DNA from: Leucoraja ocellata | Taxonomy: Eukaryota | NCBI GenBank assembly: GCA_036785375.1 | Contig: JAWMAR010000098.1 | Location: 4,092,001 to 4,156,000, forward strand | Reading direction: 5' to 3' | DNA length: 64,000 bases | The notes under the pieces: generated by a model | Seen by the model: only the letters and a program-made list of their open reading frames with translations | The model's database searches: none | Told to the model about the DNA's origin: nothing | Shown here: piece after piece, positions 1 to 64,000 of the stretch | Layout of the letters: the number at the start of each line of letters is the position of its first letter | How positions within the stretch are numbered: the first letter of the stretch is position 1 | Translations under genes and position numbers: made by a program

Positions 1-83
1 CAGAGATGTTGCCTGACCTGCTGAGTTATTCCAGCACATTTGTCTCTTTTTGTAAACCATTATCTGTAGTTCCTTGTGTCTAC
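1..83 (+). mobile_element. 3' tail of Penelope-like terminal repeat (cut by window start)
   Basis: agatgttgcctgacctgctgagttattccagca...atctgtagttcctt matches the tail of the copies at 8155 and 38664. Confidence 0.75.
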
Positions 84-217
84 AGTTGAGATACTGGCAG
101 ATGCTTTCTTATCAACATAAAGCAAACCAGTAAGTTAAAAGGAGAACTACATGCATCAGTTATCTCAACATTTACTTATGTTTCATTGCATCATTCCATT
201 ATAAAAACAACTCCCAC

Positions 218-350
218 GGAATCAAGGGGTATGGGGAGAAGGCAGGCACGGGTTACTGATTGTGGATGATCAGCCATGATCACAATAAATGGCGGTGCTG
301 GCTCGAAGGGCCAAATGGCCTCCTCCTGCACCTATTTTGTATGTTTGTAC
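218..350 (+). mobile_element. CR1-clade (HER1-like) LINE 3' end
   Basis: ggaatcaaggggtatggggagaaggcagg...gatcagccatgatc...aagggccaaatggcctcctcctgcacct is the reverse complement of the LINE end at 34542-34680. Confidence 0.85.
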
Positions 351-503
351 ATTAAGAACACATTCAGTGCAGCACATCAGATCGAAGCACCTCAGATACT
401 TCCAAACTCTGTAAATATTTATTCCCCCTCCAAATAAAACGAATTCCCATCTCAAAAATCCATTCTAAATCAGAGTAACCTCCATTTCTTTACTTCAGAT
501 ATT

Positions 504-763
504 AGACTTGGACATAAAGCACAAAAACAGCTCCCTCGGCCCACTGAGTCCGTGCCAACCAGCGATCACCCCGTACATTACCGAAACCAAGTAACCTGCA
601 AACCTGTGTGATTTGAGTCTGGGAGGCATCCTGAGCACCTGGAGAAAATCCATGCGGTCACAGAGAGAACACGCAAATGCCATTCAGACAGTACCTGTAG
701 TCAGGATTGAATCAGGGTCTCTGGCGTTAGAAAGCAGCAACTCTACTGCTGTGCCATTGTGTT
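504..763 (-). mobile_element. tRNA-derived SINE (HE1/V-SINE-like)
   Basis: Reverse complement of the SINE at 32421-33038; B-box-like gtcaggattgaatcagggtctctggc. Confidence 0.8.
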
Positions 764-907
764 GCACTCATCTTTCAAGTGCATTAGTATTAATCCAAAA
801 ATAGAAGTCTGTTCCAAATTTATTTGAAAGATAATGTTGAATTATTGTGAATTTTTTCAGATCTTGGGATCGCTTTGGTGCAACAAGTAAGAGTAACTAA
901 CCAACAT

Positions 908-1270
908 AACCCAGGCACTCTTCCCCCATCTCCTCCCTGTGCACCCACTTGTCCCACAATCATGTGCCATTACCCCTTCCCATTCCACTTATATCCCTTT
1001 CTCAGGCTTCACATTCAATGCAAGTCCTCTCCTCATCATCTCAGTTCATGGCTTTTCATGTCTGGATTTTTTACAACCACCAGCCAATCAAACCCCCCTC
1101 CGCTACATCCACCTATCACTCGGCATGCTTTGTCTGTCCCCACCTCTCTTCTAGCTTCCCCCCCCCCCCCCCCTCCCACCCCCACCTACAACCAGTTCGA
1201 CCCAAAACGTCCATGTTCTCTAGAACTGCTGCCTGCCCATTGAGTTACTCCAGCACTTTACATCTTTTTT
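908..1270 (+). mobile_element. Decayed Penelope-like (Neptune) 3' fragment
   Basis: C-rich tract followed by cgacccaaaacgtc...ctgcctgcccattgagttactccagca terminal repeat. Confidence 0.65.
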
Positions 1271-2959
1271 TTTTAAAGAACCTTCTCTGATGTTCGAGTT
1301 GCACATTGGTTATTTTGAGTGCAGAACTGGATTTGCAGACAAGGAAGGTGTCTTTGTTAAAAGACTTGAGGGTTTAAAATGTTTGGGCAGGAATACAATT
1401 GTGCTTTATGGGAGCACAGTCATCGGTGACACCTCACAATTAAGTTTGGAGAACTTTATTTGATACTAATTGAATTTCCATGTGAGAATCATTGCTACAA
1501 ATCAGGGAAAGAGTGATGGACCTTGGAATAAAACAGTAAGCAGAAGGAATGAAGTGGAAGCAGGGACAGATGTAAACATGGAGTAGATTATCAGAGGACA
1601 CTACCAGTCTGATTTCATTAGGTTCGTTTTTTAACACCTTCCTATAATCATATGCAACATTTTTTACATGGAAAGCACATTAAAAATGTCTGTTATGACA
1701 CATCATGTCATGACAAAAGAATCCTATAATGCATGACATTAAAAAGGTTACTTGATCAGACAAAAGATTTCAATATGCTTGACAGCCTATAAAACAAGGC
1801 ATTAAGACAGATGAAAAGTTGATTACAAGTTAGCTCACAGCATTAAACACAAGGCTCTTTGTGCGGCTGAGATAAGACAAGTGCTCAAAAAAACACGTCA
1901 TGATAACTGCTCCTGGTATTCTGAAGTTTTCAGATCTTTAACTCAAAATCTGGTTCAAGGTTATTGCTTCTGCAATATTGAGAACTTATGCAAATTGGAG
2001 AGATGTATAACAGGAATATTGTAAAATAAACATTCAACAAGACCTTGAAATTATCAAATCCTGTTGTTCCTTGGAGCTACATTAGGGACTTGGTGATTTA
2101 TACAATGTAATCATCCAGCAGTGATCAATAAGGTTCCCCTAAAAAAAAAAATCCAAGCAATATTATTTTGGTATTCATATGAAAATATTTGAACTTAAAC
2201 ACTTATGGACAATTTGTTCACAATTATTGAATCAAGATTATTCTCTGTTCACAAAGTATATTAAGATGACAGAATGCAATTCAATATAAACTAAATTATT
2301 TTGTTTACTTCTCAGAGCTTTATCAGTAAGGATCTTTCAATGCCTGAATTGTATATATCCACTATGAAGGGGGAAATTCCATAGAGCTTCCAGTAAACAT
2401 TTGATCCTTCATTCAAATGTTTATGACCCAAAACCCCACCAGTGAATTTTAATGTTGATTCTGCCCCAGGTGACCACTGTCTGTGGTCAGATGTCCGTGC
2501 CATCTTGAACTGTGATAATTCCACAATGACATTATTCCAACCAAAACTCCAGGGCTGCAGGGATCCTGTCTTGGTAGTGAGCAGCTGAAAGTGTATCCTG
2601 TCCATATTATCCATATGGTGCCTGACTCAAATCAACCAATGTTCCCACTGGACTGGATTTTATATCGCTAATTGTTTCAAATTTAGAGAATCAAAACAAC
2701 TTCAATGTAAACCAGTTGGGTTTTAACAACAGTCCAGGGTGATTGTCACTGGGGTGAATCTTCCAAGCTGTGGCAGCTGTTCCAAATTGAGCTGCTGGCA
2801 CTCAGCCACTCTAATAAAAATAAGCGCTTGACTAACAAGGACCCACGTTAAGTCTAAGACTGACTGTGTGCTAAATAGCACAGATTCTGTCAATCCACTC
2901 TGTCACGATCTCTCCATGGAGTCCAATGGCTATACCCCATCTCCGGAGATGCCAATATG

Positions 2960-3145
2960 GGTTGTTGCAATTCTAGTTTCAAGGTGCTTGGAGATACGTT
3001 CAATTTAGGTAATTGAATAATTCAGAAATAAAACCCTAATTTCATTAACAGTAACCATGAAACTAACTGATTATCACAATAATCCACCTGATTTTCTAAT
3101 GTGTTTCAGGGGAAGAAAGCTGCTATCTTTACCTCATCTGGGAAT
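2960..3145 (+). mobile_element. Old elasmobranch SINE-like repeat
   Basis: ctgattttctaatgtgtttcaggggaagaaagctgctatctttacc is similar to 21530-21665 and 47600-47745. Confidence 0.45.
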
Positions 3146-3394
3146 GAATGGAATTTTGTAGCATTCCCAAAAACGAGTGAAGCTCTCTGGTATACACCTT
3201 ATCCTGGACAGGTTTCATCCCATTGAGGTCAATTCTAAGCCCAAATAAAGAATCTCAGATTGCGTAAACACAGCATCTTTATTGCTTCAACTATTTATGA
3301 ATTACAATCTGCAAAATAATTTCCCCTGAACTCAGCCGATTAAACGATCATCTTGGTTGCATTTACAACTCAGGATCCCCAGCAGCTGACTTAA

Positions 3395-3947
3395 AGGGCT
3401 GTCCCACTTGGGCGACCCAATTGGCGAGTTTAGAAGAGTTTGAAAAAATGACATGTTGAAGACCTCCTTCGACTATGTAGAAGACCTCCTTCCACCCCCT
3501 TTGACTATGTTGAAGACTAGCTACGACTAGCTACCACTAGCTACGACTAACTTTTGGAAAATTGGACACCGAATAGTGGAGAGTGAAGGCGACCTCCTTC
3601 GATCTCCTTCGACCTCCCTCCGACTATGATGAAGACTATCTACGACTACCTTCGACTACCCTCGATTACATACGACTAACATGCCGACCTACTACGACTA
3701 AACCTACGAGTAAAAGAATTATCGATTTTTTTCATTGGCGACCTTTTTTTAATCACGGCCATTTTTTAACATATTGGAAAAAAAAGCCGCAACCTAGCTG
3801 AGACCTTGAGTACGCGGAGACCACTCTCGAGCATGAAGGAGAGTTACGAAGACCTCCTATGACCTCGTGTTGACCATGCTGCAAGTATGAGTTGAGCGCA
3901 AACTCACCAGAACTCACGGATTAGGTCGCCCAAGTGGGACAGGCCCT
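3395..3947. mobile_element. PIF/Harbinger-like MITE, family A
   Basis: ~36-bp TIR agggctgtcccacttgggcgac / gtcgcccaagtgggacaggccct; flanks taa / tga; inverted sister copy at 47856-48375. Confidence 0.85.
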
Positions 3948-3994
3948 TGACCCTGTACAGCAACCTAGTTTACATCCAAGTGTAGGTTAACATT

Positions 3995-4625
3995 TAGGAA
4001 CAAGGAATTGCAGATGCTGCTTTACAAAAAAAGGAAACAAAGTACTGGAGAAACTCAACGGTCAGGCAGTTTCCTTGGAGAAAATGGATAGGTGACGTTT
4101 TGGGTTGGGATCCTTTTTCAGACTGATTGTGGGGGGGGGCGGAGGAGGGGGGGGGGAAAGAGGATGGACAGGTGTGTTTGATGATAGATGAACACAGGCA
4201 AGGGGAGGGTGGAGGGGGGGGGGGTGGTGGTTATGTAGGGTAGATGGTTGGCTAAAAGCCGGAGATGAATACAAAGGTGCAAGACAAAACGATTGAAAAG
4301 TTACAAATTGTGAAGCCAGAGGAAGGAATACAGGTGGAGGGGGAGGGGAGAAATAGGTGCAAGTCCAGGTGGGGCAGAGGGAAGAGGGGCAATAAAAAAA
4401 GGGGCTGTGTGGAAGAAAGGGAAGGGGGGGGGGGGGGGGGGGGTTGTTAGAGTTTACCTAAATCTAGAGAATTCAATGTTCATCATGTTGGGCCATTGGC
4501 TTCCCGGTGGAATATGAGGTGCCGTTCCTGCAGTTTGCCTCATTCTGGCAATGGAGGAGGCACAGGACAGAAAGGTCAGAATGGGTAGGAAGGAACAAAG
4601 GTCAGTACAGGAATGGGAAGAGGAG
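3995..4625 (-). mobile_element. Neptune-type Penelope-like element 3' fragment with degenerate hammerhead
   Basis: Reverse complement reads cagtctgaaaaaggatcccaacccaaaacgtcac; G-rich tract; homologous to 23450-23871. Confidence 0.85.
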
Positions 4626-4899
4626 AGTACTTCAGATCAATGCCGATACCACCAGTCCCATGTAACTGGCCACAATCTGGCTTTTCTGCCATTTCCACAG
4701 TGTCATAACAGAATGTGTAGGATGTCCACATGTATTCTCACTAAACGGAGGAGTCACACTAAACATTATGTGTAACATCGTTGTCAATGTGCTATCCACA
4801 CATGTGAAAACCACCTTCCTAAATGGATGACCATTTATTTGAACAATGATCTCGAAATCACTGCCCCATTGTAGCCCTCCATCCACGACTATGAAGAGA

Positions 4900-5172
4900 T
4901 AATTTATTTCCGAGTCCGTTTTGTGAGCTTGCAGCTTCTTGGCCGGTGGAATGACCTTGCATAGCTACTTTCCACCATAGTCGCCACAGCCTTTCCCTCT
5001 TGGTGACCTTCGGAATATCTTTGATCAGACTTTACTGGCTTTACCTTGCACTAAACGTTATTCCTTATCATAGATCTACACACTGTAAATAGCTTGATCA
5101 TAATCATAATCATGTATTGTCTTTCCGCTGACTGGTTAGCACACAACAAAAGCTTTTCACTGTACCTGTATC
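4900..5172 (+). mobile_element. Rex1/Babar-type LINE 3' tail
   Basis: ggactttactggctttaccttgcactaaacg-like segment and gcacacaacaaaagcttttcactgtacct, shared with 18330-18400 and 41040-41210. Confidence 0.6.
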
Positions 5173-5179
5173 ACTGAAG

Positions 5180-6790
5180 ATACTCTCTGTGGACAGAGAT
5201 CGAGGCACAGCTAATTCCTGCTCTCTATCGCATGGTTGATGCTCACCCGACAGAATGCCCCCCCTCTCACAACTCTGCCTCGGATACATAAACATAATTT
5301 CTATGATGACGACCATTGCCCAAGCTGTCTCAAGCATCGTTCTGCATCAAAGAGCTCTGTCTGAATTCCCTCTGCTATCAGACCACATATTAATGCGTGC
5401 TGTATAGTCCCTCAGCACCTTGTTGCAGAGTTCATAACCTGAACACATAGTAACTGGTCCCCAGTTGCATGTACCGAATGTATAACATGTAGAAGTTTCT
5501 AAAGTTACTGGATTGAAATGTACCTTTGAAAGTTTATACAATATTCTTATCAAAGTCTTCATTCATGGCTCAGGCAGCTTGAAGCCCATTAGTTTTCTGT
5601 ATGTCTCCAACCTTACTATGAGTAATATAACACCTCCCTCGTTCCACAAGGCCTCGTTGCTCTGTTCTTTGTGTCCTCCTGTGGTCTATCCTTTAAGGAT
5701 ATCATTTCCTCTCAGGAATATCTCTATCTATTCTAAGTACATAGCAAATGGTTATGACTTTTCAAACATATATATACATCATCAACATACCTATTACACC
5801 TGTTGCCTGTTATTCTTACTGCTCTCTCTCCGGAGAACCCAGCTTTCTTCTCCCTCGAACTAATTCATCTTTATCCTTCCTCAAGTTACATCTTTATACT
5901 TCGTCAAGTAACAACATCCCAAACTCATGGCCAATGTAGTATCCTCAGAGTCTTCTGTTCAGTAAGACATGCATCAAACTCCAAATCTGTGAAGTGAACA
6001 GCAGTTCCTGATACAACAGCATACAAAGGTCTACCCATCTTTCTGAAGAGCACTCATTGTGGCAAAGTAGGAAATGTGGTAATAATTTGTGTACAATTAG
6101 CAAAGCACTAGATTTGTGACACTCCAATATTCTACCCCAACTACCTAACTTGCCAATATAATTCACACCCTGAGCCCACACTGCATAGAAAATAGTTTCC
6201 TTATGTCCACTATGGTTGATTTGCAAATCACTTCCATTTAATGCCCCCCAATTCTTGATCTTCCTGCCAGTAGAAACAGTTTCTCTCTGCCTACCAGATC
6301 TATATCCTTGATGCGTTTATGTATCTCCTTTTGTAAGGACACCTCATGACCTCACAGTCCCAAGCATTGGCCAGTGTATCCACACAACCAAAGGCCCTTA
6401 TCCCTGGAAAAACATTCTGCATTGGGTCCAAAATCATTACTTTCTTTCCAAGTGAAGTGAGGGAGTCAAAAACTGTCCCAATGCTCCATTTCTAGCTGAA
6501 CTAAAGTTCTATAAAGTTTCCTCAGGACTTCATTACTTTTGCACTTTCTTTCACATTCCATCAAACCCAGCCACCCTTTGCTTTACTAACTACTTTATCA
6601 ACCTGCTCTGCCACCTTCAGTGAACTATGCACATATCACCCCAGATCTTGTTGGTTTTGCACCAGTTTGGAATTATTTCTTCCAGTTTGTATCGCCTCTT
6701 TGTGCTTTTCCTACCAAAAAGTAACACCTTGCAGTTCTCAGCAATAAATTTAATCTGCCACCTCTCTGCCCATTCTAAAGCCTGCATTGG
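5180..6790 (-). mobile_element. Highly decayed CR1 LINE pieces
   Basis: 6235-6790 resembles the antisense CR1 RT C-terminus (aaatttaatctgccacctctctgcccatt); GGGV-like endonuclease motif near 5640. Confidence 0.4.
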
Positions 6791-8154
6791 TCTATTAGTT
6801 CATTGCCATTCACGGAGCCTCTAAGACTTGGAGTCTTGCAGAACGATTCAGTCATGGACAACTTGATTTCAAAGTTCCAATTCATTTAGTAAACTTAAGA
6901 CTATATATTTTATTGGCCTTTGTATAGCCTGTCCTAGCAAAACATGATTAGCCTGTAATTTCAACTAAATTGTAAACTTAAAATGAATCAGGTCTAATTG
7001 GAATAACTGATCTATAATAATTAATACTGAACAAACATAGATCCATAGAAAAGTAAACACATTTGCACCACTTTAGTTGACCCCTATCTACACGTGGCAT
7101 TAAATTAAAGAAAGAAAAATAAAATATAATAAATGCCATATGCACAACAGTAATAAGGGTCCTCTGAGGTCTTTGAAAATGGACTCAGTGTTTCATGGTT
7201 TCACATTTCATTCACGAAACTGTCCCTGACAAAACAGTTTCAGAATGTTCGGAACGCCATGGTGAAGCCTATTATTGCTACAGACAGTTATTGCGTGTCC
7301 GTGTCAGGTGCAGACTTTGTGAGTAAGGCACACTTCAAGATCAAGGTTGTCTTTTGCTTCATTCTGAGATTTTTCATTTTTCTTTTCATTTTATCAAAAG
7401 CTTAAAGATTTATGTGATTGCTGATTAATACTGGCCAGATTTGCAGTGCAGTCTCAGAAAGAAAAGTTCAAAGAACAGGCATCTACCGCCGCTCCTCTCC
7501 GTTGGTCCTCTTTGCAAGTGTTTTCAAAGAAAAAACAGAGGCATTGAAACCACTTTCCAAGTTTAATTTTCGATTCTACATTAGACATTTATGTTAGAAA
7601 AATGAACCAATGTTATTGCTCATTGTGATTTAAGATAGTTTTAAGTCATATTTACAACATTAGCAAGAGCATCTGTAGAAAATTTATCATCAACAAAGAG
7701 ATGACTATTTTTACAACTTCTATGTTAGTGGCATTTTCAGATATTTTTCTGATTTTTTTCTGAAATCTCACTGGTTTATACCTACAGTAAGTGTGATATT
7801 CTCCCAGAAACCTCAGGAACATTTATGTATGCTGTTTTGCTACTGGTTCTTGTGCAGAGCAATTGAGAGGAACAATTTTTAATTCCTGAACCTCATTTGA
7901 TTAAATCCAAATTAACAAACTTGCTTATCATACTGCTTAGTTATTCAAATGATTAGTTAATCATTTAGTCATCCATTCATTCAAATGACTGAGAGTCATG
8001 GAGAAGCAGTTTGAAATAACTGAGTAATTCTGACTGTGAGCAAGCTGTTCCTCAGTTCTTGGCTACTGGAGCCCACTTAAATGAGCAGAAGGATGACGCA
8101 AAGATGATCACAAAGGCCCTCTGATCAGTTGATACTGCAATGGAGCTGAACAGT

Positions 8155-8292
8155 CTCAGTCTGAAGAAGGGCCTCAAATCGAAACGTCACCCATTCCTTC
8201 TGTCCAGAGATGCTGCCTGTCCCCAGCTGAGTTGCTCCAACATTTTGTGTCTATCTTTGGTGTAAACCAGCATCTACAGTTCCTTCCTACAC
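8155..8292 (+). mobile_element. Short hammerhead-bearing Penelope-derived insertion
   Basis: CTGAAGA at 8161, GAAACGTC core; 10-bp TSD gctgaacagt at 8145-8154 and 8293-8302. Confidence 0.9.
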
Positions 8293-11200
8293 GCTGAACA
8301 GTAGATTTGTTGGAACCTTTTCTTTGAGTTCAAATTTTCAACCCAGCTGATCAGGAGAACTTCCAAAGCATAAGCACAATTTTCTCCCAGGAAGGTTAAT
8401 GTTCCCACTATTTCAAGTGCTTTTGGCTCCTTCAGACAAGTAGATCTGAATCAATGGAGGCCCAAGATTTGGGAAAGACTGATTGCTGATACCTTGGCTT
8501 CAATTTAGTACACTGTTTGAAGAGATCCGCAGTTGAAGAAGGAGTAACTATCAAAGAAACAAGATTTCACGAAGACCCATGATTAAAACGAACAATAGTT
8601 ATGTCTGTCAATGCATTCTGAACATTGTTCTTGGACATTTGGTTTTAATTCATTGGACCTCTTACTTCAGGGAGACAATATTTCAACATATTGCATCCTG
8701 ACACATGTGTGATTGAGAAGAATTGGTGTTGCAGAATTTGACAGAAAGGTAAATTTCGACCTCTGAAGGAAGTGGTGAAAAAATAATAATTTTCAGAGTG
8801 GATGCCATCTGTAAATGAGTTTGGAAAGATGTTAGAGTTTGCCTTTAGATTCAGACAGGCACAAATATTAACATTTGACATATTATCTGAGGGACACAAC
8901 TCTAGGCTAGGCATTTATGCTTTGGAGTGAGTCTCGGATACATGCACAGATGTAGCAACACCTACTTATATGAAGTCTGTATTGTTGATCAAACGTGCTC
9001 TCAGCATTCATTTTTCAGTGTTGGGAATATACATTCTTATCTATTTTAGCATTTACGATTGCTGAAAACAGTAAACCAAATGTGCATAGTAACTTTCATC
9101 AAAGATTAAAATAACTGGATACATTACTGTTTAAGAAAATTATTGTCATGAGGATAAAGCAATTACAAACATTTGAATCAGTGAAAGCAATTAACGCCAC
9201 ACATGAAAAACAAGTGAAAAATTAAATCTACTTAACACTCAGATTTAATTTACATCCAGAAACAATTGTTAAAATATTCAGGGTTGTGGATCCCGCGTTT
9301 TCCTACAGCATACTCTCCCAATTATTCACCAGGTCTTTCACAAAGCAAAGTCTTGTGTGCGCATCACCTCATTATGTTTATTTTGTTATTTGTGTTTTGT
9401 TCACTTCTCTTGGGGAATATCCGTGCTGTGTTATAAGCAAGCAATAAATGCAAGACAAAAATCTAGGGATTTGTGATTCTCTGTCAGTTGCTGTGCTTTC
9501 TTCTGTGATGATGGATAATTGAGTCCTGCTGGAGAAAGGTGGCAGAAAGTGAGAGTCAAAGAGCAAGAAGAGAGGGAAAGGGAAACTGAGAGAAAGCATA
9601 CATAATTGTTCAGTTCCCAGACAAGGTTCTGAACAGACAACATCACACAAGTCGGGTAACAGGAGGTATACATCTGTCACGTTGATCAGGTAGGGTTTAG
9701 GGTAAGAGCAGAGAAAGTTCTACCCTTTGTCTAGACGGTCCCGCACCTGATCTAGGTATCTTTATTGCTTCAAAAATGAAATAGGTTCTGTTCTCCAGCA
9801 CTGATATCCTTTACCTTGATAAACACCCAGAAAGAAGGCAAGTGAATAATTAAACCAAAGTAGTAAATAAAATTCATTTCGCGAAGCTACAAATCCCTTG
9901 ATGCAATTTCCTTTTCCTTTTCTCAAAGAACAAGTAATATATTTTTCATGATACCTATCAGAATTGTTATTCAATGTTTTCATGGTTTACCTTGGTAAAG
10001 GCATTAACAGTGGAATAATGAAACACTGGCAATAGCTTTCTGATACACAGCTGTTTTTTTTTCTTTTCCTGAGCAGGCTATCACTGATGTACTGATGACC
10101 ACATTTTAAATCACGTAGCCTCAACAATAATCCATTCACACTTTATTCGGTCGTAATGTGATACCTATTTTATGATGACAACACCAGGATCCATTAATTT
10201 ATAAGATTTGGTGCAAATACAAAATAAAAAAAAAGCAGTTCACCATTGAATCACAATAAGCTAATTTCCGGGGGAGTGAAATAAATTAAGGTTGAAAGTA
10301 AAATATAGATAACATGTCAAAACAAAATGAAAGTGAACATTTATCCATCTGCTAACTCTTTTGTAAATATATTTGTCTCAGAAATTAATCCTTGCATAAA
10401 TTGCTTCACTGAAAATTGTTGCAGGCTATTTTTGTTTGAAGAAAATTGCTTAGTAAAGTTTCAGACTACAGTTTAAGCATTCAAATCATTGAATTCCGGC
10501 ACAGATTAGGGGGAAATACAAAACAGATATTAATTGAAGAAAACAAAACCATATTTAGTATCTTTATTTTAATCTCAGTTTTAAAGATTTATTGAAGTTA
10601 CCTGTCTGTACCATGCTGCTTTGACAAATGCACAGAAATTAAACAGATAACATACTGCAGTTAAAAATGATGTTGTAATTCTCAATGAGTATCAATGTTT
10701 AACATAGGATGCAACACTTATCAGTCGCCCCCACTAATGCTAATTCTGTAAAACAAAGATTTAATTAATTTGTCGAGAATTAAATATTTAGACGAGGACT
10801 GATCAGGTGCAAATTAACAATAAGAAGGATATTTATAAAATTCTGCCAATTACTAAAAGATGTGAAACTTTCTGACACAGCTTTGTCTAACACTTGTGTT
10901 CTAACATTTAAGTTTCTTGCCTAAAATGTCCATGAAATCTTTGTTAACAGACAAAGTACCATGTTCATCATTTACAGTTGTCAAAGCTGTAAGATTCAGT
11001 CAAAAAGATTTAAATGTCTCCGACTTTAGACATTTGAAAACACTTAAAATTTAAATAATTTAAAAAAAATGATTAATAAATTTTTTTAAAAAATTAGTGA
11101 AAGCCAACCAAAATCATATAAATATGTTTTTTTTAAATAATTTATGAAAAATGCCATAATGTTAAAAGGTCTTATCTTCCCATTTGCTTTCTATTGCGTG

Positions 11201-11370
11201 GCCCTGCAATTCATATTGAAATCTACAACATCTTGGATCCTGCACAAAGTTTAATGAGGGGTAGTATTTGAGAGATGATAACACTATGCAAGTCCTGGAG
11301 AACCTCAGCAAGGAGGAGCTCTAGTAGTTTACTTCATGTCTAACAGCTGAGCAAAGATACACATTTGGCA

Positions 11371-11513
11371 GATCCAATTAGTCTGATGAAGGGTCCGACC
11401 TGAAAAGTGGCCGATCACTTTACACCACAGATGCTGCCTGACCGGCTGAGTTCTTCCCAGCATCTTGTGTTTTGCTCAAGATTCCAGCATCTACAGTTCG
11501 CTGTGTCTCCATG
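11371..11513 (+). mobile_element. Short hammerhead-bearing Penelope-derived insertion (divergent subfamily)
   Basis: CTGATGA at 11383; 11-bp TSD cacatttggca at 11360-11370 and 11514-11524. Confidence 0.85.
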
Positions 11514-11999
11514 CACATTTGGCATTGGGTTTAGATTGGACTTATTTCCAATTAATTGGGTAAATTCTTGTTTGTGCTCTTTGTGTTAATCAGCATGTTA
11601 TGTGGCAGAAATTGTGCAATTATTAATGATTGCTGATGAAGACACATCAATGTTTTCGAAACAGGATTCATAAATCATACATTTTTAAATTAGCAGCCTA
11701 TTCATTTAAATATTTATCTTTCAATGGTAAAATAAAATATATGGGGGGGAGATAGCAAGACTGAAATAAAATATTGTGTTAGATCAAACAACTATTCTGT
11801 TTAATGCCCAATAGTTTAATGGGTTTAATAGAACTTAAAGGTAAGGAGATAGAACTTCAATAGAACTGAAAACTGACCACTGCATCGAATTGGACACTAA
11901 CTCAATACAGTCTATTTTACTTCTCCCAACATGCAGCTTTATTCATAAACCTTTACATTTCAAACACAATTAGGACAGGATCATTGCTTCATTTCTATA

Positions 12000-12107
12000 A
12001 ATCATGAGTCATGAGTCTGAAGAAGGGCCTAGAGCTGAAACGTCACTGATTCCTTTTCTCCAGAGGTGGTGCCAAACCCACTGAGTTACTCCAGCTTTTT
12101 CTGTCCA
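12000..12107 (+). mobile_element. Short hammerhead-bearing Penelope-derived insertion, 3'-shortened
   Basis: CTGAAGA at 12017, GAAACGTC; 14-bp TSD gcttcatttctata at 11986-11999 and 12108-12121. Confidence 0.9.
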
Positions 12108-15100
12108 GCTTCATTTCTATATTTTGATTATCTCACTAAATGTATTTTATTTTTCTCCACTGCAGCCATTGGGTTGGAAATCTCCTTACCTTTAGCTTGT
12201 AAGAGGCCAGAAGTTCTGTTGCTGCATCTGATCTTTCACTCAGCCGATGGTTTCAGCACACAGTAAAGGCTTGTCCTGACCCAAAATGGCTGCCCCTTCA
12301 GAAGTCCACAGCTCATGGTTGATGTAGCAAGTGCAGCCGGAAGGGTGTGGCATTTCTAAAAAGATCAGTGGAAGTTAAGTTTGTGTTTCCTTTTTCTTAT
12401 AATTTAAATTTATGTTCATGTTTGATTATTTTATCGTTTATTTTTTTTAATTAATGTTAAGAATAAGAGTCATCTCTAAATGTTTCTGACCATCAGAGAT
12501 AGTTGAACTGGATTTTAACAGCACAGGTTGAGCCGACAGAACCAACCACCTGAGACCAAGTTGCCACTCTGCCTCTTGGGATGACTGCAATGGTGACTCC
12601 TCAAGAATGTGGTGAGACAAATGACTGCAAAAGGTAAGTGCAAGTTAGACACCATTACAGTGGCATCCCAAGTATGAATGGATCAAGCTTAAATGCTTTC
12701 GTCAAACTGATGGTCCTAAAAACTTATAATCATTTCTGGCTAACTTTATTCATAAAATCCAGAAGGAACTCATTCCCGATATTACATATTGCACAGCAAC
12801 TTGGTCTGGGCATAAATCTCAATTTAATTCAGTTGATTTTAGCTTCCATATGTATAACCATTTATGGTGTTTGCCTTTTAAAAACCAGCCACCTGCCACC
12901 AAATGAGAATCAGATCAAAAAGAACTCCAAAAATATGAAAAATTATAATTCATTCCTCACACATACAGTACAAAGAAATGAGAGAACAAAATGGGTTCCT
13001 CTGGTGTTCCCGCCAAAACCATCCCCCATCAGTATTTTGATCAAAGCAGAAAATTTAGCACCATCTTCTGAGTAGGTCTGATCCAATTTAACAGCAGGTC
13101 ACAGTTAGAGGCCTCAAGCCACTAATGTAACCCAGATTTAGCTGTGCGTTTGGTTCATGAGGCTTTATAAAAAAAAAATCTGCAATGTGCCTGGTTAAAG
13201 CACTTTTCAAACAGGAGTAATCTTCTATTTTGTTAAATGCACATCTAGGTTATGTTCTAAAAACAAAAACTTCAATTACTTCCAAATTAGGTTTGATGTT
13301 TTCTTATTAATAACAAAGCTTGAAAGTTGTTATAATTTACATTAAAATTCTGCAGACTAACTTTAAGAATTTAATTAGATTGCTTTGATAAATTATTTAA
13401 TTTCCTTTTTCCCCTTCTATCAATGTTTATAGTATGTATTCCATGCCATAGCATTATTGCTATAATTACAGAATTATTTATAAATACAACTTGTCTATAT
13501 TTAACATCAAATAAAGGAGAATATATAAATTAAATAGCAAACAATGGTTTAATAATCCTGCAGAATTAACTTCAGTAGACATAACAACTAGAAAAATGTA
13601 CATGAATTAAATAGAATATAAATCTATTCTTTGATCGAAATAAAAACAATATTCTCCCACAATCTGTATGTATTCATACTGTTCCGTAAAGATACCCTTC
13701 AATTTTTGGAATCATTTAGGTCGATGTCAAAGATTAGAGTTATGTTTAGAACCAGTTCTGTGCAGAGACCTAAAATTGGCAACCATTTTAATGATAAAAT
13801 TTAAAACTGAAGAGACATTGAATAACGATACAGTAAAAACACCGAACAAAATCCTATGGTTTCACACATAATTTGAAACATATGAATGCGTGTCTGCATT
13901 CATTAAAAATATTTCAATTTTCTAATCAATATGCTTTATTTTAATTACACTAGTAAATTCATCTTTAGTATGCTTCACAACAGCCCTCATTTAAAATAGT
14001 GAATTAATGTCAGCAGTTAGGGCATTTGAAACTTTTAAGTTATCCCTTGTGATTTAAAACAAAGACTGTTTCTGTACTAGACACTCACAAAACTGGAGAA
14101 AAAAAATCAGAAAGATTTGAAACAGAAGTTTGGGCTATTTCAACCATGCACCACATGTTACTTTGTACAAGTCAAGTCACTTGGTGAATGTCAAAGTACT
14201 GTCTCAATAAATGTACTGCTTAAACTACAACCTGATGTACATTTATTTATAGATAATAAAATCCCGAACAAAAGATACCCCAAATACAATTAAACTGTGG
14301 TCTATTTTACAGCGTCGGGAGTAGTTTTAAATATCAATTGATGTCTGGAATACTTTTCTTTCAAGTTTCGGCTTCATACCCTATGTCATATTTTTAACAA
14401 TGACCATATATATTTTATATATATATACATCACAAAACTATTACTGTGTTTATAAATTTCTGTCACCTGCTTCCTCTCTCAATAGCACTGTGATGTACAT
14501 TTTCAGCACAATATTCCAAATCAATTAAGGAAAATTAACTTCCACGTTCTTCTTTCCGTAACTTGGTACATAGCAAACTTTTTCTCGAAGCGGACCTAAT
14601 GCAAAAAACAACTGGCAGTGGTGCAGGGAGAGAGCCCAGCATGACTAGATGTGGGGTGTCCCATTCGTACTGCAACTCTTCCCCACAGCAGTGGGGAAGT
14701 TAAAGTTTTCTGTGGACCAGACATTCCAGAAACAATAACCTCACAATCATGTTAGGTAACAAATGCCTGTAATTTGTATACATATGCAACATTGGATCTG
14801 TTGCATTTTTTCTTTTAGACAGAACCAATATACACAGCCAGCTGCAGAGGAGATACATACTCCATCATGCCGCTCAATTAATGGACTTTGGTCAAAGTTC
14901 AGACATTTTAGAAAACAAGTGAAAGAATAAAAAACACTCCCAAAAACGCATGCCACAATAGCAATGCTGTGTTCGGGAGGAAAATGTTATTTATATTGAA
15001 ATCAAACATTAAATGTGACAAAAAATTATTTTTAATTTCAACTCTTTTTTCTCTTTGGGACAGAGATTTTAAATGCTTTATGGTAACTGATGTGTAATAA

Positions 15101-17465
15101 AAAGTAGTTCTTATGTTTTCTCATCCTCCTGGAAGAACTGAACACAACATGGCACAAAAACCTTCGCTTTCGATGGATAAATAAATAAAGTCCCTAAAAT
15201 CTACGAGTGGCCAGCCAATTGTAGCATAAGTAATTTATAGGGGCAAGAGATGCCAGATAAATTTGATTACAATAAAAGATGGGGGATATATTTTTCCCTC
15301 AGAGAATTGACAGAAATGCACACAAAACAAAAGGCTAGGCAGAGTGAATGATTTCACTTTGTCTTCAATTCCAGACAAAATTCACAAGTAATTTTGACTG
15401 AGCATTTTATCACAATTTGACAGCTTTTCCACATGCCCCAATCATTAATTTTAGAAAGAAGCCTGGCCTGAAATGATAATTTTTTTTTGAACCAGTAGAA
15501 AATTTGTGAATCCATTCCAAAGTCGTGCCTACCGCTGCGATTGTGATTTGCTAAAAACAGCTAACGGCATACTCCGAAACCCAGCAGGACCACTTGCTAG
15601 CAGCCCTTGATTAGCAGCTTAACAGAGCCAGGAGCTGAGGAAAATACATTCCACTCTCACCTGCTGCCTTGATTCCACCCCCTTACTGAAGACAGTGGTC
15701 AGAAAACTCTGTTAGTGACCAAGAAAATGATATAAACATATTGCTTTCAAATGTTGCAGATTTAACCCTACATTAAGGTTAATTCTGTGTGGGCCATTGC
15801 TGCATTACAGAATGAACTAATAAAAAGTACAGCTTTCCTGAACCAAGATTGGAGCGCTTTCTTTCCCCATTTAATATAAAATAGTAAACAGAATGAATTA
15901 AAAATGGCAATTATTCTGTGCAACAGAAAGTGAGGCAATACAATTCTGTCCCAGAAAAAATAAAACGATTTAAACTAAAACATAGAATGAATTAACCACA
16001 ATTTTTTAATCTATGGAACGGGAATTCTAGTTTTAGTTTCTTTTTCCTATTATTTTAATTTTGTATGCTGTTGCTATAATTACACTAGATTATTTTTAAT
16101 AATGGTTTATACATCTGGCCAAAGAAAATAAGAAAAATGGATATGAATGAGAAATCCATCAATAAGCTATTATTTCAAATGAAAATATGAAGAAAATCAA
16201 AAATTGTCTGGTTTATTGCAGGGTCATAGCAATTTTCACTTTAAAGCCAGATATTGTAGTCTTTTTTTAAAAAAAATTGTAAATGCAGATGAATGATTAA
16301 AAGTGGTTAATTCACAGAACATGTAAGGTTTCATAGACATTTTTCTTTTATACTTTTAAACATTCCAATCAAGCTTCTTTATCAAATGAAATATTTATTC
16401 TGTGGCATGTTTTATTCTATGACCTGCCACAGAAAATATGCCGTTTGTATAATGCAACCCAGCCCTCTGTCTCTTGATTGTTCTCAACGTAGTGCAACCG
16501 TAATTGTGTCAAAGAAAAACAGTAAACCACTTAGATTCCTCGCAACAAAATAACTCAGCAGAGATCCACTACATATTTACAAGCGCACATAAAATTAGTC
16601 AAACTTTATAATGAAATCACCACGAGAAAAGTATTATTTCATTGTTTCAGACATTGTCCTTTTTCGAGATATGATGAATACTTATTGGATCTGCTATTTA
16701 TTAATGGGTACATCTGTCTAAGGGAGCACCTGTCTAATGACAACCAATCTGTTTCCTCTGCATTGCTTAGCACATTCTCAACCAGTTAACAAGGAAACAT
16801 TTCTCATGCCACAGGGTATTTTCCATGCAAAATATTCCAATGTGCTAACTTTATGAAGTGCAGACCAGTTCAGCTAGTTTGCTGTAGGGATAAGACACGT
16901 ATCTAGTTTGTTACATGTTTCATTTCTCTCACACATTCTTTATCAACTCATTCTATCCTTGCCACAATGACGTCTTGTAATCCCATTGTTCTACACCATT
17001 CAATAGGCATTTTATGTTTTGGTAAGTACTGTTTCATGTGTTATGTAATCCGTGATACACTGCCAGATTAGATACAATCTTCTGAGAATTAAATTATTAG
17101 CAATGAAAATATTCAAATGTATTGCACAAGCCATGGTATCTTTGTGCTAATTAACTGTAAGGAACACACTGATGAATCATATATATATATATATACCTTT
17201 GTCTCATGAGATATGGGTTGGAAAACATTGAATAACTTAAGGATTAATTCTGTGTAATATTAAATTATGAAAATGTTGCTGAATATTACTAATACGTGGA
17301 AAAGTTTACCAATTATTTTGTCATTAATAAATAATTTATTGGAAAACTTTACATCTTAGCCAAGAATAATTGTTCATCTTTCAAAAATAAATTTACATTC
17401 ATATTTGTAGCCACATATTGTTTATAACTCACATCTGTCAATTGCCTCTGTCATATCAATTAACA

Positions 17466-17815
17466 CAGGTAACACAGTTAGTGCTGCTGCCTCACAGTTC
17501 AGGGTTCTGGGTTCACCCCTTACCTCTGCTGTGCATGTATTTTGTGTAATCTCTCCATGGCCACTTTGGCTTCTTCGAGTACTCCAGTTTCCTCCCACAT
17601 TCTAATAGATTTGCTGGTGGATTACTGTAAAATACCCTTCAATGAAGATTAACAGCAACACAAAAATAATGGTGAGTTGACCACTAAATGTCAGAAATAA
17701 TAAGTTACAGAGTGAATAGGAGACAGGAAAAGGAAGAATGGGACTGATGACATAGCCATACCAAGAGCTGGTATGAGGCTGATGGGCTGAACGGTCAGCT
17801 TCTGCATAGGATAAA
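17466..17815 (+). mobile_element. Old tRNA-derived SINE (V-SINE-like)
   Basis: ggtaacacagttagtgctgctgcctcacag...gggttc head; tccagtttcctcccacattc core; gatgggctgaacgg tail. Confidence 0.7.
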
Positions 17816-17829
17816 AACAGCAGGCAGAT

Positions 17830-18401
17830 CAATAGTCTGGTTGCATCACAGCTTGGTTTGGGAACGGCTCTGCCCTCAAGACTGCAAGAAATTATAGAGA
17901 GCTGTACACGTAGCCCAGTCCATCACACAGACCAGACTTCGTACCATTGATTTCATCTACACTTCACACTGCCTCAGAGAGGCAGGGAACATAATTAAAG
18001 ACGTGTCCCATCCCGGTCATTCCTCTTCTCTGTGCTGCCATTCCTCAGAAGGTACAGCAGCTTGAAAGAGTGCACCTTGAAAGAAGCTAAGGAACAGCTT
18101 CCCCTCTGTGATCAGGCTTCAGAACAGTCCTTGCATTAGCTAAGGTACTGTTCAAGTTACCTCTACACCATTGTGGACATTGGACTGTGTCTATGGAACT
18201 GATGGGCAACAATGTGCTACAATACTGAGAACTACTGTATCCACAGCACTCTGTATCTTCCCCTTTGTTCTGTCTATTGTGCTTGAGTGTGACTTGATTG
18301 TATTTATGTATGGTACTTCTGATCTGTTTGGATAGCATGCAAAACAAAGCTTTTCACGGTACCTCAATACACTTGACAATAATAAACTTAAACCTAAACT
18401 A
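17830..18401 (+). mobile_element. Rex1/Babar LINE 3' fragment
   Basis: gcatcacagcttggtttgggaac (CITAWFGN-like), catctacacttcacactgcctc; ends aataataaacttaaacctaaact. Confidence 0.8.
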
Positions 18402-18579
18402 GTCCGATGCATTACACATTTATCAGTATGTGTGTAAGGATCTATGTGTGGAGAGTACTGTTCAAATACTCTATAAACAATGCTTTTTCCTACTGTTATT
18501 GCTTTCATGTCTCATATATTCATTGTCCATCAGCGCACCAAGACTATGGACTAATTTTGTACAATTCAGTTCAAGATAA

Positions 18580-18616
18580 ATATTTGGTGTCCATTATAAC
18601 AATGGACACCAAATAT
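18580..18616. repeat. Perfect inverted repeat, 16-bp stem with 5-nt loop
   Basis: atatttggtgtccatt-ataac-aatggacaccaaatat. Confidence 0.95.
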
Positions 18617-20263
18617 GAAATGTGATGACCAGCCATACAAATTTGATACATGCTAGTCATTATATTTCTTTTAAATTGTGGAGTGCAATTACAATTTTAT
18701 TGTTGTTAAATGGTATCTTGGCAGTGAATGAAATTCAACATGTTAAGGTTAAAGTTTTAATAGGCTATTTTATCACTGTCATCACCATCTCCCTTTATTG
18801 GATTATTATAGAATCAGTCGTTTGAACATCCCCACAAAGGGACATCAAACTTCTAATAACTGCATATTTGAAAGAACTTCATTTAAAACATATAACAATC
18901 TTCTATTTTTCACTCCTATTTCATGTGCCAGGAACTCAAAGGCTATTGTATAATGACCTCTCGTTCAAAACATATTTCACAACAAAGTTACAGATTACAG
19001 AGAAACTTACTCCCTTTCTTGTGTTTGCCATATTCGCACAAGCACAACCAGGCGGCTAGATTTCCGCGCACATGGTATTTATTTTCTAAATTTTAATGAA
19101 AAGCATTCAAAAAACAGATAGGACTAACGTACAAAGAGATGAAATTTAATATATCCACGCACCCAGAGAGCCTTGCAAGGCGTGCATTCTGTAGACTCGT
19201 GAAAACGTACAGTTTGCCAAAATTTATTTGTACACCTTTTCAGAACCGCAGTGTAATATAAAAAGTGATGCAATGCAGTAGCTACGCTTTCATGACTTTC
19301 TTTATTTCTACCCATGGCTTTATGACAGATGTACAATTTAACTCCTACATCAATCGTTGCAGTCGCTCCAAAGCACCTGAATACAACCATGTCAGCATAG
19401 TTTCTGGCTAAGCAGCGAGTACACTGTTTCCGACCGTATAAACTAGCATCTTATTATCGTACATCGCTTTTCCATTCTTCATCCTACAATTTATGCCGCA
19501 GTCGCTATGAATGTAGTAACCAGGAGGATTATGTGCCAATTAGACATTGTGCATATTTCTAGTACTAAGTGCTCTCCTATGAATCAAACAGTGTGCTGTT
19601 TCCAATGAAAGGGCTGCTATAAAGCACACAATATGTTGTAACATAGCAAGTGGATGTCCTGTGGTTGTGTTCTTTCATTTCAATGGGTGGGGTGTACAGC
19701 TGGAGGAAGATGGGGCTTAGATCAGTGGAAAAGAATGATGCCGCTTTAGGGTATTGTTACAGGGTGGAGCACGAAAAGAATGAAATAAAAGAGGATTGGT
19801 TCCACTTGAATTTGGGAAGATTGAAATCAGTAAATCGGAAGTAGAAACAGTAAAAAAAAGTACAGTAAAACAGTCAAGAATTAACTGTAACAAAATAAAA
19901 TATGAATATTACAATTGGGCATTCCAATAATCTTCATTGTTTAAATAAAACTGAAGAATTCTCTTCTATTATTAGTGATTGGTGTGTGGTACAATATCAC
20001 CCTTAAATCTGACAATGATAGATTTTGTTTCGAATCCCCAAATTATTAAAGGCACTTAGCCAAGATGGGATTGGATCACACATCAGACATTATAGGCAGT
20101 ATTACAGCTGTTCCTAAATTCGAACAAACCTTTCAATGCATGTCATTTCAGTAATATTAAAAGTAAGAAAAATATATATCCAATCAAGGAATTTGAAGCT
20201 CTCAGATGAGGAGAATATTTCTAAATGTTTTCAAAGTTTATTATAGTTTTCAATATTTATTGT

Positions 20264-21125
20264 AGGGGGCGCTGTCCTGTGCACGGCTGCCCAGCTGCCC
20301 AGCCAGCAGCTGTCTGTCTTTTCATCTTTTTATTTTTTATTCTAGTTAGTTAAGTGTTTTGTTTGCAGGTCTAGACTTTTTTATGTGGGTGGGGGGAAGG
20401 GGGAAACTACCTTTCAGGGTGCCTACCTGGTCGGAGAGGCAGCTTTTCTCTGGGCTGCAGCTTCGACCCGTCCTCGCGGCCTACCAGCGGGCCTGGAGCG
20501 GCGTTTCCTGTCGGGGACCGCCCAGAACCTCGGCTTCGGCGGCGGCGCAGCGCTGGAGCGCTATCGCGGAGCGGGCGATGCCTTGCCCGGGTCGCCGCGC
20601 TGGAGCTCCAGTGAGCTGAAGATCGCTGAGGAAAACATCGCGGAGCTGCGGGACTGTGGAGCGACCAGCTGCGGGCGACGGCGCTGACTTTACACCCGGA
20701 GCCTGGGATCTCTAGATGAGATCGCCAGTTGTGGAGCTCCAACCGACGCGGCCTTGTTGGCTTTGGAAGCCGCGGCCTCCAGTACGGAAGCGGCCATTCC
20801 AGGGTTCCCAAGCCGCTGAGAGGACTCTCCCGATGCCGGAGCAACATCACCCGGCGAGAACGGCCTGGAACATCGGGCCTCCGTAGAGGCAACTGTGGAG
20901 GCCTCAATGGGCCCGACTATGGGTGAACTGGGGTTGGGGACTGGACTTTGTGCCTTCCCTCATAATGGGAACCATTGTGGGGGGATGTTCTTTATGTTTA
21001 AAACTCTTATTAATGTTATGTCTGTATTCCTTCTTTATGTGCTGCAAAATGGCAAGAAGCATTTCACTTCACTACACCTAGGTGTATGTGAATGTGACCA
21101 ATAAAATACCTTTGATACCTTTGAT
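20264..21125 (+). mobile_element. GC/CpG-rich non-autonomous retroelement with LINE-type tail
   Basis: Abrupt GC-rich insert in AT-rich DNA; begins gggggcgctgtc; ends gcatttcac...gtgaccaataaaatacctttgatacctttgat (tandem tail). Confidence 0.7.
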
Positions 21126-21529
21126 AAAATATTTTTTTTTAATGTTGCAAGTGCTATGTACTGGGGAAGAAGTAACCAAATGCATGAATAAGTGGACAGC
21201 ACAGATACAATGGGCCGAATGGGCTCTATTATGTTGTAAATTTCCAGGGATGGACAATTCTAAGTGCAGGAGACTTGATCACTCCAAAAGTGAAGCTACA
21301 TATTTTATTATCAGCTCAACCAGTCCATAAGGGGTTGTGTTTAGACAACCTTATCAAGCTGAAGTACTACCTTTGATACCATGTGTACCTCAAGTCTCTT
21401 TGATCACCCACGCTGCCTGGTCTGCTTCCATTCAGAGCATAATTATAACTGTTATGTTACTTCATTAAATTTTATCACCTTCCATTTACTGATGTTGGAC
21501 ATTATCACCCACATTTTATACGTCCACTA

Positions 21530-21665
21530 CTTGATTCACTAATGATCTTTAAGGAAGGAAATCGCCCCCTTTTCTGCTGTAGCCCAATGTGACTCCAGTC
21601 CTTTAACAATGCAGATTCTTAACTACCTCCAGCAAGGCATTCTGTTCCAAGGCAATTAGAAAAGC
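21530..21665 (+). mobile_element. Old elasmobranch SINE-like repeat
   Basis: gattcactaatgatctttaaggaaggaaatcgcc...atgtgactccag. Confidence 0.5.
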
Positions 21666-22149
21666 CCCATAAGTTACATATACTCCCTTTGTATTAGTTG
21701 TTTAATGGCAGAGGCATTTACAATGATTGCCGACCAGCAAAGCTGCGTCACGTATTTGGATGTCAGAGTGTAAAGAAGCAGTTTAGAGATGGGGTTTCAT
21801 CAGATTCCTATTGGAAGTCCTGTTTCCTAACGTATCTCATCAGTGGCAAGCATGTTGGACCCTTTTTACATCTGGAGCAGGTGCATCTGAGCATGGGACA
21901 AATCCAGATGTCGAATACATACAGCAGCCCAGTGCAGGATACAATTTCCTTCACCAATTCCCAACATGGCTATTTTCAAGGGTTTGAAGGAAAGAAAATA
22001 TACATTTGCAAGTTTCCTAATATTGTTAAAATCAGTATATTTTAAATAATTCTAGCTCAATCACTCAGTTTCTGAACTATTTTTACACACTTTCCTATCT
22101 TTTAATGATTCTTCAGTCTGAATTACCCATGTAGGGTAATTGACCTTTG

Positions 22150-22622
22150 AGGGCGGCGTGACCAGCGTTGCAGCGGCCTCTGCAGTCCGTCTGTCTTTTT
22201 TATTTTTTTTGTCCCGTTGAGTGTATAGTTTTTTGTCTTTTTTAAAATTGTTTTTAGCTGTCTATGTGTGGGGGGCGGGGGGGAGGGGGACTTTTAAATC
22301 TCTTCCCTGTACGAGGGACCGGACCTTTTCCCTGTCAGGTCTCCGTTGTCGTTGGGGCCTAGCACCGTGGAGCGGCCTCCAACCGGAACGACCTGGGGGT
22401 TCCAGTCGCAGAGCTTGCGGACCTACCATCGTGGAGCTGGCCGAGTTCGGAACGGGAGGAGCGTGGTGGCGCACGGCTGTGAACTGACCCCGGAGCTTCG
22501 GAGGCTTCAGCCACAGGTCCGGTGGACGGTGATATCGAGAGTTTGCGGGTCCCTGGTAGGAGACCGCTTTTTGGAGCTCCCACAACGGCAACTTCTCCCG
22601 CCCGAATTGCGGGGTTGAAAAT
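22150..22622 (+). mobile_element. GC-rich non-autonomous element related to 20264-21125, 3'-truncated
   Basis: Same head layout: gggcggcg...gtctgtctttttta, T-rich tract, tatgtgtggggggg. Confidence 0.6.
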
Positions 22623-22627
22623 GACCT

Positions 22628-22693
22628 GGAAACCCTTCTTCAGGCCCGAAACTTTGCCTATTTCCTTCGCTCCATAGATGCTGCCTCACCCGA
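22628..22693. mobile_element. Small fold-back Penelope terminal repeat
   Basis: acccttcttcag (antisense core) joined to cccgaaac...ccttcgctccatagatgctgcctcacccg. Confidence 0.7.
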
Positions 22694-22699
22694 GGAGGT

Positions 22700-22807
22700 A
22701 AGGTATTTTTAAAGTTGTAATTTTAGTAACACAGCAGGCAATTTCTGCAGGGCAAGCCTTCACAAGCAGCATAGATGCAATGACCAAACAAGGCATTTTA
22801 GTTATGT
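22700..22807 (-). mobile_element. SacSINE1/DeuSINE-like fragment
   Basis: gcaggcaatttctgcagggcaagccttcacaagcagca...aatgacca...ttttagttatgttgg resembles the antisense SacSINE1 3' region (recalled consensus). Confidence 0.5.
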
Positions 22808-23033
22808 TGGAATGAACTGCAGATGCTGGTTTACACGGAAGATAGACTCAAAAAGCTGGAGGAAAAATCAGCGGGTCAGACAGAATCTCTGGAGAAAAGG
22901 AATAAGTGACGTTTCAGGTCAAGACCCTCCTTCAGACCTTTAATGAAGGGTCTCGGCCCAAGACATCACCGATTCCTTTTCTCCAGAGATGCTGACTGAC
23001 CCGCTGAATTACTCCAGCTTTTCGTGTCTATCT
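22808..23033. mobile_element. Inverted head-to-head pair of Penelope terminal repeats
   Basis: Antisense copy to about 22937 (gtgacgtttcaggtcaagaccctccttcagac), then a sense copy from atgaagggtctcggccc. Confidence 0.85.
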
Positions 23034-23049
23034 AATGCATTTTATTTCA

Positions 23050-23620
23050 GCAGTCACATACAACAGATAATCCTCCGACATCTTCGCCACCTCCAACGGG
23101 ATCCCATCACTGGCCACATCTTCCCATCTCCTCCCCTTTCGGCTTTCCGCAGAGACCGCTCCCTGCGTAACTCCCTGTCAATTCGTCCCTTCCCACCAAA
23201 ACCACTCCCTGGTACTTTCCCTTGCAACCGCAGGAAATGTTACACCTGTCTCTTTACCTCCCCCCTTGACTCCATCCAAAGACCCAAGCAGTCTTTCCAA
23301 GTGAGGCAGAGGTTCACCTGTACTTCCTCCAATCTCATCTATTGCATCCTCTGTATTAAGTGTCAACTGCTCAACATCAGTGAGACCAAGCGCAGGCTTG
23401 GCGATCGCTTCACTGAACACCTCCGCTCAGTTCGCATTTACTAACCTGATCTCCCGGTGGCTCAGCACTTCAACTCCCTCTCCCATTCCAAATCCAACCT
23501 TTCTGGCTCTGGCCTCCTCCATGGCTAGACTGAGTCCCACCGCAAATTGGAGGAACAGCATCTAATTTTTCGCATGGATAGTTTACACCCCAGCGGTATA
23601 AACATTGACTTCTCCAATTT
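23050..23620 (+). pseudogene. Disrupted Penelope-like ORF C-terminus (RT-EN linker and GIY-YIG endonuclease)
   Basis: LIY-x-C-xx-C-xxx-(Y)IGET-type motif degraded to NISET; reading frame broken near 23444. Confidence 0.85.
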
Positions 23621-23740
23621 CAGGTAGTCCTTGCTTTCTCCCTCCTTCCCCGCCCCTTCCCAGCTCTCCCACAGCCTACTGTCTCCGCCTCTTCCTTTCT
23701 TCTTCCCGCCCCACCTCCCCATCCCCCCCACCCCTACATC

Positions 23741-23774
23741 AGTCTGAAGAAGGATCTCGACCCGAAACGTCACC
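23741..23774 (+). ncRNA. Minimal type I hammerhead ribozyme motif (predicted GUC cleavage after 23771)
   Basis: agt-CTGAAGA-a-ggat-ctcg-accc-GAAAC-GTC-acc; one mismatch in stem II. Confidence 0.75.
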
Positions 23775-23949
23775 TATTCCTTCGCTCCATAGATGCTGCC
23801 TCACCCGCTGAGTTTCTCCAGCATTTTTGTCTACCTTCGATTTTTCCAGCATCCACAGTTCTTTCTTAAACATTTGAATTGTTTTGTAAGAGAAATAAAC
23901 ATTTGCATGGATACTTGAGATAATTCCATCACTTTCCTCAAGAGCCAAA

Positions 23950-24047
23950 AGAGAAAAAAAAAATGCTGGAGGAACTTAGCGGGCCAGGCAGCATCTGCGG
24001 ATGGAAATGACAATTGACGTTTTGGGTTGAGACCCTTCCTCTGGACG
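23950..24047 (-). mobile_element. Penelope terminal repeat copy
   Basis: aaatgctggaggaacttagcgggccaggcagcatctg...tgacgttttgggttgagacccttc. Confidence 0.8.
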
Positions 24048-25029
24048 CAGGACCCTGGAGATACTCAATTATATTTCTATTTCTTCACATTATGGGAAAG
24101 GTAACATTACTGAATAAGAAACTAGAGTAATTGGCTAGCGATGTATGGAAACATATTAGTCACCTCAAAAAATTTGATCATTTTTCATCCTATATTTGGT
24201 AAGGCTTAATAATAATAGTTTTGTTAATATTTAACTAAATCCAAGTTGATTCAAAAAACTAAAATTAGTTTTGACAATTTAATCTCATGCAGTTTCTCTA
24301 TAAATCCATTTCAAAATTCCTGTGGTACTTTATTGGAGATAAACTACAATATAATTTGTATTTGGATGTCTATCTTCAATTCACATCTCTTAACTCTCTC
24401 CCCACCAGTGAACCAGGAGATTCAGTTTTGCTTATTAAAGCAACAGGCCAAGGAAATGGCTTATTGTCACCATTTGAACATGTTCTTGTCTACAAATCAT
24501 ACAGGGTACATCAACCAACTATGCTTTCAACGTGATTGAAACACCATGTACGACAAATGATTAAGGAATCAGTTCTTGCAAGCCATCCGTGAGCCTCTCA
24601 GAAATAGTGTGAGAAACTGGGACCCAAAACTGATGAAAAGAGTGGCCGTCTACATGGCTGACTGCCCACTGTGCCATTTCTGATCTTAGAAACAGAGCAA
24701 TCAGAGAGACTTTGAGAGAAAACAGTGGGAGCCCCAAACACAGCATTGTTCGTTTTCTTATTATGTGCAATTCAGGCATGATTTTACTGAAAAAAGAAAA
24801 ATTACAGAGACTGCAGTATCCAACTTGATCGTGGAAAGATTAATCTAGTGTCCTATAAAGAGCTCAGTTTATACCTCCTCTCCATTCGTTATTTTACAAA
24901 ACCCATATAAACTCCACAAGGCATGTTAATTAAATATTGCTATTTATCTCCAATACACAGGGAACAATTCCTACTAACTCAGATCCTTTTCATCCACCCG
25001 TTTCCTATGTTGGGTATTAGTATCTCAAG

Positions 25030-25521
25030 AGGTATCCACAATCAGACCTTTCCCACTCTGGTCATTCCATGTTCTTCCCGCTCCTGTCGAGCAGAAGATA
25101 CGGAAGCTTGAAAGTGTACACCAACAGAGTCAGGAATATGTTCTTCCCTCTGTTATCAAGCTTGTGAATGGTCATGCCATGAACTAGGGTACAGCCCAAT
25201 TTTCCAACCTACCTCACTGTTGACATTGGATGTTGTCTCAGGAATCGTCATGCTACAATGGTGAGACATATATTCTGCACTCTACATCTTTCCGTTTGCT
25301 CTACCTATTGCACTTGAGTTTGGCTTGAATGTATTATTGTATGGTGTTATCTGATTTAACTGGAAAGCATGCAAAGCATGCACTCCATATCCTTCCATTC
25401 ACTACATGTATTGGACTTGAATTTGGCTGGATTGTATGAATGTATGGCATTATCTGATTTGATTGCATAGCGTGCAAAACAAAGGTTTTCATTGTACAGG
25501 TGATGATAATAAACCTAAACA
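25030..25521 (+). mobile_element. Rex1/Babar LINE 3' fragment
   Basis: Homologous to 18000-18401; ends gataataaacctaaac; tail partly duplicated. Confidence 0.7.
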
Positions 25522-25639
25522 AAGTCCCATATCTAAATCAGAATTCCCAGCCTGCAAATACGCCCTAGCTATTCCAAGAAAGATGCATGGGAGCAGGATG
25601 GGTCAGATCATCGTTGGATTGTTTTTCCACTCTTTCTAA

Positions 25640-25890
25640 GGTCATACGAAATAGCAGGAGTAGGCCATATGGCCACTCAAGCCTCCTCTGTATTAAGCAA
25701 GATCATAGCTCTTCTTTCATCTTGTTTCTGCCCTATTTCCATTTCCATTGACCCATCCAAAATCCTTATCAATCAATCCATGTCATTTTGAATGTAATCA
25801 ATGACTAAGTGTTCACAACTCTCCATTGTAAAGAATTCAAAATATTATTTGCCATCTGATTGAAATTTCACCTAATTTCAGTCCTAATAG
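25640..25890 (-). mobile_element. Decayed CR1 LINE 3' end
   Basis: agcaggagtaggccatatggccactcaagcct...gatcatagct; gaattcaaaat. Confidence 0.55.
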
Positions 25891-26433
25891 CCTTTCTTTT
25901 GTCTCCATGTTTCTGAGCGACTTAGAAGGAGGAGGCCACCTTGACCCATTGAGTTGAAGCTGGCTCAGAGAGTGATCCTATTTGGACATTTATTTGGGAG
26001 GGGAAGGGGAAGGGGAAGGGAAGGGGACTCATGTGGGACATATTAGTGAAAGTGTATTTTATATTGCAACTTGCAGTTTCAATGGGATAAAGCCAATGGA
26101 TGCCAGGAAGCAGATGATGGTGTTCAAATTTCCATCTTAGAAATCAGTTCACTAAATCCCACCATGAGGTTGGACTTAACCTCATTGGATTGGGCATGGG
26201 CTTGGGGTATAATATGGATTGAAGAGTCATTAAATAATATAAACCAGGGAAGCTTCACAGTTAAATACTAGTAAGAGTAACTAGTCAGTTAGATCAAGGA
26301 TTATCGTCATGTGTCGAGCATTTCTGTCTAGGCAAAGAACATTGAAGAGGAATCTAATTGCAAGTTTGCCAAGCCCACAAAATTAGAAGATCAAATGAGC
26401 TCTGAGGTGGTTACTAGTACACTGCATATAGAT

Positions 26434-26891
26434 GACAGACACAAAATGCTGGAGTAACTCAACAGGTCTGGCAGCATCTCAGGAGAAAAAGGATGGGTGA
26501 TGGTTCAGGTCGGGATCCTTCTTCAGACTGAAAGTAGAGGGGGCGGGTGGGAAATAGAGGTAGGAAAGGGCCAGAACAAATAAGGACCAGCAACAGATGA
26601 CCAAGAAACGGTGGAGCCCATAATGGCTCATTGTGGACTGGGGAAGAGATGATAATGAAGGGATACTGAAATATGATCAGTGGAACTAGTAGGAAGACTT
26701 GGGTGGGGGAGAGGTAATGTAGAGGTTACTTAGAGGTAATTAGAGAAATCAGTGTTCATACCGCTGGGCTATAAGCTGCCCAAGCGAAGTAGGAGGCAAC
26801 TTCTCCAGAGATGCTGCCTGATCTGTTGAGTTACTCCAGCACTTAGTATCTAGTTTTGGCATAAACCAGCATCTGCAGTTCCTTCCTACAA
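26434..26891. mobile_element. Penelope-like insertion with internal inversion
   Basis: Antisense 3' end (26434 to about 26797) fused to a sense tail; 11-bp TSD tgcatatagat at 26423-26433 and 26892-26902. Confidence 0.85.
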
Positions 26892-27157
26892 TGCATATAG
26901 ATATCAAGTTTAGGTGAGCAGGTATTGAGGAAGTATCTTTGATAGTGAAAATAAAAATGCTGCTGAACTTCAGGGAAAGATATCAACCATTCTCCTACAT
27001 TACTACAACATGATCCTAGACACACATCAGCGTGGCAGGCTCCTGCAATTAACATAAGGGCAGTAAGGTTCAAGTAATACGTGTTGCCTGCACAGCAATA
27101 GTCACGTGAGTGAATAGAAAAAGAACCCTGTATAAATAATTAGATACTTGGAATTGT

Positions 27158-27344
27158 GTAGGAAGGAACTGCAGATTACACCAAAGATAAACACAAAATG
27201 CTGAAGTAACTCAGCCGGACAGGCAGCATCTGTGGAGAGAAGGAATGGGTGACGTCTTGACCCGAAACGTCACCCATTCCTTCTCTCCAAAGATCCTGCC
27301 TGTCCCGCTGAGTTACTCCAGCTTTTTGTGTCTATCTTCAGAGG
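27158..27344. mobile_element. Palindromic fold-back Penelope terminal-repeat insertion
   Basis: ~75-bp inverted arms around gacgtcttgacccgaaacgtc; 11-bp TSD cttggaattgt at 27147-27157 and 27345-27355. Confidence 0.9.
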
Positions 27345-29391
27345 CTTGGAATTGTTAGGATCTAATGGCATTTAGGTATGTTTGTAATCACGTTAATATG
27401 CAGGTGCAGCAAGAAACTTTAAAACAAATGGTATGTTAGCCTTTTTATCTGACATTCGAATAGAAGTCAAAATAGTCTTGCCATTAGGCCACATATGTAG
27501 TCTTGTACACAGCTTCAGTCTCCTGATGCACGGATGTATGTGCTTGTCGTTCAAGGAGTGACAATTGATTCCTGCAATTATGGGATGTTTTAATTCAGAG
27601 AGATTGATTGGTTCAGGCATCTATCCTCCAGATTTTAGAAAGAAATTTCATGAAACATAAAATTCTTAAGATGCCTGACAGCGAAAATATTGAGGTCTAA
27701 AATGAAAGGCTGTGTTACCCAACAAGTAGTTGGTCGTTTAGGAGTGAGATGAAGAGTACATTTTTTTCCCTCAGGAAGCTATAAGTCCTTGAAATTTCTC
27801 ACCCAGAGCAGTGTGAATGTTCATTCATTGACCATATAAAAGTCAGGGATTGATAGGTTTTGGATATGTGGAAAATCAAGGAGAAAAGAGAATGCCAGCA
27901 GGTCCTTTGAGAAGATTAGCCACAATCTTATGGTAGAGCAGCCTTGTAGGATCCTGCTCCCATTTCTCATACTCCTTTGTTTAGAATATGCCATTGCAAT
28001 AAAATGCATCCCTTAATCATGGTAACATGGTAAACAATGCTTCAGATAAATTAAATGAAGCATTTTATGCTTACAATTAGTTTTATTAAAAGGATGTTTT
28101 TAGCTGAAAAATAGCTAATTTATCCTTTCCAAATTCAAGAATATGTACAGGTACAACAATGCCATATACATGAATGATGAGGTCTGGATTACTGGTTTAA
28201 TGAATAAAAATCTCCCGTGGATTTTAATAGCTCCAATATTCTTACCAGATATAAATCAAGTACAAATATTGGGGGTTATTAGCTATTAAATCATCACAAA
28301 ACTGTTAAATACATACATACCATTTTAACAAAATCTCTATATCAATTGTTTTCTGCTTGCTTTCAACAAAATCAATGCACAAATAGTCTTAAGTGAAAAA
28401 ACAACACATTTATTTCCCAAGTCATGTCGTGCCTATTGTATAAAATAAGAATGCTAATAAACTTTTCATGTACTTTATATAGGCCTCCATGGCACATACA
28501 CAACTTTTATGAATATCCTATATGCACATAGATTTAGATTAATTTAATTATCAACATAGTACATGTTTCTTCCTTCTGTGAAACTATTTCAGAATTCCTC
28601 TGTATATTAATTACCAGCTGAAAGAAATAATTAGAGGTTTTTTACATAACACTACATGTTCATATTTAATACCATTTTGCAAAATGTCAATGTTTCCATA
28701 CACAAATAGCACTTTTTTCTCTGCAACCTTTTGTTTGAAGTTTCCAAGCATAAAACATTTAAACAATTTCTGTATGCCAAGTTGAAGCTATAAATTGGGG
28801 ATAACTTCAGACCACCTCTCCCTCTTTTATAAGAATTACAAGCATGACTGTTCATTTTACCACATCAATCATTCCAAACTAAATAATTAAAAGTCCAGAC
28901 AGAAGTCACTAGAGAATTTCTTAAAAGGGTAATTCTTTTTCACTACTTCAGCAGTAACTGTTTTTTTATACAACTCTAAATCATAATCAGATTTTAATTA
29001 CTGGAAAACCCTGAATATTCCGAAGCATCCTGTGATTTTTCTATTAAAATGCCAGCATCTTTAATTTATTTAGAATGTATTTTAGCAAACTTCTTCTTTG
29101 TGCTATGATAGATTCAGGTACAAAACATCAACAGGGAGAAATCGCAGAAGGCGGCTTGCTATGTAGAATGCTATGTTCATAAATTCACTCTCAAGGATGG
29201 TATGGAGTCTAGGATCAATTTGACAGCAGGGCAGGCTCCAAGTTTGCATCCTTTCCAGTGTGGAAGTAATGGCCAAATCTGCTAATGCATTTGTGAACCA
29301 AACCTACAATCAGGTCACACTTTCCATTGCAAACCAAACAGTACTGCAGTGGAATGTAATAACAAGGAACCAAAGACACAAAGATAGACCC

Positions 29392-29490
29392 AGTCTGAAG
29401 AGGGGTTCCGACCCAAAACATCACCGATCCATATTCTCCCGGGATGCTGCTTAACCCACTGAATTACTCCAACATTTTGTGCCTATATTT
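29392..29490 (+). mobile_element. Short hammerhead-bearing Penelope-derived copy (degenerate)
   Basis: agtctgaagaggggttccgacccaaaacatcacc...gatgctgcttaacccactgaattactcca. Confidence 0.8.
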
Positions 29491-29756
29491 AGTACTGCAA
29501 CAGAAATCTGAGATAACCTTTTTCAAATGGCATGGGCTGTGCCCACGTCATTACCACTGCCACTTTGCCAGCCCACTTTGTTGCTGGATGTCAGCCACCT
29601 GCCCAGACTGCTGCCACTAATGCCGAGACGGTGCTCAACATGTCTATGCTTGGACCTGCTCTCGGTCATCCACCAAAGACATGTGTTGTGTACATCCCTG
29701 AGACCCAGCAGCCTAACACCAGCCCCATTACACGATGATAAGTACACAATATAGGA

Positions 29757-30012
29757 CCATAGAAACATAGAAACATAGAAATTAGGTGCAGGAGTAAGCC
29801 ATTCGGCCCTTTGAGCCTGCACCGCCATGCAATATGATCATGGCTGATCATCCAACTCAGTATCCTGTACATGCCTTCTCTCCATGCCCCCTGATACCTT
29901 TAGCCACAAGGACCACATCTAACTGGCCTCAACTACCTTCTGTGGCAGAGAATTCCACAGATTCACCACTGTCCGTGTGAAAAATGTTTTTCTCATCTCG
30001 GTCCTAAAAGAT
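29757..30012 (-). mobile_element. CR1/HER1 LINE 3' end
   Basis: (catagaaa)n tail, ggtgcaggagtaagccattcggccc, gaattccacagattcaccac. Confidence 0.85.
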
Positions 30013-30174
30013 CCTTAAAACCATAAGCACACCAAGAGGCTCAAAGAGAAATGTCAAGTAGAGATGCAATCAACTAACTTCCAAACTAAGGGAGGATCTA
30101 TTTAAATGTACTACTGATAGCTCCTCCCAGTTGCTGGCACTTGTTCAACCATTCATGGCTATGAAGTTGGGGTA

Positions 30175-31660
30175 ACATATGATGAGCACTGGGCCTGTAC
30201 TTGCTGGATGAGGGGGGACCTCATTGAAACTTACCGAATAGTGAAAGGCCTAGATATAGTGAATGTGGAGAGGATGTTTCCGCTAGTAGGAGACTTTAGG
30301 ACCAGAGGCCATCGCCTCAGAATAAAAGGATGTACCTTTAGAAAGGAGATAAGGACATTTCTTTAGTCAGAGGGTGGTGAATTTGTGGAATTCATTGGCT
30401 AGGTATGTTACAATACTTACCTTCGGTGGCGCTGCAGTTCTGCCACTGGCCGTGTGCATGATTTTAGCGCCTTTGAGGGAGGGGTGGGGTTAAAATGCGT
30501 TTTTTCTCCTACCTTGTCCTGGATTACATTTTGTTGGAGTGCAAGCTTTTTGCTGAAGAATTGTTCCGACGGCCGTTCTGTGTATTTTTTTTTTAATTGC
30601 CCGACAAGTTCAGCGCTGGAGTAATTTTAAATTCAGCTTCTAAAGTCGTCAACGCCGACAACGGGGACGGATTTCATGTACGGGACAGGTAAAGGAAAGC
30701 CGTTTATTTTATGCATAAAAGTGCTCCTTAAGATGCCTTTAATTCACATTTTAAGTTGCGAAACGGTGATTTTTTTCCCCATATGAACCGGCAGTATTTT
30801 TCCTGTCGATATGGGGTATAAAATTCACTGCAACTGCAACGTTCCAAATGATCGCGTTCCAGAAAAACCCACTCGCAAGATGATTTAAATGGCCATTAAT
30901 TTACAGGTATTAACATTTTTTAAATTCCTTCCATTTGGCCTATAAATCCATGACAATGAGATTTAAAAATTATGTTATATTGTGAATCCTTGTGTGAATG
31001 TTATTTGGACACTTAGGCTATTTAAAAATGTTAATCTATTCTTAAGAAATTGATAGATGTTTAGATCTAGTAATTGAATTTTGTAATTAGGTACAATTAG
31101 GTAACTAACTAAGTATATGCTTTAATTTCAAGTCATCCAAGTAAGATTGTTTCATATTTGTTTCAGAATGCTTCAATCTATAATAACTGAACATTTCTTT
31201 CAGTTCTTTTAATTTTTAAGAAAGTTATGGGTTTTTGACTGTCCTCGATCACAACTTTTGAGTTAAGTCAATGGAAAAGCAATAGGGAACAAGATGCTAA
31301 TTTCCGAGTATGAAAATGGCCTTAACTTTTTTAATACTGAAGATATGAAAGTGAATTAGGTGTCAAATTAAACTTCTTTTTATGCTTTATCTGATGGGAT
31401 AAATTACAGACTTGATTTTTTAAATCTCAAAATGTTGTAACATTGCTACATTGGCACAGACAGCTGTGGAGGCCAAGTGAATGGATAATTATAAGGCAGA
31501 GATTGACAGATTTTTAATTAGTACAGGTGTCAGGAGTAATGAGGAGAAGGCAGGAGAATGGGGTTGAGAGGGAAAAAGATCAGCCATGATTAAATGGCAG
31601 AGTAGATGATGCATTGAATGGCCTTTTTATGCTCCTAGAACTTAAGAACTAATGAACATG
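30175..31660 (+). mobile_element. CR1/HER1 LINE 3' fragment interrupted by a DNA transposon
   Basis: gaggggggacctcattgaaacttac...agagggtggtgaatttgtggaattcattggc; resumes at 31449 cattggcacagacagctgtggaggcc. Confidence 0.85.
30400..31448. mobile_element. Non-autonomous TIR DNA transposon (hAT-like TAG...CTA termini)
   Basis: TIR taggtatgttacaa / ttgtaacattgcta (12/14 match); TSD cattggc at 30393-30399 and 31449-31455; splits a CR1. Confidence 0.85.
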
Positions 31661-31819
31661 AGAGAATTGTGAGCTTCAGAATGTCAAACAATGAGTGCCG
31701 CAGTCTGAATCAACTCGCGATTTGCCTACACAGTTTCTGAATATTTAGTCCACACATCTGAACATCATCATCAACAGCGTCTGACTGATGTGTACTAAAA
31801 ATGGACACATGATGCCAAG

Positions 31820-31845
31820 CCTAACCCTGACCCTAACCCTAACCC
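31820..31845. repeat. Short (CCCTAA)n telomere-like tract
   Basis: cctaaccctgaccctaaccctaaccc. Confidence 0.7.
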
Positions 31846-31954
31846 ATTCCCACATTTTGAGTGGGGTGTATTACTTGCAAAAAGTGGACCAGTGTCTTTG
31901 CTTGGAGTTTTGATTTCACTCTCTGTTGTACTCCCTATTGTTTCCAGAACCTTA

Positions 31955-32190
31955 AGGGCCTGTCCCACTCGGGCGTCATTTGCGCATCATTTACACAACA
32001 TCATTTACGCGTCACAACACATGATGCACGGGTCATGACGCGCACGTGATGCGCGCATGGCGTGCATTATGCACGCGTGGTGTGTGTTGACGTACGCAGT
32101 GACGCGCGGTCGCGCACGGCACCCTAGGATTTCGGGATTCACAAAATGTTCACGTGATGCGCAAATGACGCCCCTAGTGGGACACGCCCT
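31955..32190. mobile_element. PIF/Harbinger-like MITE, family B
   Basis: ~35-bp TIR agggcctgtcccactcgggcgtcatttgcgcatca; TTA TSD on both sides; CpG-rich interior. Confidence 0.9.
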
Positions 32191-32420
32191 TTAGACATTG
32201 AACTCCCATTAACCATCTCTTGTTAATTCCAGACACAAAAAAAACAAATAATTTACCATTTAGCCCAATTTCTGTCCAAAATCTGAGCTATTTACCTACA
32301 GTAGGAATGGTGCAATAGGTTCAATTTTGAAAGTGCTGTTGTTAGATATTAATTACAGAAATGTTAAAAGAAACAACTCGGGGCCCATTGGGTTCATGCC
32401 AGTGTTAATATGATTACATT

Positions 32421-33038
32421 TAGGGTGGCATTGTGGCGTAGTGGTAGAGCTACTGTCTTCAGGCCCTGTCTCACTTTCCTGAGTTACTCACGAATTCTCC
32501 CGAGTTTTCCCCTTGATTCGAACTCGGGGAAATTTGGGCAATGTCGGTAGCGAGCTCGTAGGAGCCCCTAGGAGTCCGTAGATGTTTCGTAGCGACTCGA
32601 AATGCCAGCCGTAGGAACTTGGGACATCAGGTATGAGTAAAAATAAATAATCCCGAGTACTTACGAATGGCTGTTGCCGAAATTCTCCGAGTTCGAATCA
32701 AGGGGAAAACTCGGGAGAGTTCGTGAGTAACTCGGGAAAGTAGGACAGGGCCTTTACAGTGCCAGAGACCCGGGTTCAATCCTGACTACAGGTGCTGTCT
32801 GTACGGAGTTTGTACGTTCTCCCCGTGGCCTGCATAGGTTTTCTCCGAGATCTTTGTTTTTCTCCCACACTCCAAAAACATACAGCTTTGTTGGTTCATT
32901 GGCTTAGTATTAATGTATAAATATAAAATTTGTTCCCAGTGTGTGTAGGGTAGTGATAATGTGCGGGGATCGCTGGTTGGTGCGGACTAGGTGGTAAGAA
33001 GGGCCTGTTTCCGCACTATATCTCTAAACTAAACTAAA
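32421..33038 (+). mobile_element. tRNA-derived SINE (HE1/V-SINE-like), interrupted by a MITE
   Basis: A-box gtggcgtagtggtagagc, B-box gggttcaatcc, tail gaagggcctgtttccgcactatatctc(taaac)n. Confidence 0.88.
32461..32753. mobile_element. PIF/Harbinger-like MITE, family C, nested in SINE
   Basis: ~70-bp TIR aggccctgtctcactttcctgagttactcacgaa... / ...ttcgtgagtaactcgggaaagtaggacagggcct; flanks ttc / tta. Confidence 0.88.
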
Positions 33039-33759
33039 ATTAAAAGTACACTAAGCATGTACTTACTATTGCTCTAAATTTCCCTAAACCGAGCTATACA
33101 TAACTTTGTGCAGCAAGTAAATAAATTCTCCTGAAGAAACTTGGACACCATCATTATGAATTATGAACTGAGATAAAGGTTCATTCCAACACATACATTT
33201 CTTTACCATTACCTGTCTATTTTTAATATAATTGCTAACTTGTGAACACAAGGGAGAAATCATTTTCACAGACAGAAGAAATTATATGATGCAGAAGAAA
33301 TAATTCAGTGAACTTTGGGTCAATTTTAGACAATTATCTCAAACTGTGATGAATTATTTTTTTCTATCTCCCAATAAATCCATGAGTAATTGAGGATCTA
33401 TTAATTAATAATAAAAATCAACCGATACCCTGGAGAGTGGCATTAATTATGAATATAAAAAATTGTCATTATTAAAATGAAAAATTTCCATTTCAAGGAA
33501 GGTGACAAGAATTTTTATTGCAAATGATATTTAGCAATGTTTATTTATCCCATTTTAAAATGAGCACAACATTTTTTTCGTTAACCATTTCTTGATCAAG
33601 CAGGTGAAAAAACAGTTATGAAGCCAATGAAGTTTCAATGCCTCTCTCCTGTTAGAATTCAACACAAATGGAGAATGAGAAACCACTTAAGGCAAATGCT
33701 TGCATTTCAAAATTATTTTTTCCTTGTGCATTTATTCGGGATAATTTTGAGAAATGAGA

Positions 33760-34500
33760 GAAGGCAATGAGCATAATGTGTTGTACTAATTATGCTAAGG
33801 CTGTCAACATTCACCTTTACTTCAGGATAAAACTGACAGGACAACAACCTGCGCCATCTATTAGCTACAGAATTCTGTAGCTGCTGTCAAACATACCCTG
33901 TTGGTCCATTGAATCCACTGGTGCAGTCTTCGCAGACTGGGTTTAGCACAGAATTCACTGCGGTGAACTTTATACATATGCTAAAGACACCTGCAAACAT
34001 AACACATAATGACTTTTGCCCGAATGTCTCTTAAAGGTGTAACGAGCGATAATTACCATTGACCGTGGCTCTGAAAATTAATTTTAAGACATTGCAATCT
34101 CATGCCTTCAGATATAAATTAGGCATAATTAAATATATTTTGTGCTATTGTCTATTTGGATTTATATTCTTCCTCCTTCCATGCACAAGTCTTAGTCTTT
34201 ACTTTACTCCTTTGCAATTTATCTTCCTATTTTTCAAGTTTCTTTTCTCCTGCGTGTGCCGTCAAATTGACTGGTTGAAGATCACCTTCCCATTTTCCCT
34301 AGTCACAGTCACCATGTATTCTCTGCAGAGAGCTGGATTAGATGCTACATTACTCGCCTTCTCTGCTGACAACCCCATGAAGACTCTTTGGACAACGGTA
34401 CGCATGATGAATGGCAAATATTTTTGCCACACAACAATATCCAGGCCATTATTTAAATTCACTTCTTTCCGTGTTGCATTTCAAAGCTAGGTCGGAAAAA
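33760..34500. promoter_or_regulatory. Candidate conserved non-coding element or enhancer
   Basis: Unique sequence with three TGACAG/CTGTCA (TALE-class) sites, TAATTA sites and a CTCF-like gcgccatcta; no repeat similarity seen. Confidence 0.35.
33863..33882. repeat. Perfect 20-bp palindrome
   Basis: agctacagaattctgtagct equals its own reverse complement. Confidence 0.95.
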
Positions 34501-34541
34501 AATACAACCAGCAAAACCAATATGATCAAAGGAAAGAAGTT

Positions 34542-34960
34542 ACATAGAAACATAGAAAATAGGTGCAGGAGGAGGCCATTCGGCCCTTCGAGCCAACAAC
34601 GCCATTCATTGTGATCATGGCTGATCGTCCCCATCAATAACCCGTGCCTGCCTTCTCCCCATATCCCTTGATTCCACTAGCACCTAGAGCTCTATCTAAC
34701 TCTCGCTTAAATCCATCCAGTGACTTGGCCTCCACTGCCCTCTGTGGCAGGGAATTCCACAAATTCACAACTATCTGGGTGAAAAAGTTATTTCTCACCT
34801 CAGTCTTAAATGGCCTCCCCTTTATTCTAAGACTGTGACCCCTGGTTCTGAACTTGCCCAACATTGGGAACATTTTTCCTGCATCTAGCTTGTCCAGTCC
34901 TTTTATAATGTTATATGTTTCTATAAGATACCCCATCATCCTTCTAAACTCCAGTGAATA
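34542..34960 (-). mobile_element. Young CR1/HER1 LINE 3' fragment
   Basis: ORF LIETYNIIKGLD...RTRGHSLRIKGRPFKTEVRNNFFTQIVVNLWNSLP (CR1 ORF2 C-terminus); (catagaaa)n tail. Confidence 0.93.
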
Positions 34961-36434
34961 CCTTAGGCTCGGACATGGTAAATGCCAGTTAGCACAAAGA
35001 ATAAAGATCAGAGGCGCTTTAAATCATTCATTCACTAAGAGCAGGTTGATAAATCGAGTAGGTTGAAGACACTCTTGTTTGACAAGTCCAAGTACTTGTT
35101 CTGTGATAAAGAATATGCAGCTGGCATTAGCAAAACATGCATATTTACTTCATCAAATGGCTTTTTCTATCAACTCATTAGCAATTACATTTCCAATTAA
35201 ACAGGTACATCTATCATGCAAACAACATTTGATTCCTTCCCCATCGCACACTATAAAATCCAGCTGCTATATAAACCTCTGTGCCAAACCGTAAATATGA
35301 AGTATGATGATATGGGCAACTCTACAAAGACGAAATGGTAACAATGGTGCGTTAATTAAATTTCAAATCTTTAATTATTCCCGATTTAATAAAAATCCTT
35401 ATTGCGTCAGACAGACAGGCTTTCAGAGGCAGAAAATGTAGTCAAATGCAACAGTAACTCAAAACACATAGGCCTTTGATTGGTGTGTAATAAACAGTCA
35501 ACCAGTGGCAAAGAACACACAGCTGCAGCTCTGAGTGTTGGCAGAATTCCAGAATAGTGGATCTGGCAGAAGAGCTGGAGTCGATAGTTCATTTTAATTA
35601 CTTTTAATTAAAGGTACTTTGCATTTTTAATTAATTGATTTAGAGGTATTCATTCACAGGTTGGAATCAACATGTTAACAATTATGAGTTCGTGGGATAA
35701 ATCCTTTACATAATACATTCATTTGGAGAGTGGGCTTACCCTTTTTTTAAACATGCATTTACTTTATCGTAAAATATCCCCGGTTTATAAAAAACAAATT
35801 TGTTTTCTGACAGACTGCACCAATATTTTGTTGGTGGAATATTGATGCAGATTTGAAACTCACATCTTTGCAGATATAATTTAATTTTCTTGTTTCCCAT
35901 AATTGCATTATTCTGACATTTGTGTTCAATAGTTTGTATGGATGGCATCAAATTTTAAACACAATTTAAGATAAGTGAAAATGATGGGAAATATAATTTT
36001 CTACACCAGAGGATTAATTGGAAAACTCATTGATGGGTTAGATGGCCTCCTTGTGTGCTGAGCTCTTAAGGTAGATTGCCAAAGGTACTGTTGAATTCCA
36101 ACATATAATTGAATACAAAATGATCTTATATTATTTTTTATTATAGCATAACTGGTCACAACTATATGGTGATTTACAAAGACATTCATATGCATGCAGT
36201 TTTCTGTTGGGATTAGGGTACATTTAAGGCAACCATAATTATCTCATTGAGAAGTCTTGGTTAAAGGTACATGGAATAATATGATAAAAGTCTGAACATA
36301 AATCTAAATGGTATTGAATTGAATGGGCTGACAAGATGTTTCAGAACTTATTATTCTCCTCTCTATTCTCAGTAAATGCATTTTCTTAACCAATGATACG
36401 ATAATTGAACCATTGACCATTGAATCATCAGCAA

Positions 36435-36740
36435 AAGCAGCATGAAAACAGGCCCTTCAGCCCACCGATTCCATGCTAACATTGATCACCCATTCACACT
36501 GGTTCTGTGTTATTCCACTTTTGCACCCACCCCCTACACACAAAAGGCAATTTACAGAGGCCAATAGGCCTACATGTCTTTGCGATGTGAGAGGAAACCA
36601 GAAGACACAGAGGAAACCCGTATGGTCCCAAGAAGAATGTGAAAACTCCACCAAGACAGCACCCGAGGTCAGGATCGAGCTCAGGTCTCTGGTGCTGCGA
36701 TGCAGCACGTCTATCAGCTGTGCCACTGTGCTGCCCTTCT
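36435..36740 (-). mobile_element. tRNA-derived SINE (HE1/V-SINE-like)
   Basis: acaggcccttcagcccacc...gtcaggatcgagctcaggtctctggtgctg...gccactgtgctgccct. Confidence 0.85.
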
Positions 36741-36949
36741 ATTGATTTTGCTTATTTCATTTTTTGCTATAATTTGTGGATTGACCTTGAACCAGCTAGA
36801 TGAGATGTTGACAAAGAACTACACAAATAACTTGGTCATGAAACTCATCTGTGCAATACCCATAAAAACAGTGCTGGAAATATGAAAAATCACCTCAATG
36901 TGGGTGTGAAACAGTTTTGAGTGAGCTTTGTAAATACATAAGATGGTAA

Positions 36950-37770
36950 AGACGTTGTGAGGTCTGCTTGCCTTCGTTGATCCAGGCATTGAGTATAAAA
37001 GTCAGGAAGTCATGTTGCAACTGCCTAAAACTTTGGAGTATTGTGTGCAGTTCTGGTCGCCACTTTTAAAAGAAGGATGTAAAGGCTTCAGGAGGGGTGT
37101 AGAGGTTTGCCGAAATGCCACTGGGATTAGAGGATATTAGCTATAAGGAGAGGTTGGACAGGGTTAAATTGCTTTCTCTGGAACATTGGGGGTTGAGGGA
37201 AGACCTGATAGAAGTTTATAACATTATGATAGACATTGATAAGGTACATAGATTATTTTCTCCAGGGTAGAAATGTTAAATACTGGAAGGCATGGCTTAA
37301 AGGTCAGAGGGGGGAAGTTGACAGGAAATAGGCGGAGCAAGTTTTTTTTACACAGAAAGTGCTGGGTGCCTGGAAAGTGCTGGAAGCAGACACGATAGTG
37401 ACGTTTCATCATGACTTTTATTGCATTTCTTTCATTCATAGTTTTTCTCGTTTCCCTTATCCCTAACTACTCTGTAGAAGGTTCTCTACCCGAAAAGCCA
37501 CCCATTCCTTCTAGCCAGAGATGCTGCTTGTCCCATTGAGTTACTCCAGCTTTTTGTGTCTATCTTTGGTTTAAACCAGCATCTGCAGTTCCTTCCTACG
37601 CAGTAACATTTAACAGGTATTTAGACCGGTACATGAATGTGCAGGGAATTAAGAGATATGTATCAGATTCATGTCGATGAGATTAATTTAATTTGACATC
37701 ATGTTTGACATAGACATTGTGTGCCAAAGGATCTCTTCCAGTGCTGTAGTGTTCTATGTTCTAAATTCTA
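36950..37770 (+). mobile_element. CR1 LINE 3' fragment with nested Penelope repeat
   Basis: ggagtattgtgtgcagttctggtcgcc (LEYCVQFWSP), gagggaagacctgatagaagtttataac, ttctatgttcta tail. Confidence 0.85.
37440..37601 (+). mobile_element. Penelope terminal repeat copy nested in CR1
   Basis: ctgtagaaggttctctacccgaaaagccacccattcc...aaaccagcatctgcagttccttcctac. Confidence 0.8.
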
Positions 37771-38663
37771 TTTATTGGTTTCTGAGTCGGTTTGTAGCCA
37801 GCTCATTTTTAGTCAAGATTTTCATGATCACTAGTGCTATTTTTTCAGTCTCAATATCACACAACCTGCAGTTCCAATTGTGGGCAGAGAAAGGTGCCAT
37901 CTGGGTATTGCAGTTTGATGAGTGAGTGTTGAATGATCTTGGTTCTGGAGTGAAGTTGTCTGAAGAAAGAAGATTAATCCAAGTACAGTATCTACAGAAG
38001 CCTCTCCTGCTATCTGCCATAGTGGTTATTGCAAGGCTCATCTTTAACTAGCTCCAACTAGTGGCTGCAGATCAGTTCCCCATCTAACAATTTACATTAT
38101 ATCCACCAAAGGGACTGTTTCTACATTTTATCGCCAAACTAAACTAAAGTATCAAGTACTATTGCGTGTCTTCATACTGTACCTTGCATTATTTCATATC
38201 AGCATTTGACACTGTCAACCAAGAGGAATTGTGGGGAAACATTGTCAAGTTTGGTTGCTTTCAGAAATTTGCTTCTGTTGCACATCTGCCACATTTTGGC
38301 AGATAAATTAATTCTAAACAACAGGTCTACCTGAGACCTCTTCAAAATGCAGAATAAGGTCAAGGAAAGAATGTCTCATAGCTCAATCATTTTCAATCAA
38401 ACTTTCTCACCACAATATTCCAACAAGATTCCTATTGTCATGGAACTAATCTACACCATAAATGGAAATTTGTTCAATGGACAATGGTTCAATTGTTCAA
38501 TCTTATACTCAGATGACTGCTCCATTCGGGCAGAGTTGGGAAACTTCAGTTGAACAATTTCATATTGAGCATGATGCCAACTGCAAGAGCTTTGTGGAAA
38601 CCATGTCAGGGCAGCTCACTGTCTGCAGCACACTGGTGGCACACTGGAATATTTACCAGTCAT

Positions 38664-38797
38664 TAGTCTGAGGAATGTCCTCGACCCAAATTGTCACCCG
38701 TTCCTTCTCTCCAGAGAAGCTGCCTGACCCGCTGAGTTACTCCAGCATTTTGTGTCTATCTTCGGTGTAAACCAGCATCTGCAGTTTCTTCCTGCAC
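38664..38797 (+). mobile_element. Short hammerhead-bearing Penelope-derived copy
   Basis: agtctgaggaatgtcctcgacccaaattgtcacc, with a full tail to cagtttcttcctgcac. Confidence 0.85.
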
Positions 38798-39103
38798 ATC
38801 CCTTATGCATGACTGTGCACTGGATTACTTGTTATCAGACTGGCCTTGCCATTGCCTGCTGCGATGAAGCAGAGGAAAGAACCACAGCCAAGATGCTGGC
38901 TGTAACATTGGGAAAACAAATAGAAGGAGGAATGCGAGAGGGGTGGGGTGAGGAAATACTCCATTTAGACCCTCAGTAACTGCTACTCTGTGCAAGGTCA
39001 TCCCAAGGAGCATACCTCCCAGAAGGTGCTGGGAAGCCTGAGATGATTTACAAAAACCTCTTAATCTCAACTCCTGGATTGTTAGATTGCTCAAACAAAA
39101 TCA

Positions 39104-39166
39104 TTTAAACAACAACAGAATCTAACAAATTGTCTTTAAACAACAACAGAAGCTAACAAATTGTCT
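39104..39166. repeat. 31-bp tandem duplication (2 copies)
   Basis: tttaaacaacaacagaa(t/g)ctaacaaattgtc x2. Confidence 0.9.
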
Positions 39167-40129
39167 TCAGTCATGGTGAGACAATCAGTTGCAGCTCCTA
39201 TCCATTGTAGCCACCTGGCGATGATAAATAACTTTCAAAAAGTTACAGAACTTAAAATGGATGCAGAATTTCTCTCCCATAAACTGCAGGCTGAAGGTAC
39301 CTCAGCATTTTTAGTTTCAGCCAGACACTGCTACAATTTATTTTTCTTTTCAGAGCCTAGGCTCAATCAAATGTCCATTTGTCATTGTTGTCCAGTCTTG
39401 AAAGAAACATGAGCGTCACCCCTCGTTGTATACAGCCTTCATTTTTCAAACATAACACCTGCTGCATCTTGAATTAATCTCAGGGGCTGAATACCTTTGT
39501 GGCACACAGCTCTGCCCATTTGCAAACCTTACAGGTGTTCAGCAAATGGTCCACTTAAACAAAAATGCCTGCAGTCAAGTACATGAATGGATAGTTAGGA
39601 TCAGGACATTACAAAGTACCAAGGCTGCACAATGAAATCAGAAGGACACTTCATAATCTCCACTTGATTCAAAGGAATACTTAGGAAGCAGCTGCAAGTG
39701 GTCATACTTGATGGAGATGTACATTCAGAAGCCTCACAGTTCCGTTTGATACTGGAGGGAACTTTGTACAATGTAGTCCATTTGGCATACCAACGTGTTC
39801 AATTACTGACCTAAGATCTTACATTGAGATCCATGGTCAGATTCTACTGCCATGAAGCCTGTGCGAAGGAAACACAGGGATGTGTAACAATGTGGTTCAA
39901 GTAGATACAGTGGATCTGTCTCTACACTTTTGAGATTTTTCAAACACAATTATCTTTCAATGACAAACAAACAGAAAGACATGATTCAAGTATGACATTT
40001 GGCGTTAGTCAATGTAATCAATAATTTGAGGCTATCGTCCGATTTACAAAAGCCTCTCAACTCACTGGCTTTTGAATCTGCCTCTGAGATTACAATCATC
40101 CTGATGTGACTCTCTGCCATTTGAACCAT

Positions 40130-41210
40130 TTGCCTGACTTCAATATAATCTGCAGCCGAGCTGAATACTTAAGCCACTGCCATGACAGACTTCATCAGGA
40201 AGTACATAGAAGAGTGTGTGCCAAAGAAGACTATCCAAGTGTGTCCCAACCACAAACCATGGACGAACCATGAGATCCATTGGGTGAAATCCAAGGCCGC
40301 TGCATACAAGTCAAACGAAGGCCAAGACCACTGCATACGTCAAATGATCCTGAATAATACAGGAAATCATTCCATGATTTTGCAAAACGGTCAGGAATGC
40401 CAAGAGGCAATATCGGGACAAACTAGAGTCCCTGCATAATCACTCGAATACCTGTTGACTGAGCCAAGGTTTGAATACTACAGCATGTTACAAAGAAAAG
40501 TCAAGCAGCGTCACTGACTGCCATCCCTCTCTGGTGAACTGAATGCATTCTCTACTCACTTAGAACAGAGTGATGAATCCGTCCTGACAGACTCAAATCA
40601 AGAGTCAAGTGCCAGTTCCCACGGTCACTGTTACAGAAGTTAGATCGGTCTTCCTGAGGGCAAACCCACCAAAAGCAACTAACCCGGATGTAGTCCCGTG
40701 TTGCGTCCTTAGGACCTGCATAGATAAACTAGCGGGAGTATTCACGGACATCTTTAACCTCTCCCTAATCCGTTCGGAGGTCCCCGCCTTCTCCATCAAC
40801 TCCATCTACACTTCACGCTGCCCCAGTAAGGCCACAAGCATAATCAAGGACTGGTTTCACCCTCTTCTCCCTTCTCCACGTAGGCAGGAAGTACAAATGT
40901 TTGAAAACATGTACAGTATCTTCAGATTCAGGAACTGTTTCTTCCCAGCCGTTATCAGCCAACTGAACCGTCCTTTCATCAGCTATGATGCAGTCCTGAC
41001 CTCCCATCTACCTCATTGGACATCTTTGAACTTTCTTTAACCGGACTTTATCAGACTTCAATGCCAATGTTAAATCTGGCACTAAATGTGTATCTTCATC
41101 TGTGCACTATGGATGGCTTAATAGTATGCATATCTAGTCTTTTCTTTGACAGTATTGCACGCAAACGAAAGCTTTTCACTCTCACGGTAGATGTGACAAT
41201 ATTAAACTAA
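40130..41210 (+). mobile_element. Rex1/Babar LINE, internally deleted
   Basis: TDFIRKYIEECVPKKTIQVCPNHKPW and VRSVFLRANPPKATNPDVVPCCVLRTCIDKLAGVFTDIFNLSL motifs; gcttttcact...gtgacaat tail. Confidence 0.88.
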
Positions 41211-41299
41211 TCATTAATGTACATGGATTCTTTAGAGAGCCCAACAACAACAAATTACAACTGAATGTGTTCATAGATTTCCCTTCCCTGTTTGCCTGA

Positions 41300-41644
41300 T
41301 TGTGGCCAGATCAGGGAAGGGAAGAGCTGAATCCCCCCCAATGCAGGAGCTGGATCGCCTCGACGCGGAGGGCCCAAAATGCCGCCGTCTACCGGAGTGA
41401 AGATCGTCCCGTCAACGGAGGGCTCGAGATCCCCGACCGCCGGAGAGCTAAGGGAAGAGATTGAAAATTTTTTTGCCTTCCATCACAGTGAGGAACGTGG
41501 AGTCCCTGTGGTGGATGTTTATGTTGAAATGTATTTTGTGTGTTCTGTTGCTTTTTATTTGCATGACTGACTTGTCAAATGAAATTCCCCGTATTTGCAA
41601 AGCATACTTGGCTAATAAAGTATTATTGTGATTGTGATTGTGAT
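41300..41644 (+). mobile_element. 3' part of a GC-rich non-autonomous retroelement
   Basis: CpG-rich segment, then gccttccatcacagtgagga, ending aataaagtatt(attgtg)n. Confidence 0.65.
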
Positions 41645-41994
41645 ACTGCCAGCTATAACCCTCTGTGAAGATCTCTTCAATCTTACCTCTTCCTTCATGG
41701 TGCCGGGATCTGCTGGTGGAATCAGCAGGGATGGACAAGCTGGCAGGCACACCAGGGAGCTCTCCAGCGACTGCACCCAGTGCTAACATGACCTCCTGCT
41801 CTTCAAGTGCTTCCAGTAGCTCCACTGGGCTCCCTTCTTTGCCTCTTCGGGAAACGCCTAAATTGGAAGGCTTTACAGGTGGTCCTGCACTGATCTTGAG
41901 TTACGAATATATCTTATCTATAAGCCTATCCTACAACCACTAAGAACTCAACTTAGATCGTTTAGCAAATATTGACTTATGGAGAAGTTTAGTT

Positions 41995-42430
41995 TAGTTT
42001 GGCAGATGGGTGAACAATGGCTAGAGATGAAAAGAAGGCAACAAGGCGTTAGGTAAGTAGAGAGGGGTGAAATATGAAGGCAGAGGGAGGGATATACATG
42101 GAAGGTGAAGGGAAAGGGGAGTGGGATAGTCAGATAAATGGGTGTGCACCCGGAGTTTGGGGAAAGGGGAAAGCAAAGGGGGTGAAAGAAAAGAGGGGAG
42201 GAGGGGGGTTACCTAAAATTATAGAATTCAATGTTTATTTTGTTGGGTAGTAAGCTGCCCAAGCAGAATATGAGGTGCCGTTCCTTCAGTTTACACGTGG
42301 TTTCACTCTGGCAGTGAGGAGGCCCAGGACACGAAGGTCAGTGTAGGAATGGGAAGGGGAGTTAAAATGGTTAGCAACAGGAGATCCAGCAGGCCTTGGC
42401 AGATCAAGTGTTCAATGAAACAGTCCATTG
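41995..42430 (-). mobile_element. Neptune-type Penelope-like 3' fragment
   Basis: Homologous to 4250-4625 and antisense to 23400-23700 (gaattcaatgttt...aagctgcccaagcagaatatgaggtgccgttcc). Confidence 0.8.
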
Positions 42431-42751
42431 GTCTCCACTCCATGTAAAGATTCCTTTCACAACGAGTGAGGATGTGTTACTGCAAGCTGCAATGAATTCA
42501 CACCCGGCAGGTTTTGGACAAATTCCACTTCTCCGGATGCCTGGAGCTTGATTGCAGACTCTGCATCTTTTCTTGCTGCACTGTTCCTCCCTCCCGTGGA
42601 CCATTTGATCCGTCAATCTCACTCTAAGTGTGAGAGCACGCACCATGTCCCCACCATGGAATTACTGTTACAGCCATTGTGACGAAAACAACACTCTCAA
42701 ATGTTTCATGTATGTACATTTTAGCACTGGCTGAGAGGGCTTAACTTCAAA

Positions 42752-42870
42752 GTTTAGTTAAATTTAGTTTAGTTTAGATTAGATTAGATTAGATTAGAGA
42801 TGCAATGTGGAAATAGGCCCTTCTGCCTGCCGAATCTTTGCTGACCAGCGATCACTAATTCTATCCTGCA
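42752..42870 (-). mobile_element. SINE 3' tail with (TTTAG/ATTAG)n microsatellite
   Basis: tttagtttagattagattag...ggaaataggcccttc...gaccagcgatca. Confidence 0.75.
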
Positions 42871-43419
42871 CACAATTTATTGACTTATTGTTCATAGTTT
42901 CAATAGCTCTATGCAATTATTTTAAGGAACTTGTTTATACTGTTACCTGCCTTCTTCAATAAAAAATTATGACTTTGCTGCTTTCATTTTTACCTCTGCT
43001 GGAGAAATTCCGCACTTCCGACCCTACTACCACTCTCTGTTGCCTTGCCGTTTAACCTTTCCCACGATCTGCCCTTTCACATATTTTCCCTTTTATTCTC
43101 TCTGCCCCTTTTCTCTTACTCTCCGTCCTAAAGTCCGTTTGTTCTTTCAGTTCCGTTCAAATGTCATAGACTCTGAAACATCGATTCTGTTCCTCCTTCC
43201 CAGGATCCTGTAAAACCAACTGAGTGTTTCCAGAATTTTGTTCTCATGAAGCACCCGATAATTGTTTAAACTCGAATAAAAATAGTGGACAACAAAATAC
43301 ATCCAGATTGAAGAATATAACTGACCAATAGAATGTGGAATCTGGCATGTCCATTTTTGGCATGGAAAATATTGAATGTGCACTTAAGAAGTTGTTTTTT
43401 TTGTGTGAATAGTTTTAGT

Positions 43420-43721
43420 GAATCATTTTACAGATGCAGCACAGAAACAGGCCTTTCGGCCCACCGACAAGCAATCATCCTGCATATTAGCACTATTCTA
43501 CACACTAAGTACAATTTACAATTTTTTACCGAAGCCAAATTAAGCTATAAACCTGTACATTTTTTGGAATGTGGGAGGAAACCAGAGCACCTGGAGAAAA
43601 ACCATGCGATCACAGGGAATACGTCCAAAATCCATACAGACAGCGCCCGTAGTCAGGATCGAACCTGGGTCTCTGGCACTCCAAGGCAGCAAGTCTAACC
43701 CTGCACCACGGTGCCGCCCTT
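43420..43721 (-). mobile_element. tRNA-derived SINE (HE1/V-SINE-like)
   Basis: gaaacaggcctttcggcccacc...gtcaggatcgaacctgggtctctggc...gcaccacggtgccgccct. Confidence 0.88.
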
Positions 43722-43816
43722 AAAAGGTCAGTTTTGGCTCAGTAAACTATAAAATACCTCTACTTTCCCCAACTGTGATTAAAGGCCAACCACAGTCCCA
43801 CCCCTTCTAATGTTCA

Positions 43817-43942
43817 TAGGTAGACAAAAATCTATGGAGCGAAGGAAATAGGCAACGTTTCGGGTCTAAACCCTTCTTTAGACTGATGTGAGGGTGGGGG
43901 AGCGGAAGGAAGACCGCCCCCCCCCCCCCCCCCCCCCCCCAT
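43817..43942 (-). mobile_element. Short Penelope-derived insertion with poly-C filler
   Basis: gcaacgtttcgggtctaaacccttctttagactgatg; 13-bp TSD cttctaatgttca at 43804-43816 and 43943-43955. Confidence 0.85.
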
Positions 43943-44821
43943 CTTCTAATGTTCAGTCTCTTCCTCCTTCTTAACACCAACATCCACTGCAATATCTCTG
44001 AAGATGATTGCCAATTGCACCTGTTTTAAGACTATTCCAATTCAATTCTCCCACAACTGTTACTGGAAGCAGATTTGGAGAGACATCTAGGGTGGCCAGG
44101 CAATACTGTAGCATTAAAACTCTGGCTAATTTGCGCTCATCTTTTAGCTGTAGGACAGTGAGATAAACGATAGAACTCCTCCAATATTTGGACTGAGATA
44201 ACTAACAGGGGAAAGTAAGCATTTGGGTTGGGATCCTCTTAGTTGTTATGGTTGGTAATGAATTGGACAGTTTATGTGCTCACAGAGTCTTCAGAGCAGT
44301 CATTCAGCAATTCTTCAACCACAATCCTAACAAGGGAAACACCCTCTTTTTGCACCAGTGCAAGTTCACTTAGTCTCACTGACTAGCTTATGATCATTAT
44401 TCCTCCACAAGGTATTGAATTCCCATACGACTACTTAAAATGCCAACAGGCACACTGCTTCTTATGAAGTAAAAACCCACTGAGAGACAATCTAAAATAA
44501 ATGGCGTCTAAAGAAATTGATGTCAGATCCAAGGGACTAAGGTACATCTTTATTTATCGAGAGTTGACAAAATCTCAGTGTCATTAAATACAGTTAGCTC
44601 TTAAACATAGAAGATTCCAATGGTTGCTGTTAAACATGCTCAGCATTTGAGAGATTTTCATCCTGAAGGAACTTATCATCATTCATGGTTCTTTTTCTAT
44701 AGTTTTCTAAGTGGACGTTTCCCACTTGTCCAGCATCTGCATTCTTCTTTGGATCACAGCAATACATGAAATGGTGCATTCCCCACTCTGCCGGAAAACA
44801 AACTGGAAGAATAATAGATTA

Positions 44822-44960
44822 ATAATAGTCAATAGTCAATATTGTTTTATTTGTCACATATGCAAATGCACAGTGAAATTCGTTTTGCATATATTACACA
44901 TGCGGGCGCCACCATTTTTGTTGCCATCATTCAGATGGGTCGGCCCATCTGGCCATCTTT
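44822..44960 (-). mobile_element. LINE/SINE 3' tail (Rex1-type)
   Basis: (aatagtc)n, tttatttgtcaca...acagtgaaatt. Confidence 0.55.
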
Positions 44961-45199
44961 GTATCCCAGTGCTAATAGTACTAAGCCATGGACAACCTAG
45001 CCCATCCCAGACATTAACTGACTATATATCTCTTCTGATTAGAAATGAATTAACTTTTAAGTATATATTTTTTATTAAGCCATTCCAACCACATCTGCTG
45101 GCGGTTTTGCTCGAGACGTTTTCAGTGAACTAACTGATGCAGTTAGATTAGTGTCCCCAATCTGAGCACTTGGTTCCATATGGACAATTAGAATCAGTC

Positions 45200-45782
45200 C
45201 AACAGGCAAAGCCCCCCTCCGCCTCCCAGGACTGGAGGATTTTTCCCCATCGATGAAAAATCAGAGAGATATTAATGTTTTTTAAAAATTCCCCATTCTC
45301 TCTGCTGCCCCCTCTGGCGGCAGGGGGGTACTATAAATCCCGTAAGTGTAGTCCCTCAATCAGTCTCTGCCAGACCCAGGAAGTGGGAGGGTTTCGGCTC
45401 TCTGAGGCTGTTAGGTGGCTGCTGCTTAATTGTTTGCCTCGCCTTTTTAACAAGTTTGTGTTCACAAAATGAATGTTGGTTGTCGGGTGACTGCTGGCCA
45501 ATTGTTTGCCTCGCCTTTTTAACAAGTTTGTGTTCACAAAATGAATTTTGGTTGTCGGGTGGCTGCTGCCAAATTGTTTGCCTCGCCTTTATAACAAGTT
45601 TATACTAGCCCTCTGGAAACCAGTACCTTCGGCCCGCAACACCCATACTAGTGCAATAGAAAGCCCCCACCCCCCCCCCCCCCCCACTGGCGAGCAATAT
45701 TGGAATTGGTGGAGAGGTGGAATATTGCGTTGGTGACCAACCCTCCGTGTGATGCTGGGACCCAACGGGTCCCACTCTATAG
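45200..45782 (+). mobile_element. Helitron-like non-autonomous element
   Basis: 3' GC hairpin tgggaccc-aac-gggtccca (45756-45774) shortly before ...tag|t; no TIR or TSD; 5' boundary uncertain. Confidence 0.6.
45414..45601. repeat. 72-bp minisatellite, about 2.6 copies
   Basis: aattgtttgcctcgcc recurs at 45428, 45500 and 45572. Confidence 0.9.
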
Positions 45783-45789
45783 TATATGG

Positions 45790-45910
45790 TCACACTGATC
45801 TGATCTGTATTTATGCCTAAAATATTCTGTCATGCTGCAGCAAGCAAGAATTTCATTGTTCTATCTGGGACACATGACAATAAACTCTCTTGCCTCTAGA
45901 CTTGACTTGA
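45790..45910 (+). mobile_element. Rex1-type LINE 3' tail
   Basis: gcaagcaagaatttcattgtt...catgacaataaac...(gactt)n. Confidence 0.55.
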
Positions 45911-45963
45911 TCCCCCTTCTGGTTCAGCAGTCCCCAAGAGCCAGCTAGTACAACCTCCAACAA

Positions 45964-46058
45964 AGTCTGAAGAAGGGTCTCGACTCGAAACGTTACCCAT
46001 TCCTTCTCTCCAGAAATACTGTCTGTCCCGCTGAGCTACTCCAGCATTTTGTGTCTAT
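45964..46058 (+). mobile_element. Short hammerhead-bearing Penelope-derived insertion
   Basis: agt-CTGAAGA-agggtctcgactc-GAAAC-GTT; 9-bp TSD ctccaacaa at 45955-45963 and 46059-46067. Confidence 0.9.
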
Positions 46059-46547
46059 CTCCAACAATTATTGGTCAATGTGGGTTTTCTGTCCACTTAA
46101 GTAGCAAAGGTGATGTTCACTGTGGCCAACAATAATCAATAAGGCCAGCCATTGGTGTTTCAATGCTATTCGGTAGGAGGTAGACTTGTGCTGCCAAATA
46201 TTCTACATTAACCATAAACTGCTTCATAACATCAAGAACCCATTGCTATTTTGATTGTTTTTAGGAACAAAATGTACAGAACCAATATTTTCCAAATATA
46301 ACTATTATTTATCTGGCACAAGTTGTGCAGATAAATTGCACTTCTATTTGGAAAAAATAATGAAATAATCTTATTCTTATTAAATAAATTCTGGAATCAC
46401 AAACAAATGTGTAATTGTTTTCTCCACAGCCCTCCAGTTGAAAGCTGACTGCTGATCATCATTTAGTTACACAGGTATTCACCATCATTATTTGTTTTAC
46501 ATGACACCATTTTTCTGAATATGAACATGTTTTAAGTAAAACATTTT

Positions 46548-46955
46548 AGGGTGGCACAGTTGTACAGTGGCACAGTTGCTGCCTTCCAGGACGAGAGATC
46601 CTGACTATGGGTGCTGCCTGTATGGTGTTTGCATGATCGCCATGTGAACACATTGGTTGCTCCAGTTTCCTCCAACACTCGAAAGACGTTCAGGTTTGTA
46701 AGTTGTAAATCAGGTTTGTCTGAAGAAGGGTCTCGACCGGAAACATCGCCTATTTCCTTCGTTCCACAGATGCTGCCTCACCTGCTGAGTTTCTCCAGCA
46801 TTTTTGTCTACCTTCGATTTTCCAGCATCTGCAGTTCCTTCTTGAACGGGTTTGTAAGTTAATCAGCTTCTGTAAATTGATCGCTGGTCGATGCAGGTCC
46901 GGTTGGCCGAAGGGCCTGTATCCACGCTGTATCTCTCAACTAAACTAAACTAAAC
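46548..46955 (+). mobile_element. tRNA-derived SINE interrupted by a Penelope-derived insertion
   Basis: agggtggcacag head, gaagggcctgtatccacgctgtatctc(taaac)n tail. Confidence 0.82.
46705..46848 (+). mobile_element. Short hammerhead-bearing Penelope-derived insertion (subfamily B)
   Basis: CTGAAGA at 46720; 12-bp TSD ggtttgtaagtt at 46693-46704 and 46849-46860. Confidence 0.9.
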
Positions 46956-47299
46956 GAAAAGTCTAATTTGAAATAGATTTCACTTTAAATCTTTACATGT
47001 TGCCATGTTCACTTTCTTTTTGGAACTGAACATTTGTTCAACCTCTTTTATAGGTTTTGGTCAGAAATTGATACTTTAAACGTATATCTTGCAGAAGGTA
47101 GCAAAATGTTTCTTAACAAAATAACTTTTCCACACAAAAATAAAACTACCAAGAGACCGTAGACTTAAAGAAATAGTTGCTAGAAATTCAATTTATAAAT
47201 TATGTTTGGCAGATAAAAGTGTGCCAGTGTTATTGTAAATCACATTTTATTTAATCTGATATTTTACAGACCTGCTCAACATTGAACCATTGCTTGACC

Positions 47300-47385
47300 C
47301 ATACCATTACAGAGTTGAGTACAAATATCCTTACTGATGATCGAGTGCAGTACTGAGGGAGATCTGCATAGTCGAAGGTGCCATC
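47300..47385 (+). mobile_element. SacSINE1/DeuSINE-like fragment
   Basis: agtgcagtactgagggagatctgcatagtcgaaggtgccatc matches the recalled Deu-domain consensus. Confidence 0.55.
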
Positions 47386-47599
47386 GTAACACTGTTCATT
47401 AATGCCAACTGAGTTTGGGAACACTTCTTGTTTGAACATTAGCACTGTAAGTGTTTCTTCTCAGTTTCCCAGCTACCAATTGCACATTTTGCAGCAGTGT
47501 TCATATCAGTCCAAATCCATAGAGAGCATTACTAGCATTACTAATAGTTCAGAGCAGCACCAGTTGTGTGCAGGACATATTCCAACCTGAATTAAAGAT

Positions 47600-47745
47600 C
47601 CAGAGACTGGTCCATAGTAGCTGGGGAATTCGTATTCAGGTAACTAAATAAATCTGAAATATTACCAATAATGCTTCATCCCAATACTCTGATTCACTAA
47701 TATCCTTTCAGAGAAGGACCTTTGGCAACTTTACCTCGCCTGAAC
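47600..47745 (+). mobile_element. Old elasmobranch SINE-like repeat
   Basis: agctggggaattcgtattcaggtaactaaataaatctg...tctgattcactaatatcctttcagagaagg. Confidence 0.5.
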
Positions 47746-47855
47746 TATATATTTTTTAATTGGGAAAACCAACATTTATCACTCTTCCTTAATTTTCCAT
47801 AAGAAGGTGCTGTTGGATTCTCTGCATGAATTACTGTTGTCTTTAGGTGAAGTTA

Positions 47856-48375
47856 AGAGGCTGTCCCATTGTGATGACCTAATCCGCGAGTTCTGGCGAG
47901 TTTGCCCTCGACCATGAGGTCCTAGGAGGTCTTTGTGACTCTCATTCATGCTCGAGAGTAGTCCCCGCATACTCGAGGCCTCAGCTTGGTCGCAGCGTAA
48001 TTTTCAACATGTTGAAAAATGCCGGCGAGTATATAAAGGTCGCCATGTAAAAAAATCGATACTTTTTTTACTCGAAGGTTTAGTCAAAGTAGGTCATAGT
48101 AGATCGGCATGTTATTCGTAGGTAATCGAGGGTAGTCGTAGGTAATCAAAGGTAGTCGAAGGTAGTCATACATAGTCTACAACATAGTCGAAGGGAGGTC
48201 GAAGGAGGTCGTCTTCACTCTCCACTATTCAGTGTCCAATTTTCCTGAAGCTAGTCGAAGCTAGTCTTCAACATAGTCAAAGGAGGTTGAAGGAGGTCTT
48301 CAACATGACATTTTTTCAAACTATCCTAAACTCTTCTAAACTCACCAATTAGGTTGCCGCAGTCGGACAGCCCCT
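47856..48375. mobile_element. PIF/Harbinger-like MITE, family A (inverted relative to 3395-3947)
   Basis: agaggctgtccca...agtcggacagcccct; TTA TSD on both sides; internal gtagtcga repeats. Confidence 0.88.
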
Positions 48376-48659
48376 TTACTCACACAAAGCTGTTGGATGG
48401 AGAGTTCCAAAACTTGCACTCAATGAGAGTGAAGAAATGATACAGTGTTTCAAAATTAAGATGGACTGTGACTTGAATGGGGTCTTAGGTGACGTTGTTC
48501 ATATCAACCCCCCTGCTCCCATCTTTCAGCATGGTGGAACCAGAAAACAAATCATTCAGTTAGATCCAAAATGGAATGTAAATGACATGGATGTAAATAT
48601 ATTGGGTCAGTTAGTAATTTGGTAAGATTGCCGGGAATTGTGGACAGTGGCTGTCAAAC

Positions 48660-49680
48660 TATACAGAGGGGCATGGAGCAATCACAGATAGTGGCAGAGA
48701 AATGACAGATGGAGTTAAATGTGAGCAAGTGAGAGGTGTTAGACTTTGCAAGGAATGGAATGGAAGGGGAATTAATGGCAAAACACTTAACTGCAGTGAT
48801 GTGCAGAGGGCTCTTGGGATCTAGGCCCAAAGATCTCAAAAGGTGGTAAGTTTATATGTTCTAGGACCATAATAAGGCTATTCGGCCCAACAAGTCTATT
48901 CCGACATTCAATCATGGCTGATCTATCAGGTAACACAAGTAGGAAGGAATATGTAGAGTTTGCCTTCATTGGTTGGGGCACTGAGTACGAGTCAGGAATT
49001 CATGTTGCGGTTCCTTAAGATATTAGTTAGGCTGTGTTTGGAATATTGGGTGCAATTCTGGTCACCGCATCTCACGAAGGATGTGGAGGCATTGGAGAAG
49101 GAGCAGAGGAGGTTTACTAGAATGCTGAAGATAGACACAAAATGCTGGAATAACTCAGCGGGACAGGCAGCATCTGTGGAGAGAAGGAATGGGGTTTCAG
49201 GTTGAGATCCTTCTTTAGACTCTAATAGAATGCTGCCTGGATTAGGAGGTGTCGGCTACAAGGGGAGGTTGTGCAAACTTGACTTTCTCTGGAATACAGG
49301 GAGTTGAGGGGGATCTGATGGAAGTATATACAACTATAGGACACTTAGATGGGGGAGATAGTCAGAACCTTTTTCCCAGAGTGGAAATGTCAAAGACTAG
49401 AGGGCATAGTTTTAAGGTGAGAGGGGCACAGTTTAAATATGTGCAGGGCAAAGTTTTTACACATAGCATAGGGAGTGCCTGGAATGTGCTACCAGCAGTG
49501 GTAGTGGAGGCACATAAGATGGGGCATTTCAGAGGCTTTTGGATGGGCACTTGAATATTTGGGGAATGGAGGTAAATAGAATATGCGTTGGCAGTTGAGG
49601 TTAGTTTATAGTGGCATCATCTTCAGCACAGGCATTGTAGGTTGCAGGACCAGTTCCTGTGCTGTCCTGTTCTATGCTCC
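48660..49680 (+). mobile_element. CR1 LINE 3' fragment with nested insertions
   Basis: LVRLCLEYWVQFWSPHLTKDVEALEKEQRRFTRML and GDLMEVY...SKTRGHSFKV...AWNVLP motifs. Confidence 0.88.
49128..49225 (-). mobile_element. Short Penelope-derived insertion nested in CR1
   Basis: 10-bp TSD tagaatgctg at 49118-49127 and 49226-49235. Confidence 0.88.
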
Positions 49681-50247
49681 ATGAATGGCCAGTCATCCTG
49701 CGAATAATTTAATTGTATAGTGTATGGTAAATCAAAAAGGCCCCTTACTTGAATCTTCTGAGATTTGGGATGGGCAATAAATGCTGGCAGTACTGTCCAA
49801 TGAATGTTTCATCAATGGATGGAAGCTTCCATACATGATATAGAGTGCAGTAGAGCACACTCGCTTCCTAATAGTTATTTTGAAGGCAAATGAATATGCT
49901 CTCATGTGTATAATAGGCATATTCAAAAGAACTCCTCCAAAGATGGTCAGACTTACGTTTTTGAGCTGAGATGATGTGGCGAGATTACTTACCAAAATCA
50001 CCCAGAATGTTAACACTGACTTTGATAAGGGTCAGTTCAACACAGTGACAGATCCATACTATTTTATTGCCCGATAAAGCTCCAGTGGATGCTCTGCTGG
50101 TGTGGTCAAAATGTGCAAGTTACGCAGGTAGTGGAAAAAACTACATGGCTCTGGGGTAAACTTCATATTTGCTACTCATACTAAAATGGCACATAAGTAA
50201 CTGATATCTGCATGTTCCCCTCCCAATATCCAATCATATTAACTGCA

Positions 50248-50689
50248 ACCAAGCGCAGGCTCGGCGATCGTTTCACTGAACACCTCCATTCAGTCTGCCT
50301 AAACTTACCTGATCTGGTTGCTCAACATATTAACTCCCCCTCCCACTCCCACACTGACCTTTCTGTCCTGGGCCTCTCATCCATTGTCAGAGTGAGGCCC
50401 AGAGCAAATTGGAGGAGCAGCACCTCATATTTCACTTGGGCAGCTCACACCCCAGTGGTATGAACATTGACATCTCTAACTTCAAGTAGCCCTTGCTTTC
50501 CCTCTCTCTCCATCCCCTCCCCCTTCCCAGTTCTCCGACCAGTCTTACTGTCTCTGACTACATTTTATCTCTGTACCGCCCACTCCCCTGACATCAGTCT
50601 GAAGAAGGGTCTCGACCCGAAACATCACCCATTCCTTCTCTCCAGAGATGTTGCCTGGCCCGCTGAGTTACCCCAGCATTTTGTGTCTA
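50248..50689 (+). mobile_element. Neptune-type Penelope-like 3' fragment
   Basis: TKRRLGDRFTEHLHSV...VAQHINSPSHSHTDLSVLGL, then terminal repeat. Confidence 0.9.
50596..50629 (+). ncRNA. Minimal type I hammerhead ribozyme motif
   Basis: agt-CTGAAGA-a-GGGT-ctcg-ACCC-GAAAC-ATC-acc; intact stem II, G-to-A change in stem III. Confidence 0.72.
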
Positions 50690-51649
50690 TTATCTCAACT
50701 GTAACATGTATCGATGTTTGTTAATATCTCTCAATGTCTGTCGATGGATTGAGTGTGTTGCAGGCAGCCATTTTGATACAGCTTGTTTTGCACCGGCAAG
50801 ATTCTACCCTTGGAGAGGCATTAAGTAAATTAAACCTTGTGAAATAAGTGCCTTTAAAATGTTTATCTAATTGCAATCAAACTGCTAGAAAAATACAGTG
50901 AATGCAAGGTGTGCTTTCTTAAGGGAATGCAAACACCAAAATCAGGGAATATCAAATAAAAGTTTGAATACCGTATTGTGACATAGCATCTGAAATAACG
51001 TCGATTAGAATCATTGCCTTATGAAATAGACTGCCACCTACGGCAGTAAATACTGAACTCATTGAACCATTCACAGGGGAATTGGATCAATTCGTGATTT
51101 ATTAATGGATAGAAGGGTATGAGTTTGGAGTGAAAAAAAGATTAAAAAGGTCTCATCATGAAAAGAAAAGGTTGTGGATGGCAAAGGTGCCTGGCCTTTA
51201 TTCTATGCTACATATTTATATTCTTCCTGTTGCCCAAGAAAAAATCCATGTAAGCGGCAGATCTTACCTGATGCAGTGGGAATATCTTTACACATCAACA
51301 AGGCTAAATCATATTGCCTATATGTGTAGGTGGGCTCTGAGCTTAATTCAAAAGATGACCTGATGTAAGTGCTATCAGTGAAAATCATTCACCTTTGCTA
51401 CTGATAACAATCGCGCAACACAGGACAAGATAGAACCATTCATTATCCAGCTAGGTTATCCAGTTTATGCTTTATTTTATTTATTCAATGTGATATGATA
51501 TAACTGACAAGGATAAGATTTATTACCCGTCCATAATTGCCCCTGAATTAAGGGTTTGGGGGTTACAGATAGGCCATACTGGGTAAGGATTACAGATTGC
51601 GTGTTCTGCTGGACCTTAGTGGGCAAGATGAGTCTCACAACAGTCATCT

Positions 51650-51835
51650 CAACTGTACCCACCTGTCACTTGCCAGTTTTTGTCCTGCCCCCACCTCTTT
51701 TCAAGCTTTCTCCCCCACTCCTCCCTAACCTCTATCAGTCTGAGGAAGGGCCTTGACCCGAACATCGTTTGTCCACAGATGCTGTCTGATCCATTGAGTT
51801 CCTCCAGGCAGGCATACTGTTACTGATTCCAGCCT
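51650..51835 (+). mobile_element. Decayed Penelope terminal region
   Basis: C-rich tract, then cagtctgaggaagggccttgacccgaacatc...cagatgctgtctgatccattgagttcctccag. Confidence 0.75.
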
Positions 51836-51849
51836 TTTTATTCCAGGTT

Positions 51850-51965
51850 TATTCAGTTACTTGAACTGAAATTCCCCAAGTGACACGGTGTGACTCGAAC
51901 TCTCGTTTGCGGATCAATGGTCCAGGCCTCTGGATACTGGCCGAGTAATTTAATTACCATGCTGC
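51850..51965 (-). mobile_element. Old elasmobranch SINE-like repeat head
   Basis: Antisense to 47600-47660 (tttattcagttacttgaactgaaattcccca...tccaggcctctgga). Confidence 0.5.
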
Positions 51966-54900
51966 TGCACCTCTTACCATGGAATAGCATAACAGGTTGT
52001 TGGACTAGTAAGGAATGACTCATTCCTAATCTCCTTGAAGATACAAAATGAATCAGTTTCTTATTGCTACAACTTAATTGAATAAGGAACCATCGTCTTA
52101 CCTGGGTGCTGTATGAGAGTTTCAATAAGAAGTATTTGTTTCTACATTATCAGTTTAATTAAAACCAGTAGAGAGAAAATGATGCTCTTCCAATTTCACT
52201 GGGACGATTTGTGCTTTTTAAAAATTATACCTGCTGCTGGAGTTAAACCATGTTAGATGCAACTTAGGTAACACAGTAATTAGAGACTTGGGTAGAAGTG
52301 TGCAACTTAAGAAACCTCAAGCAGTTAAGTGGAAAGGTGGGCAAGGAAAATGTAAGGGACCAAACTGCACGACTTCACAAGGTGCAAACGCACTCAAAAA
52401 TGCACTGAGTTCAATTCACCTGATCATTTGAAAACTCACGCATGAATTTTTTTTTAAATAGCCCACTGACTGAAAGACTTTGAGCTACCAGAAAACGAAC
52501 GGCAAGATGCTGAAATAAATTAATTCAGTTAAAAAATAAAAAATATATAAATTACCTATATTTATCATTTGAATGGAAAGTAACATATTCACTGGAAGAT
52601 TTTAAAAAAATCACTAACATCTGAGCATTCAGAGTCATGGCACCACAGAAAAAAAAACCTGATTTATTGTCTTCTGCAGGGAAAAATACAATCTGGGGAT
52701 TGAATGCTTCTTTTGTTTAATCAAGAAAAAAATCCAAATCATTTACTACAAGCAATTTCGCATGCTGTGATAATGAAGTATAAAAACCTTTGGTATCATT
52801 CAAAGAACAAATTTCCTACGTTACTTAGTACCAGCCAAGTTCTTTGTGTCACCCTGCAGCCCCACACATTCCACGTCACACTCAAACAAAAGACATACAA
52901 ATTCATTAAACTATTTAATTACATGTCTTTATTTTTCTCCATTAGCAATCCTTGCCAGTACAAAGTGTATAAAAGCTGCCTAGTTTCGTGAGGCTGAGAA
53001 TTTTATTCAATTTACAATAAAGGCCCTTTTTTTTCTCTTGGCCAGTTTCCGACAAGCCCGGCAAATGGGAGCATTCAAGTGTACACAGGGAGCAAGAATC
53101 TAAAAGCAGTAACACTCGGAATGGCAAGCACATACGATGCAAGCATTAGAGCTGCCAGCGCCAATAGTGGCAGGAAAGTGCTTCAGCTACAAACAGAAAG
53201 GATATTAGCTATTTTTCCTAGTAAATTTGCTTTTTACATCTATTTCTTTTCAGAAGGGTTGTTATTGAGCTTAGTGTCCACAAATGCCATTGATCTGCCT
53301 GTGACTCAATCTATACACTTTTACTTTGACAGAAGCTCAGCATGTAAGCAATACAAATCCTAGTTAGGCTACAAACTTATTGATTTTATAGATTTCTCCC
53401 AAAGTTGTGATAATGATATATCATTGTTAAATTTGGTAGAACAAACTGCTTTTCCAATCTGTCAATGCAAGCATGAAAACCAATTCACAGCCTTGTTTAG
53501 AGATTTTCCTTCAGTGGGATAACTACAGCAAGCGGAAACAGATCGGCAATAGCCAGCTGGTGGTTGCAGCCTGATGGATGACATCTTGTCTGATGCCCCT
53601 TTCCGATCCACAGTGTGTTATGTCAGATGGGGTTTTACTCATTGCCAATAATCATCAGCACAGTTTTTCATAATCTTTTCTTAAGCAATTTAAATTTCAA
53701 ACATGCTCACGCGGTGTTTATTTTCTGCAGTGTGTATGTGTGTGTTTGGCTGTGTCCCAGTGTTTGTGTGTTTTATTCCAAGTAGAACAAAGGCAGCTCT
53801 TTGTTGATAATTACAGACTCACTCAGCAAAAAAAAAAAAAAATCACTATTCCAAGGTTTCTTCCCCCATTCTTTCTATTATAAGAAATATTGGTAATTTA
53901 CTTCATTCGCACATAACAACAGTTTTTAGGATTGTACATTGCAGATTTTACAAGGCATACAATAACCTGCGGCTAGAGTTGCTCATGAAATGTTTTTTTC
54001 CCTTGGAATCAGGCACATGTGTTGTTGCACACTTCACAGCATCTGAGTGCACAATTAATTTTATGGTGGATGAGTTTTCTTTTTTCTGAAAATCTGTTCA
54101 TAATTGTGCTGGTTGAATTTGCAGGAGCTTTCACAGAGAATGATGACTTCCCCCTCCTGGATTTGATCTGCTCCTATGGGAGGTGCAATTTAGATAGTGC
54201 AGTATCGATTTTTGCCATAATAGGTACAGAGGTACCTCTCTGGCCTGTTCAGTCTGCCCACTCTCAACATCAGGATTGTCAGCTGCTGTGAGGAAGCCTG
54301 TCATTATTTTTTTTCAAGTAAATCCATCACAGAAAAAAGGTGATGAAAATAAAATTATTTTCACCTTGCTACAGAGAAGAATGGCAGTGTCCACCACTGA
54401 AATTATTCTTAATGCCTCCTGGTAACAAAGTAATCAGGAAACAGAAGGAAATGGTTTGTGAAGGTTAATTTATTTTTAATTTGCCGCAGACACTTCTGTG
54501 TTTTTTTTTTTGTTTTGATGTCAAACAAAATGGTGCAATATTTTCCCTGAAGGAATACTAATTGGGATAGAAACATAGAATCTGACTGGTGCATCGCCGA
54601 TATATATCATATATATATATGTTGTGTGAAGACCAGTTTTTCCAAAAGCAAGGATTGAAAATGAGGTTTGGAAATTCAAGTGGTAGCTTCCGAATGAAAT
54701 GAGATTGTCAACAATTACTTGTGGAAAATAGGACATGCAAAAGTAAGAACCTCGGGGCTTGTCACTCCTGACCTCTGGAAGATTAGCGAGCCTCTTGAAG
54801 CTCATCTACTGAAGTCCAACCCAGAGGGGGAAAAAAACTTGATACTTAAAAGGAAACGTCGCCTCATTACATTAAACCAGCACGAGGCACTCAAAAAACA

Positions 54901-57009
54901 GATTGTTTATAAAATTGTTTTAAAAAGTCATCTGACTTTGTGTTTATTAAGACTCACGCCGTAGTTAGAAGACCACAGTTGTCTGCGTACATCAAGGAAA
55001 ACAAAGAAAGAAATGTCCTTAACTGTCACTTTTAATAAGAGAAGTCAACCTGCCTCTATTCAGGTTAAATATTGCCCTGTCACTTTTCAATTGAGTCAAC
55101 AGATTTTTTTTTTAAAGTCAAAGCATAGTGTATGCAAAAATCTGTCATAATGTGACAGATCTGTTCTCATTCAAAAAATTCTATTGTGAAATCTGAAAAC
55201 TAACTTTTCATAATCAGCAATGGCATTAAATGGAGTATTTGCATGATAACAATGGGTTTTTCTAATTTAATGAAGGCTTGGAGGCTTCCATTGTAAAGTT
55301 TACAAGCACCTCCAGCATTTCCATTTGCAGTCATTTGAAAAAAATATAGATTTATAAGGAAGCTATTTTAAAATGAAGCTTCCATGTTACCAAGACATGC
55401 ACATGGTATAAAAAAAAGATGAATTGTTCTCTTGTTTTTCATGCAATCCACTGTATAAATTTGATTATGAAATGTAAAACATTTTATCAGTTAGTGTTCA
55501 GCAAGACAAAACATATGTAAAATGCATTCTAGTTACATGTCTTGTTAAGGTTCAGGTAACAATAATGTCAATATTATTGATTAAAAACAAACAAATCTCT
55601 GACCAGCAGAAGATGAGCAAAATGCTTCCAAATTCACAAGATGCTTCTTTTGAAATATTATACATATAATAATTATCAATGTGGCTGTTGTGTGGAAAAT
55701 GTAAGCAATAAAATTAAATGCCTATTTTTCCAAAAACAAAATCTGAAATTGGTTCACTGGTCATACAAGGCAAGCAACCAAATAAAAGCCACATAATCAG
55801 AAGGTGACCTTTATAAATAAACTTGAAAATTAAAAACTTGTGATAAATAATCTTGCCAGAAATTCTCACTGTTGACTCAGAGGTTTTACACTAACACTGA
55901 AATGCCAAAACAGAACAAATAACATTTCTACCCACTTACAATATGATGACTATTTTCATCATTATCATTTTTTATTAAGTTCTGTAAAGATTCCCCACAA
56001 ATTAAATCATATATGTTCCCTTATGAATACTGAGATGTCATGCTCTGATTGTGGATATATATATTTTTATCATGATTTCCTCGTGCATCTTTATTGAATA
56101 TGTTATAATCATACCACATCATCGTGGTATGTCACAGAAAATTTGAAATTTGTTGATTCTGCAGAACATGTAAGCAAGTTCTGCCTTCACATTTTGTCAG
56201 CAAATATATTTTGGTAAAACAGATTTGAAACTTTATAGGATTTACTGAATGCACAACCCACCTCTCATGCTTTGTCCAGTTCTGGGGCAAATTAACTGCT
56301 GGCAGAGCATTGGGAAGAATTGATAGTTTAGGAGTTAGTTGTCGTGGTGAAATGCTATTTCAATATACAGGCCATCTGTAGGTTACTAGCACCCAACTTA
56401 TGGCCATCAATACATACTGACGATCTCCCACAATAATATTCAATTCAAAACTCTGTTATGCCTATCTATGTTAATCCCCTTGGCAAAACTGGTTGCTTTT
56501 CCCTCTCGACTTTTAATAATTGTTAATTCATATCAGTCTTATGTGTTTTTGATGCCATTCATTACAGTGGAGGTCATCGCATAATTATTGCATATTTTCA
56601 GACTGGTGAACGTTTGTAAAAATGGAGCTTGTTCGTTACCCAGAGACGGCCTGTATACCGTACTATTAACGCAGCAAATCATTCCAAGGCACTTCGCCGG
56701 ACAGCTATCAAATAAAAACTGACACAAGCCACATAATATCTGGACAAATGATGAAAGATTTGGTCCAAGAGATATTGCTTTGAGGAGCACCCCGTAGGAG
56801 AGAGGAAAGGTAAGAGGGCATAATGATTCAGCAGGAAATTCTGACCTTATAATCTTGACAACTGGAGCTGTGGTATTCAATGGTGAAACAATTAAATCAG
56901 GGAACGATGAAGGGATTATAATTAAAGGAGTGGCGATATCAGGTAAATTAATGCAGCTAAAGGAGATTACAATAGAAGAAAGAGAAAAGACCATGGAGGA
57001 ATTTGAAAA

Positions 57010-57054
57010 CACCATGAGTATTAGTGGTCCACCATGAGTATTAGTGGTCCACCA
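57010..57054. repeat. Perfect 20-bp tandem duplication
   Basis: accatgagtattagtggtcc at 57011-57030 and 57031-57050. Confidence 0.95.
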
Positions 57055-59039
57055 CGATGCCATTGCAATAGGCTGCCTGTGCTTCTGAATACTTTCAGAG
57101 AACTGTGCTAATTAAAAGAACTTCACTAATTAAAAGTTAACAATAGCACCATAACCACAGACATGTTTCCAGGTCAAATATATCTGCCAATTTTGTGTGT
57201 TTTAAAGGTGTAGTTTGTTACTCAGAGTTTACATGGCCAATAAGAAACAGTGAGCAATGAACAAGATAAGGAGGATACAATAACATGAGCCTGGTGCCAT
57301 GTCATGAAGTACAAGTCTTTGCAACAGTAGCCCTTCATTGAGAATGCATAAAGCAAATGAGCTTGGGAACGTGAATTAGTTGATTCTTTGCTAAATTGTA
57401 TCAAGCTTTCCTGTCCTCCACACTTTTGTCACCTGCTGTAGCAGTAAAAAGAATAATTGAGTGTATATTGTGATCAACAATTAATAGATTTTTGTAAGCA
57501 GACCAGTAATTAGGACTGAGCGAGAAGGAGTGGGGAAATCAATAGATTGAAACAGCTTCACACATGTTGTGCACAAAGTTTTAATGATTCGTAGAAATCA
57601 ATGATGAATTCTAAGCCTCTTTTAACTTCCAAGTAAGTTTTTATTGTGTTCGTTTACTTTTAAATAATAAAAATAGCAGATTCACAGTGAATTATCAATG
57701 ATTAGAAATTCCAAGCACCCTTGCAGACTGACCCCAATGTACTCTTCGATATTGGTCTGTAATTGGCTGAAGATGGAGTGTTGCAGGACTTTGCTTGGTA
57801 CCTGATCAATACACCATTCACTAATTTTTCGCATTGTATAATGTGAATAGTTAGGAGCATAATCTGTTCCTGCATACTTTCTATCTGGGTACACTACACT
57901 TATTTTTCTCAGTACGGATTTAAAATTGTGATTATATTCATATGGCAAATAAATATTTTACAACTGACTAGTGTAGGACTATTTGGATTCATGAAAACAC
58001 AATATTTTATTGTTTCTACTCGGGTCTGCTTCCACACAATTCAGCAGAAACTGATCAAACAGAACAAGCCATGTCAAGTCTAAATTGAATTTGTCCATTA
58101 GTTTACAAAACCGGCACTGAAATTTGGCAAAGTTGGCAACAACCAAAATAAAATCAATCACCATTCATATTTCTGCTAATTGTGGATCCTTTTGCAGCTT
58201 GACTAGACTTTTAAAATCAAGCTTTTTTGTTTAGCTACACGGATGCCAATAGGCCTGTATAAAAACCTTTGCTATTTTAAATATTTGACAAGTGCTTCAC
58301 AATAGCGCAGGTACTATTTCATTCATGATAGTGCCTGAAAATTATTTTCAGTTGGACAAAGTTATGATACAGCAGCAGTAGATAGGATTTTATTTTAAGA
58401 TACTGCATTAGTAAAAGTGCATCCATTAGCACTCATAACAAGAAACATATCTTTATACAATCCTTTAAAATGCTGCAGGTTGCACAGATGATTTTTACAT
58501 TTAAAGATGCACAAAGGAATCTGAGCAGAAATTTGGGGCGACAACGACTCTTAATGCCAATTCAGAGTAATTCAGCACTTAGATGAATGAGCAGACGCAA
58601 AACAGAAAATCTTGGCTTCTGTGTGAAGAATCCAGAAAGCTCCTCTGTTCGGTGGTGCAAAACTAGCCACAGAAATTAAAGGTGTGGAATGTGAAGAGAG
58701 GTATGTCACAACGTGTCTGATAATCAAACCCATTTAGCATTAATGACCATGGGTAACACCCCACTAAGATGTCCCCCAGCAATAAACCTTACCTATGCTG
58801 ACGTACTAGCCTCACTCTGTCTCCTTCATGTACATCAGCACATCAGTCAATAATCAAAGCTGAAATAAATGTGATTGTGCCATGAGAGGTGCCTGCAATC
58901 TGAGAAAAACAAATAATCAGATCAATGTGTATAGTGTGGTACTGTGATCTATATCACCTACTTCTATGAAAAGACCACTTTATGTTAAAATGCTAACATC
59001 CATAATCCTTTAAAATAGAAACGATTTCAATAAGTTTAA

Positions 59040-59232
59040 AAAGACACAGTTCTGGGAGCATCAAGCAAGTCATAAGCATCTGTAGAGGCAGAAAGTTAGT
59101 TTGATGTTTTTGCCTGAAGATCTTCGGTGTGAAATATTAACTCTATCTTTCTCACTTCACAGATCCCTGTTGTGTAAACTGGCTCCAATGTTTTCCACCT
59201 TCATTTCAGATTTCTACAAACTGCAGTATTTT
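59040..59232. mobile_element. Ancient fold-back Penelope terminal-repeat relic
   Basis: agcatctgtagaggcagaaa (antisense) then tgaaatattaactct...cacagat...ttcagatttctac...ctgcagt (sense). Confidence 0.4.
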
Positions 59233-60966
59233 AATTTTAATTATTTGATATTCTTTATAAAATTTAAACTTGCATTTAAGAGAAATAATCTCTTCAGTCA
59301 GTTGAATAGATATTAGCACAACATATATGCATCAGCATCATTGATATGATCAAATATGATCAAATAAATTGCGTGAGTGAAGAATGTGATATGGACAATA
59401 AATATTACAAAGTATTAAAATAGAAGTAAAAATTACTGACAATTGTTTCCAGTGGTTTATGCACGAAGATGTACTAAAGGATCTAATTATTATACACATT
59501 TCTGCAGAACACTATCTTGTTTGGCTCCTTAAGACATTATAGGGAGATGGTGCACTGTACATGATATTCCCTATTAATCATATATCTAGCTGAAAGTGCA
59601 GAAATAAATTGCAAAATCAGCAAAATATTTTTGCAGACCAATTCAATGTTGAGTACACAACCTATGTAAAGCAATCTCTTTGGAGAGAGTGGAAAGGAAC
59701 CTGAAGCAATCAAAAGCATATATCTTATATCAATATTGTAAGGAAAATGTGCTGCACGATTGTGAAAATTAGCATCTTAGCTCATTCATAATATTACTAG
59801 TATTGTGCATTTTTAGTGAATTGAATTTACAGAATTTTAAACAGATTCTGTTGGATGCCAGAAGGTGACAACTAAAGGCAGAATTTGTCAACTTTAGTTA
59901 ATTAAAGATTTTCATATCAGCTATTAAAATGAGATGGGCTTTACATCACCACTTTTGTATCACATTAAAAACTTATTAAATCAGTTATACCATAGCTGAG
60001 CAAACAAGCTCCACCTGAATGTAAAACGGTTTTAAAACTAGAGAGAGTGTTTTAGAGAGAACATAACTAATGATGCTAAGATATCCTGCCCATGAAATAA
60101 TTCAAGCAGTGACGATATTTAATAATAAAAAAACATTCACTTGTTCTAAGATTTTATTTTTAAATGTTAAGAATATGTAAATGAGGTCAGCATAATTAAT
60201 TATCCCCATGTGAATAAGACTAAAGAAGTTTAACATCACATCTAAAAACATAAACTGAACCAAACCTGCAATTCAGTCATAACCTATTTCTAATTTTTCA
60301 CTCAACCCAATTTGTTTGAGTGCAATTTGCATTTTTCATTGTTAAGATAAATATAAGAAAGACATAAAAATCTCAGATTAAGAATAATCCAAGTTTATGA
60401 TTAAGTGCCTTTGCTTTTTATATTACAGCTGTAGCCTCACCGGTCGGTCACGCCTCAAATGACCACTTAAAGAATTAAGCGTTATCCCAGCAATTATTTA
60501 CAACCGGGTTCCTTTGACCTGCAGTGGGAACGCAAAGTCTGAAACTTTAAATTACATTGCTGATCAATCTATCAGCCAAAGCTGTTGGAACTGCATTTAT
60601 TTTGTACAAGATCTGAAATTATAGGAATAATGAGCTTGAACTATATCCAAGCATTGCTTCAGGCAATGGGGCTGTTGATCAATTGGCTATAGTACATGCT
60701 CAAAATATTTCTAGACTTGATACAACTTGATTAGAGAAGGCAGGTGAGAGCTTCCTGGAAAATGGTCAAATAGGTTACTTTTCTGCCATCAATCATGCCA
60801 CCATGCAGAGGTGTTATGTATGGTAATAGTGATTTAACAAGTGCGTTAATAGCAGGAACTGCTGGCTAAAGCGCTGAACTACTTTCTATGGATTTACTTA
60901 ATTTCAACATTGGAGGAATTTGTCATTCAGAAAGCCCAATCCAGAAAGCAACATGAAATATAATAA

Positions 60967-61103
60967 TGTGTGGGAAGGAACTGCAAATGCCGGTTTAAAC
61001 CAAAGATAAACACAAAAAGCTGGAGTAACTCAGTGGGTCAAACAGCATCTGCAGAGAAAAGGAACAGGTGACGTTTGGGGTCGAGACCTTTGGCTGAAAC
61101 GTC
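60967..61103 (-). mobile_element. Penelope terminal repeat with short fold-back
   Basis: ggaaggaactgcaaatgccgg...ggtgacgtttggggtcgagacc, then ctgaaacgtca. Confidence 0.85.
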
Positions 61104-61405
61104 AGCTGCTGTCTCACAATGCCAAGACCCAGGTTCAAATTTAACCTACGCTGCTGTCTGTGTGGGGTTCACATGTTCTCTATGTGACTCACTGTATAGG
61201 TTTCCTATGGCTGTTCTGGTAACCACTCATATCGAAAATTATGGGTTGATAAGCCCATTTTCCCCTCTAAATTGCCTCGAGTACAGACGTGACTGGTCAA
61301 ATCAAGGGAAGGGGTTAATGGGAATGGGAAGAGAAAAAGATACAATAAAAATTGTTGGTGAATGGCTGTGAGTTAGCATTTACATGATGGGTGGAATGGC
61401 CTTTT
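61104..61405 (+). mobile_element. Old tRNA-derived SINE
   Basis: gctgctgtctcacaatgccaagacccaggttcaaat...gatgggtggaatggcct. Confidence 0.7.
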
Positions 61406-62033
61406 GTGACATCTTGAGAAATGAAAAGGGAATTGAGTAATGATATGAGAATAAAAAGTCACACGTTAGTCTTTTGATCGGAATCGAATATTTCTTGGCC
61501 AGCCATAGCTGACTATTTTTCATCTAACTAGACCAATTATGCATAATTGTTAATAGTTATGTGCAATGTACCGGCAGACCATTCTACTAAAGAAAGGTTT
61601 GGAAAAGAGCTACTTGCTATCGTTCATTGAAAAAAATTATCTCCCTTTAATTATTTTAAATAATAAATGATAATTTATTTGTATGTGTACACGTTTCACA
61701 AAGGGAAATTAAAGTGATCAAAACATTTGTGACATCATTTAAACTTTTCACTGAGTTTGGTGCTTTTCAGTCACTCTTTGGAGTCTATTGTATTTAATAT
61801 ATTAAAAATTAATTTAGCAATTACTCTCCTGTCTACAAACATTACTTTCCGTTCTCATGCTTTGCTTGAACATCAGGATTACATCCTCTGTTATAAATTC
61901 CTAGCTTCATATATAATAGTAATTCCCTAAGTAAACTAATCACAATGTTGTTGCACTTTTCCACAAAAGGGACCATTTTACATCCTTCAATTGCAGAAAT
62001 ACACATGTTCTCCATCTCGATCTACATACCAGC

Positions 62034-62141
62034 TTCCCTAATGACCTTAATTTTGCTCCTTTACTGTGAATGTTTGCTTGGATTTGACTGGTAAATGCCA
62101 ACGTTTCTGAATGTTGAATCAGCATTCAGACCCTGTATCGA
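62034..62141 (+). repeat. 108-bp direct repeat, copy 1
   Basis: Matches 63211-63318 with one mismatch. Confidence 0.95.
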
Positions 62142-62364
62142 CCAAAACCTGGTTTGGGATCTGCAAATCATTGATTGCCCATCTCTGGGGAAAAGGGAGG
62201 CAACGGTGGAGAAACAGGGCGAGGGTTCCTTTCAAAAAAATTGTTTTATTATTTTTATTATTTTTTTTATCATTTCAATTGTTTCAATTCGATTATTATG
62301 AAATTTTATTTGAAACAACTTACTTCGCGTTTAATAGTGCTTGAAAGTTTCTGCATTCAGTGCT

Positions 62365-62780
62365 TTATGAAGAGGTTGGGCAGGTGTGGACTTTATTCCT
62401 TGCAGTGCAGGAGGGTGAGGGGTGATCATATGGAGATGTATAAAGTTATAAGGAAATAAATAAGATGAATGGACAGTCTTTTTCCCAGTGGAGGGGGTGT
62501 CAAGAATCAGAGGACGGAGGTTTAAGGTGAAAGGGGGAATATTTAATAGGAATCTGAGAGGCAACATTATTACTCATGGATGAATGGAAGGAGCTGCCGC
62601 ATGAGGTAGTTGAGGCGGGTACTGTAACAGCATTTAAAGAACACTTGGACAGGTACTTGGATAGGAAAGGTTTTGAGGGACGTGGGCAAATGTGGCATGT
62701 GGACCCGAGATAGGACTTGTGGGTCGGCAAGGATGAATTGGGCCAAAGACAACAAGAATGGTATTTTCTAGTGTGTTTGT
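62365..62780 (+). mobile_element. CR1 LINE 3' fragment
   Basis: KRLGRCGLYSLQCRRVRGDHMEMYKVI; aggtttaaggtga; gcatttaaagaacacttggacaggtacttggatagg. Confidence 0.85.
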
Positions 62781-63179
62781 GATTCATGCTGCCATGTGGG
62801 TTTTTCAGTGATGTAAATACCAGCTACCTTCACCGCACCTCAAGACATCACCGCACTGATGGATTCTCCAGTACACCATTACACTGATAGTTGCGCAGGC
62901 CACACTCATGGAGCTTGCGGCAATTTACATCAGCAGAATAGGTCCTCTGCATCTTAACTACTTAGTAAGTACAGGTGATGGTGGACAGAAATTGCAAGTA
63001 GCAGATTATACCAAGAAGACTTTAGTCAATCTCAAACTTTGTTCAAATGTTTGTATAACTATAAAGAGGAGACAGAATATCATTGACAAGCCTTTATCCA
63101 AAATACGCACATAAGGAAGGGGTGTTATATATAAAATATGTAAAATGCCTTTCCCATCATCGCCTGAATGATTGACAGG

Positions 63180-63201
63180 AAATAATAATAATAATAATAA
63201 T
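63180..63201. repeat. (AAT)n microsatellite
   Basis: aataataataataataataat. Confidence 0.9.
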
Positions 63202-63210
63202 GTTATTATG

Positions 63211-63318
63211 TTCCCTAATGACCTTAATTTTGCTCCTTTACTGTGAATGTTTGCTTGGATTTGACTGGTAAATGCCAACGTTTCTGAATGTTGAATCAGC
63301 TTTCAGACCCTGTATCGA
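63211..63318 (+). repeat. 108-bp direct repeat, copy 2
   Basis: Matches 62034-62141 with one mismatch. Confidence 0.95.
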
Positions 63319-63329
63319 AATATCATAAC

Positions 63330-64000
63330 TATGTCAATATTTGAAGTAGGATGGCATCACTCCCTGAGCAGACTAGACAAAGTTGTCCCAAGAGTGACAA
63401 ACCTCCCATTATTGGAGACGCAACCACTATTCCTTCTCACTTCCAAACCTCTAACCAGGTCCCAATGTCCCCAGTTACAGTATACACCCAAAATCAATTC
63501 TCTCTCGCTCCTGAATGCTGATCTTACTCCAGACCAACTGATCAACTTCAAAACCCAGTCATAATCATTCCCCCCATGAACCCAAAACCTTATCCTCATC
63601 CGCTAATCTTCCCAACAACTAATCGTGCCTTGGACCCTCCTATCGCACTCCTGACTTTCCAATCATGTATCTGACCTCCAATCGGTTTCCCAAAAGAGAA
63701 TCCTGCTCCAAACCTCCAAACACTCTACCAATGGTCCAAACATGTTCTCAATACTTCAGTCTTGCACCTGATCACGCATGAAATTCCCAAACCCTGATTT
63801 CGAAGTCCATGATGTTGAAGGCACTGTTGTCCACTCTACACCATAGCTCCTACACAAATCCAAGAGGCACCTGAACCATCAGGTTCATATGGCCATTGAT
63901 ACCTCCTTCTCTGACCTGGCCTCTATCCCAGGAGGAACAGTTTCACCAAGTGAAATACACAAAGCTCTTTTAACCACACCAGCTGCCTTGGACTGGAGAT
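63330..64000 (-). mobile_element. Probable very decayed LINE relic (CR1 ORF1 esterase-like)
   Basis: Antisense GFGFMG-like segment near 63580 and HV-x-T-IG-like segment near 63735; weak. Confidence 0.3.

Follow-up and report, generated by a model that had tools for sequence, protein, structure and literature searches.

The window, by which we mean the whole 64-kb stretch of DNA analysed here, contains a short motif with the core of a hammerhead ribozyme in many copies, together with remnants of a retroelement. This raises the question whether the locus harbors a set of working ribozymes or whether the motif is part of a mobile element, whose copies have carried it along.

The retroelement and its copies in the window

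Reading-frame translation revealed a single-frame ORF fragment at 23052-23624 with two internal stops (23442-23444 and 23526-23528; terminal stop at 23625-23627), which represents a dead, 5'-truncated Penelope-like ORF (23052..23627, +) consisting of a linker and a GIY-YIG endonuclease. The Cys linker has the form CX4CxxC (23223..23249, +; C58-C66 of the protein P0001) and is followed by a spacer of 23 residues up to the Cys preceding the GIY. The GIY-YIG core, including the internal CxxC of the CCHH, is located at 23334..23381 (+); it is degenerate and reads LIY...NIS, the YIG having changed to NIS by decay in this copy, and the CCHH is also present. In an alignment of 16 relatives, the residues of the CX4CxxC linker and the CCHH are invariant or nearly so, with the C-terminal C101, C104, H123 and H139 conserved in all 16 proteins and the stop located right after the domain. 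Downstream of the ORF follow a pyrimidine-rich 3' UTR tract (23628..23740, +), the hammerhead motif (23741..23773, +), the remaining pLTR end-repeat sequence as far as the short 3' end (23772..23833, +), for which hairpins are predicted, one of them competing with the hammerhead fold, and an optional tail of about 38 nt, which leads to the long 3' end (23834..23871, +).

A search of longer proteins yielded 27 relatives among 486 candidates, several of which contain a reverse transcriptase (RT). Shark/ray proteins occupied the top five places (57-63% identity), and echinoderm as well as unnamed proteins came next. In Pfam scans the relatives matched GIY-YIG and RVT_1, and the full-length relatives P0003 and P0007 matched PF01541; GIY-YIG was not recognised in P0001, which only gave a weak C1_4 match (E=0.59). 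An RT is present in the relatives P0020 and L030. The latter (L030:1-3513) is a complete related element with a 936-codon open frame encoding RT and GIY-YIG, flanked by two repeats that are 95.5% identical and that both contain the hammerhead motif.

According to Craig et al. 2021 (PMC8557442), a Cys linker marks the Neptune and Nematis clades, whereas Poseidon lacks it and Naiad has it at the N-terminus; membership is indicated by a linker CX2-5CxxC, which is reduced in Nematis, and the Neptune clade itself is paraphyletic. The spacer after the CxxC, counted by eye against the rows of Fig. S2 of that paper, comprises 23 residues here. Four Neptune-type rows have 25-27 residues at this place, and three Nematis rows have 7. 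Since the linker and a long spacer precede a C-terminal nuclease, the architecture is that of Neptune, and we classify the element as Neptune-type on this architecture, not on an RT tree. It shares with the Neptune clade (PMC8557442) the C-terminal GIY-YIG with CCHH, the CX2-5CxxC linker and the long spacer as well as a hammerhead close to the 3' end, inverted truncated partners and a 30-40-bp tail, but differs in that the 5'-truncated copy at 23052 retains only the final 191 codons of the element and that no RT was found in the 64-kb window. The original prediction of a Penelope element with a Cys linker and a GIY-YIG nuclease is borne out, and that of a Neptune type as regards the architecture.

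Further fragments comprising both nuclease and end repeat are located at 50248..50689 (+; 76% identical to 23385-23833), 4002..4585 (-; motif core mutated, G8>A and G12>A) and 26437..26788 (-). A fifth nuclease fragment (42206-42421, -) has the pyrimidine tract; no motif was found downstream of it.

With an iterated nhmmer profile we identified 26 copies of the end repeat in the 64-kb window, i.e. one per about 2.5 kb, of which 17 span the hammerhead. Within rough bounds, the family and its ORF remnants make up about 4.9 kb or about 8% of the window. The strict pattern CTGANGA-N3-25-GAAAC matched 8 times compared to 0.81 matches expected from shuffles, and 6 of these 8 belong to the Penelope repeat family; the matches at 11633 (+) and 21843 (-) have no UH behind GAAAC and were dismissed as chance. 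The high copy number anticipated by the original prediction was therefore confirmed, the profile count of 26 being higher than the proposed figure of about 20. All positions named there (10/10 on the plus strand, 7/7 in antisense and the anchor copy) are indeed copies of one repeat; an intact core does not hold for all of them, as the copies at 29395 and 38668 carry G12>A and the copy at 51740 a deletion.

Several other repeats and frames were observed in the window. Repeated LINE 3' ends, which we take to be CR1-like, are located at 218-349, 29765-30008, 34542-35023, 37124-37389 and 49239-49498; the frame at 34634-35020 had no Pfam match. A dispersed family of 170-260-bp repeats (574-745, 32758-32982, 36571-36738 and 43462-43721) is presumably SINE-like, and ARAGORN found no tRNA for it. 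The two members of a 565-bp repeat pair (3387-3951 and 47852-48382) are 73% identical, lie on opposite strands and contain internal 10-bp tandem units. Two blocks rich in GC and CpG, whose starts resemble each other (20260-20960 and 22150-22640), stand out in the CpG-poor window (o/e 0.38) and are probably the 5' ends of another retroelement. A 72-bp tandem repeat is present at 45414-45601 (2.6 copies, 92% matches), and the region 56539-57111 contains a 190-codon open frame on the minus strand and a purine-rich 79-codon frame on the plus strand, the latter without a Pfam match.

Conservation and decay of the hammerhead motif

The motif reads AGU-CUGAAGA-A-GGGU-CUCG-ACCC-GAAA-CGUC-AC and is laid out as a minimal type I hammerhead with a stem I of 2-3 bp, an inserted A, a stem II of 4 bp and a loopless ACGU palindrome as stem III. 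In the copy at 23741, a stem I of 2 bp goes together with CUGAAGA, the inserted A, a stem II with one mismatch (23752-55/23760-63), GAAA and the ACGU palindrome, and the cut is predicted after 23771. The core CUGANGA...GAAA...UH was found in the majority of the window copies.

Next to the window copies, we analysed 80 related metagenome loci (the best 80 of 460 confirmed), 56 of which have at least 250 nt downstream and were used for counting. A sense motif located 105-300 nt past the nuclease match was present in 25 of these 56 loci, compared to 1 in antisense and 0.1 in shuffles, and all 25 carry the inserted base after A9. In a set of nine motifs, hand-picked as one per type, covariation was seen for pairs 2-4 of stem II and pairs 1-3 of stem I (shuffle P 0.0002-0.025, uncorrected for relatedness). 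The stem II pairs hold in 9/9 motifs with several pair types and stem I pairs 1-3 in 9/9, 7/9 and 8/9, respectively, while stem I pairs 4-5 do not hold across the nine. It is across these selected motifs, and not from the window copies alone, that G10.1-C11.1 and the covariation of stems I and II were found. The ACGU palindrome of the window family is replaced by AUAU in L030. From this sequence comparison we conclude that the predicted hammerhead fold is real and conserved across related families.

The minimal type I hammerhead, the dimer-type stem III and the stem I of only 2-3 bp, as originally predicted, all found support. The extra A had been regarded as a variant; instead, minimal hammerheads in general have an unpaired base between 9 and 10.1, along with the palindromic 15.2-16.2 and the loopless stem III (Cervera & De la Pena 2014, PMC4209133), and this base occurs in 25/25 relatives. 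The ribozyme class had thus been described in 2014 already, with both the additional A and a stem III formed by ACGU without a loop. The same study reported minimal hammerheads in fish Neptune, Poseidon and Xena elements, with inactive monomers and weak dimers. Like these, the window motifs are of type I without a loop 3, have the palindrome, the inserted base and G10.1-C11.1, and are embedded in an end repeat that mostly occurs as dispersed single copies; they differ in having stems at the short end of the range (stem I 2-3 bp, stem II 4 bp). The density of 26 repeats per 64 kb is far above the approximately 4,000 (coelacanth) and 9,000 (Xenopus) descriptor-passing motifs per genome listed in PMC4209133. 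Shark or skate terms were not found in the searched text and supplement of PMC4209133, and the searched passages of PMC12602865 contain nothing on the motif. Protein and motif scans of viral contigs and a motif scan of prokaryote genomes yielded nothing.

Most window copies are broken. Only one of the 17 motif-spanning copies, at 45964, is intact by all motif criteria: 6/17 are free of core defects, 4 of those 6 have kept the palindrome, and only 45964 also has all four stem II pairs. The mismatch of the 23744 copy is an A-C in stem II at 23754, a position at which 84-89% of the RNA reads of run X21 from a related organism have a G. The catalytic G12 sits in a CpG and is changed in 8/24 copies. 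In the 13 copies of the main subtype, after removal of three edge columns, the core has changed at 8/104 positions (7.7%) and the downstream repeat at 69/726 (9.5%; p=0.72), and CpG sites decay faster than others (24/103 vs 97/994, p=0.0002). When all 26 copies were pooled, changes were rarer in the non-CpG core (16/204) than in the downstream repeat (205/1414; p=0.009), which we read as conservation between subfamilies plus an alignment-edge bias, yet which counts against pure neutrality. The conservation of core and covariation of stems that the original prediction called for is therefore missing within the window and present across families. We read these data as selection on master elements, followed by neutral decay of the copies after insertion.

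From this we conclude that the repeats belong to a Penelope family of Neptune type, which carries the minimal hammerhead known from the literature, is very abundant and has decayed in almost all copies; the scattered window copies are likely to be inert. The proposed very high load of ribozyme motifs holds for the number of copies and not for working ribozymes, given that 1/17 is intact and the core decays like its flanks. As a ribozyme discovery, the locus thus carries little weight. By analogy with studied elements, the role of the motif is probably limited to active master elements, in which the predicted GUH cleavage would be weak, would take place in a dimer formed via the ACGU palindrome and would probably be helped by the protein of the element.

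Predicted folding, reads of related organisms and the question of activity

When 14 copies were folded at a length of 95 nt, the predicted probability of stem II was at most 0.11 in 13 of them, because pairing between the core and a segment located downstream is predicted for most copies. For the copy at 23741, predicted pairing joins 23746-23755 with 23772-23787, and likewise in most of the 14 folded copies. In these models the hammerhead appears to be held off by a competing hairpin, and the segment just past the cut site is possibly an off-state for the ribozyme. Closing stem III is beyond a monomer, as this stem is loopless. For a dimer of the best copy, the hammerhead fold was predicted at +0.1 compared to -22.9 kcal/mol for the best alternative, tertiary contacts being outside the energy model.

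We also made use of four sequencing runs of related organisms. In the run search, which returned no matching RNA run, the three best matches share 52-57% of words. Two DNA runs yielded 169,777 and 145,873 contigs, in which the motif region is about 10-20x deeper than the ORF, a summed depth that does not equal copy number. From run X21, of which about 6% was used, 15,241 raw poly(A) reads were obtained, which cover the motif about equally in both directions. Neither start nor end pile-ups were seen in X21; as the strandedness is unrecorded and the loci are mixed, this is weak evidence against cleavage. Loose ends before 23777 mark a common subtype among the RNA reads, which has a GUU triplet and whose stem II is capped by a UUCG loop; this stem II may be more stable than that of the window copies. 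A joint from 23833 to 23093, i.e. from the short 3' end back to the ORF, occurs in reads or contigs of all four runs and suggests a short, internally deleted tandem form in the related organisms; a few joints going back about 90-99 in their contigs suggest rare tandems elsewhere.

These data bear on two opposing views of the motif. The dense spacing of the repeat, the six copies with a defect-free core, the same-strand neighbours only 0.6-1.2 kb apart (11380/12014, 45964/46718 and 50596/51737) and the presence of the repeat in poly(A) RNA of X21 could point to a genome-wide set of working ribozymes, which cut host transcripts as monomers or via dimerising neighbours. The loopless stem III makes closure of a monomer impossible, however, each neighbour pair includes at least one damaged partner, the low stem II probabilities and the unfavourable dimer energy (with tertiary contacts unmodelled) argue against folding, and the X21 reads are balanced in direction without an end pile-up, so we consider such a set highly improbable. 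It is just as hard to credit that the motif is a chance look-alike or solely a promoter or protein-binding element, which is never catalytic. It is true that the Rfam scan of the window returned no hammerhead match at E<=10, that the hammerhead is not the predicted minimum-energy fold and that the function of such motifs is described as unsettled (PMC8557442). Against this stand the invariant core, the covarying stems and the constant position behind the nuclease in widely differing families, the in vitro cleavage by related motifs, which is abolished by core mutations (PMC11167929), and the weak cleavage by dimers (PMC4209133). The miRNA-family matches of the same Rfam scan were far below gathering scores, reflect inverted copies and were set aside.

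Insertion of the repeats and their fixed 5' boundary

Target-site duplications of 9-14 bp flank 7 of the 25 copies tested, compared to 10/600 (1.7%) mismatched pairs; the other 18 had no duplication of at least 9 bp, and none was detected around the 23050 and 50248 elements. Solo copies with a duplication are located at 8155..8292 (+; long tail, 10 bp), 11371..11513 (+; divergent subtype, long tail, 11 bp), 12000..12107 (+; short end, 14 bp), 45964..46058 (+; 95 bp long, starting exactly at the A of AGT, GUU triplet, 9 bp), 46705..46848 (+; 23741 subtype, long tail, 12 bp) and 49128..49225 (-; short end, 10 bp). The 3' ends of the duplication-bounded copies fall at model positions 95-100 (n=4) or 133-136 (n=3). 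Two head-to-head inverted pairs, both composed of a tailed and a short arm, lie inside direct repeats: the pair at 27158..27344 in an 11-bp target-site duplication (27147/27345), and the pair at 22805..23033, with the long-tail arm on the minus and the short arm on the plus strand, in an 8-bp repeat (22793/23037). The copy at 22941 was considered as the 5' repeat of the 23052 element and rejected, because it belongs to another subtype and has its own flanking duplication; the pair at 22805..23033 is most likely an independent insertion. The inverted end repeats, the optional tail and the target-site duplications correspond to the end structure of Penelope-like (EN+) elements, and inverted junctions, tails and solo repeats have been described before (PMC3846280, PMC8557442, PMC8969392).

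Taken together, we are confident that the 26 copies represent the 3' end repeat of an abundant Penelope-like family and contain its minimal hammerhead motif completely or in part, likely inserted by target-primed reverse transcription (TPRT) and now likely decaying unselected. According to this scenario, the RT-GIY-YIG protein would nick the DNA and then copy its own RNA, reverse transcription would start at one of two internal sites separated by about 38 nt, giving rise to short or tailed 3' ends, and priming from both DNA strands would generate head-to-head pairs within one duplication. The copied RNA would be the uncut form, because the copies keep the whole motif. This mechanism is carried over by analogy from a Poseidon-clade lizard element, for which Frangieh et al. 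2024 (PMC11167929) reported two internal RT start sites, which define the tail, cleavage and extension of both strands, and a hammerhead that requires protein for cutting and is dispensable for insertion in vitro. The window data are consistent with this model. Poseidon PAc of Anolis (PMC11167929) and the window family have in common two 3' ends separated by the tail, insertion from uncut RNA and the absence of RNA-seq ends at the cut site, whereas Poseidon lacks the Cys linker. In PAc, the ORF begins inside the hammerhead. Non-LTR retrozymes (bioRxiv 10.64898/2026.07.22.740005), which were found in one cartilaginous fish, are likewise non-coding, hammerhead-bearing derivatives of Penelope end repeats, but are defined by tandem head-to-tail units, unlike the dispersed solos and inverted pairs seen here. 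Tandem Repeats Finder and the positions of the profile copies revealed no head-to-tail array in the window, and thus no two or more consecutive head-to-tail units with complete hammerheads.

After exclusion of the copy at the window edge and of the 4 copies linked to an ORF, 21 copies remain. Of these, 11 start at model positions 1-5 without the pyrimidine tract upstream, 5 carry this tract and 5 begin inside or past the motif; none starts at the cut site (model position 32). The clustering corresponds to a binomial p of about 7e-6 for an interval picked post hoc, or 0.002 when only 8 copies are counted. Of the seven duplication-bounded copies, six have 0-14 extra bases ahead of the motif. In the DNA runs X1 and X10, at least 824 and at least 745 contigs, respectively, diverge just before 23741, with an AT-rich flank of low agreement (0.32). 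This boundary suggests a transcription start combined with internal priming of reverse transcription.

Such a boundary might reflect SINE-like short copies: a promoter in the end repeat would start the RNA at the A of AGT, 3 bases before the core, and the protein would prime internally on the first repeat and copy to the RNA 5' end, which might yield solos of 95-135 bp that are re-transcribed and remobilised. This proposal is compatible with TPRT insertion of the end repeat and adds to it, and we hold it as a tentative possibility, somewhat short of an even case. The cluster of starts, the short leaders of the duplication-bounded copies and the contig divergence in X1 and X10 speak for it, and the sequence TCAGTCT at the boundary presumably fits the initiator consensus. 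An internal promoter is moreover contained in the Drosophila Penelope repeat (PMC2377424). Against the proposal, X21 shows no start pile-up (weakly so, with mixed loci), a consistent extra G ahead of the motif was not seen, the second copies of related loci start anywhere from -376 to +124 without a TCAGT context, and a drop-off of the RT at the edge of the C-rich tract could produce the same boundary. Starts at the cut site form no peak in the related loci either, with 4 of 23 distinct second copies at +24 to +29 given the spread from -376 to +124. That sharks and rays in general carry a Penelope-derived, SINE-like element of 95-135 bp, whose 5' end is a transcription start just before the hammerhead and which is present in perhaps hundreds of thousands of copies, seems to us rather unlikely on present data. 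In the literature searched, which did not extend to Repbase or to one supplementary file of PMC4209133, we found no report on the fixed 5' boundary or on this family.

If the SINE-like reading is true, the Penelope promoter and both RT start sites could be read off the genomic copies, which would also show that uncut RNA was transposed; the predicted transcription start is testable directly. For shark and ray genomes, the results mean that counts of hammerhead motifs mostly reflect dead repeat copies. The window represents a natural record of Penelope-like insertion, which extends the in vitro model of the lizard Poseidon element to a Neptune-type family with regard to the two 3' ends, the inverted pairs within one duplication and the sharp 5' boundary at the edge of the motif.
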